Of a stretch of DNA of 64,000 bases, positions 1 to 64,000 are shown one piece after another (the stretch's first letter is position 1; every line of letters begins with the position of its first letter). Position numbers and translations under genes: made by a program. The notes beneath the pieces are model-generated. The model did no database searches and had not been told where the DNA came from. It was given only the letters and a program-made list of their open reading frames with translations. Location: positions 1 through 64,000 of the forward strand of contig CAXHJY010001226.1 of assembly GCA_964016885.1 (NCBI GenBank). Direction: 5' to 3'. The DNA is from Eledone cirrhosa. Taxonomy: Eukaryota.

Positions 1-1451
1 GAGCAGTATTGTTTCTGCAGTATCTCACCCATGGTTTTAGCATTGTCTTGAAGAGTGCCATTTTCATCAATTAGAGGGCCAACAGTAGAGCCAGTGATTT
101 TGTGTTTTTTTGCAAATGAAAAGAACACTTTGGGATTGAGTTTGATCTTCTCAATGGCCCAGGCCTCCTCAGCTCTTCTCTGATTGTTGATGAGGGACAT
201 TATGTTGTTTTGGAGGTTATGTTTTTTAATCTCTAGTGATGAAATGGCAGTTAAGTTGATGTGTTGCTGCTGACAGTATTTCAGCTTGTTGATTTTTTTG
301 TTCGTTCTCTTAATTTTTCTGATGAGCGTTTTTCTATTTCTAGGGATTCTGCTCTTAGATTTGTTTATAGTTCTTAATGGGGTGTGTTTAGCACATATGT
401 TTGTAACAGTGTCCACAAATGTCTGCCAGGACTTTTTGATGTTAGTGGGTGTATGAGTGTGCGTGAAGGACCAGTCGACATGTGCAAGATCATGACTGAT
501 CGCTTCCCAGTTTACATTGTGGAAATCCATAGCGTCAAACGGATGGACAGGAGAGATGATATTGGGTTTGTATATTGGACGGTGGAATCTCAGATCACAG
601 AGAACCATGTCATGATCAGAGAGTAGAGTTTTCTCCACTGCAATATTGTGGATATTGTCAGTGTGATTGCTGAAAATTAAGTCTAGGACGTTTTTGTGGC
701 ACCTCGTTGGTTCGAGCACCAGTTGGGATAGGAAGAAATCATCCATGAAGTCAAGAAGCGATTCCACAGCTTCCCTGTCAGAGGTTGAGGCGGAAGAACC
801 TGGTGGCAGGCTGTTTGTGGACCAGTCAACTCCGGGGAGGTTGAAGTCCCCCATCATTAAGATGTTGTCAGGGTGACACTCTTGGATGAAACACTTTATG
901 CTGTTGAGGCATTCCTTGAAGCATGGTACAGGCGTTTGGGGTGGCCTATAGAGCCCAACTACTAATAGGTTGTTGGTTTGACTGAATACAGTGACTGCCT
1001 CACAGTATCCATTAGTGAATATGTTCATAGCCTCTGTTGAGAAAGAATTATGGACATAAATGGCAGTTCCGCCCTTTCTTCTGCCAGCGCGATCAGCACG
1101 GATGGCTTTGAAATTTTTCACTTTCACCTCGGCTTCCAAGTGGAGGTTACTGAGATGGGTTTCAGTGAGGATGAAGAAAGGGATGTGGTTTGGATGGACA
1201 TCAATCCAGTCCTCCAGGAATTTGATCTTCCATTTTTGAGTATTGGTGGAAGGGCTGATGCCTTGGGCGTTAAGCAAAAATGTAGAGGCGAGAGTGGATG
1301 GTTTTAATTGTTTTGGTGTGTTGTTAATTTGTTTGTTTGTTAATGGCAGCAATGGGAGTTTGTGCAGTGGGGTGATAGTGGAGGGTGGTGCTGGGTGATA
1401 GCTCGAATGTTTTTTTCCAGTACTTTTGCCAGATTCATTATGGCTAAAAAA
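1..1451 (-). CDS. LINE ORF2 N-terminus: apurinic-like endonuclease (APE) and linker; partial, absent from the ORF track
   Basis: Manual translation is stop-free to the window edge: FLLNAQG...LTETHL...RADRAGRRKGGTAIYV...GLYRPP...MGDFNLPGVDW...PTR..NVLDLIFSN...LSDH...AIEKIKLNPKVFFSFAK. It is homologous to the ORF at 19864-22620. Confidence 0.9.
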
Positions 1452-2457
1452 GAGGAAGAAGTTTCCTGTTTAGAAGATTGTTGGTGACTGTGGTAGTGGT
1501 TATTTTTATGTAGGTTATGGTTTTTGTTTTTGTTTTTATTTTATTTTCATTTGTCCGACGGGTCCCCGGGAGATGGGTAAAGGGACAATCCCGGTCTAAA
1601 CACAATCTGTCTCGCAGGGAAAAACGGCAGATTTGTGGATTCCTTGTTTGAGTTATTGGTGGTTGTGTTGGTGTTAAATTAGAGTATGTATTATGGTGGT
1701 GGCTGTTTGTGGGGATAGATCGTTTTGTCCTAGGTAAATGGGTGAATTTGCAGCCACTATCCGTACATATTCTATAGCGTAGAGAGTAGCGGCAAATGAT
1801 GGGGTTTCGAGTGGGTGGGTATGTGGGTGTGTGTGTTGTGAGAGGTGTAGATGATGGTTTGGGTAGGATTTGACGACCTTTGTGGACTGTGGGAGGGAGA
1901 GTTCTTGTTCTGGTATTAGAAGGTAAATTCCTTGACATAGCAGTAGACAAAAATGTTGTAGTAGTAGTAGTAGTAGTAGGCAGAGATGTTGGCAGTGGTG
2001 ATGATTGGACTGCTGGGCCAGAGAAAGGATGTGGCGTTTCATGCTGTGAGACAGAGGCTACTGGGGGGTCAATAGTTTCATTTAGTAGATCGGCCATTGT
2101 TGATGAATCAAGGAGTGGTTCACACTGTTGTTGTCGTTGTTGTTGTTGTTGCTGTTGTTGATGTTGTTGTTGTAGCTGTTGTTGTTGTTGCCGTTGTAGC
2201 TGTTGTTGCTGCTGCTGGACACACCGTAGTTTATCCAAATGTTTATTGATTAATTTAAAAGCAATTTCGATTTGCTTTAATTTATTTTGAATCTGTTGTT
2301 CAGATCGAGTTTTCAAAAATTGAACTGTACGTTTAGCAATGTCGTTCAGAGATGAAGCATCTATATCTTCTGTTTGGGTAAGGCAATGCCATGTGTTTAT
2401 TAGAATGTCGATTTCATTATCAGACCAGTTCTGTTTGGATTTTTGCTGGTTAACCAT
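1444..2457 (-). CDS. LINE ORF1: Myb/SANT-like N-terminus, polyQ, Thr/Pro-rich linker, two CCCH-type zinc fingers
   Basis: First ATG at 2457. Motifs: WSDNEIDILINTW...IAKR...RSEQQIQNKLK (Myb/SANT-like); CRYSLRYRICTDSGCKFTH and CRFSLRDRLCLDRDCPFTH. Confidence 0.75.
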   Translation of the reverse strand: MVNQQKSKQNWSDNEIDILINTWHCLTQTEDIDASSLNDIAKRTVQFLKTRSEQQIQNKLKQIEIAFKLINKHLDKLRCVQQQQQQLQRQQQQQLQQQHQQQQQQQQRQQQCEPLLDSSTMADLLNETIDPPVASVSQHETPHPFSGPAVQSSPLPTSLPTTTTTTTTFLSTAMSRNLPSNTRTRTLPPTVHKGRQILPKPSSTPLTTHTPTYPPTRNPIICRYSLRYRICTDSGCKFTHLPRTKRSIPTNSHHHNTYSNLTPTQPPITQTRNPQICRFSLRDRLCLDRDCPFTHLPGTRRTNENKIKTKTKTITYIKITTTTVTNNLLNRKLLPLF

Positions 2458-2717
2458 TCTAGTTTTGAGTGTGTGTGTTTTAGTTAAGTATTTCAATATA
2501 TATATATTTTTTTTTAAATTTATTTTTGATTTATTTTTGTTTTTTGTTTTTCTTGTGTGTGAGTGAGAAGAGTATATATATAAATATGAGTATATATATA
2601 TATATATATATATATATTCTGGTTATTTGAAACTAATTAAGTTAATGAAAAGACGAAAGTATATAATAATAATTTGTAGTTAAAGGAAAATGTACTCACA
2701 AGTTCGAAAACACGTGG

Positions 2718-2825
2718 TTTCAAATATATAATAATATATTATAGATGTATGTAAATGTATTAACCGGTCAATTTTCAAATATATAATAATATAGATGTAT
2801 GTAAATGTATTAACCGGTCAATTTT
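2718..2825. repeat. ~55-bp tandem duplication in the LINE 5'UTR
   Basis: TTTCAAATATATAATAATAT...AGATGTATGTAAATGTATTAACCGGTCAATTTT occurs twice. Confidence 0.85.
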
Positions 2826-2918
2826 TGTTTGTTTGGTTTTGTTTTGTGGCTGTGTGACTTGCTGCTTACTCGGGGAGAGAAGTCAAAACACGTCCTTATA
2901 CTTCAACTGCTCAACTGT

Positions 2919-10843
<7,925 letters not shown>

Positions 10844-10845
<2 letters not shown>

Positions 10846-11453
10846 GGTGGCTGCCAACTCGTCTTCGAGTACGGCCACTACTTTATATCCATGTAGGAGA
10901 ACCCCTACCGATGCGCTGAACGAATGTGACTTTTTAGTCCAGCCAGCTACTTGAAAACTCTGGTACAAAGACTACACTTGTGACCATTATTGACACATAG
11001 TGCAGGGCCCATGGTACCATGTGAGGACAAGTGCAGAGAGATCTCCAGATATAAAGCAATGCCTGTGCCGTGAAGCTTTTATAGTGAGCAAAGGCACTGC
11101 ACAAAGCCAGCCCCACTCTCTTAACCAAGATGATATTTACCAAAAAGAAGAACAAGTCAACATCATTGGATACCATCAGGGTTGCAGGTGTTATATCAGA
11201 GTTTTCCTTCTCCTAGAATTCTGCCTTGACAAAGGCTAAGGGGTCATCTCTCCCTGTGATTTTGGATGGCCATTGACTCTTAAGAGCTCCTTTGCCCTTT
11301 GACAGGTTTTGTTTTTAGTCCTGCAGGATGTCCAAAGTCACCCTCCTCACCAAGAAACCTTGGTGGGGTTGCCAGTTTAGTCGCCAACGACCCGACCATG
11401 AGACAGGTTGCACTGGGATACATGTTACCAGTAGCACCAACTGGTGACCTATC
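10844..11453 (-). mobile_element. Non-autonomous bipartite RTE-derived element (5'UTR joined to 3' end)
   Basis: The rc has the RTE-5'UTR-like motif AAGGCA..TCTAGGAGAAGGAAAACTCTGA and a terminal C2H2 remnant [22 protein letters not shown] (10905-10982). Flanked by (TA)n. Confidence 0.6.
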
Positions 11454-11483
<30 letters not shown>

Positions 11484-11484
<1 letters not shown>

Positions 11485-11645
11485 TTGTTAATCGCTTGTT
11501 AAATGTGCAAGGACCCCATTCAATCATTACCTTCTATCTCTTCTCCTTCTTATAAATTCCTTAATTCTTAATCTAGCGTATTTTCAAACCTTAATTCCTA
11601 GCGTATTTTCAAACCTCAATTCCTAATTCTAGCGTATTTTCAAAG
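11484..11645 (+). repeat. Copy of an RTE-A 5'UTR segment followed by a ~25-30-bp tandem repeat (3 copies)
   Basis: 11485-11539 matches 12055-12109; CTAGCGTATTTTCAAA occurs three times. Confidence 0.7.
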
Positions 11646-11779
11646 CAAAAAACAAAATCCTTTCCTTCTTCCTTCTTTCGAAACTCGAAACTCGCGCTTC
11701 CTCGACCCCCACCTGCTACTTCGAAGGCATGGCGGTCAAACGCCCAATACACACAATCATCATGCGGCCACACACCCCC

Positions 11780-11832
<53 letters not shown>

Positions 11833-11836
<4 letters not shown>

Positions 11837-14800
11837 AGAAATTCACTTCGCCAAATTTCATTGCTTTGCTGTCTACCCCACGATATTCATGTAACGTAAT
11901 GTACATATTTTTCTTCATCTCTACCTCCACACTCCATATTTCGTACCAAGTCCAAATAGCCAATCTATCGCTAAAACAATCTACATTTTTTGTATTTATT
12001 AATTGTTAGATACGAAAGTTTTTGGTCGTATTGAACAGAACAAATTTTGTATTTTTGTTAATCGCTTGTTAAATGTGCAAGGACCCCATACAATCATTAC
12101 CTTCTATCTAGCTACCCAACACCCCTCCCTCCCGCCCCCACGCACCACCATTGCTATTACGTGGACCAATCATAAGCCAGAGCCCCCACGCATCACCAGT
12201 ATTATTATTACGCGGACCAATCAGAAGCCAGAGGCCTATACTATCGCTTGCCTGGTTGCCTTTCGATATATGATGGATGGATGGACTGCGGAATCCTGGA
12301 GAGTGGAGGAGAGAGAGAAAAATCTGGACGCTCAGCGACAATGCCAAAGATAAATACAAATTCACCTCTTGGACGAGAATGCGAGCACTCCTCATTGTTT
12401 CGAACGCGGACGGCTAACATAACCCCATCGCCCCCCGCCCCCCACCGCCCCCAACCCCCAAACGCAATCCAAAACTTCAGAGTTGGTACCATAAAGGGTC
12501 GCGCTAACGAGGTTGTAGAAATGCTTGAACGTAAGGAGGTCGATGTTTGTTGTATTCAAGAGACTAGGTGGAGGGGTGGGTCTGCTAGATTCATTGAGGG
12601 TAAAAAACGATGTTATAAGCTTTTCTGGGTGGGAAACGACGATGGGCTGGGTGGAGTAGGAATCATGGTAGCAGAAAAGTGGGCAGATAAGATAATAGAC
12701 GTAAATAGAGTGAACGACAGAATAATTAAAATACCACTTGTCCTCAATAGAACTACGGTGACAGTAATATCTGCGTACGCACCCCAATCCGGACTGCCCG
12801 GCACTATAAAAGACAGATTCTATGAGACACTGATGCTAACTACCTCCCAAATATCCGACAGTGACTATATAATTATTGCAGGCGACCTAAATGGTCACGT
12901 TGGACAACATTGTGACGGCTACGACGAAATCCATGGAGGCTATGGGTTTGGTACTAGAAATGAAGAAGGCTCCAGAATCCTGGAATTCTGTGATGCAAAT
13001 AACCTAACTATCTGTAACACTAACTTCAAAAAACGTGACAATCACCTGATCACCTATAGATCGGGGGAACACACAAGCCAGGTAGATTATATCCTTACCA
13101 GAAGACGTGACAGAGTGTCTGTTGTAAACACTAAATCCCTCCCCCATGAAGAATGCACCTCCCAACATAGACTGATAATTAGCGACCTCATAGTCAGGAC
13201 GAGACGTACTCGACAGCAGAAGAGGACTATCCTCAGGAGAAAAATATGGAAGCTAAAGGACCCCACAGCCAGGAATAAATTTCAAAGCATATTACTTGAT
13301 GCTTTCGACAGTAAGGAAGAACATTTAGAGTCGGACAATATAGAGGGAGAGTGGGAATTTCTGAAAGCAAACCTGCTGTTGGCGACAGACAAAGTCTGTG
13401 GCTGGAGCAGGCCTGTAGGCAGGAGGAGAGTAACATGGTGGTGGATCAGTAAGGTGGAGGGGTCAATTAAGGCCAAAAAGCAGGCTTGGAAAGAATGGCG
13501 GGATGGGGGAAGTAGAGAAGACTATCAAGTGGCCAGGAGGGAAGCTAGGAGACAAGTGTACTTAGCAAGAAGGGAAGCTGAGGAAAGAAAGTTCAAGCAT
13601 GTTCTACAACGCGATGACCAAAAACGTGAGGTGTTCAGGATTGCTAGGCAATGCGTCAAGGAAAACCGTGATATTGTCGGGGAGAAGTGTGTACTAAACG
13701 ACGATGGCACACTTGCCATCACCGACGCTGATAAGAAGGTAGCTTGGAAGTGTCACTATGAAAGGCTACTAAACGAGGAGAATAAATGGGAGAAAGACAG
13801 TCTCCCCCATATCGACCCAATAGAGGGACCAGCAGTGTTAGTCGAGGGGAGTATAATAAGTAAGGCAATCAAGGATATGAAGACGGGTAAGGCGGCTGGG
13901 CCTTCGGAAATAGTTGCTGAGATGCTGAAGGCATCTGGCACGGTGGGACACACCATGGTCACCCGCATAGTTAACCAAGTCGTACAGAATGGGGTTGTTC
14001 CGAAGGACTGGCATAGCAGCATCATCGTTAACTGTTATAAGGGTAAAGGAGACGCCCTAGATAGGAGTAACTATAGAGGCATTAAATTAATCGACCAGGT
14101 CATGAAGGTCACGGAAAAAGTAATAGCGCAACTAATCAGAGAGAGAATTGACCTAGATGAAATGCAGTTCGGGTTTGTGTCAGGCAAAAGTACCACAGAC
14201 GCTCTTTTCATAGTACGACAACTACAGGAGAAGTACCTAGCTAAAGGTAAACCCCTCTACTTAGCTTTTGTCGACTTGGAGAAAGCCTTCGACAGAGTCC
14301 CCCGCTCCATTATCTGGTGGGCTCTTAGAAAACTAGGCGTTGACGAATGGCTTGTGAGGGCTATACAAGCCATGTATAAAGAAACAGTCAGCAAGGTTAG
14401 AATTAACAACGAATATAGTGAAGAGTTTAGCGTAAAAGTTGGCGTCCATCAGGGCTCTGTTCTCAGCCCCCTACTATTTATTATTGCCCTTCAGGCTATA
14501 ACAGAGGAGTTCAAGACAGGCTGCCCATGGGAACTCCTATACGCAGACGACCTGACACTCATAGCGGAATCAATGGCCGAGCTAGAGAAGAAATTCCAAA
14601 CATGGAAGCACGGCCTAGAGTCAAAAGGACTTAAAATTAACCTGGCTAAGACCAAAGTTCTAGTTTGTAGGAAAGAAAACAAGGCGGCGGTCCCTTCTGG
14701 GAAATGGTCGTGCTCGGTGTGTAGGAAAGGCGTAGGTAGAAACTCCATTTTATGTCCTAAATGCAAAGTATGGGTGCATAAAAGATGTAGTGGGATCACA

Positions 14801-15882
14801 GATAAGCTAACTAAGAACATAGATTTTACATGTGGCCGGTGTTCTGGTGCAATAAGTAGCAGCAAGTGCCCACAAATACTAGCTCTTTCAATTGCGCAGA
14901 GGGTTCTATAGAAATAGTGGACAGCTTCCGTTACCTGGGCGATAAAATCAGCAGTGGGAGGGGGGTGCTCTGAAAGTACTGTAGCTAGAGTCAGAACTGG
15001 TTGGAAAAAGTTCAGAGAGCTTATACCACTATTAGCTGCTAAAGGGTTCTCCCTAAAAATGAAAGGCAGGTTGTACGATGCCTGCATACGAACAGCAATG
15101 CTGCATGGCAGTGAGACCTGGGCATTGTGTGCAGAGGATATACGCAGACTAGAGAGGAACGAAGCTTACATGCTCCGCTGGATGTGTAACAGTAATATAC
15201 GTGAACGGCAAAGCATAAACGAACTAAGGAAAAAATTAGAAATAAGAGGGATCAGATGTTTACTCGAGAGAAGGCTACGTTGGTATGGACACGTGATGCG
15301 CATGAAAGTCGATAGCTGTATAACAAAGTGCAGGGCAATAAAGATAAACGGTAGTCACGGAATAGGCAGACCTAGAAAAACCTGGGACGAGCTGATAAAC
15401 TCCGACATCACACACTTACACCTCTCCAAGACAATGTCACTGTACCGAGACCTTTGGCGGTACTCAGTAACAGAGAAGACCCGCCTTACCTAAATATATA
15501 GTAAAACCTACTCCAGCCAGTAGGCATCTCTAACAAAATACACCCCGTCCCACCACCACCACCCCCACCCCATCCACACCACCCCGTTCTATGTAAAGTT
15601 ATGTTGGTGCCGCGCCATCCAGGCCGAAACAAATGAGATCGTGTAGGTGTCACGACAAAAAAAACACACAGTCCACGCTGTAATGTGGCCGTGTAGGCAA
15701 CACGGTAAAAACCTCCCAGACCCACACTGTAAATGTGGTTGGTGTTAGGAAGGGCATCCAACTGTAGAAAACCTGCCAGACAGTCCTATGCGAGCAAGAC
15801 AATCACTCTTGCCTCAAGTGGGACTACCCCCGTCCAAACCCATGCAACCGTGGAACACGGACGTTAAACGTTGATGATGATG

Positions 15883-15884
<2 letters not shown>
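11833..15884 (+). mobile_element. RTE-clade LINE family A, copy 1 (near full length)
   Basis: Single APE-RT ORF, 3'UTR and (GAT)n tail running into (TA)n. Confidence 0.92.
12341..15493 (+). pseudogene. RTE-A APE-RT-PHD ORF, disrupted
   Basis: [43 protein letters not shown]. Compared with copy 3 it has a 12-bp deletion in the first APE motif and a -1/+1 frameshift pair at ~14874/14960 enclosing a stop. Confidence 0.9.
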
Positions 15885-16807
<923 letters not shown>

Positions 16808-19775
16808 ATCACTTGATCACCTATAGGTCGGGGGAACACACAAGCCAGGTAGATTATATCCTTACCAGAAGACGTGACAGAGTGTCTGTTGTTAACACTA
16901 AATCCCACCCCCATGAAGAATTCACCTCCCAACATAGACTGATAATTAGCGACCTCATAGTCAGGACGAGACGTACTAGACAGCGAAAGAGGACTATCCT
17001 CAGGAGAAAAATATGGAAGCTAAAGGACCCCATAGCCAGAAATAAATTTCAAAGCAAATTACTTGACGCTTTCGACAGTAAGGAAGAGCAATTAGAGTCG
17101 TATAATATAGAGGAACAGTGGGAATTCCTGAGAGCAAACCTGCTGACGGCGGCAGACGAAGTCTGTGGCTGGAGCAGGCCTGTAGGTAGGAGGAGAGTAA
17201 CATGGTGGTGGAACAGTAAGGTGGAGGAGTCAATTAAGGCCAAAAAGCAGGCTTGGAAAGTATGGCGGGATGGGGGAAGTAGAGAAGACTATCAAGTGGC
17301 CAGGAGGGAAGCTAGGAGACAAGTGTACTTCGCAAGAAGGGAAGCAGAGGAAAGAAAGTTCAAGCATGTTCTACAACGTGAGGACCAAAAACGTGAGGTG
17401 TTCAGGATTGCCAGGCAATGTGTCAAGGAAAACCGTGATATTGTCGGGGAGAAGTGTGTACTTAACGATGATGGCATACTTGCCATCACCGACGCTGATA
17501 AGAAGGTAGCTTGGAAGTGTCACTACGAAAGGCTTCTAAATGAGGAGAACAAATGGGAGAAAGATAGTCTCCCCCAGATCGATCCAATAGAGGGACCAGC
17601 AGTGTTAGTTGAAGGTAGTATAATAAGTAAGGCAATCAAAGATATGAAGACGGGTAAGGCGGCTGGGCCTTCGGAAATAGTTGCTGAGATGCTGAAGGCA
17701 TCTGGTTCGGTGGGACACACCATGGTCACCCGGATAGTTAACCAAGTCGTACAGAATGGGGTTGTTCCGAAGGAATGGCGTAGCAGCATCATCGTTAACT
17801 GCTATAAGGGAAAAGGAGATGCCCTAGATAGGAGTAACTATAGAGGCATTAAATTAATCGACCAGGTCATGAAGGTCACGGAAAAAGTAATAGCGCAACT
17901 AATCAGAGAGAGAATTGATCTAGATGAAATGCAGTTCGGGTTTGTGTCAGGCAAAAGTACCACAGACGCTCTTTTCATTGTACGACAACTACAGGAGAAG
18001 TACCTAGCTAAAAGTAAACCCCTATACTTAGCTTTTGTCGACTTGGAGAAAGCCTTCGACAGAGTCCCCCGTTCCATTATCTGGTGGTCTCTTAGAAAAC
18101 TAGGTGTTGACGAATGGCTTGTGAGAGCTATACAAGCCATGTATAAAGAAACAGTCAGTAAGGTTAGAATTAACAACGAATATAGTGAAGAGTTTAGCGT
18201 AAAAGTTGGTGTCCATCAGGGCTCTGTACTTAGCCCCCTACTATTTATTATTGCCCTTCAGGCTATAACAGAGGAGTTCAAGACCGGCTGCCCATGGGAA
18301 CTCCTATACGCAGATGATCTAACGCTCATAGCTGAATCAATGACCGAACTAGAGAAGAAATTCCAAACGTGGAAGCACGGCCTAGAATCAAAAGGCCTTA
18401 AAATTAACCTGGCTAAGACTAAAGTTCTAGTTTGTAGGAAAGAAAATAAGGCGGCGGTCCCATCGGGGAAATGGCCATGCTGAGTGTGTAGGAAAGGCGT
18501 AGGTAGAAACTCCATTTTATGTCCCAAATGCAAAGTATGGGTGCATAAAAGATGTAGTGGGATCACAGGTAAGCTAACTAAGAACATAGATTTTACATGT
18601 GGCCGGTGCTCTGGTGCAATAAGTAGCAGCAAGTGCCCACAAAATACTAGCTCCTTCAACTGCGCAGAGGGTTCTATAGAAATAGTGGATAGCTTCCGTT
18701 ATCTGGGTGACAAAATCAGCAGTGGGGGAGGGTGCTCTGAAAGTACAGTAGCTAGAGTCAGAACTGGATGGAAAAAGTTCAGAGAGCTTATACCACTATT
18801 AGCCGCTAGAGGGTTCTCCCTAAAAATGAAAGGCAGGTTATACGATGCCTGCATACGAACAGCAATGCTGCATGGCAGTGAGACCTGGGCATTGTGTGCA
18901 GAGGATATACGCAGACTAGAGAGGAACGAAGCTTGCATGCTCCGCTGGATGTGCAATAGTAATATACGTGAACGGCAAAGCATAAACGAACTAAGGAAAA
19001 AATTAGAAATAAGAGGGATCAGATGTTGTTTACTCGAGAGAAGGCTACGTTGGTACGGTCACGTGATGCGCATGAAAGACGACAGCTGTATAACAAAGTG
19101 CAGGGCAATAAAGATAGACGGTAGCCACGGAGTAGGCAGACCCAGAAAAACATGGGACGAGCTGATAATTTCCGACCTCACACGCTTACACCTCTCCAAG
19201 ACAATGTCACTGGACCGAGACCTTTGGCGGTACTCAGTAATAGAGAAGACCCGCCTTACCTAAATACAAAGTAAAAACCTACTACAGTCAGTAGGCACCT
19301 CTATCAAAACACACCCCCGTCCCACCACCTCCACCTCCACCCCACCCACACCGCCCCTTTCAATGTAAAGTTATGTTGGCCCCACAACATCCAGGCCGAA
19401 ACAAATGAGATCGTGTAGGTGTCACGACAAAAAACACACAGTCCACGCTGTAAATGTGGCCGTGTAGGCAACACGGTAAAAACCTCCCAGCCCCACACTG
19501 TAAATGTGGTTGGTGTTAGGAAGGGCATCCAGCTGTAGAAAACCCGCCAGACAGTCCACGCTGTAATGTGGCCGTGTAGGCAACACGGTAAAAACCTCCC
19601 AGCCCCACACTGTAAATGTGGTTGGTGTTAGGAAGGGCATCCAACTGTAGAAAAGCCGCCAGACAGTCCTATGCGAGCAAGACAACCACTCTTGCCTCAA
19701 GTGGGAAAACCCCCGTCCAAACCCATGCAAGCGTGGAACACGGACGCTAAACCTGATGATGATGATGATGATGAT
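16808..19775 (+). mobile_element. RTE-A copy 2, 5'-truncated, diverged subfamily
   Basis: Begins at HLITYRSG; premature TGA at 18481-18483; ~113-bp tandem duplication in the 3'UTR (19438-19550 / 19551-19662); (GAT)n tail. Confidence 0.92.
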
Positions 19776-19793
19776 ATATATACATATATATAT

Positions 19794-22620
19794 TTTTACT
19801 CTTTTACTCTTTTACCTGTTTCAGCCATCCGGCTGAGGCCATGCTGGGGCACCGCCCTTGTTGCTACACCTCCACGTCATGCAAGTCTCGAAGATGCCTC
19901 GGCAGCCTGTTGAAGAGTTGACGTCCTGTTCGACGGTTGGTCCAGCTCCCAATGGCAAAGTTTGGTGCTAGTCCCTCCAGGATTTTCCACATGTAGATCA
20001 CTGCGTATCTCTCCCGTCTTCGCTCCAAGGAGTAGAGGTTCAGTTCCTTCAGCCTCTCCCAGTAGCTTGTCTCCCTCATCTTGGCAATCCTCTTGGTGTA
20101 GCTTCGCTGGATTGCCTCAAGCTCCGTGGTTAGTTTGACACTATGGGGTGACCACAGCTGGGAACAGTAGTCCAGGCGGCTTAGGACAAAAGTCCTCCAC
20201 AGTGTCAACATGGTGTCTCGATCTCTTGTAAGGAAAGTCCTCAAGATCCAGCCAGCGAATCGTCTACATGCTGTCGCCACCTTCATGATGTGTGAAGAAA
20301 AAGATGCATCATCGCTCATGTCTATGCCCAGGTCTCGTATCGATTTTGACACGGGGATATCGGTCCCTCCTGGTCCTGTGTAGCTGTGTTCCGCTATATT
20401 TGTGTTTGTGTTTGCAGGTTTGTATTGTAGGGCTTGGAATTTGCCAGCATTAAACTGCATGTTGTTTTCTTCCGCCCATCTGTATATGGCATCCAGATCC
20501 TGCTGTAAGAGGGCAGCGTCAGCCGGGTTTTTGATTGCCTGTGCTACCTTAGTGTCATCAGCATAGCTAGTGAGGGATGTTGTTGCATGCACCACAGAGG
20601 GCATGTCCGAGAGAGCCACCAAAAACAGTAGTGGTCCCAGGACTGTCCCCTGAGGCACCCCGCTTGTTATCGGTGTTTCCCTCGAGAGGGCCCCATTTGC
20701 TGCGACTGCCTGGCTTCTGTCCCTCAGGAAGCCATGCAGCCACTCACCTACTTTTCCAGTTATGCCGAGTCCGTGTAGTTTGTGACATGTCATTCCGTGG
20801 TCGACCTTGTCAAAGGCCTTCGCAAAGTCAAGATATATCACGTCTACATGTGAGCTGTCTAGTAGCTGTCTCAGTACCCAGTCGTAGTGATGTAGCAGCT
20901 GTGTAAGGCAGCTTCTTCCTGGGCGGAAGCCATGTTGCGTGCTAGTCAGGCGGTCATTTTCTTCGAGGAAAGTGATTAGTTTCTTTCTGACGACTCGCTC
21001 CATGACCTTACTGATATGCGACGTCAGGGAGACTGGCCTATAGTTCTTGGCCTCCGCTCTACTACCTCCTTTATGGATAGGGCATATTGTGCCTTCTTTC
21101 AGCTCCCTGGGTAGTACACCGCTAGCCAAGGAGCTTCTGAAGAGCATCTTCAGTGGAGTTGCTAAGGCCCGCTTACATATTTTTAGGAGAACTGCTGGGA
21201 ATCCATCAGGTCCAGCAGCCGAGTCTGTTCTAATTTCATCAATGGCGTACACCACATCCTCCTCCGTTATGTCTATGTGGTTGATGGTTGCCATTTCTTG
21301 ATGTAGTGTTGTGGCATCAAAGAACTCCTCTGGCTTCGTTATTTGCATGTGCCTCAGTGGACATGTGAAGACACTTTTGTACTGTTCGTTCAGTATTTCA
21401 CATATCTCTTGGGGATTTTCGGTTAATGAACCGTCCGTGTGGAAGAGTGGTCCAATCTTGCAGTGTACTGAGGCAGTTTCTTTTGCAAATTTAAAGAAGG
21501 CCTTAGGGTTTGTTTTAATGTTTTCTATGGCCCTGTTCTCTTTCCTTGCCCTCTCATTCTCATGTGAAAGCTTGAGTGCAATCTCGGTGTCAAGTAGTGC
21601 ACGTTTCAAATAGGATTCCTTCTTGTTTTGGTTTTGTTGACTATTCAACTGGTTTGAGAGTTTAGTTCTACGTCTCATAACGATTTTCCTATCTCTGGGA
21701 ATAAGATTTTTGTGTCTGTTTGCCTCTTTCTCCGGGACACACTTTTTGCATATGGTGTGTATCGTTGTCATGAAGTGTTGAAATTGTGTGTTAGTGTCTT
21801 GTGTGACGATGTTTGCACTCCATGTTTGCTTCCGGATTTCACTCTTAATCTTCTTCCAGTCAGCCCCGTAGAAGTTAAGGCTGGATAGCGTCCCGGAGCT
21901 TCTTGGTGGTTTTGTCTCTGTTGGTTCTCTTGGACCACATATCATTAGCTCTACCAAGTTATGATCCGAGAGAATTGTTGGTGTCACCTTTACATTGTGG
22001 ATGAGCACTTCGTTGTTTGTAAAACAGAGGTCCAGGACATTTTCGCCTCTTGTTGGGAGGAGTATTGCTTGCTCCATGAACAGCCTGTGTGTGAGGGCCA
22101 GCAGGGATTCCGTCTGTCTCTGTTCTATTGACGTCATTCCAGGGAGGAGGTGGCCCTCAGGCCATTTGACCTTTGGTAGGTTGAAGTCTCCCAGCAGTAG
22201 GATGTTGAGACCCTGGTCCAGTTTGTCAAGAACCTCTTCTATCCTACTTAGGCTATCCTCAAATTTACCCTCATGACTGGGGGCATCGAGCGGCCGATAT
22301 GTGACACATATTACCGTCTGTAGTTGCTTCATATGTATTATCAGTGTGTCACAGACTGAGTTTGAATGTGTCAACAGTACAATTGGTGTGACATCTTCAC
22401 GGATATACAGAGCAACCCCACCATGAGTTCTCTCCTTCCTGTCCGAACGAAATACAGTATATTTCGGTATATGTATTTCTGCATCTGCTATACTGCTTGT
22501 CAGGTGCGTTTCGGTTAGTGCCATGCATAGTGCTTGATTGCTTATGGCTAAGTCTCCCAGGTAGGAAATTTTACTCATGTTGCTGAGTTTCACCAGGCCC
22601 CTGACATTCAGCAGCAGCAC
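19794..22620 (-). mobile_element. CR1-clade LINE (second family), ORF1 lost
   Basis: APE-RT ORF. The 3' end reads (rc) GGCGGTGCCCCAGCATGGCC...CTGAAACAGGTAAAAGAGTAAAAGAGTAAAAA. Confidence 0.88.
19864..22620 (-). CDS. APE-RT ORF2, open but with C-terminal deletions; real coding part of track ORF 19864-24774
   Basis: [83 protein letters not shown]. Confidence 0.88.
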
Positions 22621-25216
<2,596 letters not shown>

Positions 25217-25985
25217 TAAGACAGGAGGGAAGAAAAAATGGCTTCACTTGTGCTTTCAACAAATTTATTTTCTTCACAAAATCCAAAAAGAATTTTTCTT
25301 AAAAAAAATTATTTTATAAATTAAGTTGTTGGTTGTTGGTTAGGTCTTAGGAGTTCTTGGTTAACGTAGGAGGTATTGTTTCGTTTTTAGAAAGACCTTT
25401 CACGCTGAGGTGCGCTTGTCAAACTGACGTGTATGTGGTGTGTTGTTCTATATATAGGGATTTAACATGTCTGTGGTGTGTATTTTCTCCCCCTTTAATA
25501 AGTGCATGGGTGTAGGTGTGTTGAAAAAGTGTTCATAGCAGTAATGAGTTGAGACGGTGAGTAGGGTCTGGTGGGGAGAAATGTAGCAAGTGCGGCCTGC
25601 CCTGGTTATTCTCGAAAAATTCCTTTATTCAGGGGAAAAAGCTTTTACTATTGCTTTTGTGTTGAGAATGGTCACAGGCAAATTGCACCTGTCAAGTTTG
25701 TGAATAATTATTTTTTTCTTTTTTTCCTGAAGAATTTTTCTACGTCCATCCCAAAGTTAGTCCTTTGTTCAACACACACATATGTGCGCATACACGTACA
25801 TACACACACAGGCATATGTAGGAATATATAGGCACACACCATCAATCACACACCCATGTATAAATACATCCACATACATACACAAAAACATATAGAGACA
25901 CATATAAAAACACACATACACATACGTACACACACGAATATGAACTCATACCTCCACATGGGTATATATATATATATATACATAT

Positions 25986-26159
<174 letters not shown>

Positions 26160-26340
26160 TACATATATACATACATATACATACATACATATACATACAT
26201 ATACACACATAAAGATACATAACTAAATATACATATATACACATACACGCACACATACACACACACACACACACGCACGTGTATACACATATGTATATAT
26301 GTATATATATATAAATATATATATATATATAGTAATAATA

Positions 26341-26971
26341 ATAAATTTGAATATTAAAATCCAAAGAGGGCTCGATAAGGATAAATATATATCAAATATA
26401 TAAGAACCGTAGAGCAAATATTTATTAAAATAACAGATTAAAGTTTAAGCAAAGAATCGCTGCTTTCACCCTTAATGGGATCTTCTGAAACTAACAAAGT
26501 CAATCTGTAAACGCAGAACTGGATATTTCAAAAAACTCTGTAGCGGAGATTCATTTGGTCTCCTAGTTAGAATTTTAGTCTACGACTTCTGCTTTACCAT
26601 TTACGTGGTTGTATCTTTGCGTGGTTGTATCTCCAATGCTCCACATGACGTATTATCTTCGTTTTTTCCTTCATTGCCAGAAAACGTCTCTATGCACCAC
26701 CTAAGAGAACATTAGTCTATACGTGGTTCTGTCTTTGCGCGTAATTGTTTTTCACCGCTCCTATTAATGACGTATTATTCGTTCTTTCCCGTTCTTTGCC
26801 AGCGAACGTTACCACGAACCAAAGTATCGTCTTCCTGTCTTCCTCCGGTTGCAACGTTTTTTTAAATATCCTGTTCTGCATTTACAGATTGACTTTGTTA
26901 GTTTCAGAAGATCCCGTTAAGAGTGAAAGCAGCGATTCTTTGCTTAAACTTTAATCTGTTATTTTAATAAA
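26341..26971 (-). mobile_element. Non-coding mini element with ~115-bp inverted repeats and a one-sided tail (PLE-like architecture)
   Basis: 26421-26536 is the rc of 26856-26971; extra ~80-nt tail on the left; internal diverged direct repeats; microsatellite on both sides. Confidence 0.7.
26900..26950 (+). ncRNA. Hammerhead-like fold with non-canonical core CAGAAGA (mirror copy 26442-26492, minus strand)
   Basis: AGTTT-CAGAAGA-TCCC..GGGT/GAGT-GAAA-GCA..TGC-TT-AAACT; stems I, II and III can all form. Confidence 0.45.
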
Positions 26972-26987
26972 CATATATATATATATG

Positions 26988-27038
<51 letters not shown>

Positions 27039-27053
27039 GTATATATATATATG

Positions 27054-27130
<77 letters not shown>

Positions 27131-27137
27131 GTATATC

Positions 27138-27174
<37 letters not shown>

Positions 27175-27341
27175 GTATATATATATGTATATCTATATAT
27201 ATATATATGTATATATATATGTATATCTATATATATATATATATGTATATCTATATATATATCTATATATATATATATATGTGTATATATATATATGTAT
27301 ATCTATATATATATATATATGTGTATATATATATATGTATA

Positions 27342-27384
<43 letters not shown>

Positions 27385-27641
27385 ATATATATATATCTAT
27401 ATATATATATCTATATATATCTATATATATATATCTATATATATATATCTATATATCTATCTATATATATATCTATATATATATCTATCTATCTATATAT
27501 CTATCTATATATCTATATATCTATATATATATCTATATATATATATCTATATATATATCTATATATATATCTATATATATATCTATATATATATCTATAT
27601 ATATATCTATATATATATCTATATCTATATATATATATATA
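26972..27641. repeat. (TA)n microsatellite with TG/TC interruptions
   Basis: Directly visible. Confidence 0.95.
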
Positions 27642-28572
27642 TGACAAATTCACTCACTTTGATCTCAGCAAACAGGGGAGATAAGCCGACAAGACTTGTT
27701 GCGCTTTGGTTGAAGCTTATCAAGGCCAACTACCCCACCTGTTTGCTGAGATCATCGATGTTATACTCTTATAGAAATCTAGTAAATAATCAGGAGCTGA
27801 TTATGCAGAGCGGTTGTTGGTCAGGCAGAAATTAAAGATTAGAATTGGAGCTCTGAAATAGCAATATATATATGGATGTATATATAATGTATTTTGCAAT
27901 ACACTTTATGCTTAATTAAAAGCATTTTGAAGACCGTAAGCTATTGTTTTAAAGTAGTGACAAATTCACTCACTTTGATCTCAGCAAACAGGGGAGATAA
28001 GCCGACAAGACTTGTTTCGCTTTGGTTGAAGCTTATCAAGGCCAACTACCCCCACCTGTTTGCTGAGATCATTGATGTTATATTCTTATAGAAATCTAGT
28101 AAATAATCAGGAGCTGATTATGCAGAGTGGTTGTTGGTCAGGCAAAAATTAAAGATTAGAATTGGAGCTCTGAAATAGCAATATATATATGGATGTATAT
28201 ATAATGTATTTTGCTATACACTTTATGCTTAATTAAAAGCATTTTGAAGACCGTAAGCTATTGTTTTAAAGTAGTGACAAATTCACTCACTTTGATCTCA
28301 GCAAACAGGAGAGATAAGCCGACAAGACTTGTTTCGCTTTGGTTGAAGCTTATCAAGGCCAACTACCCCACCTGTTTGCTGTTGATAAGCTTCAACCAAA
28401 GCGAAACAAGTCTTGTCGGCTTATCTCCCGTTTGCTGAGATCAGAGTGAGTGAATTTGTCACTACTTTAAAACAATAGCTTACGGTCTTCAAAATGCTTT
28501 TAATTAAGCATAAAGTGTATTGCAAAATACATTATATATACATCCATATATATATTGCTATTTCAGAGCTCC
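27642..28572 (-). mobile_element. Candidate non-LTR retrozyme: 2.3 tandem 316/317-bp units plus an inverted partial unit
   Basis: Units start at 27642, 27958 and 28275 (the third ends at 28380); 28382-28572 is an inverted copy; each unit contains an HHR. Confidence 0.8.
27976..28071 (-). ncRNA. Type I hammerhead ribozyme, U3-A8 core variant (unit 2; unit 3 copy 28293-28380, mutated unit 1 copy 27660-27754)
   Basis: rc GGCC-TTGATAA-GCTT caacca AAGC-GAAAC AAGTCTT GTC^GGCT, enclosed by the 17-bp helix TGATCTCAGCAAACAGG/CCTGTTTGCTGAGATCA. Confidence 0.8.
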
Positions 28573-29490
<918 letters not shown>

Positions 29491-32400
29491 ATCATCATCA
29501 TCATCATCATCATCAACGTTTAACGTCCGTGTTCCACGCTTGCATGGGTTTGGACGGGGGTAGTCCCACTTGAGGCAAGAGTGATTGTCTTGCTCGCATA
29601 GGACTGTCTGGCAGGTTTTCTACAGTTGGATGCCCTTCCTAACACCAACCACATTTACAGTGTGGGTCTGGGAGGTTTTTACCGTGTTGCCTACACGGCC
29701 ACATTACAGCGTGGACTGTGTGTTTTTTTTGTCGTGACACCTACACGATCTCATTTGTTTCGGCCTGGATGGCGCGGCACCAACATAACTTTACATAGAA
29801 CGGGGTGGTGTGGATGGGGTGGGGGTGGCGGCGGGAGGGGTGTATTTTGTTAGAGATGCCTACTGGCAAGGCGGGTCTTCTCTGTTACTGAGTACCGCCA
29901 AAGGTCACGGTCCAGTGACATTGTCTTGGAGAGGTGTAAGTGTGTGAGGTCGGAGTTTATCAGCTCATCCCATGTTTTTCTAGGTCTGCCTATTCCGTGG
30001 CTACCGTCTATCTTTATTGCCCTGCACTTTGTAATACAGCTATCGACTTTCATGCGCATCACGTGTCCATACCAACGCAGCCTTCTCTCGAGTAAACAAC
30101 ATCTGATCCCTCTTATCTCTAATTTTTTCCTTAGTTCGTTTATGCTTTGCCGTTCACGTATATTACTGTTACACATCCAGCGGAGCATGCAAGCTTCGTT
30201 CCTCTCTAGTCTGCGTATATCCTCTGCACACAATGCCCAGGTCTCACTACCATGCAACATTGCTGTTCGTATGCAGGCATCGTACAACCTGCCTTTCATT
30301 TTTAGGGAGAACCCTTTAGCAGCTAATAGTGGTATAAGCTCTCTGAACTTTTTCCAACCAGTTCTGACTCTAGCTACAGTACTTTCAGAGCACCCTCCCC
30401 CACTGCTGATTTTATCGCCCAGGTAACGGAAGCTGTCCACTATTTCTATAAAACCCTCTGCGCAATTGAAAGAGCTAGTATTTTGTGGGCACTTGCTGCT
30501 ACTTATTGCACCAGAACACCGGCCACATGTAAAGTCTATGTTCTTAGTTAGCTTACCTGTGATCCCACTACATCTTTTATGCACCCATACTTTGCATTTA
30601 GGACATAAGATGGAGTTTCTACCTACGCCTTTCCTACATACCGAGCACGACCATTTCCCAGAAGGGACCGCCGCCTTGTTTTCTTTCCTACAAACTAGAA
30701 CTTTGGTCTTAGCCAGGTTAATTTTAAGTCCTTTTGACTCTAGGCCGTGCTTCCATGTTTGGAATTTCTTCTCTAGCTCGGCCATTGATTCCGCTATGAG
30801 TGTCAGGTCGTCTGCGTATAGGAGTTCCCATGGGCAGCCTGTCTTGAACTCCTCTGTTATAGCCTGAAGGGCAATAATAAATAGTAGGGGGCTGAGAACA
30901 GAGCCCTGATGGACGCCAACTTTTACGCTAAACTCTTCACTATATTCGTTGTTAATTCTAACCTTGCTGACTGTTTCTTTATACATGGCTTGTATAGCCC
31001 TCACAAGCCATTCGTCAACGCCTAGTTTTCTAAGAGCCCACCAGATAATGGAGCGGGGGACTCTGTCGAAGGCTTTCTCCAGGTCGACAAAAGCTAAGTA
31101 GAGGGGTTTACCTTTAGCTAGGTACTTCTCCTGTAGTTGTCGTACTATGAAAAGAGCGTCTGTGGTGCTTTTGCCTGACACAAACCCGAACTGCATTTCA
31201 TCTAGATCAATTCTCTCTCTGATTAGTTGCGCTATTACTTTTTCCGTGACCTTCATGACCTGGTCGATTAATTTAATGCCTCTATAGTTACTCCTATCTA
31301 GGGCGTCTCCTTTACCCTTATAACAGTTAACGATGATGCTGCTATGCCAGTCCTTCGGAACAACCCCATTCTGTACGACTTGGTTAACTATGCGGGTGAC
31401 CATGGTGTGTCCCACCGTGCCAGATGCCTTCAGCATCTCAGCAACTATTTCCGAAGGCCCAGCCGCCTTACCAGTCTTCATATCCTTGATTGCCTTACTT
31501 ATTATACTCCCCTCGACTAACACTGCTGGTCCCTCTATCGGGTCGATATGGGGGAGACTGTCTTTCTCCCATTTATTCTCCTCATTTAGTAGCCTTTCAT
31601 AGTGACACTTCCAAGCTACCTTCTTATCAGTGTCGGTGATGGCAAGTATGCCATCATCGTTAAGTACACACTTCTCCCCGACAATATCACGGTTTTCCTT
31701 GACGCATTGCCTGGCAATCCTGAACACCTCACGTTTTTGGTCATCGCGTTGTAGAACATGCTTGAACTTTCTTTCCTCAGCTTCCCTTCTTGCTAAGTAC
31801 ACTTCTCTCCTAGCTTCCCTCCTGGCCACTTGATAGTCTACTCTACTTCCCCCATCCCGCCATACTTTCCAAGCCTGCTTTTTGGCCTTAATTGACCCCT
31901 CCACCTTACTGTTCCACCACCATGTTACTCTCCTCCTGCCTACAGGCCTGCTCCAGCCACAGACTTCGTCTGTCGCCAACAGCAGGTTAGCTTTCAGAAA
32001 TTTCCACTGTCCCTCTATATTGTCCGATTCTAGATGCTCTTCCTTACTGTCGAAAGCATCAAGTAATATGCTTTGAAATTTATTTCTGGCTGAGGGGTCT
32101 TTTAGTTTCCATATTTTCCTCCTGAGGATAGTCCTCTTCTGCTGTCGGGTGCGTCTCGTCCTGACTATGAGGTCGCTAATTATCAGTCTATGTTGGGAGG
32201 TGCATTCTTCATGGGGGAGGGATTTAGTGTTTACAACAGACACTCTGTCACGTCTTCTGGTAAGGATATAATCTACCTGGCTTGTGTGTTCCCCGGATCT
32301 ATAGGTAATCAGGTGATTGTCACGTTTTTTGAAGTTAGTGTTACAGATAGTTAGGTTATTTGCATCACAGTATTCCAGAATTCTGGAGCCTTCCTCATTT

Positions 32401-33525
32401 CTAGTACCAAACCCATAGCCTCCATGGATTTCGTCATAGCCGTCACAATGTTGTCCAACGTGACCATTTAGGTCGCCTGCAATAATTATATAGTCACTGT
32501 CAGATATTTGGGAGGTAGTTAGCAACAGTGTCTCATAGAATCTGTCTTTTATAGTGCCGGGCAGTCCGGATTGGGGTGCGTACGCAGATATTACTGTCAC
32601 CGTAGTTCTATTGAGGACAAGTCTTATTTTAATTATTCTGTCGTTCACTCTATTTACGTCTATTATCTTATCTGCCCACTTTTCTGCTACCATGATTCCT
32701 ACTCCACCCAGCCCATCGTCGTTTCCCACCCAGAAAAGCTTATAACATCGTTTTTTACCCTCAATGAATCTAGCAGACCCACCCCTCCACCTGGTCTCTT
32801 GAATACAACAAACATCGACCTCCTTACGTTCAAGCATTTCTACAACCTCGTTAGCGCGACCCTTTAGGGTGCCTATATTTATGGTACCAACTCTGAAGTT
32901 TTGGGTTGCGTTTGGAGGGTGGGGGTGGTGGGGGGCGGGAGGAGATAGGGTTATGTTAGCCATCCGCGGACGAAACAAAGAGGAGTGCTCGCATTCTCGT
33001 CCACGAGGTGAATTTGACTTTAACTTTGGCATTTTCGCTCTGGGCGTCCAGATTTTTCTCTCCCTTCCACTCTCCAAGGATTCCGCAGTCCGTCCGTCCA
33101 TCCATCCATCCATCCATCCATCGTATATCGAAGGCAACCGGGCAAGCGATAGTATAGGCCTCTGGCTTATGATTTGGTCCGCGTAATAATAATAATGGTG
33201 ATGCGTGGGGGTGGGGGTGGGTGGCTCTGGCTTATAATAATGGTGGTGATGCGGGGGGGGGGGGGGGGGGGGGCTCTCGCTTATGATTGGTCCACGTATT
33301 AAGTATGGTGGCGTGTGGGGGCGGGAGGGAGGGGTGTGGGGTAGCTAGCTGGAAGGTTATGAATGTTTAACAAGCGATTTAACAAAAAGCAAAACTGCAA
33401 GATTTGTTCTGTTCAATACGACAAAAACACCGTATTTAAACCTTAAATAGATAACAAAAAAATACAGATTTCGGATTTTGCGAGATTGGATGTTTGTTTG
33501 GACTGTGTACGGAATTGAGCGTGGA
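29491..33525 (-). mobile_element. RTE-A copy 3, full length
   Basis: 5'UTR with CCAAT-containing monomers, intact ORF, 3'UTR and (GAT)n tail; both ends in TA-type arrays. Confidence 0.95.
29850..33032 (-). CDS. Intact RTE ORF (~1060 aa): APE endonuclease and reverse transcriptase with an inserted PHD finger
   Basis: No stops from MPKLK to the end; all APE and RT motifs present (GTINIGTL, IQETRW, GDLNGH, QVDYIL, YADD, FRYLG). Confidence 0.92.
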   Translation of the reverse strand: MPKLKSNSPRGRECEHSSLFRPRMANITLSPPAPHHPHPPNATQNFRVGTINIGTLKGRANEVVEMLERKEVDVCCIQETRWRGGSARFIEGKKRCYKLFWVGNDDGLGGVGIMVAEKWADKIIDVNRVNDRIIKIRLVLNRTTVTVISAYAPQSGLPGTIKDRFYETLLLTTSQISDSDYIIIAGDLNGHVGQHCDGYDEIHGGYGFGTRNEEGSRILEYCDANNLTICNTNFKKRDNHLITYRSGEHTSQVDYILTRRRDRVSVVNTKSLPHEECTSQHRLIISDLIVRTRRTRQQKRTILRRKIWKLKDPSARNKFQSILLDAFDSKEEHLESDNIEGQWKFLKANLLLATDEVCGWSRPVGRRRVTWWWNSKVEGSIKAKKQAWKVWRDGGSRVDYQVARREARREVYLARREAEERKFKHVLQRDDQKREVFRIARQCVKENRDIVGEKCVLNDDGILAITDTDKKVAWKCHYERLLNEENKWEKDSLPHIDPIEGPAVLVEGSIISKAIKDMKTGKAAGPSEIVAEMLKASGTVGHTMVTRIVNQVVQNGVVPKDWHSSIIVNCYKGKGDALDRSNYRGIKLIDQVMKVTEKVIAQLIRERIDLDEMQFGFVSGKSTTDALFIVRQLQEKYLAKGKPLYLAFVDLEKAFDRVPRSIIWWALRKLGVDEWLVRAIQAMYKETVSKVRINNEYSEEFSVKVGVHQGSVLSPLLFIIALQAITEEFKTGCPWELLYADDLTLIAESMAELEKKFQTWKHGLESKGLKINLAKTKVLVCRKENKAAVPSGKWSCSVCRKGVGRNSILCPKCKVWVHKRCSGITGKLTKNIDFTCGRCSGAISSSKCPQNTSSFNCAEGFIEIVDSFRYLGDKISSGGGCSESTVARVRTGWKKFRELIPLLAAKGFSLKMKGRLYDACIRTAMLHGSETWALCAEDIRRLERNEACMLRWMCNSNIRERQSINELRKKLEIRGIRCCLLERRLRWYGHVMRMKVDSCITKCRAIKIDGSHGIGRPRKTWDELINSDLTHLHLSKTMSLDRDLWRYSVTEKTRLASRHL

Positions 33526-34987
<1,462 letters not shown>

Positions 34988-35124
34988 GTATATAAGGGAG
35001 GGGATTAGGAGTGTGTAACACTCCACTTATCCAATAGGCAGTATAAGGTTAGCTCGATGTCTGAGGACAGAGCCGTAATATAATCAACAACAAAGAACGC
35101 TTAGAGCATAGGTATATCTTTACT

Positions 35125-35170
35125 TGCTAACAGTGTTTCGTCCACACTATAAGTGGGACTCATCAGAGCA
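35125..35170 (-). ncRNA. Minimal type I hammerhead ribozyme (PLE1, sense copy)
   Basis: rc TGCT-CTGATGA-GTCCCAC ttata GTGTGGAC-GAAAC act GTT^AGCA. Confidence 0.85.
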
Positions 35171-36759
35171 TAAAGAGTGATTACATATTACACAAGCAAT
35201 AACAAAGCCAAGACAGAAGAATATATATGGGGATGCCATAAGTTGGGAGGGGTTTAAAGAGTAGAGTAAATAGAGTGTAGAAAATAAAATTGGAGGATAA
35301 AGAATAGTGAAAAGTAAAAAAAATAAACATTGAAGAAATAAAAAATAAACATTGAAAAATAAGCATTGAAAAATAAGAGGTGCTATCAGTCACAGTTGGG
35401 CAGGGTGCTGTTAACAAACAGTTACATACAAGCATACGCATAAGCATGAGCACCCGCATGCAACCACACAACAGGCAGCCATATGCAACACATATAGTAT
35501 AGACTAATACAAATAACATATCATGGACGAGTATGCAAAAGCTAAGAGATAAATGGTGGATATACAATGGGTAAAAATACAATGGGTAAAAGTAAGATAA
35601 ACAAAGGATAAAAATAGATTAACCATAGATAAAAAATAGATTAACCATGGATAAGAGATAGAGAATAGATAAGGAATAGACAAAAATAGATAAGATAGAT
35701 AAGAGTAGATAAAAATAGATAAAAAATAGATAAAAAATAAATAAAAAATAGACAAATAATATATATAAAAAATATAAAATATAAAAAATATATATATAAA
35801 ATATACAGATAATAAAGATAAAGGGTAAAGAATAAATAAAATAAAATTATATAAAATAAAATACAATGAAATAAAATAAAATAAAGTAAAGTGAGATAAG
35901 ATATATATTTTTTGAATATATTTCTTGAATATATCAGGGGCACACGAACACCTTAAGTGTTACAGTTAGCCATATCACAACAATCAAATGTTCAAATGAG
36001 ATTTATAATCAACAGGTGCTATGTCCACACTCGATTGAGTTGACCATTGCAATGCAATGGAGACATCCCAGGTTTGGCAGTCACAGAAGTTCACACTCGA
36101 AAGTCACGGGTGTGCATTCACACAGTTGAGCGGTGGGGCAATCACAAAAGGTTCACACTCGGGCAGGAATCTATTGGTCAACAGAAGTATATCCACATCA
36201 CTAGCAAGGACGTATGCAAGGAAGGTAGGTAAATTCACATGCAGCAGCAGGAACATCCATGGGCAGATAACTGAGTGTCACAACGTCACAAGGTAGCAAG
36301 CAAATTCGTTTACATCAACATGAACATCAAGAGGCAGATAAGTGGGCCGAAAGCAAGCAAGTGCAGGTGGGCTAGCCAAAAGCAAGCAAATACAGTTGGG
36401 TTAGGCGGCATACTCAACAGCGCATATAAAAAATAGCTTCAAAAGCCAATATCCATGAAATCACAACATTGAGGCATCCCAAGAATATACACAACAATAT
36501 GGTTAGTACGTATATGCATATACACACACCACATGCATATATAGAGACGGTATATATATATATATATTTATATATAGACATATACAACCACCTACACTCA
36601 TACACATATAAATGTATATACAGACACACACGCACACACACACAGCGTAGGACACCCGGGTCAAAGCGGATATAATACACAGAAATATCTTATTAGGCTA
36701 ACAAAAGGCAGAACCCACAACAGTCGCTCACACTGGTCACAGATAATAAATTTTTTTCC

Positions 36760-36838
36760 CAGCAAAATTAATCAAAATAAATTCTTACGAGGAGATGCAG
36801 CAAAATTAATCAAAGTAAATTCTTACGAAGAGATGCAT
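36760..36838. repeat. 38-bp tandem duplication in the PLE1 3' region
   Basis: CAGCAAAATTAATCAAARTAAATTCTTACGARGAGATG occurs twice. Confidence 0.8.
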
Positions 36839-37461
36839 GTCCACACGTGTAGTCGCCTGATTCAAGTGTAAACAGACCGTTAATAACTACGGAGGGCTAT
36901 CGGGGCCAAAACGTTATTTTTGGGATAATAACAACGACCGTCAATATATGGAAGGCCGATTGTGCTAGAAAGACTACAACACCGGGCAAGAGCTCCCCGA
37001 AGTCAGCCTGTAGATCTTAAACCACAGAATAGGAGGGTAACACGTGCATGTGCTACGTATCTACTGCTCACGGCGAGATGGCACAGGTCCGCTCACAGTT
37101 ACAGGCTAGATTTCCATTTGTGCAACTTATAGCGCAGTACACGCTCTACATAGATATATTACATCATAACTCATGCGCATACAGAGGTACAGATCCGTAA
37201 AATACACGTTGGGATAGACCCACCAATGCACTAAGGGTGGCTAGGCGAGCGTGGATGGGTCACATCCACTGTGCCAAACAGGGGTGCTTATTAACATACA
37301 CACCAACTCACCTGTACACCTCAATATCCAGATCAATATTCTCTCGCAGGCATACATATACACACACAAACTCATATACATGGAAGACAAACAATAGGAA
37401 ACAATTACACACAATAAGAGACAGTTACACAAGATAGCCCAACTGGAGAATTAAGAAAGTG

Positions 37462-38113
37462 CTAGCTAATAGGTTTAAAGTAGAAGAAAGAGCTTAATAT
37501 TCGGTGGGGGCAAGAGGAAAATATTTCTGACTTTCTGTTTAGTAGAGAGCATTTAGCAAATATAATAGAGTGGGATTCAGTAAGGCATAGGTTACATACT
37601 CTATTATGAGGAGTATATGGATGGGATTTAGCAACCTGCCGCCAAGTGAGGGTGTAATGTGTTCGTGCATTTTTTAAGTTGTGGACGTACGCTGCCAAGG
37701 AGGTGGAATTCCTCAGTTTATTGTGTCTAAAAGTGCACTGGTGAGAGTTAAACCTGGTTTTAAAGGGGGTGGAAGTTGATCCTATATAAGTTTTAGTGGA
37801 CGCCGTAGGTACCACATCACACGCGTAAACTATGTTTCTAATAAGGCAGAAACCATTCAGGGGGCAGCCCGAAGCCCTTCTACAGTTACAATTTCTGGTG
37901 ATGCTATTCTCAGAATGATCACCAGCTTGCTGACCACGTGTGTCTAGGCTCCCTCTGTCCACTACCATGTTTTCCCCTAGGCTTAGGTTGTCCAGGCCTT
38001 CCTTAATTTTCCTATTATTAGTATTGGCTAGATGAGAGGCCAGATTTTGGGTTGTAGAATACGAAAGTTTAACAACATTCTTATTGAGGATAGAGTGGTA
38101 CCTATTACCAGGA
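37462..38113 (-). CDS. PLE C-terminal Cys-rich linker and GIY-YIG endonuclease (fragment)
   Basis: RYHSILNKNVVKLSYS, CNCRRASGCPLNGFC, IVY...YIGST..FKTRFNSH, CNLCLTE, LN.K.E...CPH. Confidence 0.88.
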
Positions 38114-38192
38114 GGTAATAGGTACCACATCCCCATATATATTCTTCTGTCTTGGCTTTGTTATTGCTTGTGTAATATGTAATCACTCTTTA

Positions 38193-38238
38193 TGCTCTGA
38201 TGAGTCCCACTTATAGTGTGGACGAAACATTGTCAGCA
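38193..38238 (+). ncRNA. Minimal type I hammerhead ribozyme (PLE1, inverted copy)
   Basis: TGCT-CTGATGA-GTCCCAC ttata GTGTGGAC-GAAAC att GTC^AGCA. Confidence 0.88.
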
Positions 38239-38280
38239 AGTAAAGATATACCTATGCTCTAAGCGTTCTTTGTTGTTGAT

Positions 38281-38331
<51 letters not shown>

Positions 38332-38398
38332 GTAAATATATATATATGTATATATATATATGTATATATATATGTATATATATGTGTATATATATATG

Positions 38399-38433
<35 letters not shown>

Positions 38434-38501
38434 GTATATGTATATATGTATATATATATGTGTATATATATATGTGTATATATATATGTATATATATATA
38501 T

Positions 38502-39384
38502 GCTTATACCACTATTAGCTTATACCACTATTAGCCGCTAAAGGGTTCTCCCTAAAAATGAAAGTCAGGTTGTATGATGCCTGCATACGAACAGCAATGT
38601 TACATGGCAGTGAGACCTGGGCATTGTGTGCAGAGGATATACGCAGACTAGAGAGGAACGAAGCTTGCATGCTCCGCTGGATGTGTAATAGTAATATACG
38701 TGAACGGCAAAGCATAAACGAACTAAGGAAAAAATTAGAAATAAGAGGGATCAGATGTTGTTTACTCGAGAGAAGGCTACGTTGGTATGGACACGTGATG
38801 CGCATTTAAGTCGATAGCTGTATAACAAAGTGCAGGGCAATAAAGATAGACGGTAGCCACGGAATAGGCAGACCTAGAAAAACCTGGGACGAGCTGATAA
38901 ACTCCGACCTCACACACTTACACCTCTCCAAGACAATGTCACTGGACCGAGACCTTTGGCGGTACTCAGTAATAGAGAAGACCCGCCTTACCTAAATACA
39001 TAGTAAAACCTACTACAGTCAGTAGGCATCTCTAACAAAATACACCCCCGTCCCACCACCCCCACCCCATCCATACCGCCCCCTTCTATGTAAAGTTGTG
39101 TTGGTGCCACACCATCCAGGCCGAAACAAATGAGATCGTGTAGGTGTCACGACAAAAAAACACACAGTCCACGCTGTAATGTGGCCGTGTAGGCAACACG
39201 GTAAAAACCTCCCAGACCCACACTGTAAATGTGGTTGGTGTTAGGAAGGGCAACCAACTGTAGAAAACCTGCCAGACAGTCCTATGCGAGCAAGACAATC
39301 ACTCTTGCTTCAAGTGGGACTACCCCCATCCAAACCCATGCAAGCGTGGAAAACGCACGTTAAACGTTGATGATGATGATGATG

Positions 39385-39386
<2 letters not shown>
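38502..39386 (+). mobile_element. RTE-A copy 4, heavily 5'-truncated
   Basis: C-terminal ORF segment, 3'UTR and (GAT)n; a 16-bp duplication GCTTATACCACTATTA lies at the 5' junction. Confidence 0.92.
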
Positions 39387-39473
<87 letters not shown>

Positions 39474-39514
39474 AATATGTATATTTTTTTTTTATTTTAT
39501 AGAAGGAACTTCTA

Positions 39515-39551
39515 CAGGACTAGTACTGTTTCATTCAGATGAAATCTTCAG
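39515..39551 (-). ncRNA. Truncated hammerhead ribozyme (PLE-end remnant 39484-39551)
   Basis: rc CTGAAGA-TTTC atct GAAT-GAAAC AGTACTA GTC^CTG; the 5' strand of stem I is replaced by RTE sequence. Confidence 0.65.
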
Positions 39552-42089
39552 TGGGAATTTCTGAAAGCAAACCTGCTGATGGCGACAGACGAAGTCTGTG
39601 GCTGGAGCAGGACTGTAGGCAGGAGGAGAGTAACATGGTGGTGGAACAGTAAGGTGGAGGGGTCAATTAAGGCCAAAAAGTAGGCTTGGAAAGTATGGCG
39701 GGATGGGGGAAGTAGAGAAGACTATCAAGTGGCCAGGAGGGAAGCTAGGAGACAAGTGTACTTAGCAAGAAGGGAAGCTGAGGAAAGAAAGTTCAAGCAT
39801 GTTCTACAACGCGAGGACCAAAAACGTGAGGTGTTCAGGATTGCTAGGCAATGCGTCAAGGAAAACCGTGATATTGTCGGGGAGAAGTGTGTACTTAACG
39901 ATGATGGCATACTTGCCATCACCGATGCTGATAAGAAGGTAGCTTGGAAGTGTCACTATGAAAGGCTACTAAATGAGGAGAATAAATGGGAGAAAGACAG
40001 TCTCCCCCACATCGACCCAATAGAGTGACCAGCAGTGTTAGTCGAGGGGAGTATAATAAGTAAGGCAATCAAGGATATGAAAACGGGTAAGGCGGCTGGG
40101 CCTTCGGAAATAGTTGCTGAGATGCTGAAGGCATCTGGCACGGTGGGACAACCCATGGTCACCCGCATAGTTAACCAAGTCGTACAGAATGGGGTTGTTC
40201 CGAAGGACTGGCATAGCAGCATCATCGTTAACTGTTATGAGGGTAAAGGAGACGCCCTAGATAGGAGTAACTATAGAGGCATTAAATTAATCGACCAGGT
40301 CATGAAGGTCACGGAAAAAGTAATAGCGCAACTAATCAGAGAGAGAATTGAGCTAGATGAAATGCAGTTCGGGTTTGTGTCAGGCAAAAGTACCACAGAC
40401 GCTCTTTTCATTGTACGACAACTACAGGAGAAGTACCTAGCTGAAGGTAAACCCCTCTACTTAGCTTTTGTCGACTTGGAGAAAGCCTTCGACAGAGTCC
40501 CCCGCTCCATTATCTGGTGGGCTCTTAGAAAACTAGGCGTTGACGAATGGCTTGTGAGAGCTATACAAGCCATGTATAAAGAAACAGTCAGCAAGGTTAG
40601 AATTAACAACGAATATAGTGAAGAGTTTAGCGTAAAAGTTGGCGTCCATCAGGGCTCTGTTCTCAGCCCCCTACTATTTATTATTGCCCTTCAGGCTATA
40701 ACAGAGGAGTTCAAGACCGGCTGCCCATGGGAACTCCTATACGCAGACAACCTGACACTCATAGCGGAATCAATGGCCGAGCTAGAGAAGAAATTCCAAA
40801 CATGGAAGCATGGCCTAGAATCAAAAGGACTTAAAATTAACCTGGCTAAGACTAAAGTTCTAGTTTGTAGGAAAGAAAATAAGGCGGCGGTCCCTTCTGG
40901 GAAATGGTCGTGCTCGGTGTGTAGGAAAGGCGTAGGTAGAAACTCCATTTTATGTCCTAAATGCAAAGTATGGGTGCATAAAAGATGTAGTGGGATCACA
41001 GGTAAGCTAACTAAGAACATAGATTTTACATGTGGCCGGTCCTCTGGTGCAATAAGTAGCAGCAAGTGCCCACAAAATACTAGCTCTTTAAATTGCGCAG
41101 AGGGTTCTATAGAAATAGTGGACAGCTTCCGTTACCTGGGCGATAAAATCAGCAGTGGGGGAGGGTGCTCTGAAAGTACAGTAGCTAGAGTCAGAACTGG
41201 TTGGAAAAAGTTCAGAGAGCTTATACCACTATTAGCTGCTAAAGGGTTATCCCTAAAAATGAAAGGCAGGTTGTACGATGCCTGCATACGAACAGCAATG
41301 TTGCATGGCAGTGAGACCTGGGCATTGTGTGCAGAGGATATACGCAGACTAGAGAGGAACGAAGCTTGCATGCTCCGCTGGATGTGTAACAGTAATATAC
41401 GTGAACGGCAAAGCATAAACGAACTAAGGAAAAAATAAGTAATAAGAGGGATCAGATGTTGTTTACTCGAGAGAAGGCTACGTTGGTATGGACACGTGAT
41501 GCGCATGAAAGTCGATAGCTGTATAACAAAGTGCAGGGCAATAAAGATAGACGGTAGCCACGGAATAGGCAGACCTAGAAAAACCTGGGACGAGCTGATA
41601 AACTCCGACCTCACACACTTACACCTCTCCAAGACAATGTCACTGGACCGAGACCTTTGGCGGTACTCAGTAACAGAGAAGACCCGCCTTACCTAAATAC
41701 ATAGTAAAACCTACTACAGCCAGTAGGCATCTCTAACAAAATACACCCCGTCCCACCACCACCACCACCACCCCATCCACACCACCCCGTTCTATGTAAA
41801 GTTATGTTGGTGCCGCGCCATCCAGGCCGAAACAAATGAGATCGTGTAGGTGTCACGACAAAAAAACACACAGTCCACGCTGTAATGTGGCCGTGTAGGC
41901 AACACGGTAAAAACCTCCCAGACCCACACTGTAAATGTGGTTGGTGTTAGGAAGGGCATCCAACTGTAGAAAACCTGCCAGACAGTCCTATGCGAGCAAG
42001 ACAATCACTCTTGCCTCAAGTGGGACTACCCCCGTCCAAACCCATGCAAGCGTGGAACACGGACGTTAAACGTTGATGATGATGATGAT
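39549..42089 (+). mobile_element. RTE-A copy 5, 5'-truncated, inactivated
   Basis: Several stops; YADD mutated to YADN; (GAT)n tail. Confidence 0.92.
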
Positions 42090-42113
42090 ACGTATATATA
42101 TATATATATATAC

Positions 42114-42145
<32 letters not shown>

Positions 42146-42149
<4 letters not shown>

Positions 42150-42360
42150 AGTAAGTATGTTTTGAAACAGTGAGCGAGTTTGAAATTAGAAAATATATAG
42201 CTTTCACCGTATTTTTGACTAAAGGAATTTTAGCTTGATAACGGGGTTTAGAACCCTCAGATAATACTCATCTTTTTCCATTTATCTGAGGGTTCTAAAC
42301 TCCGTTATCAAGCTAAAATTCCTTTAGTCAAAAATACGGTGAAAGCTATATATTTTCTAA
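42146..42360. repeat. Foldback element: 79-bp inverted repeat, 17-nt spacer, one-sided 40-nt extension
   Basis: 42186-42264 is the rc of 42282-42360 with one mismatch; (TA)n on both sides. Confidence 0.9.
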
Positions 42361-42361
42361 C

Positions 42362-42393
<32 letters not shown>

Positions 42394-42395
42394 GT

Positions 42396-43483
42396 AAGAA
42401 AAGCACCCAGCCCACACTGTAAAGTGGACGTGTAGGCGCCACGAAAAAGCACCCAGCACTCACTGTAAATGAGGTTGGTGTTAGGAAGGGCATCCACCTG
42501 TAGAAATCAAGCCAAATCAGTTCCTGTATGAGCAAGGCATGGTCAGCCGACCAGACACTGCCCACAACAGGACAACCCGTCTGTAGAAACAGTAGACAGC
42601 TTCTGCTACCTAGGTGACCGAATTAGCAGCGGAGGTGGGTGTTCAGAAAGTACAATAATTAGGGTAAGAACGGGATGGAAGAAGTTCAGGGAGCTACTGC
42701 CACTGCGAGCTGCAAAAGGCTTTTCCCTCAAAATGAAAGGCAGACTGTATGATGTGTGTATACAAACAGCAATGTTACATGGTAGTGAGACCTGGGCGCT
42801 GAAGCTGGAAGACTTACGAAGATTAGAAAGAAACGAAACCTGCATGCTCCGATGGATGTGTAATAGTAATATACGCGAACGGCAAAGCATAAATGAATTG
42901 AGAGAGATACTGAGCATAAGAAATCAAATGCTGTGTGCAGGAGAGGCGGTTGCATTGGTATGGACATGTGATGCGTATGAAGGATGACAACTGCATAAAA
43001 AGGTGCAGAGCACTAGAAGTCAATGGAAACCACGGAGTGGGGAGACCTAAGAAAACCTGGGATGAGGTGATAAAAGCCGACCTTACCGAATTACACCTCT
43101 CAAAGGCGATGACACACGACCGTGACCTCTGGCGTCACGCAGTAATACAGGGTACCTGACCTCCCATGGCTACAAGCCGAAGCTGAAGCATATAGACAAT
43201 ATGCTCCCACACCCTCCCACTCAAGGTGTTCGTGGAGGTGCCACGGCAAAAAAGCACCCAGCCCACACTGTAAAGTGGACGTGTAGGCGCCATGGAAAAA
43301 AAGCACCCAGCACTCACTGTAAATGAGCTTGGTGTTAGGAAGGGCATCCAGCTGTAGAAATCAAGCCAGAATCAGTTCCTGTATAAGCAAAACAAGGTCA
43401 GCCGACCAGACACTGCCCACAACAGGACAACCCGTCTAACCCATGCTAGCGTGGAAGAATGGACCTAAAACGGTGATGATGAT
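42396..43483 (+). mobile_element. RTE family B, 5'-truncated, preceded by a duplicate of its own 3'UTR
   Basis: ORF remnant related to RTE-A (MKGRLYDVCIQTAMLHGSETW); 42396-42582 duplicates ~43248-43437; (GAT)n tail. Confidence 0.88.
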
Positions 43484-43504
43484 ATATATATATATGTATA
43501 TATG

Positions 43505-43535
<31 letters not shown>

Positions 43536-43575
43536 TCTTAATAATTTTGAATAAATATATATATATATATATATA

Positions 43576-44246
43576 ATAATGAAATGACAGGAGGCTGGAT
43601 TTGTGTAAATCCTTGAAAGGTTTATTATACTATGATCATTTCAATGACAGGGTTCCGTATGAATCCGGTGATATCATCAGGTATTCGACCTTTCCTCCTC
43701 TTTCTTTCTGTCTTCTTATAGCTGACATTAACACTGACTTCTCTTCTTCCTTTTCTTCCTTCCCCCTTCTTCTCTCTTCTTTCTTTCTTTTTTCTTGTGG
43801 CATGATATTAACGCTGACTTATGTTCCTATTCCTTTCTGTTTTCCTTTATTTGACCGGTAGTAACACACTGTAAGGTTTAGCCACGTCACTTGAGGGCGA
43901 CCGGCAAAGGTGGAAGATGCTGGATGGCGGTCGTCCTCGGGTCTTTGATTTTCAGCCCCATGGATTTTATCTATTACATTCACTTATTATATTTCGAATA
44001 CCTGATGATATCACCGGATTCATACGGAACCCGGTCATTGAAATGATCATAGTATAATAAACCTATCAAGGATTTACACAAGTCCAGCCTCCTGTCATTT
44101 CATTATAATATTTAACTCCGTACTCGAACCACCAACTACAAAAACAAAGACGGTTGAACTGCTTTACATTGAGTACTCTCCATATTATTACATTAAGATT
44201 GACCATACGGAATTGACCTGTTCTATCCAGTGGTGAACCTCAAACC

Positions 44247-44250
<4 letters not shown>
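43576..44250 (+). mobile_element. Non-coding mini-PLE with 113-bp inverted repeats and a 3' tail
   Basis: 43576-43688 is the rc of 43994-44106; tail to 44250; (TA)n on both sides; HHR in each repeat. Confidence 0.82.
43998..44055 (+). ncRNA. Minimal type I hammerhead ribozyme (mirror copy 43627-43684, minus strand)
   Basis: ATAC-CTGATGA-..ACCGG..CCGGT..-GAAAT GATC ATA^GTAT; palindromic GAUC loop in stem III. Confidence 0.82.
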
Positions 44251-44278
<28 letters not shown>

Positions 44279-44920
44279 CTTCGTTTTTGTAATTGTTTTG
44301 CAAGATTTCTTACCTGAAAACGTGTGTTGAAACAGATACTGTTATACTTTGGGAGAGTCATGCTGTCAATAAAAACACTCACGCCTGTTGGTTTTCACTT
44401 CAATCTATTATAAACTTCCAGTTGGTTAGTTTAGTAACCGGATGGTTGTTTATTTGTTTATTGTCAAAGCTCTTTCACACATTTTGTGATCTCCTCAGTG
44501 ACTAATGAGGCAATAGCTCCTTGAACCTTATCCTCCTTATTCTTGTTATTCTAATCAATATGCTTTCAGAACATCCTCCTTCACTACTAATTAGGTCACT
44601 TAGCTAAGGGAAGCTATTAATCACTTCTTTGGAGCTTTACTTTGGCTATTATAACTTAAATATTTAGCATTTAATCTGCTGAAAATTCAAATTGAGTATC
44701 AATTGAATAGTCACACCTGGATGGGGGAAAGAAAGGGATGACAAAGGTCAAGAGAATGGCTTTGTCTCTTACTCCCCCTCCTTAGGCTTAATTTTTTTTT
44801 AATGTGGTAGGTGACCAACGAAATTGCAGGTATTTTAACTGTACATTTGTTGGGGTGAAAGTTGGAGTAAATATGGTCTCAGAAGGTATAGATTAATATG
44901 ATGCTTTATCATTTGTAAAT

Positions 44921-45241
44921 AAAGGTGCATCGCTTACTGGTTAAGGTGTTGGGCTCACAGTAGTGAAGTTATGAGTTGGATTCCTGAACCAGGTGATGTG
45001 TTGTGTCTTTGAGCAAGACACTATTTCATGTTCTCCAGCTGTAGAAATGAGTTGTGATGTCACTGGTGCCAAGCTGTAGCCACCTTTGCCTTTCAACACC
45101 AGTGACATGGAGAGAGGAGACTGGCATGCATGGACAATTGCTGATCTTCCAGAAAAACACCTTGCTTAGGTTTGTGTTTCAGAGAGGAACTTTCTAAGTA
45201 CAAAGCCATAGTCAACCACGACTGAAGGGTGTCACCTTACC
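44921..45241 (+). mobile_element. Degenerate tRNA-derived SINE
   Basis: A/B-box-like head (GCTTACTGGTTAAGG...GAGTTGGATTCCT) followed by a TGTGTCTTTGAGCAAGACACT core. Confidence 0.65.
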
Positions 45242-45393
45242 ATCTGTGCTACTTGAGATGTCAAACATATCAATGGCCTTTCTTCTGTTACACCAATCTC
45301 TGGTCTAAAGAGTTTTACAAGAGTTGAAGAAATAAAGAGGATCAGACATACAAGGAGAAAAAACAAACAAAATACATGAAGACTCCCACTCAC

Positions 45394-45449
45394 CTAACAT
45401 TTGCATAAACGCGAAAGTGTTGGAACGGCACTTTTCTGTGACATGACAC
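45394..45449 (-). CDS. Host gene exon (56 nt) following the PH domain
   Basis: ttttatattcctgcag|GTGTCA...GTTAG|gtgagt; reads VSCHRKVPFQHFRVYANV in phase with the upstream exon. Confidence 0.7.
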
Positions 45450-46700
45450 CTGCAGGAATATAAAATAATCAACATAAACATCATATACACAGGCTGGAGA
45501 GAAATGAAGCAAGCATGTACAATGAGAGTGTGAGAAAAAGGCTTAGCTTGGATGAACTGAGGGAAAAGCTGGGTTTAAAATGGGAGAAGACTGCGTTGGT
45601 ACAGACATGTGATACGCAAGTCTTCTATGGTCTACCTCTTCTGCACCCTCCACTGGGATTTTCTGGCACGATACAGAATGAAAGCAGATTTTAACCTTTC
45701 TAATGACTACCTTGCAGTAATATCAGTTGGAGGTGAAAGACTAATTTAGAGAATTAACATGGCATATCATATTGCATAGCAATAAACTATTAAAGCTTGT
45801 CACATCTAGTAGAATGCTTTAGTGGTGTTAGTGTAGCCAATGATTTGTAGTAGTGGTGCCTTTATGGTGGTGATGGTTTTTAGTGGCTACATTGTTATTA
45901 GTGATTGCAGTGGAATTAGTGTTGCTGTTGTTGTTTGGTCCATGCCTACCTATTACCAAAGACATTCTAGTCGTGACCATACCATCTTTTATTTTAAAAT
46001 TGTATCTAGAACTACATTATTTATAGATAAAAAGATGAGAGCAACTTGATAGTCTAAACATTGTACACAACATCCAGAAGAGGAAGCATCAAAGCTGATC
46101 TTGTGAGATCCATGGCACAGAATGGGAAAAAAAGGTGGACATTGTGTCACATACACTGAAGCAGGATACTGAGCTGGAGTCTCCAGGAATTCAAGATGGT
46201 AATGATGAACAAATAAGTGCAGAAAAATGACTGTTTGCTTTGGTCAAATGCTAATAATTAACTAAAGTAACATAATAAATAGATTTGGTGGCTGATATTA
46301 GTAGAGTTAATATGTTAAACATCCACTAACAACAGCAGTATTTAGTGATGAGAACATTTATTATTGATGCTGTTAGATGATAATAGCAAAAATATTAGAG
46401 ATATTAGTAGTGTTGTTATTGTTGGTGATGTTAACATTATTACATTACAGGTGGCTTAACAAGTTACATTACAGGTTTTGATATCAAACCACCCTAAAAC
46501 ACTTTAATTAAAGTGGTCAAATTTAAATTCAAATCTTGAACTAAAATCTCACTATTACATGGCAGTTAATATTAGATTTCAGTGGTTAATTATTAAATTG
46601 AAAATTAGTTATTGTACTGGACCTCTTATGATTCTTGATTATCTTGATCATTAAAACACAAAGGCAGTATATTCTTGTTAGAAATACAACCACAAAAATG

Positions 46701-46945
46701 TTTACCCCTTTGAACTAAACCATCAAAACTACTCTGGTTTTATGATACAAAACTTCTTGTTTTGAAGTGTTTGTATTTATTTAAAATCCTTCCATCCTAA
46801 TTCTATGTAAGAACGTTTGTTATGTTCCAAACACCAGGCGAAAAAATGAGAAAGTATTAAATCCTTCCACATTCTTAATTATTTTCAAAAATATTTGCAA
46901 CTCTTAAGCAGTAAGTTTCACCAGAAATATGGACCAAAGAGCTAA
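46701..46945. mobile_element. Degenerate piggyBac-type MITE (same family as 62883 and 63452)
   Basis: Internal similarity to the other two copies; decayed CCCTTT/AAAGGG ends. Confidence 0.55.
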
Positions 46946-47044
46946 AGCTAAATTTTACTGCTACATGACAACCTGAACAATTATGGAGTCCCAGAAACTA
47001 ATAAAGCGCTGTTAGTATATAGAAAGTGAATGTAATAAACAAAC

Positions 47045-47173
47045 CTGTTTTATAGTACTAAGAGAGCGAATCACTGCACCAATAGCATGTGCCCACTGAT
47101 TCCTTTCTTCTTCCCCAGCAGCCTGAAGATAAATTTCCCGATCTCCAGAAGGCATACATACTTTGAATGTCCC
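47045..47173 (-). CDS. Host gene exon (129 nt): C-terminal half of a PH domain, pleckstrin-like
   Basis: tcttttttttgtttcag|GGG...CAG|gtttgt; GTFKVCMPSGDREIYLQAAGEEERNQWAHAIGAVIRSL matches the PH beta6-beta7-helix pattern including the conserved Trp. Confidence 0.82.
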
Positions 47174-47249
47174 CTGAAACAAAAAAAAGACTAAGGATTA
47201 GCAAATGTCATCACTTGATTAACAGTGATTTAATTAGTTTTAGTATAAT

Positions 47250-47455
47250 GGTTTCTGATTTAGGCACAAGGCCAGCAATTTTTGAGAAGGGGAAAATTGA
47301 TTAAATCAACCTCAGTGTGTGTGTAATTGGTACTTTATTTTATCGATCCCATAAGGATAAAAGGCAAAGCTAACCTCTGTGGGATTTGAACTCAGAACAA
47401 AAGGGACGTAACTAAGCTGCAAAGCAGGGTGTCTGATGCTCTATCGATACTGCCG
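47250..47455 (-). mobile_element. tRNA-derived SINE with a Deu/Nin-type core
   Basis: B box GTTCAAATCC; core GCCTTT.ATCCTTATGGG.TCGATAAAATAAAGTACCA; homologous to 59736-59920. Confidence 0.75.
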
Positions 47456-48318
47456 AAGTATAAATAATAAAAACCATAAAGAATTCTAATGTTGCATGTT
47501 GATATCCCCCTCTGTTAGGTCACACATTATGAACATCAAAAATTCATGTAAAAACACAAGATCTACAATGACTAAAGAGAAGTTTTATAAGATGTTAGAA
47601 TTGTGATGTTGTGAAGTAAAACATGAAGGGAATCGTGAGTAGAGTAGAAAATGATATGCAAGATTTATTAGATATATGTAATATGAAGTAAAGAAGTTAA
47701 GTGGCAAAATAATTGCTCAATGTATGAAAGAGACTCAGAACCATTGCTATAATTTAACGTGAATATGGATGGAGTATCTTGTGTGACAATGTAATGTCAT
47801 GAAGACTTAGGCAAAATTGGATATCAAAAAATTGGATACCAAAAAACACAACTGACACCCCATGGTGTAGAGATTTTGCCACCCAGGACATTCCTGGAGT
47901 TTTTTTCCACCCCAAATTAAAAAGTAAAACACACACACACACATGCAGACCAAAAATGCTCCATCTCCACCCAAAAATGAAATAACCAAGTTGTTCTGCC
48001 TCCACACACAAACACACATATACATACATACTAACTACGCTACTATATATATATACCATGATGGTGACTTTTGATGAATTTGAGATGGAAAAGGTGAAAT
48101 TAATTATAGCAATGTTTAGATAAAGAAAGTTCTAATTTTAAAGTCTCAAGTAGGGGCTTAAGTACAAAATAGAAGGATAATGAGGGAGCTACATTAATAG
48201 AAGAAAACAGGTAGATGCCAACAAACTAAGTACAGCCACTTTAGATAGTTCTGGATACTGATATATTTTATAGCCAGAAAATGTTGTATGGAGGGGGAGA
48301 GTAAATTTATAGCTTTAA

Positions 48319-48500
48319 ATCATCACCATTTTATGTCTGTTTTTCATAGTGGCATGGGTTGGACAGGTCACCATGATCCAAGAATCACTTCTTGATTTTA
48401 TGTTCTATATTTTGGCATGGGTTCTACGGATGGATGTTCTTCCCAATACCAATCACTTTACAGAGTGTACTGGATGCATTTTTTTGTGACACCAGTATTA
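48319..48500 (-). mobile_element. Old RTE-3'-end-related fragment
   Basis: Diverged match to the RTE 3'UTR (GCATGGGTTGGAC..., GGATG..CTTCC..AC.AA.CACTTTACAG). Confidence 0.5.
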
Positions 48501-49068
48501 ATGGTTTATCAATTATTGTGCCTCCAGCAATTGAGGTGTTATAGTCTCAACAAGACTGAAGAGTCCTCTGTACATTATAATATCTCCATTCGATTATCAT
48601 CCCCTTTACAGAATGTACTGAATTTATTGTCATGGTCCCAAAACAAATATCAAAATAATTATATCACTAAGCTGTTCAATTAAAGTTATTGTACCATATT
48701 GCAAACAAAAATAAATATTCCAGTCTAAAACAAGTTTATTACATTGCTAATATTATTTGGCATGAAGCAAAAATCTCACAAAAATATATTTGGAAGTGTG
48801 ACACACACTCATCTATAACTTTGTGTAGCAAAGAAAATTCTTTTTTAATATATTACGGAATAGTAAACATACAGCTTTTTTGTCCATCTGTCACTGTATG
48901 CTGTGATCTGTCAAAAATGTTGTCTATCTGACACCCCTATCTATCTATCTATCCGCTGCGTTCATAACTAGAAGTGGTGGAGAGGCGGTAAGAGTGTTAA
49001 GCTCGCAGTCACCTCCTCTCACCACCTCATTGAAAGACATCCAAAATGTCGTCAGTTTTGAAAACACG

Positions 49069-50753
49069 ATGTCGGACGTTGATTGTAACATCAACATTAA
49101 CACAAACACCAATAACATGCAAAATATAAACAACACCAACCAGAACAACAACAACAATAATGACAACAAGAACAACAACACCAATGATAACAACACCACC
49201 ACTAACAACAACTCCACGAACAAGGAAAAGATTTCTTTTGCTCAAACCGTCCAAAAGACGGAACTGTTCACATACCTTGACATTTCCAATGCTAGGGAAA
49301 TGTTAAGCGATGCAAAACAGTATGTAACTTTTGGTGAGAGTGGTGCTTTCAGCATCACTTCTCATCAGTTACACAGAGAAACTGTTCTAAAAACAGTAAT
49401 TTTTAGGACGGTTTCAAATGTGTCGAAAAAACCAGTTCAGTTATCCCAAAACGATATTGAACTGGTTCTGAAGAATTCCATGAAGGATATTGCCTGCATC
49501 CAAAAAGAGAAACTTTTTGGAAGCATTTCGGTGTTGAAAGATCAATTGACGGCACAAAAATATTCTGTATCGCCGATTGTGTCCCCCCTTTACACATTTT
49601 TCCCCACATATATGGGAAAAAGAACTAAAAAAATAAACATTTTGAACATTGCACCAAATGTAAACGTCTGGTGGATTCTAACTGGCTTCATCAATTTCGA
49701 CGAAGACACCATCATTTCGGTGGGACAGTCCTCCAGAGGCACATTCAATGGTACAAGCATGGAAGTTCTGGTCCAAATGAGGCCAGAACGGATAGCTACA
49801 ATACCCCAACGTGTGCCTCTGGATGGAATTTCACACATAAACATTTCTGTTGAGGGTAGGTGGCCTTCATGTTACCACTGTTTAAGCAGTGGTCACCTGA
49901 AGGCTTACTGTCCTCAGTTAACTAAAAAAAAAAAAAAGAGGCACTACTGCCAACACCCAAAACAACACAACCACCACCACCACCACAACAATACGCAAAC
50001 ATAACCAAAATAAGAACAACAAACCAACCTGCAAGCACAGTCCCACCCAACCCCACTCCACCTAAAACCACTGCAAAAACACCCACAAACACAACAGCTC
50101 CCCAAAACATACCCCTTCCAAATAACACAGACACCACAACGGATGAAGCCCCCACATCATCACCAAGTGATGATGAGGGAGAGCCTCTCCATTCGAAAAG
50201 AAAGAAGAAAAGACACCACAAGAACAAAAAAACAACAAACATCACTACAAACATACAACCACCAACACAAACAACACAAACATTACAAACAAAAACCCCC
50301 CGTCCCGAAAACAAAACCACGACATCACTCCAAACACAAACACCTACAACAAAACAAAAGCTCCCACAAGAACAACAGACAAAAACCACCGCAACACAAC
50401 AAGAACATTACACATACATAAACAGTAAAAACAAAACTTTAATGGAGGTCATCTCCAACGACCCTTCGGTGAAAACCGAAGGGAAAACTTTTTCGAACTG
50501 TGTAGACAAACCTAATTTAAAGATGATTAGGGTCCCTACGGACACCTATAAGTCTTTAAAGGAAAACTTTCCTAAGGACGTGGGTAATCCTTGTGTTAAA
50601 CCCAGTAACCGCGCCCTTTTAAAAAGTTTCCCCACCCTCACCCCACCAAACATCTCTGTCCCCACCCCGCCGGAAACCACCACCCACCCAGACAACTCCT
50701 CTAACACCTCCATGGAAACCGTGCGGCCTGATCCCCGGGAGAGGAAAAGGTGA
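49069..50753 (+). CDS. Tx1-type ORF1 (one frameshift in the A-run at 49924-49937)
   Basis: Asn-rich start, SFAQTV, CYHCLSSGHLKAYC knuckle; the Thr/Pro-rich tail is open from 49941 to the stop at 50753. Confidence 0.8.
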
Positions 50754-50790
50754 GTGTTTTCTTCTCCTCTTTTAACTTTTCAGAACCAAC

Positions 50791-53700
50791 ATGGCCAATA
50801 TAAGAGTTGGGTATGTGAATGTACGCGGCCTGGGGATGCCCTGGAAACAAGGCAAACTCTTAAACGACCTCAGGTCACACAGTATGGATGTAGTAGCCAT
50901 TTGCGGGTCCAGGATCCACAGCGAACGACAGCTGGCCCCCATCTTCGATGACATTGAGATCTACGCATCCCCCTGTTAGCCGAGGGGGTGGGGCGGGGTT
51001 GCCGTTTTGCTGCGGAAACACCTGGGCCTCGTAACACAGATGGTACATCTGGACCCGGAGGGTCGATTGGTGGTCATAGACGTTGACGGTAGTGAAGGTG
51101 GAGCCTTCAGGCTGATGGCCGCATATGCCCCATCCGGGACACCGCGGCCAGACTTCTTCAAACGTCTAGAGACTTTTCTGGGAACGTCCCGCTCCTTGCT
51201 TTTAGTGGAGGACTGGAATGGAATCCGAGATGCACGTTGGGACTATGTGGGAGCATGTCCCGATAAAGGGGGGTGTAACATCCTCAAACAGTTAATCGGC
51301 CGATTTGACCTGGCCGATAGATATCAACTAGATTTTCCGACTGTGCCACTGTGGACGTGGACTAATCGCAGCAGAACATCTAGATCGTACCTAGATAGGG
51401 TTCTAGTTAGAAATAAGGATAGGGACATATTAAGCTGTCCACAAATGTTCATGGTTGCCTATTCAGATCACAAACTAGTGACCTGCATGGTCAACCTTGA
51501 TAGAACCCATAGACACGGACCCTGCTACTGGAAGCTGAACTTGTCATTACCGACATGCAAAGCCTACAGTACACGGATTAGCACTTTAGTTAAACAGCAC
51601 TTGACAGGGGCCATTGTCAACAACAGATGGTGGTACTCTCTCAAGAGGGAAGTTAGATTAGACTCGTTAGTTTTTAGTAAAGAATTAGCGTTAGATAGAA
51701 ATAGAACCAAGAAAGAACTGGTAGATAAAGTAGAAGAGGCAATTAGAAGTGGCAACGTAGCCAGCGTGCTAGCAACGAGAACGGCCTTGGACCAGTTCTT
51801 TGACGCAAAGCATGAGGGCTGCGTTGTCAGAAGCAAAATACGTGCTCTGGGAAACGAGGGAGCCAAAGCTGTTAGCTGGGCCCGAGTGACGGAGGCAAAA
51901 AGTGGTAACAAGTCCACGATTCGGTCTTTGAAGGACTAAAACGGACGCGTGATACGTAACCCGAAGCGGGTGTGTGGCCTTTCAGCGGCACTTTGCTCAG
52001 CTGTTCGGGCAGGGCGGCGCGCCGGGAGGGGCTATGGATTTTGGTCCATACCTCGACGGCCTACCGCGACTCTCGGAGAGCGAGGCAAAGTTCTGCGAAA
52101 AGCCGATTTCAGCCGCTGAGATAGGGAACGCGTTGAGCCAATGCGGCAAACGCAAATCTCCAGGTCTCGACGGTCTACCCTACGAATTTTATGTAACAAT
52201 GCCGGACTTATTCTCCGGTCTCCTGGAAGTGGTCTACTGCAACTGGCGACAGAACGGGAGAATTCCCAGTTCTGTGACCGGGGACGTAGTCACACTAGTC
52301 AGGAAGGACGAAAATAAGGGGGATGACATAGGCAACTTCCGGCCCATAACTCTGCTAAACACAGAGTTACAGATTTTGGCCAAGGTGTTGGCAAAGAGGC
52401 TGGCGCTTGTCGTCGAGAACCTGGTGGGAGAAGCACAGACATGCGCAATCCCGACCAGGTCCATACACGACAACCTCCACCTCATGCGATACATCATAGA
52501 GAGGATAGGGTGTAAACCCGGCTTCGGTGGGGCCCTGATCAACTTGGATCAGACTAAGGCTTTCGATAGGGTTGACCATCGTTACCTGGATGCGGTGCTC
52601 GAGGCAGCAGGCTTCGGACCCGTGTTCAGGGGCTGGATTGCTGCAATGCATAACAGCAACATCTGCTCAAGGGTTAAGGTGAATGGCTACCTCTCGGAGC
52701 CGTTCCATATCACGCGATCCATTCGACAGGGATACCCTCTCTCCTCCCTTCTGTACGTATTGACTCTCGAGCCACTACTGCAGAAGTTGGAGCTGTTGCA
52801 GGACATCCCTCTGGAACCGGGACTGCGGATAGCGGCGTCGACCTACGCCGACGACGTGACAGTAATGGTGTCGAGCGCCTTGGCACCTTGCTGAAGGAAT
52901 ACGAAAGGTTCACAGGAGCGAAGCTGAACCGTGACAAGTCCATCGGTTTGCAACTCGGATCGTGGAGGCAGACCGATGCCTTGCGATGGCGTCGTCGGAC
53001 GCTGGACGGAAGGACCAGTAAAGCTGCTCAGGGTCTGGTTTGGTCCGGACCTCCAGGTGGAGAAGAACTGGAACGAGGTGTCGGTTAAGGTGTTTGCACT
53101 CATCCAGAAGTGGGCTGAGTGCAAACTATCCTTGAAAGGTCGAGCGGAGGTGGAGAACACTTATAGTGTCCGCCATCTACTACCGCTTGACCGTCGTGCC
53201 TTGTCCAGCCAAAACGCTCGCCAAAATGGAGCGCGTGCTCTTCCAATTCCTTTGGAAGAGGCAGGCTCCTTTGGTGAGAAGATCCATCTGCTGCCAACGC
53301 CCTTCCAACGGAGGGTTGGGGATGCCGTGGCTGACGATGCGCAAACATGCGCTCAGGCTGCGGCATCTCTACGTATTCCTCACCGGACAACCGGTGTGGG
53401 CCCCGTTCATGAGGCGAGCCTTCCCACGACTCGTCTCGCTGACCGAGCTGCAGTCCTGGGTCAAGCAAAGACCGAGGAAAATGGGCGACTGGCACATCAA
53501 ATGTGCTCAGGCGCTCACAGCCCTCTGGCAGGCAAACCCGGCGAACAGTGGAGACTCCACTTCGTCATTCTATAGAGGGTTGATCCGCAGCAAGTGCGAC
53601 GACGTGCTCGGTGAAACTCTGGGCATAGAGGAAGACGAACTGGCCATTCTGTTCGGTAGGACCTTTCGCCTGGGACCGATGGACAACTTCCCAAAATCCC

Positions 53701-54174
53701 TGGCCTGGCAGTGCTACCGAAGAGCTCTACCAGTTCGAGACAAGCTCTACAGACATGAGTGCCCGGGCAGAGACCCTGCAAAAAAGATCTGTCCGAGGTG
53801 CGTACGAGACGAAGAAACCATCGTACACATGGGGCTATGTGGAACGACTATTGTCGCGGGTGGGACCAATCCAGTTGACCACCGAGTCCATTGTCATGAT
53901 CAAACCGCCACCCTCCTTCAAAAACGAAGGAGAGGCAGTTTTCCTTTGTGTGATAGCTATGGCGAAAGAGGTTGTATGGTGGACAAGGTTGAAAGGGCTG
54001 AGGTCAGACACCTTTCTCTCCGGCCAACAACTGATTCTTTTTTTCAAATACCACTTTGGAAGAAGAATCAGGATGGAGAGAGAGGTGCTGTACCCCAACA
54101 AGTTTTATGAAAGGTGGGTGAAAGTGGCGAGAATGGCCCGAGTGAATGGGCCTTCTCTCTATATCAGCCTGTAG
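50791..54174 (+). pseudogene. Tx1-type ORF2 (APE, RT, C-terminal zinc motif) with several stops and frameshifts
   Basis: YVNVRGL, GGVAVL, YAP, SYLDR, YSDH, YWKLN, KSPGLDGLPYEFY, FRPITLLN, DQTKAFDRVDH, RQGYPLS, YADD, GGLG, CPRC. Confidence 0.88.
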
Positions 54175-54487
54175 GTTGAGGAAAAAGAGGAGAGGAAAGG
54201 AGTACAAACTCTTCGTACTCCTGGAGATGAGGGTTGCACATTTTTTTTCGGGGGTATGTGTTACCCATATGCAATGTCTCCCCCTATTGGGGGAAAAAAA
54301 AAAAAAAAAAGAAAAAAAAAAGAAGAAAAAAAAGAAAGAAAAAAAAAGAAAAAAAAGATTAATTTTTAAATTGCATTTGTGATAATATTTTACACGGTTT
54401 TTAATGTAAACTTCCCCCTTTGTATTTGTCCCCTTCTTTTGTGCCCCTGTGGCTAATAAAGAAACATATCTATCTGTATGTGTGTAT

Positions 54488-56295
54488 GTTCTTCTGGTTT
54501 TATAATTTCACAAATTTTTTCCAATAGAGAGAGAGTCGGTTTCTAACATAGACACAAGACTCTCTCATTGGAATTTACACATCACTAGGTAGATATGCAT
54601 GCATGCATGTGTAGATATGGATGTTATTGTATGTGTAAATGTGGATGTTTGGAGTTGTATGTGTGCATGTGTATATGCTTAGTATCTGTACATGTGTATA
54701 TGCAGTTATTAGATGCAAAATTTTTGGAATGTTTTACATATTTTTACTGTTCCATTAATGGATTGTACTTGTAATTTCCTAACTAGTTGTGTTCTTTCTG
54801 TTCCTGTGAAGCCCAGCTTCTCAAGATTTGTATTGAGGCATTTAGTAACATATCCCAGTGCCCCAATAATCACAGGCATAAATTTGAAGGTATAATCAGG
54901 GTCGAGTATCTGCAGATTTCTCATCAATTCTGCATAAATATTCTCCTTTTCACTAATCTTTGATATTATATTGGCATCTGCTGGGCAGCTAATTTCCACT
55001 ACTGTGCATGTTTTCTTCTCCCTGTCCCATATCATAATATCTGGTCTGTTATGCCTGCATTTTATTGGGGTTTTTACTGGAACATTCCACCAGTAGTCTT
55101 TCATATTATGTATATGTATGTCTTCCACATTGCTCTAGCTTTTAATGTGTTTATTATCGGGGCTATCTTTTCTACGGATTGCATTGTACAGTGTTTTGGC
55201 CACTACATCATGCCTCATAGGTAGATAGTACCGCGATGACATCTTTGGACAGCTGCTTATGACATGGGTGACATCTTCGATGTTAATTCTGCAGAGTCTG
55301 TACTTCTTATCACATCTAGGTGTTTTGCCTGCATCTCTATCTCTTTTGTGAATCAGGTATTTCATGTTGATTTCCTGTTCTTGGATTGCAAAAGCGTATG
55401 CTTCAAAGTGGGAGCCAATATAGCGGTTGTTGGTCCAAGATAGACTACTTTTTTTATCTATATTACTCTCACTCTGGAGCTTCCTGGCAACATATGCATG
55501 ATTTTTTGCTGATAAGCATGCAGTTTTTCATCCATGGATTCACTGCGATACTGCTGAGCAACTTCCCTGGGTGTAAGTTTTTGATTATCACACAGGGAAT
55601 ACCTCTCGAGGTGTTCTTTCCCAATTCTCATGATCTTATCTGTTTCATGTAGATAGACTTGCTCAAGAGACGGGCTCTTACACTTTGAGGTTCGTAGATG
55701 TTGTCGGAGGGATATGATGCGACATTCAAATGCTGTCTGGACTGATGTTAGGCCTCTGCTTACGTTTCAAGTAAAGGCAGTCTATGTCACTGTTGATGTG
55801 GAAGTTTCCGGTGTTGTTTAGTATTTTTCGAGTTCCAACATCAACTGCTCGGCTTTCGTCTATCGTCCAATTGAGTATTCCAAAAGTTGGTGTTAGGACA
55901 GGCACAGCAAACACATTGTGATCCACTGTTTTGTTCTCATCTATCTCCAGGTATCTGTAGCAGTCCTCATCAGATATTGGTGAAATAGTTAAGCCATTGA
56001 TACAAATGTTGCTAGATTGGGTTGTTGTTTTTCTCCGCTTTACAGTCATATATGAGCATTTATCTTGGCCAAACTCCATTCCTATATCCTTTGAGAACGT
56101 TGTAACCAGGTCAAGATTTTTCTTCATCCCATCCATGTTCTTGGCATAGTGTTTCAGATCATCCACAAAGAAATATGGGTTAGGTTCGTATTTCTGTCCT
56201 CCTGTGATCCAATGATGTATCCTTCACATTTCTTGAGCAGAAAGGACAAGGGGTTGAATGACAGGATGAATAATATCACAGAGAGACTGAAATAT
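54488..56295 (-). mobile_element. R4/Dong-type non-LTR element with a restriction-like endonuclease, 5'-truncated and degenerate
   Basis: RT remnant (VDDLK); CCHC-like RLCRINIEDVTHVISSC; RHD; HNRPDIMIWD...VEISCP...EKENIY (PD-(D/E)xK). Confidence 0.8.
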
Positions 56296-56381
56296 ACCCC
56301 TGCAATATTTTATTTTATCAGTGAATATGTATGTATGTATGTATGTATGTACACACATACACATATATATATATATATATA

Positions 56382-56860
56382 TAACCATTTAACAGCCATT
56401 TTTCCATGCTAGTGTGTGTTAGACAAGTTGTCCTGTTGTGAGACAAGTCAGATCAGATGACAGTGTCTTGCTCATACAGAACTGTTTCTGTCTTATTTTC
56501 TATGGATGAATGCCCTTCCTAATGCCAACCACATTTACAGTGTTGACTGGGTGCTTTTTATCACGGCATCAAAATGACCAACTGACAGGTTGGGCTGGGT
56601 ACTTGTTCGTGTCACCAGCATGATCACCTTACATGGTGGACTAGGTGCTTTTCATTGTCACTAACATAAGAAGAACACAGTGGACTGGATGCCTCCTGTT
56701 ATGTCACTAACATGATCACCTTACAGGGTGGACAGGATACTTATTTGTTATGATACCAGCACAACTACCTTACAGGATGGAGTGGGAGCTTTTAGCCCTT
56801 TCCACAGCACTGTGCAGGTGTCCAGCTTTCCACGCTTGTATGCATAGTTTTGAAAGTGGC
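56382..56860 (-). mobile_element. Old RTE-B-like 3' end or SINE with internal tandem repeats
   Basis: Diverged match to the RTE-B 3'UTR (TGCCCTTCCTAATGCCAACCACATTTACAGTG..CTGGGTGCTTTT). Confidence 0.6.
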
Positions 56861-58574
56861 CGGGAAGACACTTGGTGTGTGTATGCAGGATGGGATTGGA
56901 GAGATAGGTTTAAGGTGAGGTAGCTAGTGATGGTGGAGTGTTTTATATATATATACTCCTGGGGAACTGAGGACTGTAATGTGCATAGAACTTCTCTCAT
57001 CTTACCAAAGAAAATAGTGAAGTACTACACTATATATATATATATATATATATATACGATATTAAATAAATGGAAACTATATTTATAAAACCATATTTAT
57101 TTCATTATATATATTTCAGGGATATCATATTAAAAATATGGTATGCCTTCTTCAGACAAAATACAATATAAACAGTCTTATAAATAGATAGATTTGACAT
57201 ACCTTACGACTTCAACTTCCATTTAAAAAGTTGATTTGGTAGTGAAAAATGTTAGGGACAGTTATAAAAAGAAAGAAAGAAAGAAAAAACGAAGAAAAAG
57301 AAGAAATGCATGCAACTAAATAGAGAGAGATAGATATAGAGAGATAGATAGAGAGAAGAAATTCATGTAAAGAAACAGAGATAGATAGATAGAGAGAGAA
57401 AAAACACAGAGGGAGATAGATAGAGAGAGAGAGAGAAAAGAGAGAGAGAAAAAATAGAGAGAGAAATAGATATAGATAGAGATAGAGAGAAAGAAAATAG
57501 GTAGTTGGGCACCAGTTGAATGGCGTATCAATGATATATTTATTTATTTATTTATTTATTTAGTTCTAGTATTAAGGTAGAGAGAGATATATGTGGTTAG
57601 GAGAGAAAACAGCCGTTACATAGAGAGAAAAGAAAAATATCCAGAGATAAACGAGGCAGATTTAAAACATTATGTTTCATCAATGTAAAAATATCAATTC
57701 GTATGAATTAGGTATTATAATGTAAATATCAGTATTCATGAATGAGGCACGTATCAATAATGTGTGAAAAATAATGATCATATGTCTAGTTTAAAATTCC
57801 TAGGTTTATATCAGAGCTGAGATTAAAAAAACTGAGATAAAAAAACTGAGATAAAAAACTGAGATTAAAAACTTTAAAAAAAATTGAAATACATAAGTAT
57901 ATATGCACTTTCATGAAAAAAGAAAAAAAAAAAAAGAGAAAAAGAAAAAGAAAATAGAAGGTTATCCCAGATTCGATACTATAGACTTCCATGTGAATTT
58001 ACGTGATCAACTCTGCAAATTCCTATTTCACATGAAAACATTCTCATTGTGCTATAAAAATTCTAGTATACATATATGTGTACATACACACAAATATATA
58101 TAGAATCTACATTAATTTTAACAATACTATTCTTGTCTTTACTCTACATGATTATCGTTCAAGTATAAATAGACAACAGATATCAATATATCAATAAAAA
58201 TATCAAAAAATTAAAAAATATTAAAAATAAAACACAGTATGCCCCGCAAATCAATCACAGAGATCAACCCTTCAAAATTAATTGACAATATATTGCCAAG
58301 TTCATTATAAGCATCAGAATCAAAAGCAAACAAAACCAAAATTATTTACCAAATCCTGTCTAGCAGAAATCATTCTAAAAGTTTAGGATACCCATTTGAT
58401 CTACAGATGGTCTTATATTTATTATAGAAGTTTATCTGGTGTAAAATTTATTCGATATATTTGGAGCATCAGCTTTTAGGGTAGTTTAATTATTCATGAA
58501 GAATGTTTAAAAAAAAGAAATCGAAAGATTTATCGGCGAGTTTCATAAATAATTATAAATCATAAGTAAATATA

Positions 58575-59316
58575 CTACATTTTAAATTTATATTTATATT
58601 TAAAAGTTGAGTTCAATCTATGTCTGCAGCAACTGAATAAATTTGTCCGTAAATTAAGGGAATTTTTAGATTTTAGTATAAAGAATATCTCCTCCGCGCA
58701 GAGGTCACATGTCTCAGAGGATGAATTAAAAGGAATCCCTCTTGAGACTATATTCCAAGCCGTTGAATATCCAACGTTATCATGCTTAAGTTGCCAGAGT
58801 AAGCCTGATAGTGATGTTGAAGATTTTTTGCTTGGATCTGTGAAAGAATTCTTGTGGTTATTATAGCGAAGTTTAAATTCTGTCGAGGTGGAACCAACAT
58901 AGTTAAAAGAATTTAAGTCCGTTTTAACATTACAGTTGTATATTATATTTTTAACTAAGCAATTGTTATTTAACGGACATTTAGATCTATCTCTACAGTT
59001 ACATTTGTTTACTTGGATATTATTTATGCTATTATCGGTATTTTGGCTAGGTTTTAAATTCCTATTATTTATTCTATTAATATTTTGTGCTAAATTTTTG
59101 GTGGATGAGTAAGTTAATTTTATAGTATGTCTATTGAAAATTGAGTGATACCTATGTGTTCTAGGGAAGCGATTATCAAGAGCATTAAAAAATAGTTTAG
59201 CGATGTGGGTTTTAATGTTTAGTGAGAAGGGGGGGGGGGGCAAACCATATTATATTCCTAGTTCTATTTCTTTTTTGGCTTTTGGAATTATTGTAATGCT
59301 TTCTATTATAGTTGTT
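58575..59316 (-). CDS. PLE2 GIY-YIG fragment, inverted arm
   Basis: CNCRDRSKCPLNNNC, IIY..YVGST..FKLRYNNH, CDLCAEE. Confidence 0.85.
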
Positions 59317-59318
59317 CG

Positions 59319-60828
59319 CTGCATAGGAAAATACCCGGTGCTACCGGAGGTTTATATAGAGATGACATGCTTTTACTTATTGAAAATAATAACTCTGAAC
59401 TAAATAGAAAAAGAAAACAAATTACACAATTTTTTAATTACTTTAATCTAAAAATAGAAATTGAGAATAACCATAGAATAGTCAATTTCCTAGATGTAAC
59501 ATTAAATCTCAACACGTGTCTTCACTATCCATTTCACAAGTTGAATGAAAACTTAAACTATGTCAGTTTTAACTCTAACCACCCCAGATCTGTTAAAAAT
59601 ACTATAGTGAACTCTGTTCAAAAACGTATCTCTAGAATCTCATCTAATAAAAAGATTTTCGACGAAAAAGCCCAGTATTACAATGAAGCGTTAGCTAGAG
59701 CAGGATATAGTGATAAAATTATGTACATAGATAATTGTTTCTACTTTTGGCACAAGGCCAGCAATTACGCAGTACATTACTGGTACTTTATTTTATCGAC
59801 CCCATAAGGATGAAAGGCAAAGTTAACCTCGGCGGGATTTGAACACAGACCGTAAAGGGACGTAACTATGCTGGAAAGCACGGCGTCCGACTCTCTACTG
59901 ATACTGCCAATCCACCGCCCTATTTTGGTGGATGAGTAAGTTAATTTTATAGTATGTCTATTGAAAATTGAGTGATACCTATGTGTTCTAGGGAAGCGGT
60001 TAGTTTGTCTATTATTATGTACATAGATAATAATAGACAAACTAACCAAAATAACAACAATTTTAATTACGGCAACAACTTTAACAACTATAATAGAAAG
60101 CATTACAATAATTCCAAAAGCCAAAAAAGAAATAGAACTAGGAATATAATATGGTTTGCCCCCCCCCCCCCCCCTTCTCACTAAACATTAAAACCCACAT
60201 CGCTAAACTATTTTTTAATGCTCTTGATAATCGCTTCCCTAGAACACATAGGTATCACTCAATTTTCAATAGACATACTATAAAATTAACTTACTCATCC
60301 ACCAAAAATTTAGCACAAAATATTAATAGAATAAATAATAGGAATTTAAAACCTAGCCAAAATACCGATAATAGCATAAATAATATCCAAGTAAACAAAT
60401 GTAACTGTAGAGATAGATCTAAATGTCCGTTAAATAACAATTGCTTAGTTAAAAATATAATATACAACTGTAATGTTAAAACGGACTTAAATTCTTTTAA
60501 CTATGTTGGTTCCACCTCGACAAAATTTAAACTTCGCTATAATAACCACAAGAATTCTTTCACAGATCCAAGCAAAAAATCTTCAACATCACTATCAGGC
60601 TTACTCTGGCAACTTAAGCATGATAACGTTGGATATTCAACGGCTTGGAATATAGTCTCAAGAGGGATTCCTTTTAATTCATCCTCTGAGACATGTGACC
60701 TCTGCGCGGAGGAGATATTCTTTATACTAAAATTTAAAAATTCCCTTAATTTACGGACAAATTTATTCAGTTGCTGCAGACATAGATTGAACTCAACTTT
60801 TAAATATAAATATAAATTTAAAATGTAG
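59319..60828 (+). pseudogene. PLE2 RT C-terminal half and GIY-YIG, interrupted by a SINE
   Basis: GGLYRDDM, VNFLDVTL, SNHP..., then GIY-YIG; insertion at 59736-60031 and a C-run frameshift. Confidence 0.88.
59736..59920 (-). mobile_element. tRNA-derived SINE with a Deu/Nin-type core and an 18-bp TSD
   Basis: rc GGGCGGTGGATTGGCAG...GTTCAAATCC...GCCTTTCATCCTTATGGGGTCGATAAA; TSD ATTATGTACATAGATAAT at 59718-59735 and 60014-60031. Confidence 0.85.
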
Positions 60829-62240
60829 TATATTTACTTATGATTTATAATTATTTATGAAACTCGCCGATAAATCTTTCGATTTCTTTTTTTTAAACAT
60901 TCTTCATGAATAATTAAACTACCCTAAAAGCTGATGCTCCAAATATATCGAATAAATTTTACACCAGATAAACTTCTATAATAAATATAAGACCATCTGT
61001 AGATCAAATGGGTATCCTAAACTTTTAGAATGATTTCTGCTAGACAGGATTTGGTAAATAATTTTGGTTTTGTTTGCTTTTGATTCTGATGCTTATAATG
61101 AACTTGGCAATATATTGTCAATTAATTTTGAAGGGTTGATCTCTGTGATTGATTTGCGGGGCATACTGTGTTTTATTTTTAATATTTTTTAATTTTTTGA
61201 TATTTTTATTGATATATTGATATCTGTTGTCTATTTATACTTGAACGATAATCATGTAGAGTAAAGACAAGAATAGTATTGTTAAAATTAATGTAGATTC
61301 TATATATATTTGTGTGTATGTACACATATATGTATACTAGAATTTTTATAGCACAATGAGAATGTTTTCATGTGAAATAGGAATTTGCAGAGTTGATCAC
61401 GTAAATTCACATGGAAGTCTATAGTATCGAATCTGGGATAACCTTCTATTTTCTTTTTCTTTTTCTCTTTTTTTTTTTTTCTTTTTTCATGAAAGTGCAT
61501 ATATACTTATGTATTTCAATTTTTTTTAAAGTTTTTAATCTCAGTTTTTTATCTCAGTTTTTTTATCTCAGTTTTTTTAATCTCAGCTCTGATATAAACC
61601 TAGGAATTTTAAACTAGACATATGATCATTATTTTTCACACATTATTGATACGTGCCTCATTCATGAATACTGATATTTACATTATAATACCTAATTCAT
61701 ATGAATTGATATTTTTACATTGATGAAACATAATGTTTTAAATCTGCCTCGTTTATCTCTGGATATTTTTCTTTTCTCTCTATGTAACGGCTGTTTTCTC
61801 TCCTAACCACATATATCTCTCTCTACCTTAATACTAGAACTAAATAAATAAATAAATAAATAAATATATCATTGATACGCCATTCAACTGGTGCCCAACT
61901 ACCTATTTTCTTTCTCTCTATCTCTATCTATATCTATTTCTCTCTCTATTTTTTCTCTCTCTCTTTTCTCTCTCTCTCTCTATCTATCTCCCTCTGTGTT
62001 TTTTCTCTCTCTATCTATCTATCTCTGTTTCTTTACATGAATTTCTTCTCTCTATCTATCTCTCTATATCTATCTCTCTCTATTTAGTTGCATGCATTTC
62101 TTCTTTTTCTTCGTTTTTTCTTTCTTTCTTTCTTTTTATAACTGTCCCTAACATTTTTCACTACCAAATCAACTTTTTAAATGGAAGTTGAAGTCGTAAG
62201 GTATGTCAAATCTATCTATTTATAAGACTGTTTATATTGT

Positions 62241-62304
62241 ATTTTGTCTGAAGAAGGCATACCATATTTTTAATATGATATCCCTGAAATATATATAATG
62301 AAAT
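62241..62304 (+). ncRNA. Minimal type I hammerhead ribozyme near the PLE2 3' end (mirror copy 57099-57162, minus strand)
   Basis: ATTTTGT-CTGAAGA-AGG..CATATT..AATATG..CCT-GAAAT ATAT ATA^ATGAAAT; palindromic stem III loop. Confidence 0.72.
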
Positions 62305-62882
62305 AAATATGGTTTTATAAATATAGTTTCCATTTATTTAATATCGTAAATATACTCCAAATACTTGTTGAGTGCTTTTATATCAGTTATAAATATTTAC
62401 TCGTTGTAACCCAACAATTTAAATAAAACTTTGCATATATATATATATATATATGTACACACTGACCTGTAACCGTTTTTTAGAGTGGACAACATAGTCC
62501 AATTAAAAATAGGTAGTTTACCAAATAACTGTTTACAAGAAAGTGGCCATAAAATTAATGAATATCTTAAATTTCTAAGATAAAAATATTTCATAAATTA
62601 TCCAGTCAAGCTGGATGGGAATGGTTATGTTTACCAAATAAATGGTAAACCTAACTTAATTTTATTGCTTATTATATCTACAGTGTTAGTTCTATATATT
62701 TACATTAATATATTTAGACTGTCCCTTGAGGTTAAGTGGTGTAACCCCAAGCTACAGTTGCTTGGTTGATAAGTCACTTCACCAGTCAGTGTCTGTGTAC
62801 AGTGGGTAGTTGTTGTTCGCTGGGTTTCAGTTTACCAGTGCTAGTGTTAAATGACTGTAGCTGTTGAGTGATTCCACTAACC

Positions 62883-63227
62883 TTAACCCTTTCAATATCA
62901 AACTACCCAAAAATTTGTCCCTGGCACTATAGCACAAAATTGTTTATTTTAAAATGTTTATATTTATCTAAAAACATTGTATTATAATTTTATGTAAGAA
63001 CCTTTGTTAAAATATGTTACAAAAACCAGTTTAATTTTTAACATGATGTTATTCATGAAACCACATGAGCAAGACATTCTTATAAAGTACACCACAACAA
63101 ACTACCCACTAGTAAAGATACTATAAACATTTGAATTAAATCCATATTAAGATATTTTCTGCTAAATCATTACAGGATATTAAGTAAGCAGTGTTTTTCA
63201 TTAGAAATATAGTAATGAAAGGGTTAA
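62883..63227. mobile_element. piggyBac-type MITE
   Basis: TTAA|CCCTTTCA...TGAAAGGG|TTAA. Confidence 0.7.
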
Positions 63228-63451
63228 GTCAAGCTGACACCAGGTGTACTATCTCTTAAGAACCATTCTTCAAGCATTTTCCTATCTGTATATTGTACCA
63301 TGTAGCAACTGATTATGTAAGGTCTATGTCAGAGTATGCTATATCCACGTAGCTATTTATGCTCATATATATAATGTCTGAATTTTTTTTGTAGTTGACT
63401 TGTTTTTAGCAGACTTGATTTAACAACAGTTGAACTGTGTTGAAGTTTTGT

Positions 63452-63687
63452 TTAACTCTTTTGATACCAAGCCACACAAAGCCACCCTTGCTTTTACAAT
63501 ACAAAACTGTTTGTTTTAAAGTGTTTATATCTATCTAAAAACCTTCCATCATAATTTTATCTAAGAACATTTGTTCAATCATGCTCCAAACACCAACTTA
63601 CTAACAAGAAAGCTAAAATCTTGGTTATTTTCAAATTTTTTTGAAAAACAGTGCCTTTAATTAGTTATATGGTAATGAAAGGGTTAA
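63452..63687. mobile_element. piggyBac-type MITE, same family
   Basis: TTAA|CTCTTTTGATACCA...TGGTAATGAAAGGG|TTAA. Confidence 0.7.
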
Positions 63688-63828
63688 TTAGCTGATATTT
63701 TCATATTCCTGTTGGTGCTGAGATAAAACTGTTGAGGGTTGTTTTACAAGTCATAAGTTAAAATCCACTTTAAGTATTTTGTTTCCATGACTATAAATGA
63801 AAGCTCTTTGAAATGGTTGGTTTTGTTT

Positions 63829-64000
63829 TACAAGGGTCGGCTGAAAAGTTCATTGGCTCACTATGAATGTGTGATGCTAGAGCTGTGAAATCTTTCATGC
63901 ATTACTTTCAACTCTTCTTAATAGCAGCATTGTTTCTTTCCAAGGACTGTGTTGAAAAATAAACCTTATTTGGTCATTCCATGAGAGTATCTTGGTCAAC
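63829..64000 (+). mobile_element. Possible Tc1/mariner-type element left end
   Basis: TA|CAAGGGTCGGCTGAAAAGTTC resembles mariner TIRs; the partner end is not in the window. Confidence 0.45.

Follow-up and report, generated by a model that had tools for sequence, protein, structure and literature searches.

The window, a stretch of 64,000 nt that constitutes an entire 64-kb contig from the (TA)n-rich, 3.0-Gb genome of Eledone cirrhosa, contains an insertion bordered on both sides by (TA)n-type microsatellite (Table 1). A main arm of 2.3 head-to-tail units on the minus strand is joined head-to-head to a partial, inverted copy on the plus strand. The sequence-only reading had described the whole as one head-to-tail array, which is correct for the main arm but not for the inverted copy. 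The unit length that it proposed agrees with the 316 and 317 nt measured for the two full units (97–98% identical), the minus-strand UUGAUAA cores are present and the three GUC cleavage triplets lie at the positions that it named (sites read from sequence).

Table 1. Position of the insertion, its parts and other features in the window
Feature	Positions	Strand	Details
Main arm, 2.3 units head-to-tail	27642–28381	−	By sequence comparison; lengths when divided at the cut sites: 61 nt (partial), 317 nt, 316 nt, 46 nt (partial)
Partial copy, inverted, head-to-head with main arm	28382–28572	+	Unit positions 281–316 then 1–158; C17 of truncated core at 28417
Unit 1 hammerhead with A13C	27660–27755	−	U3 27723, A13C 27701, C17 27688
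Unit 2 hammerhead, the sole intact and unblocked one	27976–28071	−	U3 28039, A8 28034, C17 28004; outer helix pairs 28071–28055 with 27992–27976
Unit 3 hammerhead, intact core, shortened outer helix	28292–28381	−	U3 28356, C17 28321
26-nt 'tail' bounded by the two 3' end sites common to the family	27838–27864	−	Unit position 140 = 27864, closing an (AT)5 run; 166 = 27838, ...TTCTAAT; the two sites recur at 28181 and 28155
(TA)n-type microsatellite, left flank, target	26973–27642		
(TA)n-type microsatellite, right flank, target	28573–29492		
LINE with PHD finger after RT domain, four copies	12176–14908, 16600–19260, 29853–33344, 40029–41435		APE endonuclease in two copies
Another LINE type	19867–22500		Pieces at 50980–52891
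112-bp unit, 2.1 tandem copies	19438–19669		97% identical
Mirror-image simple-repeat sets	57322–57959, 61444–62081		About 4 kb apart

Core nucleotides 3–9, G12-A13-A14, A15.1-U16.1 and H17 are intact in units 2 and 3, apart from the paired 3:8 swap. Unit 2 comprises the 17-bp outer helix, stem I, UUGAUAA, stem II (GCUU/AAGC), GAAA, a palindromic stem III and GUC; the perfect 17-bp helix previously attributed to the units is found there, but unit 3 has only part of it. The GCAAC noted in unit 1 corresponds to an A13C change, through which this ribozyme is likely inactive. The inverted arm has a fourth core, truncated on its 5' side, and since the arm begins at U3 its hammerhead is left without the 5' strand of stem I. 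In a read-through transcript, about 190 bp of pairing is predicted between unit 3 and the inverted arm; because unit 1 is mutated and unit 3 would be engaged in this way, the locus seems unlikely to release a monomer. The inversion and these poor prospects as a source of monomers had been overlooked, as had the link to PLEs (below). Rfam matches to microRNA and leader families at 28311–28427 were discarded as a mere reflection of the inversion hairpin. Assembled contigs over 27890–28200 were likewise set aside as evidence for a circle: the unit wraps round in 2 of the 4 runs concerned, and tandem DNA gives the same result; the best-matching run may come from the sample used for the assembly.

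The open reading frames of the window (15 scanned) belong to APE-type LINEs or are unmatched; none belongs to a PLE. One LINE type combines RT domain and PHD finger in an unusual domain order (Table 1). The two mirror-image sets of simple repeats have an arrangement suggesting a long inverted repeat.

The hammerhead motif and its family

A search of the genome with the unit returned 223 matches from the best 40 of 689 candidates, with full units at 95–98% identity, and the exact core pattern matched 2,094 times (reversed control, 0). In 196 full motifs from 74 loci, a sample that was partly core-selected, U3 is present in 192 and A8 in all 196. A sister family, first met at locus L032 and with 3,285 candidates, has a 315-nt unit that is identical to the present one at 223 of 298 bases (75%) and carries the canonical C3-G8 core CUGAUGA; a 27-nt motif common to both clades has 5,676 matches in the genome. 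Forty-nine loci were picked by means of this motif and not by the ribozyme, and they yielded 36 readable cores, in which the 3:8 pair is C-G (16), U-A (15), U-G (3) or C-A (2). The tree (midpoint root; core kept in the alignment) divides them 18 versus 18 with support of 100/99, so that the 3:8 swap occurred once.

Stem II exists in several versions (GCUU/AAGC, GCAU/AUGC, GCAC/GUGC, GUAC/GUAC, AUAC/GUAU and others). Covariation over the three helices was analysed in 25 sequences hand-picked for intact cores, a set with few independent lineages in which relatedness inflates the figures: 96.6% of the cells are paired, versus 43–50% in slid controls, and both sides have changed in 12 of 29 pairs, the 3:8 pair being U-A in 15 sequences and C-G in 10. 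In 160 of 186 motifs the palindrome of stem III has no mismatch, across lengths of 11, 12 and 13 nt. The C3-G8 sister, the co-varying stems and the conserved palindrome of stem III together argue that the hammerhead fold has been selected as a structure. A dispersed family with co-varying stems, as the sequence-only reading had anticipated, is thus what the genome contains, and it appears to be a young tandem retrozyme family under selection for its fold. Larger arrays were also observed, one of about 25 units with a 6-unit higher-order duplication (L146; G000:C1:293634500-293644400) and one of about 9 units (L147). The higher-order duplication in the former indicates that insertions can expand into satellites at the DNA level.

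At its gathering score, Rfam gives no match in the window; Hammerhead_HH9 matches 3 of 3 units at 20.9–25.6 bits, under the gathering score of 52. The fold of the unit has a z-score of −6.8 in comparison with 100 shuffles, and stem III (ACAAG-U-CUUGU) is palindromic, of the dimer-cleaving type. The units had been said to fold into a hammerhead, but the predicted minimum is another fold, in which CUUG of the core pairs with CAAG of stem III and GUC is buried. According to a folding model that omits tertiary contacts, the active fold would lie 7.2 kcal/mol above the ensemble (9.7 kcal/mol in the sister clade); for a two-ribozyme RNA, the same model predicts a cost of 12.1 kcal/mol for a strand-swapped dimer and of 14.4 kcal/mol for monomers. 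A predicted consensus fold picks the same inactive pairing, with U-A in the U3-A8 clade and C-G in the sister. Conservation of this pairing in both clades amounts to a single event and could be forced by the symmetry of stem III. If the predictions are correct, the ribozyme would rest in the inactive fold and cleave slowly; cleavage would run as a dimer through the palindromic stem III, or with the help of a protein, and monomers and circles may arise as a side step or an earlier step.

The U3-A8 swap retains hammerhead activity. In the accessible portions of the literature examined, we found no activity test of this variant in any PLE or retrozyme.

Insertion ends and a candidate PLE partner

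The first 100 core matches on contig C1 correspond to 52 distinct insertions (one tandem duplicate omitted), which are head-to-head inversions in 30 cases, have one arm in 20 and are complex in 2. Positions are numbered with the base that follows C17 as 1. On this scale, 36 of the 81 outer (3') ends fall at position 140 and 26 at position 166, i.e. 62 of 81 at two sites 26 nt apart. One end at 140 and one at 166 were found in 19 of the 30 inversions, and five more pair 139–140 with 169–177; 140 twice or 166 twice was found in none of the 30. The exact base of the 140 end is blurred because the (AT)5 run merges with the target. Ends of the sister clade are at 141 (10) and 168 (7), together 17 of 29. 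The inner (5') ends are distributed flatly along the unit, two of the 124 being 6 nt or less from the cut site (4.7 expected), and the arms overlap at their junction by 0–6 nt in 37 of 49 cases. The flanks are AT-rich and of (TA)n type, in which a target duplication is unreadable. The copy in the window is atypical for the family, with outer ends at 46 and about 158 that were likely trimmed after insertion. Two tiny inverted insertions (L254 and L255) consist of the two tail regions alone, without a ribozyme, and are near-perfect palindromes.

We infer that positions 140 and 166 are reverse-transcription start sites. Inversion, (TA)n targets, 3' ends at two fixed sites and 5' ends at random ones make up the published 'inverted copy plus tail' signature of PLEs, in which an inverted 5'-truncated copy is accompanied by a 30–40 bp tail at one end (PMC8557442, PMC3846280) and a (TA)n bias is listed as a feature (PMC8557442). 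The array ends lying out of register with the cleavage site had been offered as evidence for a circle, an argument that loses its force with 3' ends fixed at two internal sites and 5' ends that are random, as in PLEs. Endonuclease-bearing PLEs of the Neptune type, as presented in the accessible text of PMC8557442, PMC3846280 and PMC11167929, resemble the family in the inverted copy truncated on its 5' side, in the tail present at a single end, in microsatellite targets and in partial tandems; the retrozyme differs from them in having no coding frame and in the length of its tail (26 nt versus the published 30–40). In vitro, a PLE is reported to have both DNA strands cut and extended, two internal RNA start sites bounding the tail and uncleaved RNA as its main substrate, the ribozyme being cut only with protein (PMC11167929).

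The genome has 10,595 GIY-YIG candidates, of which the best 150 were scored and 50 loci were examined. One of these, L091, is a PLE with a 4.98-kb period and terminal repeats that are 99% identical. Its frame of 938 residues, with a frameshift near the 5' end in the copy examined, comprises RVT_1, GIY-YIG and a CX4CxxC linker, which is assigned to Neptune and Nematis in the accessible text of PMC8557442; its minimal hammerhead has the core UUGAAAA, i.e. U3-A8. The L091 family is young, since 40 of 41 matches (best of 1,170 candidates) are at 97–100%. Ends of this family were collected from 30 loci: 32 are at TTTCTAAT preceding (AT)n, the end favoured by the query, and 6, all on the inverted arm, are at TTCTTTATA, 64 nt upstream. 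The terminal TTCTAAT is common to the long end of the retrozyme (166) and to this PLE. Beside L091 there is a weak match to the unit, which falls beyond the limits of the element and was disregarded.

At L127/L211, retrozyme and PLE meet in a direct head-to-head junction. The retrozyme arm has its outer end at 166, and the PLE arm starts within the ORF and terminates at the short site; the combination of one long and one short end is as would be seen in a single event. Direct junctions were also found with the same PLE at L132, where both ends are long, and with another PLE family at L083, and the junctions at L013, L084 and L142 are complex, those at L013 and L142 again involving other PLE families. 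A clean pair of one long and one short end is confined to L127, and L132, L084, L013, L142 and L118 were rejected as clean chimeras. Shared (TA)n targets combined with deletion could mimic some chimeric neighbours. A retrozyme-unit profile (nhmmer) was run over 85 PLE-bearing loci, a small part of the 10,595 GIY-YIG candidates, and recovered retrozyme copies only, with no similarity to PLE terminal repeats in these loci. Because no terminal repeat in them resembles the unit, L091 is a candidate partner and not one identified by descent.

Other PLE families were encountered as well. One that is akin to L091 was recognized by 3' terminal repeats at ten loci (L098, L041, L039, L059, L054, L044, L047, L057, L046 and L010). 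Its hammerhead has GCAA for GAAA (A13C) in 10 of 10 copies and U3-A8 in 9 of 10, and such a family-wide change would make the ribozyme either dead or unusual; the two ends of this family are about 36 nt apart. Minimal hammerheads of C3-G8 type were found in two families (L013/L083/L112/L053/L057 and L040/L093/L103/L232), both with an end at ...TATAACAAT preceding (AT)n; L013-type copies are about 98% identical.

Template and competing explanations

On balance, we lean towards a retrozyme insertion with a U3-A8 motif that a Neptune-type PLE, through its RT and GIY-YIG endonuclease, copied into (TA)n tracts. The enzyme would cut both strands of the microsatellite; synthesis of one cDNA would begin at 140, base pairing between AUAUAUAUAU and the target being possible there, and that of the second at 166 (CUAAU). 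The two cDNAs would pass back through successive units, across uncut ribozyme sites, before stopping at random and joining through a microhomology of 0–6 nt. As a rule, the template is probably a multimeric transcript, uncleaved and common to both arms.

Copies extend over the cleavage site, from which it follows that the template was a multimer or a circle, as had been proposed. Diagnostic variants are common to both arms in 26 of 35 insertions, versus 4.9 in shuffles (maximum 11, of 2,000); L028 is an exception, its arms being of different subfamily and differing at 7 of 20 sites. Counted from the 3' ends, unit variants match between arms in 5 of 8 informative insertions (L070, L139, L018, L019 and L123), fail to match in L119 and L128 and are mixed in L147. 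The pooled register count with 16 loci added is 13/113 for the same rank versus 21/278 for other ranks, a weak difference affected by double counting. Gene conversion between arms could yield the register match.

A second possibility, to be entertained tentatively, keeps the same PLE enzyme and has as template a ~316-nt circle, generated by double self-cleavage and host ligation and copied repeatedly, which is the published retrozyme model. Arms that cross the cut site, 5' ends that are not piled there and internal starts all fit an endless template, the ribozyme is clearly under selection, and the predicted inactive resting fold would protect a circle; abundant circles are described from retrozymes of coral, mussel and axolotl (PMC7229834). 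One haplotype usually prevails among the units of an insertion, as a circle would predict just as well, and in L064 one rare variant is present in 7 of 7 segments. However, the position-matched unit differences in 5 of the 8 informative insertions are unexpected from one monomer circle, and 4 rare variants are in all covering segments versus 32 in some. Dimers of Xenopus retrozymes cleaved in vitro in 1 case of 9 (bioRxiv 2026.07.22.740005), and PLE ribozyme mutants insert in vitro nonetheless (PMC11167929), both according to the accessible text. The variant pattern leans towards a multimer with non-identical units as template, in preference to one circular monomer.

It is improbable that inversion resulted from fold-back or self-priming of one cDNA, or from DNA rearrangement, with one priming event and arrays produced by unequal exchange. 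Self-priming has been proposed for inverted PLE copies (PMC3846280), the arms have variants in common and the 25-unit array with its 6-unit higher-order repeat shows growth at the DNA level, but 140 on one arm and 166 on the other, in either order, would be left unexplained, as would arms of differing subfamily (L028) or element (L127). That the element travels as a SINE-like passenger with the APE-type LINEs, which are abundant in this genome, is disfavoured, and we regard it as very unlikely: several LINE frames of the window have endonuclease and RT domains, but the element itself lacks a poly(A) or repeat tail, twin priming yields an inverted 5' part and not two 3' ends, and none of 27 single-arm 5' flanks passes directly into a LINE frame (nearest match 298 nt off). 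An ordinary satellite resembling a hammerhead by chance would fit the lack of an Rfam match at gathering score and the prediction of a minimum other than the active fold, but can practically be dismissed in view of the compensatory changes that affect every stem as well as 3:8 across two clades and several subfamilies, and of dispersal with PLE-type ends.

Relation to known elements and significance

These elements are best seen as non-LTR retrozymes in a U3-A8 version, probably mobilised by PLEs, and not as a new class. As described in the accessible text of PMC7229834 and bioRxiv 10.64898/2026.07.22.740005, metazoan non-LTR retrozymes have the same ~300-nt non-coding AT-rich tandem units with one type I hammerhead per unit, no LTR and thousands of dispersed copies, and are likewise proposed to be PLE-dependent, a link argued via co-occurrence and terminal-repeat similarity. 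The match to this class rests here on sequence criteria, whereas RNA circles are known from other retrozymes. The present family differs by its U3-A8 core, by its two fixed ends and head-to-head insertions in (TA)n and, unlike retrozymes elsewhere, by the lack of resemblance to any PLE terminal repeat in the sample; self-pairing is predicted to block the ribozyme here, whereas an active fold is predicted for the majority of animal retrozyme circles. In the available text of PMC7229834 the word 'inverted' is absent; in that of the bioRxiv preprint it occurs in a reference title only, and 'tail' is absent.

The U3-A8 core had been called rare. The swap is real but less rare than supposed, with about 1,300 matches reported from PLEs of Schistosoma mansoni (PMC4209133) and with autonomous PLEs that have it in this genome too. 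Minimal hammerheads in PLE pseudo-LTRs include a variant in Cercyon from S. mansoni (PMC4209133) with the same U3-A8 pair, and have in common with the present motif a palindromic stem III and an architecture of dimer type; unlike them, the present motif belongs to an ORF-less tandem unit, with a stem III arm of 4–5 bp, a 17-bp extension of stem I and a traceable C3-G8 sister clade. MRC1, a non-autonomous Chlamys PLE of Chlamydomonas, is also multicopy, head-to-tail and PLE-mobilised; elements of this type generally have the 3' sequence of their partner, whereas here the terminal TTCTAAT alone matches the candidate (PMC8557442). In mostly open-access literature, no report was found of U3-A8 tandem retrozymes or of a PLE end signature in retrozymes; no paper joining animal retrozymes with inverted insertions or twin priming was among the matches listed, and the literature search gave no relevant report on octopus hammerhead ribozymes.

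The useful part of this analysis is the insertion anatomy together with the candidate enzyme. The family bears the mechanistic fingerprint of PLE insertion, with a candidate enzyme of similar age and two defined start sites, and because these are in hand the published in vitro PLE assay is directly applicable. It also allows a test of circle versus multimer as template, and its C3-G8 and U3-A8 sister clades represent a compensatory change made by nature, in which ribozyme kinetics can be compared. Retrozymes are undercounted when searches insist on CUGANGA, as had been foreseen, given that U3-A8 accounts for 15 of the 36 cores from loci chosen without the ribozyme.

A wider and rather doubtful scenario combines an old retrozyme that mimics nothing of PLEs but their two RT start sites, a PLE dimer with different RNAs, a ribozyme switch and stable circles. 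If this were true, an old retrozyme lineage would parasitise Neptune-type PLEs without any sequence debt to their terminal repeats, and the halves of a PLE dimer would carry different RNAs, writing retrozyme and PLE into one insertion (L127). Base 3 would pair either with base 8, in the active state, or with the stem III palindrome, in the inactive one; both pairings would have survived the change from C3-G8 to U3-A8, and small circles would escape standard CUGANGA searches.
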